Of a stretch of 64,000 bases of DNA, positions 1 to 64,000 are shown piece after piece (within the stretch, counting starts at the first letter, position 1; every line of letters starts with the position of its first letter). Both the position numbers and the translations under genes were made by a program. Origin of the DNA: Squalus acanthias (Eukaryota); the NCBI GenBank assembly GCA_030390025.1, contig CM059429.1:150102001-150166000 (forward strand). Direction: 5' to 3'. The notes beneath the pieces are model-generated. The model was given only the letters and a program-made list of their open reading frames with translations. It had not been told where the DNA came from and made no database searches.

Positions 1-59
1 GCAACATAAATATATATTTTTTAAATGCTTTTGTGTGTTAAGGCCTAGTTGAGGTTCGA

Positions 60-560
60 ACTATACAGATAAAACAGTAAAGTACAAGTCAGAAGAAGTA
101 ATGCTCAAACTGTATAGTGTACTATTCAGATCACATACTGAAAACTGTGTCCAGTCTGGTCACTGTGGCACAAAGGAGATATTCAAGCCCTAAAGACAGT
201 TCAAAGAGCCATCAAATTGATCCTTAGTGTCAGAGAATTGAGATATGAGGAAAGACTGGAAAAAAATTGTGCTTTTCAGCTTTAAATGGAAGTGAATGAG
301 ACATAGAAGACTGCATATGGTACAGAAAAGATAAATCGGGAGCACTACTTCATACTAAACTGACAATGGGACATGGATTCAAACTAGCAAAAAGCAACTT
401 TAGGACTGATGTCAGGAGGTTTTCCACACAAAGAATGCTCTATGCATGGAATGGACTTCGGGTCGGATAGTGGAACCAAACACTCTGAAATCATTTAAGA
501 AACATTTGCATGCTGTGGGAGGAATGGATCAGCTAAGTTGGGCTGAATGGCCTTCATCAT
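60..560 (+). mobile_element. Degenerate CR1 LINE 3' fragment (RT C-terminus and 3' UTR)
   Basis: Decayed match to CR1 ORF2 end (EYKS.EVMLKLY..L.R..L..CVQ.W; YEERL) and a CR1-type 3' end (gggctgaatggcctt); similar to younger CR1 copies in this window. Confidence 0.75.
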
Positions 561-769
561 CAATATCTAACCTGTAAATAAATTGTGCATCATTAAAGTG
601 CCGCACAGGCAAATCAAACGGTGAGCATTTTACTGACCTTAAAAGGAAGGCATAAGAGCAGCTCATTGATGAACCAGAAATAAGGCATAGCCCATCTGCC
701 ATGGTCCACCTTTGTGGAAGTGCCCTTGTATGGCTCCATTCCTACCTGTCCCAGTACATTTTTTTCATT

Positions 770-1185
770 CATCCTTGGGATGTGGGCGTCACTGGCAAGG
801 TCAGCATTTATTGCCCATCCCCAGTTGCCCTGAGAAGGTGATGGTTGCCCACCTTCTTGAACAGCGTTGTCATTGTAGCAGTTTGATCCAATCGAGTGGC
901 TTGCTTAGGCCACTTCAGAGGGCAGTTAAGAGTCAACCACATTGGTGTGGGACTGCATATAGACTAATCTGGGTAAGGGTGACTGGTTTCCTTCCCTAAA
1001 AGTCATTAGCGAATCAGTTGGGTTTTTACAACAATTTGCCAGCTTCATGGTCACTTTTTTTTTACTGATAGCCTTTTTATTTCCAGATTTGTTTTAATAA
1101 TTCAAATTCTGAAACAACCATGGTGGGATTTGAACTCTCATTCTCTGGATTGATGGTCCAGGCCTCTGGATTACTAACCCATTTC
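770..1185 (-). mobile_element. HE1-like tRNA-derived SINE (elasmobranch)
   Basis: Minus strand reads ...agtaatccagaggcc...gagttcaaatcccaccatgg (B-box)...tgtaaaaacccaactg...agggaaggaaacc...gtggttgactcttaactgccctctgaagtggcctaagcaagccactc and a gggatgggcaataaatgctg tail; resembles the HE1 consensus as I recall it. Confidence 0.75.
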
Positions 1186-1209
1186 TAGCAATGATTTGTA
1201 CCATATGGT

Positions 1210-1400
1210 CAGCTTCAGACGCCTCAACATTTTATCATTAGCCCTTTCATTTTCTTATTTATATCTTACTCCTTTCATGACATTATCCATCAGCATGGGA
1301 TTAGTTTCCATATGTGTATATATGCTGATGACACTCCGCTTTAACTCTTCATATCATCGCGGTGTTGTCAGACAGCTTGTCCGGCATCAAGACATGGATG
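1210..1400 (+). mobile_element. Old L2/CR1-group LINE RT fragment
   Basis: cat ggg att agt ttc cat atg ... tat gct gat gac act translates HGISFHM..YADDT, the L2-type RT motif; degenerate. Confidence 0.6.
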
Positions 1401-1582
1401 AACAAATGAGTAGTTCCCAGCATTTTAGGAGTAGTAGTTTGGAGGGTGAGGTGTGTCCAGTTTCTTGCTATGTGCCTTCTGGCTCAGCAACAATTTTGAT
1501 TAATCTATACCAATATACTTAAAAAAAAAAATGAAAGAGCTCACACCATTCAAATTGAGTTAATTTTCTGGACAGGTTTTTC

Positions 1583-3497
1583 ACATAACATAAGAAATAG
1601 GAGCAGCAGCAGGCCATTCGGCCCCTCGAGCCTGCTCCGCCATTTAATGAGATCATGGCTGATCTGATTTTGGCCTCAACTCTACTTTCCTGCCCGCTCC
1701 CCATAACCCTTGACTCCCCTGTTGCTCAAAAATCTGTCTATCTCAGCCTTGAATATATTCAATGGCTCAGCTTCCACAGCTCTCTGGGGTAAATAATTCC
1801 AAAGATTCACGACCCTCTGAGAGAAGAAATTCCTCCTCATCTCCATCTTAAATGGGCGACCCCTTATTCTGAGACTATGCTCCCTCGTTCTAGACTCCCT
1901 TCATAGGGGAAACATCCTCTCTGCATCTACCCTGTCCAACCCCCCTCAGAATCTTATATGTTTCAATAAGATCACCTCTCATTCTTCTAAACTCCAATGA
2001 GTATAGGCCCAACCTGCTCAACCTTTCCTCATAAGACAACCCTTCCATCCCAGGAATCAACCTAGTGAACCTTCTCTGAACTGCCTCCAATGCAAGTATA
2101 TCCCTCCTTAAATAAGGAGACCAAAACTGTACGCAGTACTCCAGGTGTGGTCTCACCAGCGCCCTGTACAGTTGTAGCAAGACTTCCCTACTTTTATAAT
2201 TCATCCCCCTTCAAATAAAGGCCAACATTCCATTTGCCTTCCTAATTACTTGCTGCACCTGCATGTTAACTTTTTGTGTTTCATGTACGAGGACACCCAA
2301 ATCCCTCTGTACCGCCGCATTCTGTAGTCTTTCTCCATTTAAACAATATTTTTCTTTTCTATTTTTCCTACCAAAGTGGATAACTTCACATTTTCCCACT
2401 TTATACTCCATCTGCCAAATTCTTGCCCACTTACTTAACCTATCTATATCCCTTTGCAGACTCTTTGGGCTGGATTTTGCCAATGGGGAGCTTTTGGAGG
2501 CGGGACTCCCACTTGTCGGGTTTCAGTCCCGCCTCCATCAACTTCTGGCCAACCCACACTATTTTCCCTTGATTGACCTTGTTAAGCCCGCCCAGCTTAA
2601 GGGAAAGCCAGTTACAGAGCTGTCAAACACTGACATTCTCTGTAGTTTGATGAGATCTTGAATTCAACACCTCATCAAACCTCTTTCTTTTGCAGAAATT
2701 AGATTGTTGTTGCATTGGAGAATGCAACGGCCATCTGTCATCTCTGCCACAGAGGTCCGAGACTCTCCGCATACCCAACCCTTGAAGCCTGCAGGAAGAA
2801 ACAAAGGTAAGTAAACTTTTTCTAACACTTTCCACTTACCTCTCCACATTTGCACCCATCACTTACCTTCACAGCGCACTTTTGCACCCCTCCGATCCCC
2901 GCAGACCCACTACTTGCCTTGGTGATCCTGGCGGGGTTCGGAGCCTTCGGGAAGCCCACACTTGTGTGGGCAAAATGGGGATAATCCTCTTATCTGCCTG
3001 TTAACTACCTGTTAACAGGCAGTTAAGTGGCTGTAATCCCCTTCCCGCCTCCAAGGAGATGGGACCCGACGCGGGTCGGCTACCCGCCTCCTGGCAAGAT
3101 GGCACGGAGGCGGGTTGGGCACCCGCCCCCAGATTCTGCCATTTTCCTGGTAGTCCCGCCTCCCCAGGGCTGGCAAGATCGCGCCCTTTGCGTCCTCCAC
3201 ACAACTTGCTTTCCCACCTATCTTTGTATTATCAGCAAATTTGGCTACAATACACTCGCTTCCTTCATCCAAGTCATTAATATAGATTGAAAATAGTTGA
3301 GGCCCCAGCACTGATCCCTGTGGCACCCCACTAGTTACAGATTGCCATCCTGAAAATGACCCATTTATCCCGACTCTCTGTTTTCTGTTAGTTAGCCAAT
3401 CCTCTGTCCAATCTAATATATTACCCCCAACACCATGAGCTCTCATCTTATGCAGTAACCTTTTATATGGCACTTTGTCGAATGTCTTTTGGAAATA
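1583..3497 (-). mobile_element. CR1 LINE, 5'-truncated (RT through 3' UTR), interrupted by a MITE at 2467-3186
   Basis: ORF pieces FQKTFDKVP..., [36 protein letters not shown]; 3' end with (cttatgtt)-type tail at about 1583. Confidence 0.95.
2467..3186. mobile_element. Harbinger-type MITE (GGAGGCGGG family)
   Basis: Ends gggctggatttt / aagatcgcgccc, 3-bp TSD TTT, and the CR1 sequence resumes on both sides; internal sequence shared with at least 8 other copies. Confidence 0.9.
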
Positions 3498-4448
3498 ACA
3501 AAACACATTGTAATTGTCTGGCAGTGCATTAATTCAGCCCATTAGCCTTGGAACTATTTCTGCTGCATAATTCATTCTATGATTACATTTACTTTGAGGC
3601 GAGTAATATAGCCAGGTTTGAAAGTTGTAGCGTAAGACTTCAAACTCTGGTGCCTAAAACATGGATGTAATTTATTTAATTTTTAGTGTGTAACCTTATT
3701 TGCACTTTGAATGTGGTTACACTGTCACATTTGTGCCATTGCAAAGCAGTTTCCAATTTGGAGCAATATAAGAGTGATAATAAAACTAATTTAGTACATC
3801 CAACTATTCTGCTATGTAGAAATGGCAAAAAATATTTTTTATCTGTGCTGCACTTACGCTCATTCTTGAGGGAAGTGAGGGCTCGAGTGCATAGAATACC
3901 TTGTAAATCAGGATTTTGCTCTGCTGTCGTTCAGCCGTTTTCAACAATAATTGCACACTCAACAGCTGGATTAACGAAGTCTGGGAGATTTACGCAAGTT
4001 AAGTGACTGTTCAGCTGCCGGAGAAGTGTTAAAGGATCATTACTGCAGCTGTGTTATGATTGCCTGCTATTTGATCATTATCCCTACCTAAATCTTTATT
4101 TCAGGAATTGTACCTTTCAAAAACATGCATTTCCAGAGTTTCGTCAGTGCTTCATGAATATCAAGGAAAACGTCGGCCTCTCCTGCTTTTTTGAGGAAAA
4201 TAAAAATTTTGAGCAATGCTGACTAAACTAACTGCAGTAGTAAGGTTTAATATTGCTGGGTTTGATTGCTGAGTTTTCTTACTTGGGGTTTAAAATTGTC
4301 AGTCAAATTAGATCATTCTCATTGCTGATCAGAGTGAGCCAAGTTTTCTGCTTTGACTTCAAAATGTGACAGACTGTTAACTCATTTCTCCACCTTCCAC
4401 AAATGGTACCTGGAGCAATGGGAGTAAATCTGCTAATTAACACCTTAT

Positions 4449-4735
4449 CCATCTACCCTCTCAGCTGGACGTAAAAGATCCCATGGCACTATTTTGAAGA
4501 AGAGCAGAGGATTTCTCCTGGTGCCTGGCCAACATTTTATCCCTCAAACACCACTAAAAACTGATCATTATCTCACTGCTGTTTATAGGAGCTTGCTGTG
4601 TACAAATTGGCTGTAGCTTTTTCTACACTACAGCAGTGACTACAATTCAAAAGTACTTCACTGGATGTGCTGAAGTGCTACGGGACATCCTGAGATCACG
4701 AAAGGTGCTATATAAATGCCGGTTCTTTTTTTCTT
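4449..4735 (+). mobile_element. DeuSINE (SacSINE1-like), 5'-truncated
   Basis: Deu-domain core taaaagatcccatggcactattttgaagaagagcag...cctggccaac; tail gaaaggtgctatataaatgc; homologous to 56705-56870 and 60995-61323. Confidence 0.75.
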
Positions 4736-4884
4736 CTTAGCAAGCCAATCAGTCCAAATATGTTTACCCTTTCTAAAGAATTCTGTCTGTCCCTTTGTAC
4801 TGGCCTGGTCCTACAGTACTGTAATCATTACTGTTGTCTCTGTTTGCTTAATGTAACTTGTTGGTGGCTTCTCGCTTGCAACTC

Positions 4885-5719
4885 GGGCTGGATTTTGTCA
4901 ATGGGGAGCATTTGGAGGCGGGACTCCCACTTGTCGGGTTTTAGTCCCGCCTCCATCGACTTGTGGCCAACCCACACTATTTTCCCTTGATTGACCTTGT
5001 TAAGCCCGCCCAGCGGGCTGAGCAGGCCAATTAAGGGAAAGCCGGTTACAGGTGACGTCAGTGAGTGACGAGAGCTTTTGACCGATGAATTGTCATCGTT
5101 TGAGAGCTCTGTGAAGCTGTCAATCACTGACAATCTGTCCTCTAACTTCAGTCCTGTCACTCAGGCTCAGTTAGAGAGCTCTCCTGAGCAGCAAGCAGAA
5201 GGCTGCAGCTTTTGACAGTTCAGCGGCCATTCTGCTTTCTGTGCTGGTGAGCTGAGGGACTCCCGAGACCTGAAGGGAGGAAGCCTGCAGGAAGAAGTAA
5301 AGGTAAGTAAAACTTATTAAAACACTTTACACACACCTCACACAATTACCTCTGCACACTTGCACCCATCACTCACCTGAACACCGGACATCTCGGCCCC
5401 TCCGACCCCCGCAGACCGACGGCCCGCCTCGCTGACCCTGGCGAGGTTCGGAGCCGTCGGGAAGCCCAAACTTCAGGGCTCAAAATGGGGATTCTCAAAA
5501 AAAACTGCCTGTTAACTATCTGTTAACAGGCAGTTAATTGGCACTAATCCCCTTCCCACCTCGAGGAGACGGGACCCAGTGCGGGTCGGGTACCCGCCTC
5601 CTGGGAAGATGGCACGGAGGCGGGTTGAGGGCGGGATGGGTACCTGCCCCCAGATTCTGCCATTTTCCCGGCAGTCCCGCCTCCAAACCCGCCTCCCCAG
5701 GGCTGGCAAAATCGCTCCC
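4885..5719. mobile_element. Harbinger-type MITE (GGAGGCGGG family)
   Basis: Ends gggctggatttt / aaaatcgctccc; homologous to other copies; flanks (ctc / ata) do not form a TSD. Confidence 0.85.
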
Positions 5720-5744
5720 ATATGAGCCAAGAATTAGAAACTTA

Positions 5745-6396
5745 GGGGGCGATTTTGTGACTGGGGGCGCGTTGGAGGCGGGACTGCTGCTTGTCGGGTC
5801 GATGTCCCGCCTCCATCGATTTGTGGCCAACCCACACTATTTTCCCTTGATTGATCTTGTTAAGCCCACTCAGCAGGCTTAGCAGGCCAATTAAGGGAAA
5901 GCCGGTTGCAGAGCACGTCAATGTATGACGTTTCACAAGACAAAAACTTTTGACAGATGAATTGTCATTGTTTGACAGCTCTGTGAAGCTGTCAAACAGT
6001 GACATTCTCTGCAGTTTGATGAGGTCTTGAATACAAGACCCCCATCAAACTTCTTTCTTTAACAGAATTGAGATGGTTGTTGCATCTGTGACTGCAACGG
6101 CTGCCTGTCAATCCTGACGCGGGGGTCCGAGAGTCTCCGCATACAAACCAACTGAAGCCTGCAGGAAGAAACAAAGGTAAGTACACTTTTAAAAACACTT
6201 TGCACTTACCTCAGATACTCACCTCTCCATTCTTGCACCCATCACTTACCTTCACACCACATTTTTGGACCCCGCAGACCCACTACTCGCTTCGGTGACC
6301 CTGGCGGGTTTTGGAGCCTTCGGGAAGCCCGCACTTGTGACGGCAAAAAAGTCTCGCCTCCATACCTGCCTCCCCAGGGCTGGCAAAATCGCCCCC
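5745..6396. mobile_element. Harbinger-type MITE (GGAGGCGGG family, internally deleted)
   Basis: Terminal inverted repeats (TIRs) gggggcgatttt / aaaatcgccccc; TSD TTA. Confidence 0.92.
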
Positions 6397-8099
6397 TTAG
6401 GTAGTGATTTTCCTTGTCATTTCTGGTGCACTTAACGTGCAGGAATAGCAGAGACCTGCAATTGCTTCTGACTGCTTCTCACAATGTCGGACCACCAACA
6501 GATTTTCTAAATGACTGAAGTTGTGCGTTCTTCTCTGGCTTGGTGCCAGGCCCTGCTGCCCTCTAGGCACAGATGGTGCTTGAGTGGCCCTAATTCTGTA
6601 CAAGTGAAGGTATTAGAGAGTGAAGTGAAATAGCCAAGCATTGTTGCTGCCTTACTTGTTTGTCCCCAGTCTGCTGCTGAAGAGTGCAGGCTGAACTGTC
6701 TTTTTAAAGGCTGCACAGAAGCTTCCAGGCAGTCCAGCTTCTTACACCGGTTTTAGACCAACGACTGCACCAATGCGAATGCAAAATGAGCAGACCCAGG
6801 AAACTCGTGTTAACTCCCTCGAGACGCACCCGGCAGACGCAACACCTTTTTAAAGAGGCAACAGTGGTGTAACTCATTTCAAGGAAACTCTGGGCCTTAA
6901 TTTCTTATCAAGTTCTTTAAAAGCTCTTGTGAAGAGATCTTTAGCTGGAGCGAAGCTCATTTTTACTCCTCAGAATGTAATCAGTAATTTAGACGTAGAA
7001 TAGAAATTCTCTGTCATTTAAATTTTAAAGTTAAACTACTGAGGGCAGGGTTACTGTAAGCAGGGAACAACCTTCCCTGTACTTACTGTACTAAAAGACA
7101 GAGATCTAAGGTGTATAACATTAGACCACCAGGGTTTGGAAGGTACACACCCATTAAATGCAGGAAGGCTCCAATGGACAGTCCTGTTTGAAATTTGTAT
7201 ATACTCTCATTAAATTGATGGAGATTGTGATACATTTTTCCTTTCTACACCACCCCGCCCCCCACAGCCTGTTGGTAAAATGGACGCAAATCATGACACA
7301 TGGTCATTTACAGATGCAACACTGAATTGTTGTTACAAGGACACCTGTTCCACCGCCCCCCCGCCTGCCCATTCCCAATCACCACAAGAGATTGACTTAC
7401 CATTAATGTAATGATTCTACTGCCTGATGCCAGCTGTAATGGAGGCAATCTATTTTCCTGGATAAAAAATGGCATTATGCCCCCCAGTCTGCACGGTAGA
7501 TATCACTGGTACCTGCTGCCATGCCATCTGTCCCCAACACTATTGTACTTGTCCTGACATTTTTTTTAACTAAAAGGCACGTAGTTAAGTTCTCACGTTA
7601 TCTCTGGGAATATTTAAGTGTGAGGCGTATGAGACTGGACATTGGAGGAAACAGGATGGAGAAGATCATAAATGATCTGAAAAAAAAACAGACAGGCAAG
7701 AAGAAAGGTCAGCGAGAAAAAGAAACCCAGCAATGCAGGAAAGCTGCAATTTAAAATGTAATCAGTGAAAGTTTTACTACGAGCTGAGGGTAATTTAAGA
7801 TGGACTGGGAGTCTGTGTTTTAGAAATAAGGGTCATGTCTGAGGTGATTGGGAGGATAGGGATTCCATCATGCGTGTGTTGGCAGTAATGGTGGTAGGAG
7901 TGGGCACAAGTTATTAAACTTCCTTTAATTTGCCTGCCTTCTGTGCGTTTGGAAAACACTTCAAAATCACAAGTGTGAAACATAACCTTACAACGATGTC
8001 AAATCAGCTGACAGTTAGCGTCCTGACTACTTGCTCCAGCTCGGCTTGGTGGAAAAAGGTGGGGGTAGAATTTTTTTTTTAATGTAAGAAATAAGCTGG

Positions 8100-8560
8100 G
8101 AAGCAGGGCGGAGAACGAGAGCTCCTTTTTCAGACTTTATTTTCCCCCTTCATCACTTGGGGTCTCTGCACCGTGGACCAAACTTTGTCCAAGAGCACAC
8201 GCAAGTAACTTACTCCTGGAACTCTGCCATTTTGCTGCAGGCAGCCAATGGGANNNNNNNNNNNNNNNNNNNNNNNNNNNNNNNNNNNNNNNNNNNNNNN
8301 NNNNNNNNNNNNNNNNNNNNNNNNNNNNNNNNNNNNNNNNNNNNNNNNNNNNNNNNNNNNNNNNNNNNNNNNNNNNNNNNNNNNNNNNNNNNNNNNNNNN
8401 NNNNNTTCCAAACAGACTATACCTAGACTGCATCCCCCCAGCTCTGGGGCGGAGTGCCATGCGTCTGCAGCCATGATTTGGAGGCGAGGGGAGGGAGGGT
8501 ACTCCAATTTATTGCTAAAAATGGCTGAGTCGTCCTCCGGCTCGCCCGATATGTTTTTCA
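8100..8560. promoter_or_regulatory. Candidate bidirectional promoter spanning an assembly gap
   Basis: Locally GC/CpG-richer unique sequence; CCAAT at 8245; GC boxes gggcggag at about 8106 and 8447; outward-facing YY1-like AAAATGGC motifs (minus strand at about 8227-8234, plus strand at about 8518-8525); minus-strand donor GA|gtaagt at 8214/8213. Confidence 0.45.
8254..8405. other. Assembly gap (152 N)
   Basis: Run of N in the sequence. Confidence 1.
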
Positions 8561-11500
8561 TTAATGGTTTAAAATCCAAATTTTAAGATCTTTGTGGTTG
8601 CTGGAGACTTTTGGTCGCTGTATTATGGCTGTTTGGGCCTGTTGAAAATGTTTCAAAGGAGTTTAAAAGATGATTCCACTCTAATTACAATTGCGGATAA
8701 GCTAAAGATCAGTTTACAGTGATAGTTTGTTTTTGTTTGTGCCAGCTGCTCTCTCTTCAAACATCTAATTGGATCCTTATAAGATTTCTGGAACATACAA
8801 AACCCTGTTAAGCAGAGTTCGATCATCGTGCTGTTTAATAGTTTTATAAGCTGTAGCAACATGCTGTAGATCAGTTTTTGAAATTCTGTAGGATGTTGTT
8901 TTCCCTGGTAAAGGAGGTTCATGGGCCTGAGGTGGGTTTTTGTTTCTTAGTGGACTAGTCAGAAATTACTAATTGTAAGAAAACAACCAAAACCAGTCAT
9001 ACATGTTGGTGATGTAGTCATGTTATTCTCATCATTAAATAATTGACATTTAGGGAGTTTGTATTTTCTTGATGTCAATGTGGGGGCGCCTGTCTAGCCT
9101 AGGAAACAGGAAAGACGTCTTGACATGTTTCTAGGTGGGAGGGAGTTAAATTTTGTTCGATTACAAAAAAGTCTGTTAATGCCACAGATTTTAATGGGAT
9201 CAAATGTACATTAACACTCTGTAAGGCTTAATATATAACAAAAAAATTGGATTTTTTTTTTCTTTCATTCTTGTCACTTGTTCCTCTGGGATGGTACTTT
9301 GATAATCTCTCTGTGGCCACCATTACTGCTGCTCCCTGATTGTGATTGGTATATCTGCAGGACAGGGCCAGCCTGAAAGCCTGTTCTGTCCACCAGAGAG
9401 GGAACAGGTCCGACTGCGACTGTGAGGAGCTCAGTTCAACAGACCAGTTCCAAGCTGGTGAAACCGGGGCCGTTGAAAGGAGTTGTGTTCAAAGTGGAAG
9501 TAGAGAGCATTTGAATTTGGATGGCTTAAATGAAAGCCCACTACTTGCTACCGAAGCTACTTCCATTTTTTTTTACTTATTCTTTGCAACAGCATATACC
9601 TATGAAATATCAAATGACAAGAAATATGCACTTTGACGTTTTAGATTTCACTTTTTTTTTGAGGAACCGAAGTATATGCTCTGCAGACCTCTTCTGTATA
9701 CTGGGAACTGTGCTGGTTTGCGTGAGAGAGTAAGCCTCATTCAGCATGGGGAGGAATGGTGTTTTCAGTTAATAAAATCCATTGTTTTTAGCTGTGTTAA
9801 AGGAGACAGGAAACCAGCCTAATTCCAGCCTCATTACATTGCTCTACTGGCTGAAGTTCAGCTTTCTGTAATGACACTGCTGTATTGCATTGCTTGTTTT
9901 AACCATTACACTGTATTTAAATTTTCACCATTGCCAGATGGGCTGCTTAAATTTTCAAACTGCATATTTATTATCTTAAGATGTGAAAGGATTTTTTTTT
10001 TAAAATCACGGTTCCAACACTTTAGAAGACAGGAACTTTTAGCTTTTAAGTTTCAATTTTTCATGGGGTGGTGGGTTCGTGGCTTAAACAGCAATGACTG
10101 TATTCATCTTCGTGACAAATCCTATGTAATTAGGCACAAGCTGAAGTAGCAGACTGACTGCACCTGTTGGGCCATGCAACTATCTGAACATTTTGAAATG
10201 GAATCAAGTAATGGATGAATAAAAACTGGTAATATTTTCTAGCAATCTTTGGCTTTTCACTTCCCAAGTTATTTTGTTTTGTTGTCAACAGTGAAACTTT
10301 AACTTCATTTTGCAGTTTTTCAATGAAAACATTTTAAGGAAAAAAACAATAGTTAATCAAAATCTTATGTGAATAAGTGTTTAGCTGTATGTTTGTAACA
10401 TTTATCAAGGGACGTCGATACGGCTTTGGTGCCAAGTTGCATTTTTGAAGATAGCCCACAAATCTTTCAGGTTTTATATTTAATTGTTTTTCAATACGTG
10501 GGTATAATCTATTGAGGAGTTGACAATGAACCTACAATTATTTTAGGACACCTCCACCAAGGATGCTTACTAATAATCTCGCTAGGTACACGTGTGTGTG
10601 TATAATGCAAGAAAATATGTTGCCATTTCTAATGATCTAAATGCAACATTCTACTGTGACGGAATGCTTCACGGTTGCATGACTTTAAAATCTCTTGTCG
10701 TGATTTTGATGCATAACATTTAAATTAGAATTTTTAAAAACCCAGTAGTAGGACTATTTACAGCATTGTTGATAACCTGCACACCTAAGAAGAAATGACA
10801 ACACCTGCCAAAGTGAGGTTTGCTACCTCCCTCCACAGATATTGGGGTGCAGGTGTAGGCGAGAAGACAGAGGGCATCTCTCGGGCAATCTGACCTGCCT
10901 GGCATTCATCCTCTGGTTCCCCCTCTCCTTCAAACACGATGAAGGATCCTGGTAGCAAACCCTCTGGTGCCAATAAAGGGAACTCCAGGCAAAATAAATT
11001 GCATCTGGCACTAAGGCTCATGAAAGCCTACATACCAACTAGAAATATAATATGTACAAGAAGGGCCTTTGAAAGGCTTTTTAAATGCCCTTCCACTGCA
11101 GGTCTGCCAAAGCCCTCGTTCCCCCTGCCAGGTTTTATTGGGATGATGCTTCCTACATTTCAATTGTGTTGGGGTCATATAGTGTTGATCTCAAACTTTG
11201 AAAGAGCACCAAATGCATATTTTTGCTTGCGTCCCTTGCCCCGACAAACTACAAAATATATGCACCTATGCAAATAAAATAGATAAGAATGTGGACATTA
11301 CCTCATTTATTTTTCTCTATTACCTGCAGGTGGTTATTTTTGACCAGATTATATTCATTCTCTGCTCTCTTACTCTCACACGGTCCCTTGTATTTCCCCT
11401 TTTTCTTCATATTTCTGATTGGCTGGTTGTGTTTTTTTTAATTTTAACTGTCTGGCCTGGGGAGAGATTCATATTAAACCTATAACTCAAAGTGGCAGAT

Positions 11501-12489
11501 ATTGGGCAAGTATGGGTTAATTCTCAAATACTCAAATTTTACAATTGGCTCTTGAAAGTATGCACACAAATATTTCACTTGTGCCATTTATCTTATCCTG
11601 CCATAAGCTCGCCATCATTACGGAGAGTTACAAGTGAGCATCTAATGTCTGTGGCTAAGTACGTAATGTTGAAGTTTGATACCTATTTTTTTCTGTCCTG
11701 CCTAATGTAGGCAGAGCAACAATCCAGTTATTAATGATTATGTTGGGAGTGGGAAGGAAAATCCCAGGCAGCCTATTGCTTGTATGTTTTCTCTGGCAGT
11801 GGCAGAGTAGTATGTGTTCAATGTCCCTGGCAATGTTGATGAGGTGGCTGTTTGTATCCAGTCTCCATGTGATAATCCATTGGGTGTCTCTTGCGTCTTA
11901 GTTGGAGGGGTTGCATCTATGTAACTTGGTGAAGCAAGACTACTAATTTGTCAGCAAAATATATGGAATTTGGGCCTCTGATGGAAAATGACAAAGAAGA
12001 TTAACATTCAGCCTGTTTGCTCTCTTATCTTCCCTTCTATTGTCCATATGTACCTTTCTTCCTTCTCGTGTATATCTTAAAAATGATCTCTTTTCAAGAT
12101 GAAGGATGATTTACTTCTGTTTCTTTCAGTCTGCCTTTCAGTAGTTGTCAGGCTGTGCAGTGAGCTGTAAGGGAACTTACTGTCTTTGATATTTAGAGGT
12201 AAAAAACGTAAATAAGCCATTATCCCTCTGCCAGTAATGTTTTTGTTTTTGAATTCGGTGCTGGGGAATAGAACTCATTTATTTTAGGTATCCAGTGACA
12301 TTGTCCAGAGTCTCAGGTCAGGAATAACTCTGGATGAATGAAGTTACGCTTTCCTTTACCCTTTCCTAAACATTATGGCTTATCCCAGCCTCCGTAAAAC
12401 ACATCATATTGGACCAATTTGAATTTTATCATGCCTAACATGAGCTGTCTCTATGTCCCTGCCAATTTCTGCCCATTTATAGCATAACA

Positions 12490-12630
12490 TCAATTAAAAA
12501 CTGGCCTAATATTGACCAAACTCAATTCATGTTGGACCCTTATAGTTCACAGCAAGTGGAGACTTTCATCCAGCTTTCGAGGACTGATTTTAAGCCCAGG
12601 GCCTAGAGGTAACAGGACAGTTGACACCCA
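12490..12630 (-). mobile_element. Ancient LF-SINE-like fragment
   Basis: Minus strand ttacctctaggccctgggcttaaaatcag...atgaaagtctc...aagggtccaacatgaattgagtttgg resembles the LF-SINE 5' region; similar to 57465-57580. Confidence 0.45.
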
Positions 12631-14392
12631 CCACTTATTTTTAGTATTTTTCAAAGCTGTTGAATAAGAGAAAAATATAATTATGTACAGATAAGTAAGT
12701 TAAAGGAGCAATTGCTGCAACATCTAATGCAAAACAGTTACATGTCCCAAATTCCCCACAGTAACTCCGCCCCCCCCCTCCCATTTTCTTCATACCATCA
12801 GAGGGTGGAGCAAACTGTATACCAGGTGCATCCTTACAGTGAGGGAAACAAGAAGCAGCAGAAAATGACCCTGTATCATTCTTGCATACCTCCCAGTTCA
12901 AATGTGAAATTGGCAGAGGCCTGGGAATAAGTCACCTACTTGCACTCATGAGGAGACTTAGAAAATAAGATAACTTCAAAATGGGAACAAAATAATGTAC
13001 TAATACACTCAGATGACAGCTGGACTATTTTAAAGCAGGGAGAAATTAGAAACAGAATATCTAAGCAATGCCAATCTTTCAAGGGAAAGAACGTCATGGA
13101 ACTCACAACTTCGCTGTCTATTTATTTCCAAGAGTGTATGTGCCCTGGTAGAATGTTATTATGTTTTTAAATGATCTCTGGAATGTTGGACATGGTTGGT
13201 GACTATTAAGTGAAATTTACATGTGTAAATTATTATTTCTGATTTTTGAATTATTGACCATTTGACCCATCAAATAAATAATTGCGAGCTGTAGAATGAA
13301 AAGGAAAGTAACCACTTTCTATAATTTGAGTATTTATGCAAATATGAGGATTAAAATGACTCAAATATTTTTGCCATTAATCATTCGGTGTAATAAGTTG
13401 TTGTGGTGGGTGGGGGGTGGGAGAGAGAGAATACTACCATTTTATCCCCATCACTAATTTGTAGAGGGCAGTATGTGTCCAAGGGTTTGGGATTAGATCT
13501 TTGGTTTCATAATTACCACTGAAAGATGTCTGTACTAGAAATGAGCTGCCATAAGCTTGTTCAAGGAAAAATCTGCTGGACCTTGTACCTTGATTTATGA
13601 TACTAATTTTTTCATGAGCACATATGCAGTACCAAAAACAGCAATTTAATAGAGCTAAAGTATTTTTAAAGCTATCGTACCACGCAGTGGCAGAAACAAC
13701 AAGGTCAAACTAAAAGCAGCTGAGAGTCTACTAACAACATCAGATCCGTTGATGACTAAGGTTTGCCTATCATCTTGAAATTCAGTGGGCTCGGAGCTAA
13801 TTCTATCTGTAGAATCTCACCAAATAATAGGTATATTTTTATACTGACAATAGAGAAGGTTGCTTGTTCAAATCCATTGCAGCTGTGTATTTATTTTGGC
13901 CTTGGATTGAAAACTCCAACAATGTAAATGCCTACAGATGGTCAATCTTTCAGTATACTTGAATAAATTGATTCACCATGAGCTAACAAATACAACCAAT
14001 GGTTCATTGTGTTGTTTTCATGTACTTATTATATTTGGATTGCTTGACTAAGATTTAAAAACACTCAAATTGGAATGCTTTTAGCTAGACATTTCTCTCG
14101 CCGATTACTTTACCTTAGAGGAAAATATTCAGGACTTTCTATTCCTTCAGGTTAATCTGTGACTGGGAATTTAATAAAAGGTTGCAATAGACCTAAACTT
14201 TGCTAATATTTCTATTTCCAATGATCCTGTTCACGTGAAGCTGATTTTTTTTTATTGATTAGATGAAATCTATTGAGAAATACGGGGAAAAAGTCAACTT
14301 TGGCCTTGTGTATCAGGCGGATACCAATAAATAAAAACAGAAAATGCTGGAGATACTCAGCAGGTCAGGCAGCATCTGTGAAGAGAGAAACA

Positions 14393-14430
14393 GAGCTAAC
14401 GTTTCAGGTCGATGACCCTTCGTCAGAAAC
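14393..14430 (-). ncRNA. Minimal type I hammerhead ribozyme motif
   Basis: Minus strand: ttCTGACGA agggtcatcgacct GAAAcgTTA gctctg, i.e. CUGANGA core, ggtc/gacc stem II, GAAA and palindromic AACGTT stem III. Confidence 0.8.
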
Positions 14431-14433
14431 GTT

Positions 14434-15262
14434 GGGCTCGAATTTCCAAGTCCCATGGAGGCGGGTTTGGAGGCTGAAGTGGTGGGAAAATTGCAGATTC
14501 GGGGGGCATGTACCCATCCCGCCTCCATGCCAATGTCCCAGGAGGCGGGTACCCGACCTGTGCTGGGAGCCGCCTCCCCGAGGCGGGAAGGGGATTAGTG
14601 CCAATTAACTGCCTGTTAACAGGTAGTTAACAGGCAGTTTTTTGGCTAATCCCTATTTTTAGCCCTGAAGTGTGGGCTGCCCGACAGCTCCAAACCACGC
14701 CAAGTTAGCGAGGCGGACCGTCTGCAGGGCTTGGAGGGGTCGAGATGTCCAGTGTACAGGTGAGTGATGGGTGCATGAGTGCAGAGGTAAGTGTGTTTGG
14801 TGTGTGTAAAGTGTTTTAATAAGTTTTACTTACCTTTACTTTCTCCTCCAGGCTTCCTGCCTTCAGTTCTCGGGAGTCCCTCAGCTCACCGGCACAAAAA
14901 GCAGAATGGCCGCTGAACTGTCAAAAGCTGCAGCCTCTGCTTTCTGGTCTGGAGAGCTCTCTAACTGAGTCTGAGTAGAAGGACTCAAGTTAGAAGACAG
15001 ATTGTCAGTGTTTGACAGCTTCACAGAGCTGTCAAATGCTGAAATTTCATCTGTCAAAAGCTCTTGACAGATGAAATGTCAATCGCTGACATCACCAGTA
15101 TCCAGGTGTCCCTTAATTGGCCTGCTAAGCCCGCTGGGCGGGCTTAACAAGGTCAATCAAGGGAAAGTAGCGTGGGTTGGCCACAAATCGATGGAGGCGG
15201 GACTACAACCCAAAAAGTGGGAGTCCCGCCTCCATCACGTCCCCATTGACAAAATCGAGCCC
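14434..15262. mobile_element. Harbinger-type MITE (GGAGGCGGG family)
   Basis: TIRs gggctcgaattt / aaaatcgagccc; TSD GTT. Confidence 0.9.
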
Positions 15263-16295
15263 GTTAACTCTGTTTCTCTCTTCACAGATGCTGCCTGACC
15301 TGCTGAGTATCTCCAGCATTTTCTGTTTTTATTTCAGATTTCCAGCATCTGCAGTATTTTCTTTTTGGATACCAATAAATCTTGGTGTATAGATGGTACC
15401 AGAAAATCTGTCTCCTGTTTTTTAAATAGCAAATTTCCCAGATTTTTTGAAAGTTTGCAGATTTTATAAAATTGATTTAATTAGCTTTGGGAATTTGCCA
15501 ACAAATTCCATGACCCTGGTCAATAACTAATTCCTTAAACTGGTTGCTAAAACTTCTAAACTGTCAAAAAAAATATGCTAATGGTAACAGTCAAGCACAT
15601 GGGGTGAGATAACCTATATTATTTTAGATGAACTATCAAAAATGTTCCTTTATTCACTATTGGATTTTTTTCGTCTTGATATCTTGTGACATTCCATATG
15701 GCTTGGCATCAAAATTGTTTTACTTGGCTACTAGAATTGCAATTTTGCTAAGCAGAAATTCTTTCCAGGCAAAAAAATGTTTTTCACGGTTGCGTGTACT
15801 ATTGTAGATAGACTTTGCCTGAGAATGAGACAGTACTATTGCTAGTGCAAATGTTTTCTATCTCCTCCTTTCTATTTTCCTTTTCCTTTTCTGTTTTGCA
15901 ATGGTATTAGCTATGGAGGTTCAGCAATTTTGGCAACATTATGTTGGCCCTGTGAGAGCTGACGTTCTAAACCCATATAAAGTGCTTTCTTGAAAACTAC
16001 GGTAAACATTTTATAAACAGTAATAAAATGAAAATATCTTTTTTTTGTGCAGTAAAGGCTGCCTATTCGTAAAGTTTGAATGATGATTCATGACATCTGC
16101 CATGCAATTTAGTGAGTTAATTTTCCAGTTCTAATTTGGTAAGGATAGAAATTAATTTTGAAATCACTTTGTGGTAGACAGGATCTTCTTCCCTTGTTTT
16201 AAAAAAAACACAAAAATGTTCAAAGGTTTTGGTCATCAGTGCAGAAATCTGGGAGGAGTTACTGAGATGTGTGATGAATTTAAATTAGTAAATAC

Positions 16296-16390
16296 AGTTA
16301 GTCAGTCAGTTAGTTAGTCTCCTGTCGCACATGAGGCAACCCATTTCTTCCACTGCTGTCTGTCCAGAGCAAGATATTTGACTCCATCGC
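16296..16390 (-). mobile_element. RTE-type LINE 3' end fragment
   Basis: Minus strand ALDRQQWKKWVASCA (RTE ORF C-terminal pattern) followed by an (acta/actg)n microsatellite tail. Confidence 0.5.
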
Positions 16391-18548
16391 AGTATTGTCT
16401 TGACTTATGCCAGCATTGTTTACTGGGCCATAGGAGCATGCAAGGCTTCCCACCACGTCAATAATGCAGTCCCTAGGGAAGGAGTAGATACAAGAGTAAG
16501 AGCGTGCTTAAAGAATCTTGCCATTTCAGTTGTGCAGACTAATTCCAGCTCACATGCGCTGTTGGATTTAGTAACCCACAGGTGTAATTACTGAGGAACG
16601 TGTGCTACTCCTCCCCCACCAAACATTTTTTGGCTTGGGTTATTTCCCCGTATTGCACACACCCACTCACGATCCTGGAATTTCCTCCCTCAACTTTTTA
16701 CACATGGTTATGTGTTTTCAGCAGCCTTCTTCCAGCCACCAATTTCTTCCCTGTCCCAACCCCTAGTTCTCCTTTATTTGATGTATTTTTGTTATATTGA
16801 TTTTTTTCAGACCTTTCTTTTAAAGAATCGTAATTGCTTTTTGAACCTGCTTGATATTTAAATGCGGTGCTGCTAGTAATACAATATTCCGTCTTTCAAA
16901 CATAGGCTGCTATTGGTAAATCAGCGAAAAGGAATCCTGTCTTCAAAAGAAAATAATGAAGCACTCACAACGATTGAGTCATCCTAATTCCTCCATTTTC
17001 ACTTGACATAATGTGAAAACCTTTGAAAAAAATGTTTTGAAGTCCAGTATTAATGGTAGTTATGACCCTCAGAAAATATAATGACTATCCGATATCCTTA
17101 TTTTAAATTAAACATCAGTCTGTTAATAATTTGATAGCGGACAATCTGTCAGTAAAGAATTGGTTCCACCACGCTGACTTTCTTATAATATTCTATAAAA
17201 ACAATTTTTTTTATTCCCGTGAGCGTACCTAAAGGATTAGTCAATTAAGTCAATCAACAGTAAAATTCCAACTTAAAACCTCTTCTGCTGAAATTACATT
17301 TGACATGTTCAATTGCTAATACTAATGGAGAGTAAAAGTGAACCACTTTTCTCAGACTTGTTACAGTGATTATACTTAGAATTAGTTTTGATTTTAACCC
17401 TTTAACCATCCCTGTAATACGTGCACCTTTTCAAAATGTCTTCTTAATTTACTTTAAAATACTTTGCTTTGTAATTTGCGTTTTTTTACAAAAAATTACA
17501 GCAATGTACTGAATTATTGTGTGAAGTTAGTTGCAAGAAAATTCATTATTAAAGGAAAAAAATTAAAGTGGTTAATAATACCAAATGTTTTAAAATGTTA
17601 TTTTTTAAATCCACAGATGCAGCAGTTACAGTAGTGATTTATTTTTGGGATTCTGATCATCATTAAGCATGAATTAAGTTAGAATTATTGCTTTTATAAT
17701 GGCTTAAAAGTATAAATTTTAATACAAGTGCAGTTGTTTGGGTATTAAGAGGAGCGTAATGTTTAAGTATTTAAGAGATAACTTTCTGGAATGATGGATT
17801 TAAAGGCAATTTTGATACTTTTGTGGTCTTCGCTGCTACATTTACTAGTGAGTGAGCTGTTAACACTTAATATTTAAACCCACCAACAGAAATGAAGCCA
17901 TTGCCTGTGCTAATTTGTGACTTCTGGCATTCCAGTGGCAAAGAAGGAGCATTGGTGAATTGACATTGTTTGTTTCAGTGAGGCACTGGTCAATTTAAAC
18001 ATGCTTTTCTCTGGCAGCAAAATGGCAATGCCTACAAGCGAGGACCATCAAAAGGCCTCAGGAATCATTACCAGAAAATGTAGCAATGTTCCCAAAGTTG
18101 TGGATAGCGTAGAAGGCTGCAGGAAAATTTATTAATGACTTAAATATGCAGCAAAATTTAAAACAATGAAGAAATTTTGCAGAAGACAAATCCAGCTAAG
18201 TGGCCTCATAAGTATTGGGGTAGATTTTTACAAATTAGTGCTTCTGGCACAAAGCTTTCTGCAACAGGAGCACAGATTGTAAATTTTCATGTGCAGGTCA
18301 GCACTTCCTGCACAATTTCCCACCCATTCATTTGTTCAGGTTTCCACCCTTGCATTATAAATTTTACGTTGGAGCACTAATTTGAAAAATCTGCTTCATT
18401 GCAACTTTGGCCATAATCAATAACTAAGTTCTGCAAATCTTATGAGGGAATCAGCACATACTCAGAGTCCTTCAATTCAAGTAAGTGTATTCTACTTTTT
18501 AATAGTTGCATGCAATGTTCACAATGTTTTCTATAATAATGCTTATTA

Positions 18549-18974
18549 AATAGGAACAGGAGTAGGCCATTCAGCCCCTCGAGCCTGTTCCATCATTGAA
18601 TTCGATCATGACTGATCTGTATCTTAACTCCATCTACCCGCCTCGGTTCTGTAACCCTTCATACCCTTGCTTAACAAAAACCTATTAATCTCAGTTTTGA
18701 AAGTTTCAATTGACCCCCCTAGCCTCAACAGCTTTTTGGGGGAGAGAGGTCCAGATTCCCACTACTCTTTGTGTGAAGTGCTTCCTGACATCACCCCCTG
18801 AACGGCCTAGCTCTAATTTAAAGGTTATGCCCCCTTAGGAAATAGTTTCTCTCTATCTACCCTATCAAATCCTTTAATCATCTTGAACACCTCAGTTAGA
18901 CTACCCCTTGATCTTCTATACTCATGGGGAAACAAGCCTAGTCTATGCAACCTGACCTCATAATTTAGCCCTTT
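18549..18974 (-). mobile_element. CR1 LINE 3' fragment
   Basis: Homologous to 1590-2040 (aggccattcagcccctcgagcctg...). Confidence 0.85.
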
Positions 18975-19221
18975 TAGTCATATTTCCTTGCTGTGGTTCG
19001 TGTAATCAGATTAATTATTGGCTTTCTGTTTTCTGCAGCAGGTTTATTGTAAAGAATGCGAAGTTCATATAAATCTAACGTCAATTGGTGAAAATACCGT
19101 GTTAGTGGTTCCACAGAAGTTTTTATATATACCGCACTTGGAGTTGCATTATAAGCCTGACAGCATTTTGAAAGTAGACAGCAAAGAGAAGTAGGACGAC
19201 AGTGAAACACTTGGCAAGGGG

Positions 19222-19969
19222 ATGATGGTGAGAGATTGCAGAGCTCTGAAATGCAGAGGCATTTGGGTGTCCTAGTGCATGAATTGCAAAAGGTTAGTAT
19301 GCAGGTACAGCAAGTAATTAGGAAAGCTAATAGAATGTTATTGTTTATTGCGAGGGGAATTGAATACAAAAGTAGGGAGGTTATGCTTCAGTTATACAGG
19401 GCATTGGTGAGACCATCTGGAGTACTGTGTACAGTATTGGGCTCCTTATTTAAGGAAGGATGTAAATGCGTTGGAAGCAGTTCAGAGAAGGTTTACTAGA
19501 CTAATACCTGGAATGGGCGGGTTGTCTTATGAGGAAAGGTTGGACAGGCTAGGCTTCTATCCACTGGAGTTTAGAAGAGTAAGAGGTGACTTGATTGAAA
19601 CATATAAGATCCTGAGGGGTCTTGACAGGGTGGATGTGGAGAGGATGTTTCCTCTTGTGGGAGAATCTAGAACTAAGGGTCGCTGTTTAAAAATAAGGGG
19701 TCGCCCATTTAAGACAGAGATGAGGAGAAATTTTTTCTCATAGAGGGTCATGAGTCTTTGGAATTCTCTTCCTCAGAGGGCGGTGGAAGCAGAGTCTTTG
19801 AATATTTTTAAGGCAGAGGTAGATAGATTCTTGATAAGCAAGGGGGTGAAAGGTTATCGGGGATAGGCGGGAATGTGGAGTAATCAGATCAGCCATGATC
19901 TTATTGAATGGCGGAGCAGGCTCGAGGGGCCGAGTGGCCTACTCCTGCTCCTAATTCGTATGTTCGATG
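19222..19969 (+). mobile_element. CR1 LINE 3' fragment
   Basis: ORF pieces KVSMQVQQVIRKAN..., [13 protein letters not shown]...; 3' end ggctcgaggggccgagtggcctactcctgctcc plus tail. Confidence 0.92.
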
Positions 19970-19976
19970 CCACAGT

Positions 19977-21885
19977 CATAGGAACACAGAAACAGAAGTA
20001 GACCATTCAGCCTCTCAAGCCTGTTCCACCACTCAGTCAAATCATAGCTGATCTGTAATTGGTTTACCCGCCTTTAAATCCATATCTCTGATGCCCTGAC
20101 CTAACAAAAATCTATCAATCTCAGCCTTGAAAATTTTAATTGACCCAGAATCCACAGCCTTTTATAGGAGAGAGTTCGGATTTCCACTACCCATTGTGTG
20201 AAAAGTGCTTCCTGATTTCACATCTAAATTGCCTAGCTCTAATTTTAAGATTGTGCCCCCTTCCCCCTTGCTCTGGATTCCCCACCAGAGGAAATAGTTT
20301 CTCTGTGTGTACCCTATCAAATTCCCTTATCATTTTTAAACACCACAATTAGATCACCTCTCAAACCTCTAAACTTAAGGGAATACAAGCCAAGTTTATG
20401 CAACCTGTCTTCGTAATTTAACCCTTTAAACCCCAGTATAAATCTGCGCTGTACCCCTTCCAAGGCCGATATATCCTTCCTGAGGGTCGGTGCCCAAAAC
20501 TGAATGCAGTAGTCTTGATGTGGTCTGAACAAAGCTCCACAACTGAAGCATAACTTCCTCCCCTTTGTATTCCAGTCCTCTTAAGATAAAGACCATCATT
20601 CCATTAACACTTTTGATTACTTTTTGTACCTGTGCACTAGATTTTAGTGATTTGTGTACATGGAGACCTAAATCACTTTGCTCCATCACAGCTCCTAGTC
20701 TCTCACCATTAAGAAAATATTCTGATTTGTCTTTCTCCGATCCAACGTGGACACCTTCACACTTTCTCACTTTAAACTTCATCTGCTACTGTTCGGCACA
20801 CTCACATAATTTCTCTATACCCCTTTGCAACTTCCTGCTCCTATCTACACAACTTTCTGTGACTCCTAACTTAGTGTCGTCTGCAAACTTGGATATACAA
20901 CTCCCTTTTCTTTCAAACAATTCATTTTTAAATGCTAGAAAGCTGGGGCCCTAGTACATATCCCTGGGGAACACCACTTCCTCATCCCACCAATCCAAGA
21001 TTATTCCCAGTATCCCTACACTCTGGGCGCGATCTTGCCAGCCCTGGGGAGGCGGGTATGGAGGTGGGACTGCCGGGAAAATGGCAGAATTTGGGGGCGT
21101 GTGCCCAACCCGCTCCCAACCCGCCTCCGTGCCATCTTGCCAGGAGGCGGGTATCCGTCCCGCGCCGGGTCCCGTCTCCTTGGAGGCGGGAAGGGATTAC
21201 AGCCACTTAACTGCCTGTTAACAGGTAGTTAACAGGCAGAAAATAGGCTTATCACCATTTTGCCCACACAAGTGCGGGCTTCCCGAAGGCTCCGAACCCC
21301 GCCAGGGTCACCGAGGTGAGTAGTGGGTCTGCAGGGGTCGGAGGGATGCAAAAGTGCACTGTGAAGGTAAGTGATGGGTGCAAGTGTGGAGAGGTGAGTA
21401 TCTGAGGTAAGTGGAAAGTGTTAGAAAAAGTGTACTTACCTTTGTTTCTTCCTGCAGGCTTCAATCGGTGGGTATGCGGAGAGTCTCGCACCTCCACAAT
21501 AGAGATGACAGATGGCCGTTGCATTTTCCAATGCAACAACCATCTCACTTCTGCAAAAGAAAGAGGTTTGATGAGGTCTTGAATTCAAGACCTCATCAAA
21601 CGACAGAGAATGTCACTGTTTGAAACGATGACAATTCATCTGTCAAAAATTTTTGACCGATGAAACGTCATGCGTTGACGTTCTCCGCAACCGGCTTTCC
21701 CTTAATTGGCCTGCTAAGCCCGCTGGGCGGACTTAAGAAGGTCAATCAAGGGAAAATAGCGTGGGTTGGCCAGAAGTCGATGGAGGCGGGACTAAAACCC
21801 GACAATTGGGAGTCCCGCCTCCAAAAGCTCCCCATTGGCAAAATCACCCCCATTGTCTCCTACCTCTCAACCAATTAGCAACACT
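19977..21885 (-). mobile_element. Older CR1 LINE fragment interrupted by a MITE
   Basis: ORF pieces KFADDTKLG, YCIQFWAP, VQRRF; tail at about 19977. Confidence 0.85.
21025..21851. mobile_element. Harbinger-type MITE (GGAGGCGGG family)
   Basis: Ends gggcgcgatctt / aaaatcaccccc; contains a perfect 36-bp palindrome at 21566-21601. Confidence 0.9.
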
Positions 21886-23317
21886 GGAGAAGGGATCCAC
21901 AGTCCAGCCTTTGTACACTACTATCAAGAGAACTTCACAATCGTAGCAACATCTCCCATAAAGCAATCTTTGAATAGTACCACATAAGTTAGAAAGCCTA
22001 ATGATATGGGCATATTGCCTTATCAGCTGCAGAAGGCGGTGCAGATGCTTCAGCAACCCATACTCAAGGTGCATTGGAGATGAGCATCAGCCAGACAAAA
22101 ATGTGCATGACACTGGGCAATCTGGTTTCATCAAGATATACAGAAACTTCACAATACTGCTTAACAATACACAGTTTGCCTGGGTGCACCAACAAAGCTG
22201 GTTGGTAATCTGCTCAACACGCTGACCGGAAGTTAACAAACCTCCCTCCTGCAGTTCCAGCACACTGCATGTATTACAAATAGCTTCATTGGACATATTA
22301 GAATAAGTAGTAATGTTAGAAAAATATTAGCAGTGCTTCATGATTTATCAAAATGCAGCAGTAAATTTTAAACAGTCATATTGGTTACATATATAAAAAA
22401 CATTAAATGTGTTACCTCGAGTCTTTTGGCAGTAATAGAACCTGGTCCAGCTGTGACTCATAGTGCTAGTTGCATAAGAGTTTTGAAATGTCAGAATGTG
22501 TAGAGCTACTTCACTGAATTGGATCTGCAGCCTAATAACTGGCTAAATTAGTGTTCTTAGTTCGCTGATGGTAATCATTTACTGCTGTGTTAAACCTATC
22601 CTGGAATGCACAGAGGGGTGTAAATACAGCTCACAGTGCCCTTAAAGCCAAGATTGCAATATTCTTCCTGGCGGTAAGTCGATGGCAAAATTACACACAG
22701 TTTGAATATTTTCCCCTATATTTTAGTTTGTTCTTCAGATGTGCTATTTGTTCTAATTACAATGGGACTGCAGTAATTAGAAAGTACTGTAGTGTGTAGT
22801 CCCTTAGTAATATTGGGACTACAGCATTTTCTTATTAAATGTAATAAATCTGGTGGATAAGTGATCTGGGGAGCAGTTTGTTTTTGCTAAAATTAACTCC
22901 ACCTTGTAGGCTTTGTGATGCATTTGCCTTTTCAAACATGAAGGTTATATGGTTTAATATTAATAGAAAGTTTCAATAGTTTTCCTCAAATTCACATTCC
23001 AAAATAACCTGTTTACATTACATTAAGATTCCTAAAATTCATTTTCTGTAAGATCCTATGTCACGTAGTATTACAACAGCAATAGAAAACAACATCTAAG
23101 AAATCACTTCATAATTAATAATGGAAAATTACTGAAAAGCACTACTTATCCAATATATATATGATAATACTGAATATCTCTCTGAGTTTAACAGCTTGTT
23201 TATATTGAAGCTTAAAGAAGTGATTTTTCCTGTGCTGACTCCCAGTCCTGCTGTGAATGCTGTTGAAATTGCCCTGCTTATATTCAGGGATGTTTTACAA
23301 CAGCCAGACTGAATTTA

Positions 23318-23542
23318 AAACAAAAACAGAAAATGCTGGTAACACACAGTTGGTTAACCAGCATCTGCGGAGAGAATAGACAAATGAGCATTTCAGGCAC
23401 ACAGCCCTGGGTTCTGATCAAGGGCTATGTGCCTGAAATATCGATCTGTCTTTTCTCCTTACAGATGCTGACTGACCTGAATGTTTCAAGCATTTCCTGT
23501 TTATTCTTCAGATTTCCAGTATTTGCAGTTTTATGCTTTTTA
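23318..23542. mobile_element. Degenerate Penelope-derived fold-back element (decayed hammerhead)
   Basis: Same family as 14332-15366; centre ttCTGATCA agggctatgtgcct GAAA. Confidence 0.75.
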
Positions 23543-24054
23543 TTTTAAATTCAGAAATATTATGTGCCACACATGATCTAAGCATGATGGCAACCAAGAT
23601 ATCCTCTTTTTTCATGTCACAGTTCACAGACTACTTTTTAAAAAATCAGTGTTATCATTCCATATATCCACACTGAATTAAATGAGGGGGTTTCCATTAA
23701 AAGCAGGCAATATCAGTATTTTCCTATCTACTTCTTCTATTTCACAAATAATCGTATTCACGCTACAAATGCATTGATAATTCGATAAGCATGAAACTAT
23801 AGGTGTGATTTTCATATGTGGCGCATGTTGGACAGGTGATGAGCATGGCGTGTACTCTGCTCACCCATCCTATGGAGTAGGATGGGGGGGTTGTGCCATT
23901 TTCGTGGCCAGGCCTAACTTAAATGAAATCAGCAAGCTGCCAGCGCTAATCGGGTTCCCTTGAGGTAGCTCGGCGATTGGGAGGTGGGGAAATCCGGCAG
24001 GGTGGCCACTATATAAAGTCGGGATGCAGCACCTTTCAGTGGTGGATTATGTAC

Positions 24055-25880
24055 AATGACATACTGGAGCAGCAGGCAGCACCACTTCAACCAGGGCCTC
24101 CTAATTCTCTGATGCAATGCTGGAGGTGTTCATAGACCAAGTCGGCAGCAGGATGGAGGTCTTCTTCCGCTCTGATGGGCGTCGGGTGCCCAGGCACATT
24201 TGCCAATAACAATGGAGCGAGGTAGCAGAGCACATTAATGCCACAAGCATTGCTCCCAGGACCTGACTGCATCACAGGAAAAAATGTAATGACCTCATCA
24301 AGACTATCAAGGAAAGACTTCAGATCTCTCTTATTCTCGGCACAGCTCTGCAACACTAAACCTTTGCCTCAGCACCATTAATCTTTTCTACCCCAGATTC
24401 CCATGCCTCCTCCAATAATGGAGCACTTCACTGCACCTCCTCTGCTTGCACTTACACCTGTTACTGCCCTCACAGCTACATCTCCCACTTGCCGCTTCTT
24501 CCTCCCATCATGCATATTATGCTAAGCTGCCGCGTACATCTTGAAAACCCTTCAATAGGACACAGACTAACCCACTTCTACTCTTCATGTAGGAGAAGCA
24601 GCTATATGACAGACGGACGAATACAAGAGCAGGAGGAGCTCCTGCCTCTATATAGACAATGACGCCAAGAGAGGAAGCTGCAATCAACATCATTGGAAGA
24701 GAAAGGGCACACGGCATTGGAGATGGCCAGGCTGGAGCCATGCAGAGCAAAGTATTTAGGCATCTTCCCTTTTCTCTCACTTTAACTCTCTCACTCATAC
24801 GGTTAGCAGGACAACCTGGTAGTGTATTGCACTGCCACTCATCTGCTACTGCTTACCCTTGCCACTGTGTGTTAACTTCTGTCCCTCCCTTCCTTTCCTA
24901 GGTCCATCAGACATCTCAGGCCTTGCAGGTGCACACACTGAGGGGGGAGAACCTTCTCGAAGATATAGCATCACTTGCTCTTACCTTCCAAATACCAGCA
25001 CAGAAATCAATAACATGCGTGGTATAGACCATGAGAGAGAGGGATCGGCACTGGATGATTCACCAAGCACAAGTGAGCAGGAGCAGATGCAGCTGGACAG
25101 AAAACAGTTTACCAGAGGTTCAACACACATCCTAGCTGTGCTGAAGTGTACCAAGATGCAGACTTTAGGGGCTCAGCTTTTAAAAGAAAGATGCTTTCTA
25201 TGGACCAGCATTTGCCAAATGCATTGGGCTGTCTGCCAGGGAGCTTCCATGACATGTCTGAGAGTATGGAGGAGTCTACTCACAACTTGTGTGGGGTTCT
25301 GGTTCATGCCATTGAAACTCTCAAAAAAACATGTAGCATGTGGCCACCTCAGTGGACACTGCCACTGTGCTCGTCCTGCAGGAATCTGTGACCAATAATA
25401 GCATCTCTCAGGGATGCTCATACAAGGGCCATGCAGGCTCTGGACTCAACTACCTCCTCCGCCTTGAACAGATTGGTAGACTGATTGCATACGGGTTTTA
25501 GTCAGACTATGAATCTCATACAGTCAGCTCTCCTGCAGAACAGGAGAGGCGCAGCCTGGTAACGGGCAGTTGTGGAATGGAACATGACAGGACGTCTAGA
25601 TCCTTGGGATGACAGGATGTCTAGATCCTCGTGACCCCCTCTCAATCAGTGCCCACCTTGGTGCTAGAAAGCCAGCTGGGCCTGACTGCTCTGGCAGAGG
25701 CTGAATTTTTCTGTCTGCAGCCAGGCCCTCTTGGCCCGGTCTCCTACAGCTTGCCAATATCTCAAGCGCCCTGGACAGCCATAGAGGCCTTTCACCTCCC
25801 ATACTGCAGCCATTGGGGGACCACCTTGTGTAGGAGCACTAGAGTAGGTGAGAGAGCACTTAAGACAGACACCCTGGTGA
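24055..25880 (+). pseudogene. Harbinger Myb/SANT-like DNA-binding protein relic
   Basis: FSDAMLEVFIDQV...FFRSDGRR...QQWSEVAEHINATSIAPRT*..RKKCNDL; later exons homologous to the 29683-32180 gene; stops and frameshifts. Confidence 0.7.
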
Positions 25881-26049
25881 TAATTACTGTTTGGCATTTG
25901 CATAAGGCAGTAAAATTATAATTTTTGAAATATTCGTGTACAGAGTGTTCCCGTACCAGCTGGTGACCCTGAAATGTTAGTTCATACGAGTTTCATATAT
26001 GGGCAAATGCATTTTATTTGAGGGTGGAAGGACTGGGGGGGATGTTGTT

Positions 26050-27549
26050 CATGACTGCTAATGCAGCAATTGTTCAGCAGGAGCACTGTTCAATGAGCTG
26101 TTGCTGAAGAATTCTGATGCAGGCAACTGTTGGTCCTCTCTCACTTTCTCATTAATGTCTGTCATCAGAAATCTCTCCATTGGCTGGAGTCATACCTAGC
26201 ACAAAGGAAGATGGTTGTGGTTGTTGGAGGCCAATCATCTCAGCCCCAGGACATCACTGCAGGAGTTTCTCAGGGCAGTGTCCTAGGCCCAACCATCTTC
26301 AACTGCTTCATCAATGACCGTCCCTCCATCATAAGTTCAGAAATGGGGATTGCACAGTGTTCAGTTCCACTCGCATACCCTCAGATAATGAAGCAGTCCA
26401 TGTCCACATGCAGCAAGACCTGGACGACATTCAGGCTTGGGCTGATAAGTGGCAAGTAACATTCGCACTACACAAGTGTTGGGCAATGACCATCTCCATC
26501 TCCAATGTTAAAGACGCTATATAAATGCAAGTTGTTGTATTATTGGAAGCAACCAGGCTTGTCCAGGCAGTGGAATCGTTGTTTGATGTCTCCAATGGTC
26601 TGCTTGCTGAGGGCTTTATTTGAGTCATGGATCTAAATGTAGTGCAGTTTGGGCACAGAGTATGGGTTCCTGAGAGGAGCACTGAGCCAAGTGTGCAGGA
26701 GATAGTCCTTGACCCTGACCAGCCAGTCTTATACTTGCTGTACAGGAGTAAAGAGTGGGGAATGGAGGTTTGGTGTTGGATAAAATTGTCAAGACAGCTC
26801 CCAGGAAAGCATGATGTGCCGCTAATGATCAGATACCAGTTGCACAATAATGGAATGAAAGCCCTTGCGATTCATTAAAGCAGTGGGCTTGTCTGAAGAA
26901 GCCTACAGGGTGATGTGGGTGCAGTCAATGACGTACAGGACTTGGGGGAATCCTGCAATCGCTGCAAACCTCAGAACCCTGTCCTGCTGTTTCCAGATGT
27001 CTATGGGAAAAATGATGAAATTATTTGCTCTACCAAACATGTCATCAGTGACCTGCTTTTAATGCAGGGATGAACTGCAAACTGACTGATGTTACAGATA
27101 TCCCTGTGGCAGTCTGGAAGGAGCCGGAGGCCAAGGGGTTTAGGACTGCAGTGAAGCTGATGGCAGCGCGCAGTGCTGTCCCAGCTGTACCATTGGGTTG
27201 TAGGTCTTGTTGCAGGAGGTGACTCAACTCTGTGACAGCCTCCCTAGAGAAGCACAGCCTTCTTAATGCACTGATAATCAGAGAACTGTAAGTATGGGGG
27301 ATTGGGACTAGCTGAAGTGCTCTTACAGAGAGCCGGTACGGGCTCGATGGGCCGAATGGCCGCCTTCCGTGCTGTAACCATTCTATGATTCTATGTTATC
27401 TCAGGTATTTAAACTCTTTTGGGAGGGTAAGGCTTCCTGTGAACACACTTCCTTGTATTTGCTATCCCGACTGTTAGAGCTCCTTCCCTCTGTTGTTGCT
27501 CCTCCTCCTTTTCCTCCAGCTCGAGTGTAATTCCCAGAAGAACCCCCAT
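26050..27549 (-). pseudogene. HARBI1-like Harbinger DDE transposase relic
   Basis: Minus-strand motifs RKPYPPKRV, LASGSFQ, AGFPQV..VIDCTH, NRKGFHS, TIGDIKQRFHCLD; interrupted by CR1-group insertions at about 26165-26535 and 27295-27394. Confidence 0.85.
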
Positions 27550-27632
27550 GAAGAAAAGTGGGTTCAGAAGCCCCTTTACGAGTTCAGAATGTTCTTCAGA
27601 CACTGCAAGCAGAAGTAGAGAAAAAACATAAT

Positions 27633-28264
27633 GGGACCTGAAATTGCGGTCGGAGGCTTCCCGCGGGCGGATAGCCCCAAACCGCAAGTAAACTCCGTAC
27701 TTACTCGATGGGCCGGGACCTACGGAGACTCGCGCTCCTGGGCCTGCAGGCCTAAGCCTGCGTAAAGGCCCACATATCCCAGGGGCGCATGCGGTTCACA
27801 TGAAACATACATTTTCACCCAACCTAAATAAAAATAAATCATCACATGTTTAAAATTAATTAATATACAATTTAATTAAACATTTAAAACAAAAATTTAA
27901 TTTTTTGAAAAATAAATTTAAACATTTTTAAAGGGGCCAAAAATAACCTAAACTACTTTTTTAAAGGTTTTTTAATGTTTAAATCATTTAAAATTGTTAT
28001 TTTAATATTTATTTAAACACTTACGCTGGTAAAAGAAAGCCTTACGCCTGCTTTTACCAGGCATAAGAGTTTCATGGGCATTCGCTGGGCAGTAGTTGGG
28101 CAAATAGCCCAACTCTCCACCAGCGAATGTCCACTTCCTTCGGGTTCGTGCAATCTGTCAAACTGAAACTTGACAGATCGCAGGTTCTGGGTTTTCGTGC
28201 ATGCGGAAACCCGGAGCTTGCGGGGCACAGCGTACGCGGTCATAGGCCCCAGAAAATCCAGGCC
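27633..28264. mobile_element. MITE, AT-core family
   Basis: Homologous to 49364-50111 (GC-rich arms, very AT-rich core); ends gggacctgaaatt / aaaatccaggcc. Confidence 0.8.
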
Positions 28265-29064
28265 AAAGTAATACAAACAAAATGTCTCCCAAAACTTTAC
28301 TTGGGGCTGCTCGATTCTGATACACGAGGTACAAAGAGGAAATACGCAACTCCCCAGCTCTTAACCTGCTAAATGGAAAATGGAAAATAAAAAGGACATC
28401 CTTTGGTTTTGCTTTATTAAAAGCTAACTATACCATCATTGTTTCATACAATCTTGAGTTGATCTAATCACTCGCCGGTAGTCTTTCACGAGAGATACAG
28501 AAATGTTAACTCTGCGGCGGTTACTTCTACAATGATCAGTTCACCCTGCATTTGTGGATAAGTGCCTATCTAATGCAAAGAATAGTACCTGAAATATCCT
28601 CCTCAATTGATGATGCTTGTGAAGTGTATGAGAAAATTTGAGTTAAATGTAACTTGGATTTAAGTTGAATTTAGATTGAAATTAAATTGTGGCAGTGGTG
28701 TAGCATTGGACTCCCAAATAGATTTGAAATCCCAGCCATAACTGACTGCAATTTACATTTGCCCTCCCTCATTTGAAATTTTTGCCTGATGAGCTGCTGG
28801 AGCGCAGTGTTTCTGGGGATGGGAGACCAGTCCCTACCCTGCAGAAATGAATCTTGGATTTCTCTGTTGGGATGATGTCAAAGCATGCAGTTTGAATGTT
28901 TTATGGTACAAGTGTTATACCTGAGCTGAAAGTAAATTAATGCTGACATTAAATTGCTAATGTAACAATCCTTATCCATTCTATAATTTACATATGTAAA
29001 AATCCTATAGTATTTTTAATGTGATGTAGTTAAAGATGTGGTAATCAGAAATAAAATATGTAAA

Positions 29065-29235
29065 TTCAAGACAGAGATCGATAGATTTTTGGATACTAAG
29101 GGAACCAAGGGATATGGGGATAGTGCGAGAAGGTGGAGTTGAGGTAGACGATCAGCTATGATCTTATTGAATGGTGGAGCAGGCTCGAGGGGCCGAATGA
29201 CCTACTCCTGCTTCTATTTCTTATCTTCTTATGTA
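29065..29235 (+). mobile_element. CR1 LINE 3' end
   Basis: gatcttattgaatggtggagcaggctcgaggggccgaatgacctactcctg plus tail. Confidence 0.85.
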
Positions 29236-29682
29236 AATCAGACCCCCATGACATCAGAATCAGAGAATATGCTGAAATGTGGCATCTGAAGTATGGCTAC
29301 TCAAATCTGATAGGATGAGTGCTCTATCTGTAAGACTTTTAAGGGGGAGAAATTCGGTATCGCCCCGTGCGGGGGCGCTAAATTTTGAAATCTTGAAAAA
29401 TTAGCGGCAGGTGCTAATGAGTCTGAGGTTTCCCTAAATTGGCTGTTGGTGCTCCTGGAAAGAGCTGGAGCGCTAAATCAAGCGCTAATGACCTAAACAG
29501 GGCGCTACAGGGCCGCTACCAGCAGAGCGATAATGAATTTCAGGTGCAATGCAATCGGGAATGATCCTTCACACTGGCCCCTTCCAGCTCTTAACGAGAA
29601 GGATGCATCATTGTGCAGATCCTCATTATCAGCATTGCTGGCTGTGAAGGTGACCTGCAAGCAACTCAATCCCCTGATCGTG

Positions 29683-32180
29683 ATGGCTGATCCCACTCAC
29701 AGGGAGAGAGCTCGTCGTTTCACGAACGAGGCATTGGTCGCGGGAGTGAAGCGAAGGAGGGCAGTGTTGTTACCGGACACTGGAAGGAGGCCATTGCCCC
29801 AGGAATTCAGGGCAATGTGGAGGGAAGTGGCCCAGGAGGTCTCGGCCAGTAGTGTGGGCATACACAGCCTGACACAGTGCCGCAAGAAATTCAACGACCT
29901 CACTCGGGTGGTCAAGGTGAGTACATGCTTCAACAGGTCCTACATACCAGCATCTGAACCTTAGGGCTGGATTTTGATACTGGGGCGGGTTGGGGTCATG
30001 TTATCCACTTTTCGTGTTATCCACCCGTCTGCAATTGGATGTGGGAGATTGATGCAATTTTCACCTAATTGGGCAATTGAGTTCCAGCATGTGGGAACCC
30101 ATGAACCAATTAGTGTTTTCAGTCTGAAAGCCGCCTCTGATGATGTCATCATTGCTGCTGCATTGAATGTCTTCAGAGACTGCCTGGCCTTTGCTGTGAG
30201 AGGACCTGGATATATCTGAATATGAGAAAGAGAGAGAGAGACTGGCTTTTGGTGTGAGAGGACCTGAAGGCAAAATGCACTGATAGTCAGCTTTCGAAAT
30301 GTGCTCCCGCCAGGTTTCACATTCGTGTTTCAGAACAGGCGTGCTTCACGTAGAAAAAGAGTTAAAATCACAAAGGCCTTTCAAAATGGCATTTTGAGCC
30401 AATTTAGTGCTTGTTAAGGGCCTTAACAGCCTATCCCGCCTCTTTAAAGGCGGGACGGAGTCGGGACCAGTAGACACGATTTAATGAAAATTGCGTGGAG
30501 GCGGACTTGTGCCCGCCCGCCAGTTTTCGCAATTTTAACCCCCCACATGCCTCCAAACCCGCCTCCACGGGTCAATGAAAATCCAGCCCTTAGTCTGTAC
30601 ACACTGCACAAACCACCACACCCCCACCACTCATCCACCAAGCATCCGCACCTATTCAAACTCACATCCACATCTCACGCCTTGCCTACAATCACAGCTA
30701 TTCAACTACAGCAGGCATTTCTCCCAAACACATAGCTGGACTCTGACTCACACACATTCGTTTCTCTTGCAGGCCAAGATGGCCCACAATAGGAGGGAGC
30801 AGCAGAGAACAGGCGGGGATGATGTGCAGCTCCAGCAGCTCTCAGACCTGGAGGAGCGAGTGCTGCGACTCATTGGGCAGCAGGTGGTGGGCGGCGTGGC
30901 CATCGGCGACGTCGACTTCCTTGGGGGCAACAACGGTATCTTCAGCCCCTCTCCTTCTCTCATCCTACTTCCCCCTCACACCACAAGCCTTTCCCACTTT
31001 CCTGCTCCTGATACTGTCTGCATTGCTTGCTCCATTCCTGCCCCCCTCCCGTCATCTTAATGTGAGTCTTGTGCCTTTATGCTTTCAGCGAATCAGCAAC
31101 CAGATGACCAGTCTGTCCCTGAGCCTCCCACTGAGAGTGAGGAAGGAGAAGAGGAGGAGGAGCAAAGCACCGCGTCACTGCATCTCTCACCTGCAGGCAC
31201 CACCTCAGATATTGGCACTACAAGATCTTTAGAGGCACTGGGTGATGCACCGGGGACGAGCGGGCTGCAGCAAGGCCAGGGGTAAAGGGTAGCTCGGGAG
31301 CCAGTTCCCCGGAGGGCGAGTTTGTGTGCGAGTTCTGCTGCGCAGGACTCAGATGAGGACCTCGATGGGGAGGCGTTCACAAGAAGGGTGATGGCCATGC
31401 ACACCGAGATGATAGGTGCAATGGCAAGGGTGCCCGAGAGCCTGTCGGCAATGGTGAGGAGCGTGGAGTAGTCCGCCTCCCAATATTGCACAGAGCTCTG
31501 CGCACACCATGGAGCCCATCCTTGGCAGTCTGCAAAGGATAGTAGACTCCCTGAGAGACCGTGGGGACCCAGACCTCATGCCGCGTGTCATGGGCGATGT
31601 GACAGCTTTCATTGCAGCACACGCGGAAGCTATGCAATGTCTTAGTGCTGTAATGCAATCAGTGGTTGATGCCATCCAGTCTCAGACTGCTCTCATGCAG
31701 TCTCAGCTTAATGCCACGAAAGCTCTGACTGCTGCCATCGTCGCTGGGACCACCACAGTCCACCGGGTATCTCACGGTGTCGCAGCAGCCCAGCAATCCA
31801 TGATGTAGCAGATTGGTGGGGATGCTGAGGTGCTGCCCCGGGGGAGTGGCAGTGTGTCAGTGGAGCAGGAAGCTGCTGTCCTATCTCAGGATGACCGCAT
31901 TCCTGGCACTGCCACTCCACCATTTCCCTTGTCGCTGCCTGTCATCCAGCCAGCCCAGACTGCCGCTGCCCATCCTGAGGTGGTGCAGTGTACAGCCTGG
32001 CCTTCCAGGCCCAGAGCTGGTCGAGGGCATCCTGCAAGGCCATCTGTAGTTTCTGGGACCAACACTCAGCAGCCTCCCACCAGCCCTGCTGCAGCCACTG
32101 GGGAGACACTAAGTAGGAGCACTAGATTAGGAAAAGGCACTGTAAAGAGGGCAAGTAAGGGTTTGCACAAGGGTGATTAG
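29683..32180 (+). pseudogene. Harbinger Myb/SANT-like protein, 3 exons (29683-29916, 30773-30935, 31089-32180), disrupted
   Basis: MADPTHRERARRFTNEAL...WREVAQEV...TQCRKKFNDL followed by gtgagt; GT-AG junctions keep the reading frame; exon 3 has in-frame stops (about 31283, 31469, 31806) and a +1 frameshift near 31480. Confidence 0.85.
29964..30589. mobile_element. Harbinger-type MITE in intron 1 of the Myb gene
   Basis: TIRs gggctggatttt / aaaatccagccc; TSD TTA. Confidence 0.9.
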
Positions 32181-32299
32181 TTAATATTGTTGCTGTATAT
32201 ATGTGGTTGCTGAATTTGGATAAATTTCTGATTGGAATGTTACAGATTTGGGGCTGTGTCTCATTTCAGCTTTGGGGTGTGGTATGGAATGAGAAATTG

Positions 32300-33554
32300 A
32301 TGGAATGATGGAGACTGGATCAGCAACCGGGAAGTGGCCTCGAATTCATTGGAACCACAGTCTGATATGGTGGTCATGGATCGCCCTTCCACAAGGCCGA
32401 TGGAGTGGCTGGATCCTCCGTCACTGCTATTCGTGCTCTTGTTCCTTGTCCTCCTCCTCCTCCACCTCCTGGTGGCAAAGGCTGGGCCCTCATGATGGCC
32501 AAGTTGTGCAGCATGCAGCACACCACAACGAAAAGGGACACCCACTCAGCTGAGTACTGGAGGGCTCCTCCCGAATGGTCAAGGCAGCAGAACCATTGCG
32601 TGAGCACTCTGATGGCAGCCCAGTGTGCTTAGCAGGCCAATTAAGGGAAAGCTGGTTGCAGAGAACGTCAACGTATGACGTTTCAAGATAATTGTCATCG
32701 TTTGACAGCTCTGTGAAGCTGTCAAACAGTGACATTCTCTGTAATTTGATGAGGTCTTGAATTCAAGACCTCATCAAACATCTTTCTTTTGCAGAAATGA
32801 GATGGTTGTTGCATTGGAGAATGCAACGGCCATCTGTCATCTCTTGAATTCAAGACTCTCCGCATACACACCGACTGAAGCCTGCAGGAAGAAACAAAGG
32901 TAAGTACACTTTTTCTAACACTTTGCACTTACCTCAGATACTCACCTCTCCACACTTGCACCCATCACTCCCCTCCACAGCACACTTTTGCACCCCTCTG
33001 ACCCCCGCAGACCCACTACTCGCCTCGGTGACCCTGGCGGGTTTTGGAGCCTTCAGGAAGCCCGCACTTGTGAGGGCAAAAAGGGGATAATCCTATTTTC
33101 TGCCTGTTAACTACCTGTTAACAGGCAGTTAAGTGGATGTAATCCCCTTCCCCCCCTCCAAGGAGCCGGGACCCGGCGCGGGACGGCTACCCGCCTCCTG
33201 GCAAGATGGCATGGAGGCGGGTTGGGCACCCGCCCCCAAATTCTGCCATTTTCCCGGCAGTCCCGCCTCCAAACCCGCCTCCCCAGGGCTGGCAAGATCG
33301 TGCCCCACGTCCTTGGTGAAGCGGAGCCTTCTAAGACACTGCTCCTCAGTGAGATTGATGTAGGAGAAATGCTGCCGGAATACCCTGGGAAGGAAAGGCC
33401 TCCTGTTGAGAGCCCTGTTGGCCCTCCTCCCTCTGGCCACATTTTGCAATCTTTCTCTGCGCCTCTGCTGCCACCAATGGTGGCGCTGGAGGGCGAGGTC
33501 CAGTGCCAGTACAGCCTCCATTAAATGATGGAAATGGAAATGTTGCACTATCAA
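32300..33554 (-). pseudogene. HARBI1-like transposase, catalytic core deleted
   Basis: N-terminus RRPFLPRVFRQHFSYINLTEEQCLRRLRFTKDV and C-terminus QWFCCLDHSGGALQYS...VVVCCMLHNLA flank a truncated MITE. Confidence 0.85.
32629..33305. mobile_element. Truncated Harbinger-type MITE
   Basis: One intact end aagatcgtgccc at 33305; the other end is missing. Confidence 0.85.
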
Positions 33555-34966
33555 ATGTAACCCAAATGAAAGTGATAAATTTTTCTCAGCCAGAACACTC
33601 CTTCCAGTTGAGAACGCTCAAATCACTCAAAACGCCTGTTTGCTTTAGTCAAACAGACAAGGCAGTGTTCTTTGCCAACAAAGAAAAACGGAAATTGACG
33701 CCTTTATCTAGCGCTCCTCCAGCGCTCACCCAACTGCATTCTGCCTCCTCTACCTGTCGCTGCTAATGGCAGGCGCTCAGGCAGGGGGTGAGAGTGAATT
33801 TCAGAGCTGGGGCGCTGCGCACCCGGATGTCATCACGATCTCCGGCCGCAGGAGAGCGTGGCGCTAGTGGTTACCGCCGCCGCAAACCTCCACTTCAGTT
33901 TCGCGGGCGTCGGTACTATCGCCGCGCCCGGTCGCAAAGCCGGTAGCACCCCGCTAACGGGAGGCGCTAAGGTGCCCAATTTCTCCCCCTTAATTTATTA
34001 CTAATAGATTTCCTATGTCATTGCTCACAGTGAGTCAAAGGATATACTATTTGTAACAATAGGGTGCAATGTTAGTTAGGGTGTAACATCAGGGCCACTG
34101 ATTTACAGTGACTGAATAAATAAAATTCCATTTACTTGCCTAGTATACTGGGATTTTTACAGTGCTTTGGGGATCTATTTTATTGGCTCTATCAAATATT
34201 TTGTGAAAACTATAAATGAGTGGCCAGTACATGTAAATCCTTTATCCTTTACTATTTTTAAAGCTGAGGCTACACTGCAAGATTTAGGTTTTAGAGGTGG
34301 GTACCTGGTATATACCTGGAAGTTAATCGGGGGAAGGTTAGTGGCACTGGGAGTGGTGCTGAACTTTGGTGGCTCTGGAGGGAATTATCTTTGGGTTTGG
34401 AAGAACTGGGGTGGGGATCCTGTGGAGTGACAGCAATGAGGTGGAGGTGCTGGAGTTTGGCAGCCTGGTGGAGGGCGGGAGAGAAATCCTATTGAGGCTT
34501 GGCAAAACTAGTGAGTGGAATGTGGGGTTTGGCTCATTGGTGGATTCCTCGAGTCTGAGTAAAAAAGATAATCGATTATATTTAAAAGTTTAGTTGGAAA
34601 CCTACCCAAATTCATTGTTGAATTGTATTCAAATCATTTTCAAAAACACAAAGGCCGCGATTTCGCCAGCGGAGGCGGGATCGGGGCAGGAGAGGTGGTT
34701 GGCGGGTTCTGGTCCCGTTCCCGGCTACAGCCGCTCTGTAAAAAGGATTTTCCATTAGTAGAGCTTGTTAAGTCCACCCTGCGGTGTTCCCGGCCAATTA
34801 AATGGAGGCGGGTCTGATGACGTCGTTTGATGACGCGTCATCAGCCGGTTTCCTTAAAGGTACCATGTCCACATTCATTTTGTGGAGATGCCGGTGTTGG
34901 ACTGGGGTGGACAAAAATGAGAAGTCACACAACACCAGGTTATAGTCCAACAGATTTATTTAAAAT

Positions 34967-35002
34967 TACAAGCTTTCGGAGCTGTCGCTCCTTCTTCAGG
35001 TA
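34967..35002 (-). ncRNA. Minimal hammerhead ribozyme motif
   Basis: Reverse complement of 35115-35150. Confidence 0.8.
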
Positions 35003-35114
35003 GGGTAGCTGTGAGAGAATCTCCCAGAATTCACAATATAATGTAGGGAAAGATTTGAATACATTTTTTCTGTGTTTATATTGTGAATTCTGGGAGATTC
35101 TCTCACAGCTACCC

Positions 35115-35150
35115 TACCTGAAGAAGGAGCGACAGCTCCGAAAGCTTGTA
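35115..35150 (+). ncRNA. Minimal hammerhead ribozyme motif
   Basis: tac CTGAAGA a ggagc gaca gctcc GAAA gctt gta. Confidence 0.82.
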
Positions 35151-35948
35151 ATTTTAAATAAATCTGTTGGACTATAACCTGGTGTTGTGCGACTTCTCAC
35201 ATTCATTTTGACAGTTGTGCTGTCAGTGTTCTGCAGCATTGAGGTGCTGCAAGCACTGCACAAAGGTGCACGGCTGCACTCAGGCTCTCCCGTGACTTAT
35301 GGAGGGAGTCACAGCACGCTTGGAGGTTCTCTTCCCTTCCAAGGGCGGAGGAGACCTCCCCAGGACACCATCGCAGCCTGGTTGCACATTGCACAGGAGG
35401 GAAAAAGCAGGGATGTTGTCAGGAGTACCTGGCTGCAGTGGTGCAAACCTTTCAATGATCTCAGTAGATCACAAAACGTTACTCCAAATCCACACTCAAC
35501 CTCATACTGCTGTGCCACTCATCACATCCCCATCACTCTGCCTTCTCTACCCTACTCCTGCATACCCTTACTCACACCAACTTACCTTGTACCTCCACCC
35601 ATCCCTCTCTAGCTATATTATTACTTCCCCATCTTACTAGCTACCCCTCTCACTCACCCTCATCCTAGTCCAATCATACCAACTAACAACACACAAGGGT
35701 AGGCACTTGGATGTTTTATGCAATGTTCATGTAAATTTTCTGTTAATGTGTTGTCAAACATTGAAATCTTTATTTTCAACACTTTGCCTTATTGTACAGA
35801 TAAGTGGAAGTGTCTTAGTGAGTTGCAATGAATGGTGAGACATAACGGTATCCCCGCAATGGTGATGAGTGTGAAAGGAATGGCTTGGTCATTGTAGGAA
35901 TGCTTTATGATGATGGTGTGGGGTAGTGTTAACCTGGTGCATCATGTG

Positions 35949-36142
35949 TGTCGTAAGAATGAGCCTTACGCGTGGTGAACTTAAAGTAAGCTTTAATCAA
36001 CTAAAAAGGTGCTACATACAAAAGAGGTCTTACTCTATGCCTCTCCAGGATCCAACTAATCAGTCCAGTATTTATCCTGGACTAATCACAGGAAGTGATG
36101 CAATAAAGTTCGAGTCACAGGAAGCTGTATGGTGTTACCACA
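35949..36142 (-). repeat. 3' LTR
   Basis: Identical to 40218-40411 by eye; preceded on the minus strand by the polypurine tract. Confidence 0.97.
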
Positions 36143-36160
36143 TTCTCCCCCCCCAAAAGA

Positions 36161-39100
36161 TTAGGAGGCCGGGATGCTCCCTCCATTTCGTAGCCGCTGG
36201 ACGAGCGAGAGCCGCACCCGTTTGGGTTCTCGTTGCGGTAGAGGGCCCCTAGCCCGTTTACCCACCGCGGGCCGTGGACCAGAGTCCGAGTGATCCAGCC
36301 CGCTCTGTGAGGGGTCAGGACGATCCTGACTGTGTACTGGTGCCCGAACGGGTGTCGGGCAGGGCTGTGGCAGATCCGTTTCCGAGCGTACTGTACGGGG
36401 TGGATCGTGGCTGCGCGTGCGAGCCCCGACGGGCTCATAGTCAGTCTGCCCCAGGTCGGCACGCTGGAGTGAGGTACCAGCCGGCGTCAGATCCAGATCG
36501 TGATGAGAGGCACCTGGCGAGCCCAGAGATGTGCCTGGTACAATATCATCCCCTGGTGTCCCTCTATGTTTCGGCGGGCAGGGAGCCAGATCCCGCAATG
36601 ACACGGTAGATTCCCGACCGTCAGGATACCGAATATAGGCGTAGGTAGGGTTGACGTCAGTGAGCTCAACTTCATCTACCAGGGGGTCATTCTTAGATGC
36701 CCGGACATATCTTCGGAGTAGCACTGGTCCCGGTGTAGTCAGCCACGACGGGAGAGATATCCCATAGGATGAGCGACGCTGAAATCGGAAGAACCGTTCA
36801 TGAGGCGTCGTATTTGTGGCGGTCGAAAGGAGGGACCGTGTGGAGTGTAATGCGTCTGGAAGTACTGCTTCCCATTGCTGGTTGGGTAGGCCCCGAGATC
36901 TCAAAGCCAGACGTACCGCATTCCAGATGATAGCGTTAAAACGCTCGACTTGCCCATTCCCGACCGGATGATAAGGCGTCATTCTGCTGGCAGCAATACC
37001 CCGTTCCGAGAGATAGGCCTTGAGTTCTCCTGACATAAAAGAAGGGCCCCGATCCGAATGAACATAGGATGCCATGCCACAGAAAGCAAATACCTGCTCA
37101 AGGCAGCTGATAACTGTGGTTGTCAGCATATTGGGGCAGGGAAAGGCAAACGGAAAACGGGAATACTCATCGACCATGGTCAACAGATAAGTGTTGCGAG
37201 TTGAAGAGGGCAACGGCCCCTTAAAATCGATGCTAAGCCGTTGCATTGGCTGGGTCGCATGTATGAGTATACCACCCGAGGGGCGGAAAAACTGAGGTTT
37301 CAATTCCGCACAGACTCTGCAGTCCGAGCACATCTTCTTTACATCCCCAGTAGAGAATGGGAGATTTCGGGACCGCACGAAGTGTAGCATGCGAGTAACG
37401 CCCGGATGACACAACCCATCATGGATGTCTACGAGCGTAGAGGGTGCCATGGCGGAGCAGAATGCTCGTGAGAGGGTATCCGGAGCCACATTCTCCTTGC
37501 CAGGTCGATAGTGGATGGTGTAACCAAAAGAGGCCAATTCCAGCCGCCAAAGCTGGATTTTATTATTTTTAATTTTGGTCCGTTTTCGATTATCGAGCAT
37601 GAAGGCGACCGATCGCTGGTCCATGATTAAGGTAAAGTGCTGGCGAGCTAGGAGATGACTCCACTTCCGTACTGCCTCTATGATGGCTGTAGCTTCCTTC
37701 TCGACTGGAGGATAATGTAGCTCAGCCCCTTGAAAAGTCCTGGACAAAAATGCCACCGGACGACCTTCCTGATTCAGAGTGGCCGAGATCGCCACCTCCG
37801 AGGCATCACACTCAACAACAAAAGGAAGACTCTCATCGATGGAGTGAAGAGCCGCTTTCTCCAACTGTTTTTTCAGGAGGTTAAAGGCTGCAACAGCTGC
37901 TGTGTCTAGTGGGAATGTGCTGGCCTTCAGTAGAGGTTGGATTAGGTCCGAGAAGTTAGGAATCCATTTAGCATAGTATGCAAACAGGCCGAGGGTCCGG
38001 CGCAAACAGGCCGAGGGTCCGGCGCAAGGAGGCCGGATTCTTAGGTGGCGGGAGTTCTTGGAGTGGGCGAAGCCTTTCAGGGTCAGGTTTAATGATGCCA
38101 TTGCCCACACAATAGCCAAGGATGTTGATGGTTGGTTGTGACTCAATGGATTTAGCCGCATTTAATGTCAAATTACGGTGCTGGAGTGCATCCCAAAATC
38201 GTTGGAGATTGACGTCATGTTCCCGCTGATTGCGACCTGCGACAGTAATATTGTCCAGATAAGGAAACGTATCCTTCAAGTCTTCCTGTTTGACCAGGTC
38301 ATCCATTGCTCGCTGGAAGACAGCCACTCCATTAGTGACCCCAAAGGGGAGGCGACGAAATTGATACAGCCATCCATTGGCTTCAAAGGCCGTATACTGC
38401 TTGTCTGAGACCTTCAAGGGTACCTGATGATAGGCACTTTTCAGATCATATGTTGAGAACACCGTGTACTCAGCCAGTTTATTAACCATATCATCGATGC
38501 GCGGCAATGGGTATGCGTCCAAGTCCGTATATTGATTGATGGTCTGTGAATAGTCAATGCACAGCCGTTTCTTGTGAGGTTGTAGAGGGTTCTTAACAAT
38601 AACGACCTGGGCGCGCCATGGCGACGAACAAGGCTCGATGATATCCTCTGCTAAAAGCCGAGAAATCTCAGCCGCAATAAAAGACTGGTCTTCCTGACTG
38701 AAACGTCGTGACTTTGTTATAATCGGTTTGCATCGAGGAGGGATACTGGTAAACAGTGAGGGTTCATCCAGTGAAGCTGCTGACAATGCACAGAACGGTA
38801 ATCGAGGTCGTATATTAGAAATAGTGAGTTCAGGTTTGGATCCGCCGAACTCAATGGTGAGCTTCTTATGCTGCTTTTGAAAATCCAGCCCTAAGATAAG
38901 ATCACTACATAAATCCTTGAGCACCGAAAGCCGAGTGGAGGGATACCTGTGACCATTAAGTGTTATTTCAACCATACAAAAGCCAGAAATTCTGGTATTA
39001 AGTGATGACTGAGCCATCGCAATTGCCTGGTCCGATGGGAAAACATGTAGCTTTAACTCTGCAACAATCTGTTCCCTAATGAAACTATCAGTGCTACCTG

Positions 39101-40139
39101 AGTCAATTAAGGCATCTAAAGTATGTCCATTAATTGATGCTTTTGTAGCTGCATGGAATAGGTTCTGAGGACAAGCAGCTGTAATTGGTGTCGTTGCACA
39201 AAGAGTGGCTGAAACTCTAGGTGTGTTTCTTCGAGAGGAAACCCGAGAGGAAGCACGATAGATGTTAGCCGGAACATCTTGATAGGCCCTTACCGGGGCA
39301 GTTCGGTAGGACTTAGCTTGATAAGCCCTCATAGAGGCTCTTGATAGGCAAACCTTTGCAAAATGACCCTTTTTGTTGCAATGACTGCAAAACGCATTGC
39401 GAGCAGGGCAGAATTTCCGAGGGTGAAACTCATCACCACAAAAGAAGCATTTCTTAGATTGCCAAGAGGCTGCCACAGTGGGGTCATCATCCTCTTCATC
39501 AGTGAAGTCATCAGATTGATCGTCAGGGATAAAGACCTCCCTAATAGAGTTCACCTGTGGCCTCTTAAATTGCCTGACTGTAGTTAAGGCAGTAGACCGA
39601 GGTCTGGGCACTGTATAAAGGTCTGCATTTCTTTTTGCCAGATCTAGAGAGCAAGCCATGTCATAAGCTCTCTGAAGCTCAAGTGTCTTACTTTCCAGTA
39701 GACGCTGGCGTATAAATGGGGAGGCAAGCCCGCAGATGAAAGCATCACGGATCATTTCTTCACGGTACAGCTCAGCTGAGGCCGCCTGAAAGTTACAGTC
39801 CATACTAAGTCTGCGAAGCTCTTGGAGGAATTTATCAATGGATTCCTCCGGCCCTTGTTGGGCTGTAGCTAGTAGATGTCTGGCATAGACCTCATTCGGT
39901 GTCTTAGTATATAGTCTCTTAAGCGTCCGAATTGCCTCCTCGTAACTGCCCCATTCCTCCACATACTGAAATACATTCGGGGTGACACAGTTGATGAGTA
40001 TCCGCAACTTTGAGTCATCATCAGCCTTGCAATACTCAAGAAAATTGTCAAACGTGCGATACCAGTGTTTCCACACCTTACCGGCTGCTGGGGTGTTTGG
40101 GTCCAAGTCAAGACGCGATGGTTTAAGGATGTTTTCCAT
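36161..40139 (-). CDS. Gypsy gag-pol polyprotein (frameshifted by a 22-bp duplication at 37981-38024)
   Basis: Start MENILKPSRL; two CCHC knuckles; protease LIDSGS; RT YDLKSAYHQ, LPFG, YLDN; RNase H CDAS, EKEA; integrase HHCC, IDFKGP, SDRG, NGQVER; no chromodomain seen. Confidence 0.93.
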
Positions 40140-40217
40140 GATGGGTGATTCCCTGGATCCTTCATTCCGAGTTCGTCCAAAAAGTTTGAGTGCGAAGTTT
40201 TCCAAAGTTGATTAAAT

Positions 40218-40411
40218 TGTCGTAAGAATGAGCCTTACGCGTGGTGAACTTAAAGTAAGCTTTAATCAACTAAAAAGGTGCTACATACAAAAGAGGTCTT
40301 ACTCTATGCCTCTCCAGGATCCAACTAATCAGTCCAGTATTTATCCTGGACTAATCACAGGAAGTGATGCAATAAAGTTCGAGTCACAGGAAGCTGTATG
40401 GTGTTACCACA
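40218..40411 (-). repeat. 5' LTR
   Basis: Identical to the 3' LTR; gataaata TATA-like motif and attaaa poly(A)-like motif on the element's sense strand. Confidence 0.97.
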
Positions 40412-41316
40412 ATGTGGCAACCAGGGTGTACAGCATCAAGTGAAGTAAATCTGGCCATGGTGATGCCATCACTGGCCTCCCGGGCAGCAATGTGGTCAGG
40501 TGCTGATGCCCTGTGTCCTGTGCAGCATCAGGTGATTGCGGAGAAGGTTGGTGTTGCTGTTGCTGATGTTGGTATGCCTGGTGATGTTGGTGTTGGGGCT
40601 GATCATGGAGGGATTCTGAGGACCAAGGTAAGATTTTTTCAAGTGCACCTATGTTGCTGGAATGGATGGCAGCTGAAGTTGAGATGACAGAAGCGATCTG
40701 TCAGTGGTGAGAGAGCTTGCTCCAAGGAGGTGACAGTGGATGGAGAGTTTACTCCAAACACTTCCAAACTCAATACAGCGCCAAAGTGTCTTCCAAGTCC
40801 TGAAGGCTCAAGCTTCTGACATTGAAAAGTGACCAGCTGTGAAATGGTAGCTTTCATACCACGTTTGCAGCTGTCACCTATTCACAGCAATGGGGAGACA
40901 TAGAGAACCCGACCTACTTACCTGATGTGATCTCCGAACGATGGGAACCCCGTTAAAAATGTGGTAAAATAGAAAAGGGCTGGCAAAATAGTAGTTAACA
41001 AGCACTTAACAAGCAGTTAACTATCTTAAATGCCTCCCCCGCCGCATGGTGTCGGGTCTGTTCTGAAATCGCAGACCCGACACTTTGGAAACTTACATGG
41101 AGGCGGATTCACAGCGGGTTCCCAACCCACCCTCAATCATTGCAATTTTGACAGCGGACCCGCCTCCAAACCCGCACGCTGAGCGCCGACAAAATTCAAC
41201 CCAAAATGAAATACTGTTATGGACAGACATATAATTTGACTTTTAATCTAAGAAAAATGAATAATTGTTTATGTTTTGAACATAAACAAAAACTGCAACA
41301 AATGTATTAAAAAAAG

Positions 41317-41500
41317 AAGAAACTTGCAATTATAAAGTGCCTTTCATGACCTTAGTAGGTCCCAAAAAATTTCAGAGCTAATGAAATGTTTTTGAAATTT
41401 AGTCATTGTCGGTTTGTAGGCAAATGTGCATTGCAAGCTCCCACAAGCAGTGCTGAGATAAATGTTTTTGTGGTGTTGATTGAGGGGGCCAGGACAACTG
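41317..41500 (-). mobile_element. DeuSINE-like fragment
   Basis: Reverse complement of the tail and body seen at 4530-4735. Confidence 0.6.
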
Positions 41501-42986
41501 GAGTGTACAATATACTTGGAACTACAGGAGCTGCTCTCAGGGTAATGGAGTCATAGTCCTGGGCAAATAAATCAAGTCCAAGCTTTGGTTTTTGAGAGAG
41601 GTTGAAGCCTTCAAGTGGAATCTTTAATAAAGGCACAAAAGATAATTCACTGGGTAAATTCAATCATGTTATTGTGAAATATGTATTTTTAAAATGTTTT
41701 TGATATTGGAAATTTCAATTACGTTTTGTGATTCAAAAGTAACATACTTTTGTGATTCAATTGGTTCATCGCTCTATATTTTTTTAATCAGTAGGGTCCC
41801 CTGACTGGTCATTCAGGATTGGTTGTTTTCATAAATCCTTTGCGGTTTTGCATTGGCAGTTTTCTAGCTACTTTCCTCAACGTGTGCAAGCAGGAAGTTG
41901 GGTAACATCTGGAGAAACCAGTGACCAACACTAAAGTAATACAAAGGAGTTGGCTGAATGCAGTAACTTGGTGTGTTGCAGTCAAATCACTATGATGGGC
42001 AAGGTCAAGTTTGGAGGGTGATGGAATCGATCCTAGCCTACCTCTTCAGTTTATTTATATATTTCTGGTTAGGAGGATGCATCAGGACAGTGCTTAGTAT
42101 ATCTGCGTCAACTTCACCCTTGGTTTTTTGTGCAGAAAATGCCCCATCCATTTCAAGCATTTTGAGTTCTAAACTAATGTTTTAAAAAAAATCTTATCAA
42201 GTGGTTGAATCTCAAACATAAAGCCATCTTGGAGACCTATTCTGCACTATATTTCTTTAAAACTGTGTCGAGCAATAATGCTAATTGTTAAATTATTTGG
42301 CCGCTGTGCACTAATAAACACCTTGTCCAGGGCTTCTGTTTCTATTTAGTGCATGTGAGCTGCTCATTATCAATTTAGGATCCCTGCATTTATCAGAAAT
42401 GTAATCATAATTAAGAACAGGCCCCATAAACGATCAAAAGACAAGTTGAAAACTGCAATTGATTTTTAGTACGCCACATAAGATTTATTAGGATTATACA
42501 GAGCAAGTTACAGCCCAATAAAATGTTTAAGAAACCATAATGGTATCAGGTATTAGTATCAAGTGAAAAGAGGTGAATGTAATTCACAATAGCCAATGAT
42601 CTGAATTTATTTCATAAATTACATTCTGAACATTTCTGCTCCTCAATCTTTTCCCTTCATGCACTTCCCTGTCTTTAAAGCAGTCAATCATCAAGTCAGT
42701 CAGTCATAACTAGTAACCATGATGTGACAAGATCTTATAATTGCACTCTTCTGCTAGCTCCCACAGCTACCTGCCCTTTGTGACTACTTTATTTAGATCT
42801 TTTACAGAGCTCCACCATCTCAGCTTTGGTTTTCTATGTGATCATTTGCCAGCTAAGATACATTTCATCACCGTCCAAACCTGACACGTATACCTTGGCC
42901 ATCATAACACTGCATTTAGTACACTCCTTATTACTTTACTGTTGGTCACATTTTCCCAGGTATTACCCAACTTCCTCCTAGCACAC

Positions 42987-43545
42987 GGGACGATTTAAAC
43001 CCTACTTGCCTGGCAGAAACTGGGCAGGTGGGCAGTTTAAATTGCCCAGGTTACCTACCCGTGATGGAAACGTTGGGAGCTGACCATTCCCGATTTTAAC
43101 CTGCGCAACTGAGCAGGCGGCAAGGATACCCGTCCAAATGATGGGATCCTTTTTTACATATGCATGCCGGGTCCCCAAGATGTCACCTAAGCCCATCTGT
43201 AATTTTAACTAGGCGGCCTAAGTGGGAAGCCGCATTGAGTTTCCTGCCAGATGAAGATAGCAGGGAAGAGGATTGGGGCCAGAAGAGGCCCACAGGGTTT
43301 TTTTTTTTTAACTTGCCTTAGGTCTGGAGGACCAGGCGTGCTCCTCTATGCCCCACAAGGAAAGCTTAGGCCTCTCCTGTAGCTTCCTGCTGACTCCTGG
43401 TCGGAACAGGTGAGAAGTTGACCGGTGGGATTTAAATGAGGACTGGCAGTTATAAGACCCCGAGTCAATTTCTGGAGCAGCGGTGAGTTTCTAATTCGCA
43501 CTGCCACTCACCTGCCAAAAACTGGGCCAGAGTTAAAATCGGGCC
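42987..43545. mobile_element. Old MITE (Harbinger-type ends)
   Basis: Ends gggacgatttaa / ttaaaatcgggcc; GC-rich arms. Confidence 0.55.
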
Positions 43546-43678
43546 TTGTGTTTCAAAAGCATAAGGGCATTGTTGCAATATTGAGTCTACATGCACATTT
43601 AGTTCATGGAATAGCCGGGGCAACATGTCTTACAATCAAGCTGATCACCAGGAGCATTCAGGCATCAAGAGACATAAT

Positions 43679-44396
43679 GGCCCAGAATTTGCTGGAGCAG
43701 GGCATCTTGTGACGTGCGACATGAGTTGGAATATTTTCCTCGCCCTTCAGCTCAAATTATTTTTGCACCACAAATTGCTGGAAGCACGAATTGGTAACAG
43801 TGTGGTGAAGTCATCTGGGAACTTGGTGAACGACAGGACCAATAGTCTATCTCCTTAACCAATGAAATTTAAAGATAGAGAAAGAAACAGAGTGAACAAC
43901 GGAGAAGGAAATAGGGTGAATTAGAGTCAAATTAGATACAGAAAGTGAGGGAAAGAAAGATTCGATAAAGAGAGGAAAGAGAGACAGGAATTAAAAATCT
44001 AAAAAACTTCTAGGAACAATTTACTACTTGTAGGGGTTAGACGCCACAGTTTCAGTTGTTCCCTTTCTGGGCCGGAGAGGTTGAGTGGCATGTCAGGGCC
44101 ATTAATCACCCCATTAACAGGGTCCTTACGCCGTGAAATAGCAGCCCTAACTTTCTGCGACGAGTTTAATTTGTATTTACGGTGCAAATCCAGCAATTCC
44201 TTAACACTCATGGAGAGGTTAACGACAAGATCCCGTTTTTCCGAGACTAACGACGAGCAACTCAAAGCGTCCAGCAATTTGTGGCGCTTTGCAACACACG
44301 GCATATCTCTTCCTCACTACAAATTGCTTTTTTTTAATGCACTAATAATGGCGAGCACCATGAACTCACTCTTACTTTCCCAGCAAATTTTGGGCC
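43679..44396. mobile_element. MITE with 17-bp TIRs
   Basis: ggcccagaatttgctgg / ccagcaaattttgggcc. Confidence 0.75.
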
Positions 44397-46385
44397 ATTA
44401 TCTTCTGCAGTGTAAACTTTTGCAATGCAGTTTTCTGATTTGTATCGATATTGATTTGTGTAACCAGGTCTGCGGTGTGATATCACTGCATTTCTAGTGT
44501 TGTCATTGTGTCTGCCTTTGTGTACAAAACTGTAAATGACCTCCCTAGACACTTGCACATTAAATTTTGGCATAGAAAGTATATTGAATCAAATTAATGT
44601 AAATTTATCTTCATCTCTTTCTAACTGTATATTCTGTTTGTGAATCATCTTTATTTATATTTTCAAAATGTATCATTTTGTACCTCGTCTTGAACACTGA
44701 ACTATCTCTAATCCTGACTATCACAAATTTAAATCATTGTGGGTGGGATTCCTGATAGTTTCTCTCTTGTTTCCAGCATGTTTTTTTAGATATAGAGTTC
44801 CTTCCCCTCCACCCCTGCCAACTCATTGTTTCACGTCACGTACTAACTGGCATGCATTGGTTACGGTGATGACTCTTCCCCCCCCAGTTTTCCCTTGTTT
44901 CTGTGAGGAGGTCGCTGGTCTTTGCCTGGTGCCTCCTCGCAGCTGTGTGGCTGACATCAAGAACTCAGCAGGCTGGAGAATCTTAGCACTTTGTGACACA
45001 GTTGTTGCCTCTTTACACTACTGGCAGCCAATGGTTATTTTAAGATAAATATTGTTGCAACATTTAACTTGCTGAAAAGTGTTCCTGGCAATTTATTTTT
45101 CCTTGTGGGTCAAACAAGGCCAAATTTACAGAATTGGGTAGGAGAAACAGTGCTGAATGCCAAAGTCTTCATATCAGTGAATATGACAGATGGTCAATCC
45201 AAAATTGTGATTGGGTAAAAGTCTGCACAGTATCTCAAATTATTATATTGACTCCATAACTCCCTACAATTTTGGATCTAATTATCCATTGACAGTGTAA
45301 TTAAGCTACTAGAGCTGATTTAAATTGCTGAAACAGCAGTGTGGTTATTTAAAGCAGATGGCTCATTAACAAAAATATATTTTCTGGTAGAGGCAAAGGT
45401 ATCACTTGTACCATATTGAAATAGTAATACTGTGCTGATTCTAAATATTTGCTTTAGCTTAAGTCATTTCTCAAAGTGGTTAAAAGGGGAAAATCTGTAT
45501 TGATTGGTTTTCATTATCTTCAGTATTTGTGTTTCAAGACATTTCAGGGCACTATTGTGGAACTTTATCCAACTAGTTACCAAGTCCTGGAGGGGGCTTG
45601 CTCTCTGAAAACTACAGTCAATCTCCATTTGGGTCCTGTATTAGTGAGTTCTCTTAACCATTTGTATAAAATCAAATTGTACAGCAGAGAATGTCAATCA
45701 TTCTCATCTCATCTCAGTCTGTCTCTCTCAATATAGACATTGATATACAGAAAACAAAATATTGCGTCTGTGTATTACAGTTAGGATATTTAATGGTATG
45801 ATTCCACATCTTGCATAAGTATTCATTTACCTGTTAATTTTTTTTGGAAAATGTTATCACTGTCCAAATAATGCTTCACTATGGTCCTCAACCTAACCTC
45901 TCATGGTATCTTAATTATCTTAGCAGTGTTAAAAAAACATTGACTATTATGGATTTTACATAGAGTGAAGTATCAGTATATTATAATATTGATGAATTCC
46001 CTAAATTTGTGTTATGTATTTCTTGGAGATTATATAAATCTTGATTGCTGAGTGGCTTCTAAATCTCAAAAGAATCCAATTTGCATTGATTAAGTTAAGT
46101 TTCTCTCTACAGGTTAAAATGAAATTCTTTGGCTAAGACTTGTGAGTGTGGCAGTCATTGGAATGTGACTAATGCAGAGCATTTACAAATGTATGCGGTG
46201 CTGCTAAATGAAATAAACAAAGGTCTATTTTAGAACTGTCAAAGAACCTTTTGTGATTATCAGAAAAAACAGTGAAAAGCTGTCAATTCCATTATAACTT
46301 TTGACATTCCACGTATGGTCTTTTGTATAACGAAGTTAGCTTTCTCCTTATCCATGGTGATCATCTTTCCTTGTCCCTAAAACAG

Positions 46386-46570
46386 CCACCAGCTGATGCT
46401 CAAGTGTTGGACACGTGAACCCCACAAGAGGCCGTCATTCCAATACATTGAAAGCTGCCTGGAACACCTGAAAAGCAGCCCCCAAGGCGCTCAGAATGCT
46501 CTTGTGCACTACAGTGATGGCTACAGGAACAGTGACATCTCCCAGGGTATTGTCAATCAAGCATTTGAAG
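46386..46570 (+). CDS. ROS1: Internal coding exon of a ROS1-like receptor tyrosine kinase (end of kinase domain)
   Basis: Polypyrimidine tract and cag acceptor, G|gtaaat donor, phase 2 to phase 1. HQLMLKCWTREPHKRPSFQYIESCLEHL...GIVNQAFE parallels ROS1 WNLMTQCWAQEPDQRPTF...GVINESFE (recalled). Could be a ROS1 paralog. Confidence 0.8.
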
Positions 46571-47488
46571 GTAAATGTGCTAGGCTTTGGCTGAACAACT
46601 GACAGTATTGTAATCCCTAAATAGGAAAAAGAGGGATAACATGGCTTTGTCCCTCTTAAAGGTTAGAAATAACATCTTTGTGTTTCTTAGCAGTATAGAT
46701 GGGAGATAACATGACTGTCCTTGGCCTGATGGGAATTGATACAAATTGGATGTTAATTCTATTGTTGATTCTATTGTTCTACCATCCAATTGAGTTGTGA
46801 GTTCAGAGTGCATCTTTTAAGGGAACATTCACCAGTTGTTTGTTTAAGTTGAGGCCTATAGTCGAGCCTGCCCTAACACTCACATTCCCAGGTAGCCTGT
46901 CCACCATACTTCCTGCAGTGAGGGTTTTATAAGAAGATCGGCAACCAACAGAGTACTTGCCTTTTTACAGCAGGGTGTCGTGGTTACTGTGTTCCAGTGA
47001 TTGACAGGTGTTAAGGAGGATGACAGGGTGACTTTTACATCTGTGTAGTGGCTACTGTCAAGAATTTTATTCCCACACTGCCCTTTGTCATTCTTGGTAC
47101 ATCGGGTATCCCACTGTTACTATTGCAGATGCCAGACCACTGTGGAGCTATAGTATAGATACATTTTATTAGAAATAATAGTGGTCTTGGGTCATTGCAT
47201 CATGGAATGTAATTCTAAGGTTCCATAACAGCTGTCCTCTTATCAGTTTTATTTCTTCACAGTAAAAGTAATAACACTGATCACAGATAGACTTCTTAAT
47301 CATGGGTTGTTTTGTGCATGTGTGTCTTTGTAAGTTGACCATCCTACTAGTTTTAGAAAATGTCATGATACCCACCATTTTTATTTACTGACTAAAATAC
47401 CTGTTTTAGCCTTAAAAAGATCTCTGGCTAACTATAGATCTTTGTCATTTTGCATATTAAAACCATGCAGTGTCTTTTAAGATCTTTA

Positions 47489-48470
47489 CTGGATTTCTAG
47501 CTTTTGAAGTGTGCAGATGAAAGTAATTTCAGAACATAGAGAATTATGTACATTATAAAAGCTAAGTATATTTGAGCAAAGAAAGTAAGTTTGGGCATTT
47601 TTTACCCTTAAATCAAGCATCTCAAATACTTTTAGGTTGGTAAGTGTTCAGTACAAAAGATGGTTTATGCTGAGTCAGTTGGGGTGTCACTAGGGATGTT
47701 CCAAATAGCCTTAGCAGACCTGGACTGGGAAGGGGAAAAATCAGCTATGGTTCCCTTTCTTGATTATTATTCAGTGACTTTGCGTGCTGGCAGGTACACA
47801 TGTGTTGGTTAGGTGAGGCCAGAATCAACTTGTCCTGGATGCCCTTCACAGTTGAATAGCCTGCTGACACTAAACTAGACTCACATATAAAGAATGGGCA
47901 CTTGGTCAATTATACCATTCTCTTGTCCAGGGCTTCCATCTCATTTATAATGAAGTTATTGGTTTTATTCGGGATAGCTGTGTTTGAGGAGGGTGGGTTG
48001 CTAACGTCTTCCCTTGTGATAACTTGGAGGAATGAGTCATTCAGAATTTTTACTATTTTGTGCTTGTCCTCAGTTTTGAGCCTGTTTGATTCTTTCATGG
48101 TTTTCACCTCATCTCTAACTGCCCTCTTGCTGTTGTGGTACCAAAAGAATGTTTTACTGTTACGCTGAGCTTTAGCTGCTATGCCTCTTTTCAGGTCTCT
48201 CTTTTCTCCTTTGATCACCCTTTTAATATATTTCTGCATTTGCTTGTATTCATTCCAATTCGACCCTTCTCCTTTATTCCTGCAGGATTTGTACAGACCA
48301 TTTTATTCCTTACCTTATAATGTATTTATCCTTCATGCTCCGCATTATACCTGGATTTCTAGCTTTCGAAGTGTGCAGATGAAAGTCATTTCAGAACATA
48401 GAGAATTATGTACATTATAAAAGCTAAGTATATTTAAGCAAAGAAAGTAAGTTTGGGCATTTTTTTACCC
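47489..48470 (+). repeat. About 120-bp direct duplication (47489-47607 and 48351-48470)
   Basis: ctggatttctagctt...gggcattttttaccc present twice with about 3 substitutions and 1 indel. Confidence 0.92.
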
Positions 48471-48650
48471 AATACTTTTTACCCACTATACATTTCTCTA
48501 CTACTGAAATGTTGTTGAACAACCTCCTCCAAATTCATTTGCTTTAACTGTTCCCTCTTTAAAGTTGTATACCTGGCTCCTGGTCTTGGGTATTTACAAC
48601 TTCACTTTCATTGCATCTCCTCGCTTCACAATTCAGCTAAAGTTATCAAC
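47910..48650 (-). mobile_element. Old CR1 ORF2 internal fragment
   Basis: KRVIKGEKRDL...NSKTFFWY..SKR...LNDSFLQVITRED, matching the CR1 region between endonuclease and RT. Confidence 0.75.
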
Positions 48651-48656
48651 TTGATC

Positions 48657-48925
48657 GGGGGCGATTTTGCCAGCCCTGGGGAGGCGGGACTGCCGGGAAA
48701 ATGGCAGAAATTGGGGGCGGGTGCCCAACCAGCCCCCAACCCACCTCTATGCCATCTTCCCAGGAGGTGGGTAGCTGTCCCGCGCCGGGTCCCATTTCCT
48801 TGGAGGCGGGAAGGGATTAAAACCTATTAACTGCCTGTTAACAGGTAGTTAACAGGCAGAAAATAGGATTATCCCCTTTTTGCCCTCACAAGTGAGGGGT
48901 TCCCGAAGGCTCCAAAACCCGCCAG
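48657..48925. mobile_element. Truncated Harbinger-type MITE
   Basis: Left end gggggcgattttgccagccc; homology stops at about 48925. Confidence 0.85.
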
Positions 48926-49363
48926 AATGAATGCAAGAATCAATTTATTACAATTTTATTTAACACGTTCTGTCTTTCACATAAATTTAATATTGTTTAA
49001 TCTATAGATGAATCTTGTGGAAGCAAGACATTTTTCACTCAAGTGCCAAAATTTGGATCAAAATGTTTCCTACAAAATAATTACCTAAAGTTTTGACAGT
49101 TGTACAGTGAATCTTTCACTGAAGCAGTTGGTCATTTGGCATTAACCTTCTCTTATTAAATGAAGAAATTATTTCTGGAATGCTAATGTTTAGATTTATG
49201 GTGCAATAAATTATCGTTAAGGATTTGATCGTACTTACTGCTGTTAAATAGAACATGTTGAATTCCAGCATGAAACAGTGCTTTCTTATGGAATAGTTGC
49301 AATCCCAAATACAAATCTCAGGTCTGTTTGGCACAGTCAGGAACAATGGAAAACAAAAACAAT

Positions 49364-50111
49364 GGCCCGTATTTTCCGATCGCAGGCCTCCCGCGGGCGG
49401 AGGCCTGCGATCTGGAAAAATCTGCGCCCTTACCTGAGGGCTCCCGGGACGCACACGTTTCTGCTCCTGGGCCTCTCCAAACTTGAAGTGCGCAGGGCCC
49501 ACGTATCCCAGGGGCGCAGGTAGTTTGCAGCATCCCTGGGATCACGTGGGCCATGGGGAGCCAATCACAGAAGGGAATCTCCCTTCATACACTTGACAGG
49601 AAGGCCTGTCAAATATATGAATGGAGATCACCCCAAAAACATAGTAAAACTTTAAATACATTTTTTTTTAAAATCACATTTTTAAAATGACTTGAAATTA
49701 CAATAAATTAAGTATTTTAAACAAAAATTTAAATTTTTGAAAAAAATAATTAAAGTTTTTTAGGGAGCTAAAAATAAACTTACCTTTTTTTAAAGTATTT
49801 TTAAATGATAAATCAGTGAGAAATTTTTGATTTTACTTTTTTCAACTCTTATCCTGGTAAAAGCAGGCCTTACGCCAGGCGTAAGAATTGTAAGGGTTTT
49901 CTGCGGGCGGAGGGTCTCCAAAAAGCAGAACTATTCGCCCGCAGAGGCCCTTCTCCAGGGCAGCCGGAGGATCTGTCAAGAGGATTCTTGACAGATCGGA
50001 AATGCCGGTTTTCAACGCATGCGCTTGGCATGCCTGAAACCGGCATTTCCGATGTCCCTACGGGTGGATACACAGCGCGTACCCACCCGTAGGGATCGGA
50101 ATATCCGGGCC
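49364..50111. mobile_element. MITE, AT-core family
   Basis: 18-bp TIRs ggcccgtattttccgatc / gatcggaatatccgggcc; TSD AAT. Confidence 0.9.
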
Positions 50112-51332
50112 AATATTACAGTTCAGTTTCTTTCACATGCCAGGAGAAAGAGATACCAGGATATTTGAAATATACTCTGCTTTGAATCATTGAAGATTTC
50201 AAATATCCATTTATTTAAGTTTGTGGTTTTGAGCTGCTGCATATCTAAGATCACAAAGATAAACCTGTACAAGCAGCTTAAAAAAAGTCCTGTTTTTTCC
50301 AATTATTTTCATTTTGCGGAATTGGTGTGCAGAAGGTATAAGTAACTAGAATTCCACACAAGTAAACTGGTATTGTACAATGCGAATTGGCTTAAATATA
50401 TTGTATATGGTTGAATTCCTATGTCTCCAGTACAAAGCTGCACATTAGCCTTTTTTCCCCTAAGTGCTAGATTGTGCTTCTAATTTTTACTGGTCCACTT
50501 TGTCTAAATGACTTCTCAAGACCATTTTTCAATATTTTAATGAATAATTGTAATAATTTGCTGTGGCAAGGTTTATTGTCCCAGTGCTGATAATTCCATG
50601 CGCGCATTTCTGTTATATAGAAAATCTAGATGGTGCATAACAGAAAAAAATGACAAAATAATTGAGTTTAAATTTCAATTTATTAAACACTTGCCTATCA
50701 TCCACAGGCCATTGGCTTTTGAGAGATGGGGTCAAGTCATCTCTCAGACTCACCTTTGTTCATTCGGGGAGTTCTGCCAGTTTTAGAAGTTGATATTGGA
50801 TAAATGGAGTGCTTGATAGAAGTAGAATGCTCCATCTGTTGGATGGGGGTGGGGGGGCGGAGCAAGTCGGGTGGGCAGAGGGGTGTAGGAAACACCGACA
50901 TCCAGATTACCATGTTTGAGTCTCATCTATTGCTGGCAGACTGTAGAGGAGAATTGATTGAACTTACGGGGATGCTAACTGCCAAGGCCATCCGGTTGTT
51001 CCAGATGGAGGTGATGTTTGGCACATGTGGTCTTAAAAGTGAGAGAAATGAGGGGAAGAATCAAGTAATAATCTCATATTGTTTCACCCTTAAGGGGTGA
51101 GGCCATGAGGGGATTTAAACATAAGGATGACAATTTTAAATTTGAGGTGTTGGGGGACCAGGAGCCAATCTATGTCAGTGAGGATAGGGTGATGGGCGAG
51201 TGGGATTGTTTCTCATTAATCAACCTCTCGATACAAACCAAATAGACTGTCGCCCAAACCAGGGAAAGGCACAGGGATACTGTCTTAAATTAATAGTTTG
51301 ATTACATACAGTAGCTGCGTAGACATATGGGG

Positions 51333-51426
51333 TAACAACAGAAAATGCTGGAAACACTCAGTAGGGTCAGACAGCATCGAGGAGAGAGCAACAGAGTCTA
51401 CGTTTCGAGTCGGGGACCCTTCGTTG
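51333..51426 (-). mobile_element. Single-arm Penelope-derived element with decayed hammerhead
   Basis: Minus strand ccaACGA agggtccccgactc GAAAcgTA...; flanked by 11-bp direct repeat gacatatgggg. Confidence 0.75.
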
Positions 51427-51863
51427 GACATATGGGGGGGTCATTTTCATTTTCGACGTGGACGGTATATTGGCAGATGTGGATCAGGCACCTGTTGTAT
51501 GTCCCAATTTTCCTTGAACTGAAAATCGGGTGCGACAATCGTGGCTGATCCACAACTGCCTGCTCACCGCCCACAGTGGAAGTGAAAATTACTCCCCATG
51601 CTCTTCTCAATACATTTCAGCTTTGATTCTGATGTTGCACTTTAGTTCTTTTTTCCTGTTGTCGGCAGCATTTTATTCTGTTGCTGAAAAGATGTAACTT
51701 TTCAATATTTAATTTAGTTTTAATTAGAGTTGCTAATATTTTGCCATCACTTTGCAAAATTTGTTCAGAAATTAAGAGTTTTCAAACCGTCTACATACAC
51801 ATTCATGTTGATTACTATTGTGTTGTATTGTCTTTTGCTACAGCCTCACACAACCTGCCCTAA

Positions 51864-52678
51864 GGGGGCGATTTTGCCAGCCCTAGGGAGGCGGGTATGG
51901 AGGCGGGACTGCCGGGAAAATGGCAGAATTTGGAGGCGGGTGCCCAACCCGCCCCCAACCCGCCCCGTGCCATCTTCCCAGGAGGCGGGCAGCCGTCCCG
52001 CGCTGGGTCCCGTCTCCTTAGAGGCAGGAAGGGATTAAAGCCTATTAACTGCATATTAACAAGTAGTTAACAGGCAGAAAATAGGATTATCCCCTTTTTG
52101 CCCTCACAAGTGCGGGCTTCCCAAAGGCTCCAAAACACGCCAGCTCAGCTCAGCGAGTACTGGGTCTGGGGGGTGCAAAAGTGTGGTGTGAAGGTAAGTG
52201 ATGGGTGCAAGAGTGTAGAGGTGAGTATCTGAGGTAAGTGCAAAGTGTTTTTAAAAGTGTACTTACCTTTGTTTCTTCCTGCAGGCTTCAGTCAGTGTGT
52301 ATGCGGAGACTCTCGGACCTCCGTGTTGCAGATGAGAGATGGCCGTTGCATTCTCAGATGCAACAACCATCTCATTTCTGTAAAATAAAGAAGTTTGGTG
52401 AGGTCTTGAATGCAAGACCTCATCAAACTGCAGAGAATGTCACTGTTTAACAGCTTCACAGAGCTGTCAAACGATGACAATTCATCTTGAAACGTCATAC
52501 GTTGACGTTCTCTGCAACCGGCTTTCCCTTAATTGGCCTGCTAGACCCGCTGGGCGGGCTTAACAAGGTCAATCAAGGGAAAATAACGTGGGTTAGCCAC
52601 AAATCGATGGAGGCGGGACATCGACCCGCCAAGCAGCAGTCCCGCCTCCAACGCGCCCCCATTAATAAAATCGCCCCC
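51864..52678. mobile_element. Harbinger-type MITE (GGAGGCGGG family)
   Basis: TIRs gggggcgatttt / aaaatcgccccc; TSD TAA. Confidence 0.93.
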
Positions 52679-53309
52679 TAAGCTTCTAACGGCTAGTTCC
52701 CCATGAAGCACAAGAAATATTCGAATTTAAAAAATAGAGCACAGGTCAAAATGTTCCCTCTCAAAATATCAATGCTCATCAAAAACACTAGTGTTCTGTT
52801 GCATGGCAAATCAGAAAACTGAGAAAAACGTGTTGGGGTTCTCTGGACCTTGCAGAATCCAACAGTGCTCACTCTTAAAAAATTCTTTGCCTGCCAGCAT
52901 TGGCGTGCAGACCACTGCATCAGTAGCCAGAGTGTCACTGTCGAGCCACTTTTGTTCTCCGAAGAACCTCAGCTAGTATCTCGGTAAGAGAAACTTCAAC
53001 TCTTATTTTACCTTTGGCCAATACCCCAATGGTCAGAGAGAGATTAACTGAAGTTCTGGTTCCATTTTCACAGAAATTGAGTGGGAGATTTTCATCAGCT
53101 CCAAGTTTGAAAATGTTCTACTTTAAACCAGTTTAGCCACTAGATTTCCCCATGGTCTTTAACAGTGCTATCCTCGTTTTTTTTTTAACTGGATCTTATG
53201 TTAGGAATCTCCCTAAACATCAATACTTGGTATATGATCTGAATGTAGCTTACAAAAACTAGTGCTTTAGCCAGATCTAGGAGTATTTCTCAAATTAAAA
53301 CTCAAATCA

Positions 53310-53650
53310 GGTTCTCTCCAATGGTTCAATGAGCAGTGGCACCATTCAGAACAAGGTAAAATCCTATGTTTAATCCCCTTAGTCTGTGTTGCGATAGCTG
53401 ACCTCAATCAGACAGTGAAAGGGATGTTATAATTGGCCTCCTGATTGCTATTCAGTGACAACTCCTGGAAGTGAGCGTGTGTAGACATTGGATAAGTGCA
53501 GGATCAGACTTAGTTTTGATGCTCTCTTGGCACCACTCAGTGTCAAGGCTCACTCAATGATAAAGTAGCCAGTTGGGTGAGGTACCAGAAGCCAACCTAT
53601 GCCCACGGAACCAATACCCCAGCAATAAGTCCATGCCTTTGGGAGAGGAG
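53310..53650 (+). mobile_element. Ancient SINE-like repeat (second copy at about 47665-47905)
   Basis: Shares tgattgctattcagtgac...gtgtgt...ggatc...gatgc...ctcac with 47665-47905; tRNA-like head suspected. Confidence 0.5.
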
Positions 53651-56600
53651 GGAGGGGAGAGGGATTTGTAGCGAAAACTGGCAAGGAAAAAAGATGAAGA
53701 AATAAATCTTGCAACAAATTGCTTCAGATGCTCTAATTAACTGAAAATATTTTGCAGCCTGCTGTGTTCATAAGTACTACAATGGTAAAAGGAAGACTTT
53801 TCTTAAATTATAATTTTACTAATGCAGCTGCTGACCATAGGTCTGCAGACAGTGTTTAGATACTCCAGGATTTGTGATTCTGCCCCTTACTTTTGGATTA
53901 TGTTTGCAGTATGGTGTGGGGTGGTGGGGGGGGGGAATACAAGGAGATGCATTTTCATGGCCCAGTAATTGAGTGATATTTGCAGATGAAGTGTGTGGTT
54001 AGATAGGGGAGCAGCTGGCATATCAACAAACGTAATTTGGCAAAGCATTGGATTAGAAACCTGGCCTTCTCCTTTGATAAACAGCATTCATTAAAAGCTG
54101 CAGGCTTCACTAATCGCAAACATGGCAGTGTAATATAATGCACAATGGAACTAGCTCGAAGGGAAAAGCAACAAATTGGCCAAAAAGTTGGGAAGATAAA
54201 GTTTATTTTTAATATCAAAGTCGAAAAACTTACTGCTACAATGTCCGTGACCATTGTGTCCATAATTGAGACTTGTAACAGCTATAGTATCTCATTCTAA
54301 TGGATGAACTTTGGTGACTTTTTTTCCTGGCTGCCAGTACAAACTTGTTTGGTGGGCCTGTTTTTAAAAGCGCCCCTTTGAGTTTCAGCACAAGTGACAC
54401 TTTTTAAAACTTCAATATGTAAAGTGAAAGCAAATGATTCAAGAGCTGCTGGAGATCACCCTCAGCATCAATCTCAATTGCTACCACAGACATTGAACAA
54501 GCCGAACAGTTTGAGAAAAGCCAAGATTTGGTAATCATTTTTATAACACATAAATGATCTTGCAAGCTTTACTAACTGTGACCTTGATTCCAAATTATAG
54601 AGAGTCCTCACTTCGATGAAAGCAGTCAAAATTAAACTTAGATTATTTTTAGCTCCCTGGTTTTTCTCTTTACCCAAGTTCCTGAAAGCTGTGACATTTA
54701 CTGGTGTGGTTCCTTGTGCAGCAGCTACCCTTCAGTACCTGCCCCAAACAGCCATTCTTCTTGTGAGCCTAGATGATGAGCGTTGGCAGGCTTGGGCTAT
54801 TTGAAAATGCGGAGGGGGGGGGAGTGGGCATTACATCTTGCCTTCACCCAGTGTCCACGTATGCCCACTTTGCAGTAGGGTTAATGGATGGTGACCAGAG
54901 ATCCTGCACCCTGCTTTGATTTCCAGCTAGTGACTATTGCCTTTGGAGTTAAACCCATCAGAGAACAGTGAAATTTGACTTAATAACAATTAAATTGTGC
55001 ATGGTAGTTAGGATTATCTACTGTCTCCAGATTGGAACAAAGATAAAGATTTTTTTTTGCTGCAGCAGACACTGTAGGACCAATTTTATGTGCTATTTTT
55101 TACAGAATTGCTTCCACCAGTATTGTCTTACATTTGTGTGTACGAACATACTTCATTTGTTTCCTGTCCTCTGTCTCAACTGGAGTTTAAATAATGGTAG
55201 TGCAGCAAATGCTATATAATATGCAGGATAGCAAATGTTTGTTTGAATTTGTTGCATAAGACAGATGGCCAAAAAGGAGTACAGATTTTCTGACATAAGC
55301 AAGGAGACAGCAGAAACGCTGTCATGGGATTATTGCACCCAACCGATTCACACATGGCCAACTCTGAATCTTTGGATCAGGCCTTATTAAGCATTCATAG
55401 TGAGGTCCTAGTGTGCAATCCATCAGTATTTTGGAGCTTGTTGTTTAAGAGATGGGGTATCCAGTGCTGACGCAGGCTTTCAAAGGTCTGCGGCAGGCTT
55501 TTCAAGGTCGCCATTGTTGATGTTCTGCACACTTGGAAAAATGGCAGTTTGAAAGATTCCTTGCTGCCTGGATGTCTGCTGTGAGGATTGGTGCCAAAGT
55601 GCACATACTGAGTGCATGCCTTAGCAAAGCCTTGATGACACTCTGGATTCAGTACTGCATCAAGTAATGGCTCACTCCTGCCAGGTCCCTCATGGATGGC
55701 TGAAACGATCCCAAGGAATAAAAATTCAAAGCTGTGGTCACTCACTCTATACTGGCCTCCTGATTGGATCACACTTAGTAATCATAGGCATTGCATGTAG
55801 TGCTTTGCAGTTCTCTGCAGATAATTGGTTCTGAAGTGGTAGACAGATTCCTGGGTTTCCCGGGTCTTGGGAAACCCAGCAGCTAAAGGGAGATGAGAAG
55901 TACTGCATGGAACAGGTAAGTGCTTGTCCAGCACTGCTTGTGGGCCAGGAGGAGCAGGAATGCTTCCCCCAAGCCCACCAAGCAAACCTGTTACCCTCCC
56001 CAGCGATCTGACGCCCTTCCCCCACCCCCCCGGCGATCCTATGCCCTCCCGATGTCCTCCATGGCCCACCATCTCCTCCCAGCCCCCTCCCTCTTCCATG
56101 TCCTCCACGGGCCTCCTGCAATCTTCTCCCCATTTCCCTTGATCTCTCCATCCCCACTCCATCGATGTCTCCCCCACCCGCCCCGACCCCCAATCTCTCC
56201 CTCCCTCCTCTCCGCTCCCCGGCTGTGGCCTAATGCCGCAGGCCTACCCACCTGACAGCCAGCCAGCCTCTCAAGCTGGCTGGCTTCTGCCGGGAAACGC
56301 ATTCCAAAAATGGTAATCAGGACCTACCATTAAATTCAGCAGGACCTGAGGGAAACTTGTTCTTCCGCATTTCCGTACTGCAAAACTGCCCGCTCCCCAC
56401 TCCCTCCCTGTTAATATTGGGGCCTAAGTGTTAAAATGATGGTACAGTTCTTGCCGACCTGTTTGTGCATTGATGATGTCCACCATCATTTCGCCTCTGG
56501 CTAGGATCTGGGAGACCCAGATTCTGGCATCAGCTGGAAGAAATATTTAAATCCGGGTTCTACAATGCAAATAGGACCCCTGCTGCAATTCTAACAGGAA

Positions 56601-56704
56601 ACAGTGGAACAGCCTCTGAGTACAAGACCCACCCAGGAGACTCAGGAAGCAGACAGGCCATTTGGAGCAATTTTTAAAAGAGCAGTGCTGAATTTGTTCC
56701 TATG

Positions 56705-56870
56705 TTCAAGTGGATGTAAAAGATCCCATGGCACTATTCAAAGAAGAGCAGAGGAGTTCTCTCAGCGTCCAACATTTATCCCTGAAACAGCAACTCCAAA
56801 AAAAAAATGCACACAAAATAAGTGGCCATTTATCTCATTGCTTTCTGTAGGACCCTGCTATATGCGTGCA
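56705..56870 (+). mobile_element. DeuSINE fragment
   Basis: ggatgtaaaagatcccatggcactattcaaagaagagcag core. Confidence 0.7.
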
Positions 56871-58776
56871 AATTCTTTATCGGTACTCATTTTTGTTGGC
56901 ATTTTTGTGTGGTGTGTTTATTCGTCAGTTTTCCTCTTATTCATGCCATTTACATCACTAGTGACTCCTTTTAATAAAAAAAATAGTTTTAAACAAATAA
57001 TTTTATAATACACTTTTGTAAGTTTAGTAAAGGTTTGAATCACTCTTCATTCTGTACAGTGAGAGATGAAACTTGAGATTCACTGCCATAGCATCATGCT
57101 GCATCAGAGCACCTGTCCCATTGTTTCTTTTAAATTCCATTTATTTTAAATTAGACCTTCAAATCGTGTATCTTTATGATTAAAAAGTTTCTCAAATGAA
57201 TTGCAGCATAGTAGTTATGTTACAATTACCATTTTGAAAATCCTTACCCAGTCTTGGCAATACGCCACTTTCAGTTGTCTTACTATTTAGAATTAAGTTT
57301 ACCAATTGAAGTCACATAATGTATGATTTGTTTTGTAGTCTTAAGTTTTCCACGGAGCCATCCATCCGGAAGTTCCACATGTAGCTCTGCTCCCAGATCA
57401 GGCTGAACACTAAATTTATGGAACTGGATGGCATGGTGGGTTTGCGTGGTGGTGTTTCAATCTCAGTCTGGCATCAGAGTTTGAATTCCGCTCGGGCACA
57501 CGTCATAAAACTGTCTCTGTCTGCTGCCTGCAAGGGTCCAATATGAAATTAGTTTGAGCAGCCCAATTTAATTGCTGAATAAAAAGTGCCTTTGAAGAAG
57601 GAACTATAAGCAGTGCATGTTATCGGAGGTTGTGGAATATCAGCAAATGACATAGTGTGTATTACAGCAAGAAGTAATGTACTTAATTCCCAAAGCTTAA
57701 GGAATAGTGAGCAGCTTGTTTCCCCCCCCCCCAAACGAAACAAAATGCGCTTTAGAAGGTACTGATGTTATGTTGGGGGAAGGGGAGATCAAATTACACT
57801 CGGAATAATAGATGGAGACAGCTAAACTGTCAGTCAAAAAGAGGGATCTGTGATGATCTGAAATTGATGCCATTAACGACAGCGTTTTTGCAGAGCAACC
57901 GGTTGCAAGAGAAGTAAACAGTTGCGCTCTTATTCTGCGTCTTTAACATTTCACATTAACGGTGACGAATGGTAAAGATACTGTGAATTTTGGCCTCCAC
58001 TTATGTTTAACTTTTTCCTGAAAATAAACGTACAGTTTTGACAGACTGCCACCACTGCACACCAGAAGACAGTGATCTCATTGTGAATTCTGGAAGCACA
58101 TGGCATAACTACACTCAAATGATTGAAGAGCACGACATGCTGAACAGATGTAAAAACCTTGTGATTCATGAGTTTCAGCAGTAACGTTATATTTTTGCAT
58201 GCAGTTGCATTGCCTCTAGAAGTGATGCACTATGCCTGATATTTTCTTATGAATAGGGGAACTATTTGAAAAATGCAAGTGCTGTTTCTATTTTAGTTAT
58301 TTGGCTAAGAGTAGTGTTTTCATTACTCTTTATGCGAGTGCTCACAGATCCTAAACTGTACCAGGAAAGGGTGGAGGGGGGGGAGGCGAGGAATTATCAA
58401 CATTATGCAGTATAATTAGAGCTTCATACTCCAGTTCTACAAGGCCTTGAGGGCTTGAAAACCAAATAAAAATAAAAGTAAACAGTGAAAAACATATTGT
58501 AAATAAACCATCTGTATTGATAAAAACACTTTGGATAGATTGAAACTAAATGCACTGTTCCTGGCCATGACTAGAAACCAGCCGTAAGTTGTTTAATTGC
58601 TTTTAAAAGAAGGAAATGCTTTGAAAGCGCTTAACCATCTTAAAATAAGCCTCCGGCAGGTGATGCTGTGGAGCACAGTGCCACATGCTGGGAGGACTCC
58701 AATCGGGTAAATCTAATGGATGGAGAGAGTTTGGATGAAGAATAGACCTGATGAAAATGACAGAAGTAGAAATTAA

Positions 58777-59610
58777 GGGCTGGATTTTACCAGCCCTGAG
58801 GAGGTGGGGTTGGAGGCAGGACTGGTGGGAAAATGGGAAAAGTTGGGAGCGGGTCCCAACCCACCTCCGAACCATCTTCCCGGGAGGCGGGTCCCCGACT
58901 CGCGCGGGGACCTGTCTCTTTGAGGCAGGAAGGGGATTAGAGCCAATTAACTGCCTGTTAACAGGTAGTTAACAGGTAGTTAAGAGGCTTTTTCCCATTT
59001 TACACCTGCTGATGCTGGCTTCCCGACGTCGGGAAACCCCGCCAGGGTCAACGAGGCGAGCAGTGGGTCTGCGGGGGTGAGAGGGGTCCAAATGTCCGCT
59101 GTAGAGGTGAGTGATGGGTGCAAGTGTGGACAGGTAAATATGAGAGGTGAGTGTAAAGTGTTGGAAAAAGTTTCCTTACCTTTGCTTCTTCCTGCAGGCT
59201 TCAACCCTTGGAGATCCGGAGGTGCCTCATCTCAACGGCAGAGATGACAGAATGGCTGCTGCATTCTCAGATGCAGCAGCCATCTGCTTTCTGCTGAGGA
59301 GAGAGGTTTTGGTGAGCCTTCTGTGCAAGGGCTCACCTTAGAACAGAGATTGTCAGTGTTTCACAGCTTCTCAAAGCTGTCAAACGCTGACAATTCATCT
59401 GTCAAAATTTTTTCGACATATGAAGCGTCATACGCTGACGCCATCTGTCACCGGCTTTCCCTTAATTGGCCGGCTAAACCCGCAGGTTGGGCTTAACAAA
59501 GCCAATCAGGGAAAATAGCATGGGTTCATCAGATGTCGCTGGGGGCGGGACTGAAACCCGATAAACAGCAGTCCAGCCTCCAGCACGTCTCCATTAACAA
59601 AATCCCGGCC
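58777..59610. mobile_element. Harbinger-type MITE (GGAGGCGGG family, divergent subfamily)
   Basis: Ends gggctggatttt / aaaatcccggcc; TSD TAA. Confidence 0.9.
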
Positions 59611-60994
59611 TAAGTGTTACTTTACAGAAACATGAGAATTGCGTAGTATATCCAAGGTTTTTAATATATTACTGGCTGAAGTACTATGGCAGGCAAGCAT
59701 TGAGGCAGGTCCTAACATCAGGGAGTAATAGGAGGGTCCTAGAGAGTAGGGGCATTGGGGGTGGTCCTGGGGTATGGAAGAACTGGGAGAGCAGTCTAAG
59801 ATTTTGTTAGAACTGGGAGAGGATTCCTGGGATCTGGGAGCAGAGGGAAGGTTCTGCACAGGGGGTCCAGGACGATTGGAGAGGGAGACCAGGCAGCATA
59901 GAGAGGCAGAGTCCAGCAGTATTGGGGGAATTCCCAGGGTCTAACTATATTAGGGGCCCATGAGAATGTGGCCAATACTGTCCATGGCCCCTTTTGGACT
60001 ATCAGGAACCCACATCACTTTTTCTTCTTGTCAGCCAGTTCCTACCTTAAAGCAGTTTATAAGCTGGCAAACTCAATATTAGTAAGTGTGCCAACTATAA
60101 AGTCTTTAGCAACATTTCTGTGAATAAAATTACCACATAAAATGCAGAAAAGTTCAGCGTTTACACAGTGGTTATACAATGGCTTGCTGTCTTTCTCAGA
60201 AGAGAAAGAATTTTTAACTGATTTTAGAGCCAAAATGAAGATAGGAGGGGCTTGTCATGATTGACATGGATAACAGCCAATTAGGAGGAAACTGCTAGTT
60301 CAAATTCATCTTCCTTTGTTTATATCACTTGAAAAAACTGAAATACCTTTTGATTTTGAAACTAAAAATGAATCCATTCTTGACACAGAATTTTTGTCTT
60401 GCTTTCTAAATATTAACAAAGAAATCACAGATGTTGTCTGTGAGCTAAAATTGAATAGTTCAGAATAGAAAAGGAGCAGTTAATATTTTAAATATGAAAC
60501 TTGCCTGAAATAAAACTTTAAAAATGCAATTTCCTGTTTGAAAGTCTTTTGGAAAATGCAAAGAAACTCAAATCCTCGCAGGATGAGGGGATACAACCTT
60601 TCACCCTTAACTCGGAGAAACCCACTGATGAATGCTGTGAAATTCAACAAATTGTAAATGCTGAAAATATACAAATGTGATTGATAAACCACTTCAGTGG
60701 ATCTAGGGAGAAATATCTAGTCAAAGGCCAGGCTTTTGAGATAGGCTGAGTCCTTGAAGTAAAAATTTTGAAGCTATTAAAAGACTTAACAAAAAAACAA
60801 TTACATGGGTAAATTTAGATTTTAGAAATTTCAGTTACTGAGAAAACAGAATGGTGAATGAAATTGTTTTTCAAAGTGTTTTGATTAGCTCATCTTTTTT
60901 AATTGTTATGTTCTCCTGACTTGTCATTCCAAATTGGTTGTGCCCATTAGTCTTTGGTGCTTTCTCATTGGTGATTTTTTCCCAATAGCACCAG

Positions 60995-61323
60995 CCTTGA
61001 CAGAGTGGTAACCTCTTATGTCAGCAGGTAGTGGGCTCACACTCCATTCCAGAGACTTGCGTTCATGACCCGAATGAATGCTGCGTTGTTGGAGGTGCCA
61101 TCTTTCAGATGAGACGTTAAACTGATGCCCGGTCTGCCCTCTCAGGTCGACGTGAAAGATCCCTTGGCACTATTTTGAAGAAGAGCAGGGGAGTTTCCCC
61201 GCTGTCCTGGCCAATATTTATCCCTCAATCAATATCACTAAAACAGATTATCTGGTTATTATCACATTGCTGTTTGTGGGAGCTTGCTATGTACAAAATG
61301 ACTGCCATGTTTCCTACATTACA
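60995..61323 (+). mobile_element. DeuSINE (SacSINE1-like)
   Basis: Decayed tRNA-like head followed by the Deu core gacgtgaaagatcccttggcactattttgaagaagagcagggg. Confidence 0.75.
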
Positions 61324-62032
61324 AGAGAAAAAGAGACAAATCCATGGATGGAGTAGGCGAGAGAGAGCAAAAAGCATAATACACACAGGGATTGAGTGTG
61401 CGGGAGAGAGGGAAACAAATACACATAGAAATAGAAAGAGTCTGGTTTTTATCTACTCGGTCCCATCCCTTCATAATTTTAAACACCTGTATCAAATCCC
61501 CCCATAATCTACTCTGTTTTAATGATTTTTCATGTCTTTCTTCGTATTTGTATTTCTTCATACCATGGTTCATCCTACTGAATTTGCACTGTACCCTCTA
61601 TTGCCTCAACATCCTTCCTCTCGTGTGAAACCCCAAAACTGTGGTTTTACCAAGGTTTTATATAGATTCATCATCATCTTAACTTTTATATTCTATGGGC
61701 TAGAAACTCGTGGCCATAGCGTCACTCCATAGCGCCTATAAATGGCACTAAAACGGCGGTGGCCACTCTTTCGCCAGCTGCTGGTGGGTCCCATGGCGGC
61801 TGCCATTTTCATCCTTACCTTTGCACTGCCGGTAACTGGCAGCGCCATCCCGAACAAGATGACGGCGTTGTGACGTATGGCTGTGTTGTAACGGTAAATC
61901 GGCGTGCAATGCCGACTTACCGTTACAAGCGCGAACTTCAACCCTAGCGCTAAATTAAGCGCTAGGTCCTAAGCACGCCAGGTTAACCTGCCATGCAAGC
62001 AGGCTGACCATGGCGATGTCTGCACCTATTAA

Positions 62033-63228
62033 TGTGAGAAGTCGCACAACACCAGGTTATAGTCCAACAGTTTTATTTGAAATCACAAGCTTTTGGAGCG
62101 CTGCTCCTTCGTCAGGTGAAGTGAAGAGATGTATATCGGCACAGCATATATAGTCAGAGAACACTGCCAGACGATTACAGTTAATCTTTCTAACTGTCCT
62201 TTATCACACCTCGGCAGAGAGATAATCACGGCAATCAAAGGTGTGGATGGTGTCCAAACAGGTCAGTCAGGAAAACATTACATCAAAGACAATGAGGTGG
62301 GGTCACAAGGGGTCAAATGTGGTGGATGCTGGGGTCTGTATGGAAAACAAAAAAACTTTTTTTGCTGGAAATCACAGCAGGTCCGGCCGCATCTGTGTAG
62401 AGAGAACAAGTCAACGACGACTCGAGTCTGGATGACTCTACGTCAGGTGGGGTTACATGTAGCGTGACATGAACCCAAGATCCCGGTTGAGGCCGTCCTC
62501 ATGGGTGCTGAACTTGGCTATCAGTTTCTGCTCGACGATTTTGCGTTGTCATGTGTCTCGAAGGCCACCTTGGAGAACGCTTACCCGAAGATCGGAGGCT
62601 GAATGTCCTTGACAGTCGGGGAACACTTCAGCAGTCAAGGACATTCAGCCTCCGATCTTCGGGTAAGCGTTCTCCAAGGCGGCCTTCGAGACACACGACA
62701 ACGCAAAATTGTCGAGCAGAAACTGATAGCCAAGTTCCGCACCCATGAGGACGGCCTCAACCGGGATCTTGGGTTCATGTCACGCTACATGTAACCCCAC
62801 CTGACGTAGAGTCATCCAGACTCGAGTCGTCGTTGACTTGTTCTCTCTACACAGATGCGGCCGGACCTGCTATGATTTCCAGCAAAAAAAGTTTTTTGTT
62901 TTCCATACAGACCCCAGCATCTGCCACATTGTCTTTGATGTAATGTTTTCCTGACTGACCTGTTTGAACACCATTCACACCTTTGATTGCCGTGATTGTC
63001 TCTCTGCCGAGGTGTGATAAAGGGCAGTTAGAAAGATTAACTGTAATCGTCTGGCAGTGTTTTCTGACTATATATGCTGTGCCGATATACATCTCTTCAC
63101 TTCACCTGACGAAGGAGCAGCGCTCCGAAAGCTTGTGATTTCAAATAAAACTGTTGGGCTATAACCTGGTGTTGTGCGACTTCTCACATTTGTCCACCCC
63201 AGTCCAACACCGGCATCTCCACCTCATG
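62033..63228 (+). mobile_element. Penelope-like retroelement 3' end in inverted (fold-back) configuration
   Basis: Inverted arms 62033-62613 / 62634-63190; C-terminus of a GIY-YIG endonuclease (VGEHFSSQGHS..DLRVSVL...E.KLIAKFRTH..GLNRD); tail of about 35 nt; TSD tgcacctattaa. Confidence 0.93.
63102..63138 (+). ncRNA. Minimal hammerhead ribozyme motif
   Basis: tcac CTGACGA a ggagc agc gctcc GAAA gctt gtga; the mirror copy at 62083-62119 has GAAA changed to AAAA. Confidence 0.85.
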
Positions 63229-64000
63229 TGCACCTATTAAAGGGACACACACATCGTTCAGGTAAGTTTGGATTTAAAGTTCTGGACTGGGTCTTTTTGA
63301 GTTTATTGAAGTGATGGCTTGCTGCAATAGATGTGAAAAGTTTTTTAAGTGTGTAGGGTGTGCTGCTGGATGCTTGCAAGGGCTCGGATGGTAAATGAAG
63401 GCCTTTGAGAAGACAAAACATGCTGCAAATACTCAGCAAGTTGCGCAACATCCGTGGAGAGAAAAACAGAGTTCACGTCTCAGGTCGAGATACTGCCGGA
63501 CCAGCTGAGTATTTCCAGCATTTCATGCTGTCATTTCACATTTACAGCATCCGCTTGTAGCCGGGATATCCGGAATGGAATCATCCACCTGCACTCCCAG
63601 TGACCCCAACCCCAATTCCCCTTTCAACATTAGTCCCACACCTTACCATCCATCTGTTACTAACCATCACAACGTCCTCTTGGCCACGATGCTGAAATAA
63701 AAGCCACCACAAAGCAAACTTTCCAATCTACCAATACTTCTATCCATCCAATGTGACATCGAGAAATCAACTCATCACCCGTATGCATTCTCTTAGTGAC
63801 TGTCTTGTGTGTACTTTTGCCTATCCTACTGATGTCACGCAGTGCTACCTCAGTGGCTGCAGCATGGCTGGTGGACTTTCAGTGGAGGACACTGCAAATG
63901 TCCTTGCTGGTTGACCTTGAGGAGCTGGTGGCTGGAAGTGTCAAATCAATCATCATCATCTTGTTCTTCTTCACTCTCCTCTCCCTCTTCTTGGTCACCT

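Follow-up and report, generated by a model that had tools for sequence, protein, structure and literature searches.

The primer-binding site (PBS) of a minus-strand LTR retrotransposon (4,463 bp, 40411-35949), located in the 64,000-nucleotide stretch of Squalus acanthias DNA analysed here (the window), is complementary to a segment of the element's own LTR. By analogy with Tf1, the yeast element for which self-priming is proven, we consider it likely that this element primes minus-strand synthesis by folding of its RNA, cleavage by RNase H at the edge of the duplex, elongation across U5, and a transfer onto the 3' R. Comparison of related sequences indicates that the signature is real, family-wide, and clade-wide, and points to a variant of the known Tf1-type mechanism that is well supported by co-variation.

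The window copy is a recently inserted Ty3/gypsy retrotransposon. It shows the Ty3/gypsy (Metaviridae) domain order gag-protease (PR)-RT-RNase H-integrase (IN) together with TG...CA LTRs, a polypurine tract, and a target duplication (Table 1), and the 5' and 3' LTRs are identical at 194/194 positions. For one relative (P0005), the best PDB match was Ty3 Gag-Pol/RT. An Rfam search of the element gave no match. The initial annotation had described a double-CCHC gag, a 5-bp target-site duplication, and no chromodomain, and these were borne out by translation, by CACAT at both ends, and by Pfam, respectively. Elsewhere in the window, an RT fragment was seen at 3012-3533 (-), a weak Myb/SANT-like match at 29497-29964 (+), by inference a Harbinger-type remnant, and an inverted repeat at 34918-35199 with 124-nt arms that are 99% complementary and lie 34 nt apart; the last of these has the appearance of a single repeat element represented by two fragments in opposite orientation.

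Table 1. Features of the Squalus acanthias element, in window coordinates
Feature	Position	Strand	Remarks
5' LTR	40218..40411	-	194 nt, TG...CA
3' LTR	35949..36142	-	segment copy present, no PBS downstream of it
Target-site duplication CACAT, upstream copy	40412..40416	-	5 bp
Target-site duplication CACAT, downstream copy	35944..35948	-	5 bp
Polypurine tract adjoining 3' LTR	36143..36154	-	
gag (two CCHC arrays), protease, and RT (YLDN): first part of gag-pol frame	37968..40142	-	translation, Pfam
Stop-to-stop frame with RNase H and integrase	36161..38161	-	without chromodomain, without SH3_Tf2-1 module
22-nt tandem repeat, 2.5 copies	37980..38035	-	site of reading-frame break in window copy
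LTR segment complementary to PBS (predicted self-primer)	40261..40271	-	last six bases ATTAAA, a poly(A)-signal variant
PBS, 11 nt	40206..40216	-	starts 1 nt past LTR end, no TGG
5-bp hairpin from first base past segment	40248..40260	-	beside predicted cut site
U5 hairpin, 7 bp including one G-U, 5-nt loop	40221..40239	-	just within LTR end
TATA-like GATAAATA in inverted-repeat loop	40338..40345	-	function inferred only

It had been proposed from the window sequence that the element lacks a tRNA PBS and instead carries an 11-nt PBS perfectly complementary to its own LTR. This was confirmed: the CA end of the LTR is followed by one A (40217) and then by an 11-nt stretch (40216-40206) whose exact reverse complement is found at 40271-40261, and no TGG is present. 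Three accompanying details also held, namely a mismatch on each side of the duplex, a U5 hairpin (40239-40221) between its arms, and the overlap of the segment with the hexamer ATTAAA. Shuffled LTRs gave a match of at least 11 nt to the 22 nt after the LTR in 15/20,000 cases. In predicted folds, the PBS/LTR duplex forms whatever RNA start is chosen, and 10/11 pairs have a predicted pairing probability of 0.85-1.0 when the RNA starts upstream. The folding energy of the region alone is unremarkable (z -1.06; whole leader, z -1.74); therefore, the case rests on position and co-variation and not on stability.

The segment and the PBS were identical in 30/30 copies, the set read being those that best match the window, and the junction pattern had 2,372 genome matches at ≤2 mismatches (~2,370). 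The family is young and very abundant, with >2,000 copies. A second family in the host genome (~69% DNA identity) displayed a 13-nt duplex in 6/6 copies read. This second family, L111-L116, is likewise young and of the same clade; it has 215-nt LTRs and open frames of ~1,315 aa and carries a clear TATAAATA; in its member L111 the U5 hairpin is similar, with its letters changed. L220, a different Gypsy element from this genome with 32% RT identity, carries an ordinary TGG primer site. L220 (reverse strand, ~4190-8537) is CsRN1-like, with 249-nt LTRs, and lies inside a tRNA gene cluster region; the tRNA-Trp site of the CsRN1-type element GyRex2, as given in the portion of PMC3587641 consulted, resembles its TGG site. 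In assembled contigs of runs X1, X2, and X4, a variant LTR subfamily was seen over 40218-40369, distinguished by 11-13 differences and by an additional base at the segment's upstream edge. One low-depth contig of X4 also contained many A-to-G changes upstream of 40271, resembling hyper-editing.

Relatives were gathered by a protein search (725 relatives, 120 listed) and by a metagenome scan, which confirmed 573 loci, 80 of which were kept. Named relatives among the 120 listed of 725 were from crustaceans and cnidarians, and no relative was found in viral contigs. An inverted repeat of 11-19 nt preceded gag in 38/49 relatives with enough upstream DNA, while control stretches in ORFs gave inverted repeats of 4-11 nt, with one at 11. 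Among the 11/49 relatives below 11 nt, five had a mismatched duplex and four were without the needed upstream DNA or gag start; the remaining two, L083 and L086, represent one locus in which no duplex and no LTR pair were found. At ~300-420 in L083/L086, which are close by RT, CA, one base, and then TGG were seen at the gag start; the copy may be decayed, or it may have switched to tRNA priming at this site.

Pairing of each PBS with its own LTR and with the LTRs of other families was compared in 12 families whose LTR ends were taken from 5'/3' BLAST repeat ends, independent of the inverted repeat. Extra copies of the same family were dropped, as were L034 and L035 (3' LTR cut by the contig end) and L068 and L069 (repeat end different from LTR end); the repeats of L057 and L075 also end at a contig end. 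Own-LTR pairing was found in all 12 families and extended over 10-19 nt, with a mean of 14.3, whereas cross-family pairing averaged 6.2 nt and reached at least 10 nt in 6/132 combinations, all among three families sharing one PBS. None of 100,000 permutations matched the observed pairing total, a figure that is not a strict probability, since the families are related. Ten different PBS sequences were present among the 12 families, TGG began none of them (0/12), and the 3' arm of the duplex started 1 nt past the LTR end in 9/12. Matches of at least 10 nt at an offset of 0-5, as in the published self-primer criterion (PMC6317226), were found in 11/12 families by longest perfect match and in the twelfth with one mismatch; the window element lies within this range with 11 nt at offset 1. 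Letters co-vary at 9/12 positions of the duplex: columns 4-12 show two to four pair types with both sides changing, columns 1-3 are nearly always A-U, and 140/144 cells are paired. The initial annotation had named loss of the complementarity in relatives as refuting and had proposed a search for co-variation; the complementarity is kept, with 12/12 families pairing with their own LTR via 10 PBS sequences, and the co-variation is present.

Single compensated changes were also surveyed among close copies. According to the part of PMC11042837 consulted, a complete copy of the PBS terminates the 3' end of roughly half of the Tf1 cDNA, so a change in a self-primer could enter the PBS without a second mutation. 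One matching base was changed in both LTRs and the PBS of L043 relative to six sisters (~98% identity), which fits primer copying, and single compensated changes also separate L068 from L074 (93%) and L033 from L034 (83%). Uncompensated changes occur in the metagenome families too. Within the window's family, no compensated LTR change accompanied 19 PBS variants (0/19) and no matching PBS accompanied 15 variant 5' LTRs (0/15, among 30 of 44 matches read), in a scan that covered PBS bases 3-11 and 4/11 LTR positions. Copying of the primer back into the PBS should readily generate compensated variants, and the 0/19 and 0/15 count against this. The lack of compensation fits post-insertion decay from few source copies and gives no support to primer copying. 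In four elements of this family a segment variant was present in both LTRs with the PBS unchanged, as is expected for first-generation errors under any model.

The anatomy of the site was compared in 24 families anchored on the inverted repeat itself. The segment ends in TAAA in 19/24 families and in canonical AATAAA or ATTAAA in 13/24; GCCT or ACCT follows it directly in 15/24, and the loop measures 24-79 nt. A helix opens at the first loop base in 14/24 families, compared to 2.9 expected when the first four loop bases were held and the rest shuffled. The conserved junction thus sits where a cut would be needed.

The segment is present in both LTRs, and sequence alone cannot say which copy anneals; its A-run end (TAAA, 19/24 families) also lies near the expected RNA 3' end, so that the copy in the 3' LTR, rather than that in the 5' LTR, might supply the primer that anneals to the PBS. 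We regard this as quite unlikely: the 5' copy lies 44 nt away from the PBS, onto which it is predicted to fold with a probability near 1, the conserved junction hairpin (14/24) fits a local cis structure, and use of the 3' copy as primer would consume the R needed for strand transfer.

A regulatory duplex, hiding the 5' poly(A) signal or serving packaging or translation while another RNA primes, would account for the coincidence of a canonical hexamer with the 3' end of the segment in 13/24 families and for its pairing in the predicted 5' LTR fold, where its unpaired probability is 0-0.17. The ATTAAA of the 3' LTR has a predicted unpaired probability of 0.1-0.4 and so is not clearly open, which weakens the masking part. 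Masking cannot be the whole story, because 11/24 families retain the duplex without a canonical hexamer in it; in L033, AATAAA lies 23 nt from the LTR end, outside the duplex. The 3' arm begins 1 nt past the LTR end in 9/12 families, at the position required for primer binding, and no alternative site for a primer remains. A purely regulatory role is very unlikely on these grounds, and self-priming is preferred over masking alone because of this fixed position. The initial annotation had offered self-priming or poly(A) masking as alternatives. Both are kept here, with self-priming as the better explanation and masking of the 5' poly(A) signal as a likely second role of the duplex, and only their mutual exclusion is given up.

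Priming by an internal or half-molecule tRNA, in the style of Ty5 and copia, or by another host small RNA, with the LTR match being secondary, was weighed as well. Half-tRNA primers are known (PMC6317226, PMC10886601, in the portions consulted; the latter covers tRNA and half-tRNA primers), three families share a PBS core, one of them at ~47% protein identity to the window element, and the host tRNA set compared was small (70 loci, 52 calls, only 4 anticodon types). Conserved host RNAs would hardly explain 10 PBS sequences in 12 families, each fitting its own LTR. Against 23 distinct tRNA genes of the host, covering three anticodon types, PBS matches reached 5-7 nt at best, a 10-nt tRNA-Thr match is internal, starting 8 nt past the LTR end, and half-tRNA priming is reported only for Copia in the parts of PMC6317226 and PMC10886601 consulted. 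Such a primer therefore appears highly improbable. A chance inverted repeat in an AT-rich stretch, with which the regional folding z of just -1.06 would agree, is rejected in view of the 15/20,000 shuffles, the pairing in 12/12 families, and the 0/100,000 permutations.

The TATA-like motif that had been placed about 65 nt upstream was located as GATAAATA, 66 nt before the LTR segment, within an inverted repeat of 10 bp (40356-40329, - strand). The TATA box of the sister family is also flanked by a short inverted repeat. Measured from their starts, the TATA-like motifs precede the segment by 74 nt in the window element and by 90 nt in L111. A TATA-like word 25-30 nt before the segment was found in 1/25 elements, and none in the window element. 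TATA-less promoters are common, and the assembled contigs of four runs showed no transcript start, transcript end, or poly(A) tail. The motif positions hint at an internal primer, which would probably lie ~35-55 nt inside the RNA, as judged from the TATA-like motifs only, unlike the first base in Tf1; the reservation in the initial annotation that the geometry may differ from Tf1 stands. According to the consulted parts of PMC7175516, PMC4600332, and PMC5341516, the Tf1 PBS pairs with bases 1-11 of the RNA, and RNase H cleavage falls between positions 11 and 12.

Splicing signals were also considered. A spliced primer in the window element was rejected, as the available GT...AG pair spans 33 nt and its removal would break the pairing. 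A splice-acceptor-like pyrimidine tract with YAG was seen in the LTRs of L059, L072, L074, L081, L100, and L101; such tracts lie 20-45 nt before the 3' end of the segment in 6/23 families, compared to 0/22 in each of three bins further upstream. L056 and L081 have a donor-like GT farther upstream. With cis-splicing or the addition of a spliced leader, the primer could come to lie close to the 5' end of the RNA, and a self-primer could tolerate a spliced leader, since it is the 3' end from which this portion of the LTR is copied.

Minus-strand synthesis has to begin beside U5. Tf1-like self-priming was adopted because only the element's own LTR segment was found pairing there across families, with its 3' end facing U5. 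In the proposed sequence of events, 40271-40261 of the genomic RNA would fold onto the PBS at 40216-40206, closing a loop of 44 nt that holds two hairpins. As in Tf1, cleavage by the element's RNase H would then occur at the 3' edge of the duplex, adjacent to the first hairpin, leaving a new 3'-OH that points into U5; RT would copy 40217 back to 40260, and the strong-stop DNA would jump to the 3' R. In its second role, the duplex would bury the ATTAAA of the 5' LTR, while the 3' LTR hexamer would define the 3' end of the RNA, so that an overlap of roughly 10-30 nt would remain for the jump.

Placement outside the chromoviruses is suggested by two features, the lack of a chromodomain and the presence of two CCHC arrays. 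Pfam detected neither a chromodomain nor an SH3_Tf2-1 module in the window ORF or in 10/10 relatives scanned, and no chromodomain was present among the precomputed domains of the 120 listed of 725 relatives. Two CCHC arrays were found in 112/122 proteins. In an RT tree that included no named reference, 27 clade rows fell on one side of a branch (99/98) and 5 other rows on the opposite side. A search of the host genome for SH3_Tf2-1 returned retrovirus-like matches. The corresponding Chromo search gave at least 16 scattered matches from 44 candidates, and abundant chromodomain retrotransposons were not seen. The RT motif is YLDN in 82/122 proteins and YLDD in 20. In the window element, YLDN lies at 38260-38249 (- strand), with the second Asp replaced by Asn in a family of >2,000 young copies; to our knowledge, an active RT with YLDN is unusual, and a literature search on YLDN in RT found nothing relevant.

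Among known systems, Tf1/Tf2 of Schizosaccharomyces pombe, Tj1 of S. japonicus, and the Tf1/sushi group are the closest in design: the PBS after the 5' LTR complements 11 nt of their own LTR, a U5 hairpin lies between the duplex arms, and there is no tRNA-end complement. The window clade differs in lacking both a chromodomain and an SH3_Tf2-1 module, in its two CCHC arrays, and in an RT motif that is mostly YLDN; in addition, its duplex is 10-19 nt long, and its segment ends in an A-run resembling a poly(A) signal and may lie inside the RNA. Plant Copia TAR elements (Houba, Osr-1) and moss Tcn1 chromoviruses likewise have at least 10 bp complementary to the 5' LTR at an offset of 0-5 bp, but they belong to the Copia superfamily or a chromovirus clade, have plant hosts, and are predicted only (PMC6317226, in the part consulted). 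Overall, the sources, as far as consulted, report self-priming for Tf1/sushi, Tj1, and Tcn1 and predict it for plant Copia TAR (PMC6317226, PMC4600332, PMC6934838, PMC3601003). The statement that self-priming is mainly described for the Tf1/sushi group therefore stands as to where it is reported and needs widening for the Copia TAR prediction already in print (PMC6317226). Dictyostelid Skipper has neither a tRNA site nor LTR complementarity, according to the consulted part of PMC5006619.

Two CCHC arrays are usual for Mag and Micropia/Mdg3, and one for chromoviruses (PMC2577118, in the part consulted). The Mag lineage (A, B, and C clades) resembles the window clade in its two CCHC arrays, its lack of a chromodomain, and its wide occurrence in marine animals. 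Two arrays without a chromodomain are shared with Micropia/Mdg3 and are not diagnostic alone. The size of the window clade's elements (4.0-4.5 kb) and their single ORF of ~1,200 aa presumably resemble those of Cigr-1 of Ciona. Cigr-1 is classed under Mag in supplement 1 of PMC6238403, in the part consulted; primer sites go unmentioned in the consulted portions of PMC6238403 and PMC2774666, and the literature consulted in part on the Mag and Cigr-1 clades yielded no report of self-priming. Nor was a report found for any non-chromoviral animal Gypsy clade, in a search with subscription journals and Repbase notes outside it.

In the literature consulted, again in part, self-priming in Ty3/gypsy is treated as a mark of the Tf1/sushi and Tcn1 chromoviruses. 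We tentatively suggest, at somewhat less than even odds, that it arose independently in a large non-chromoviral Gypsy clade extending from corals and crustaceans to vertebrates, with an internal leader primer whose 3' end is the poly(A) signal and a cut at a conserved hairpin junction. If true, this second, animal-wide Gypsy clade would mean that self-priming either evolved repeatedly or has an earlier origin than assumed, and would explain the missing PBS annotation in many animal Gypsy families. One short sequence would then combine the roles of primer, 5' polyadenylation silencer, and 3' poly(A) signal, and in some families the part of the leader that precedes the cut would be free for splicing. 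Self-primed elements would also escape silencing by tRNA 3' fragments. Because the family is young and has >2,000 copies, the primer could be mapped directly from tissue RNA, and such mapping would show whether RNase H self-cleavage depends on the Tf1 arrangement, in which the primer occupies the capped 5' end, or accepts an internal segment.
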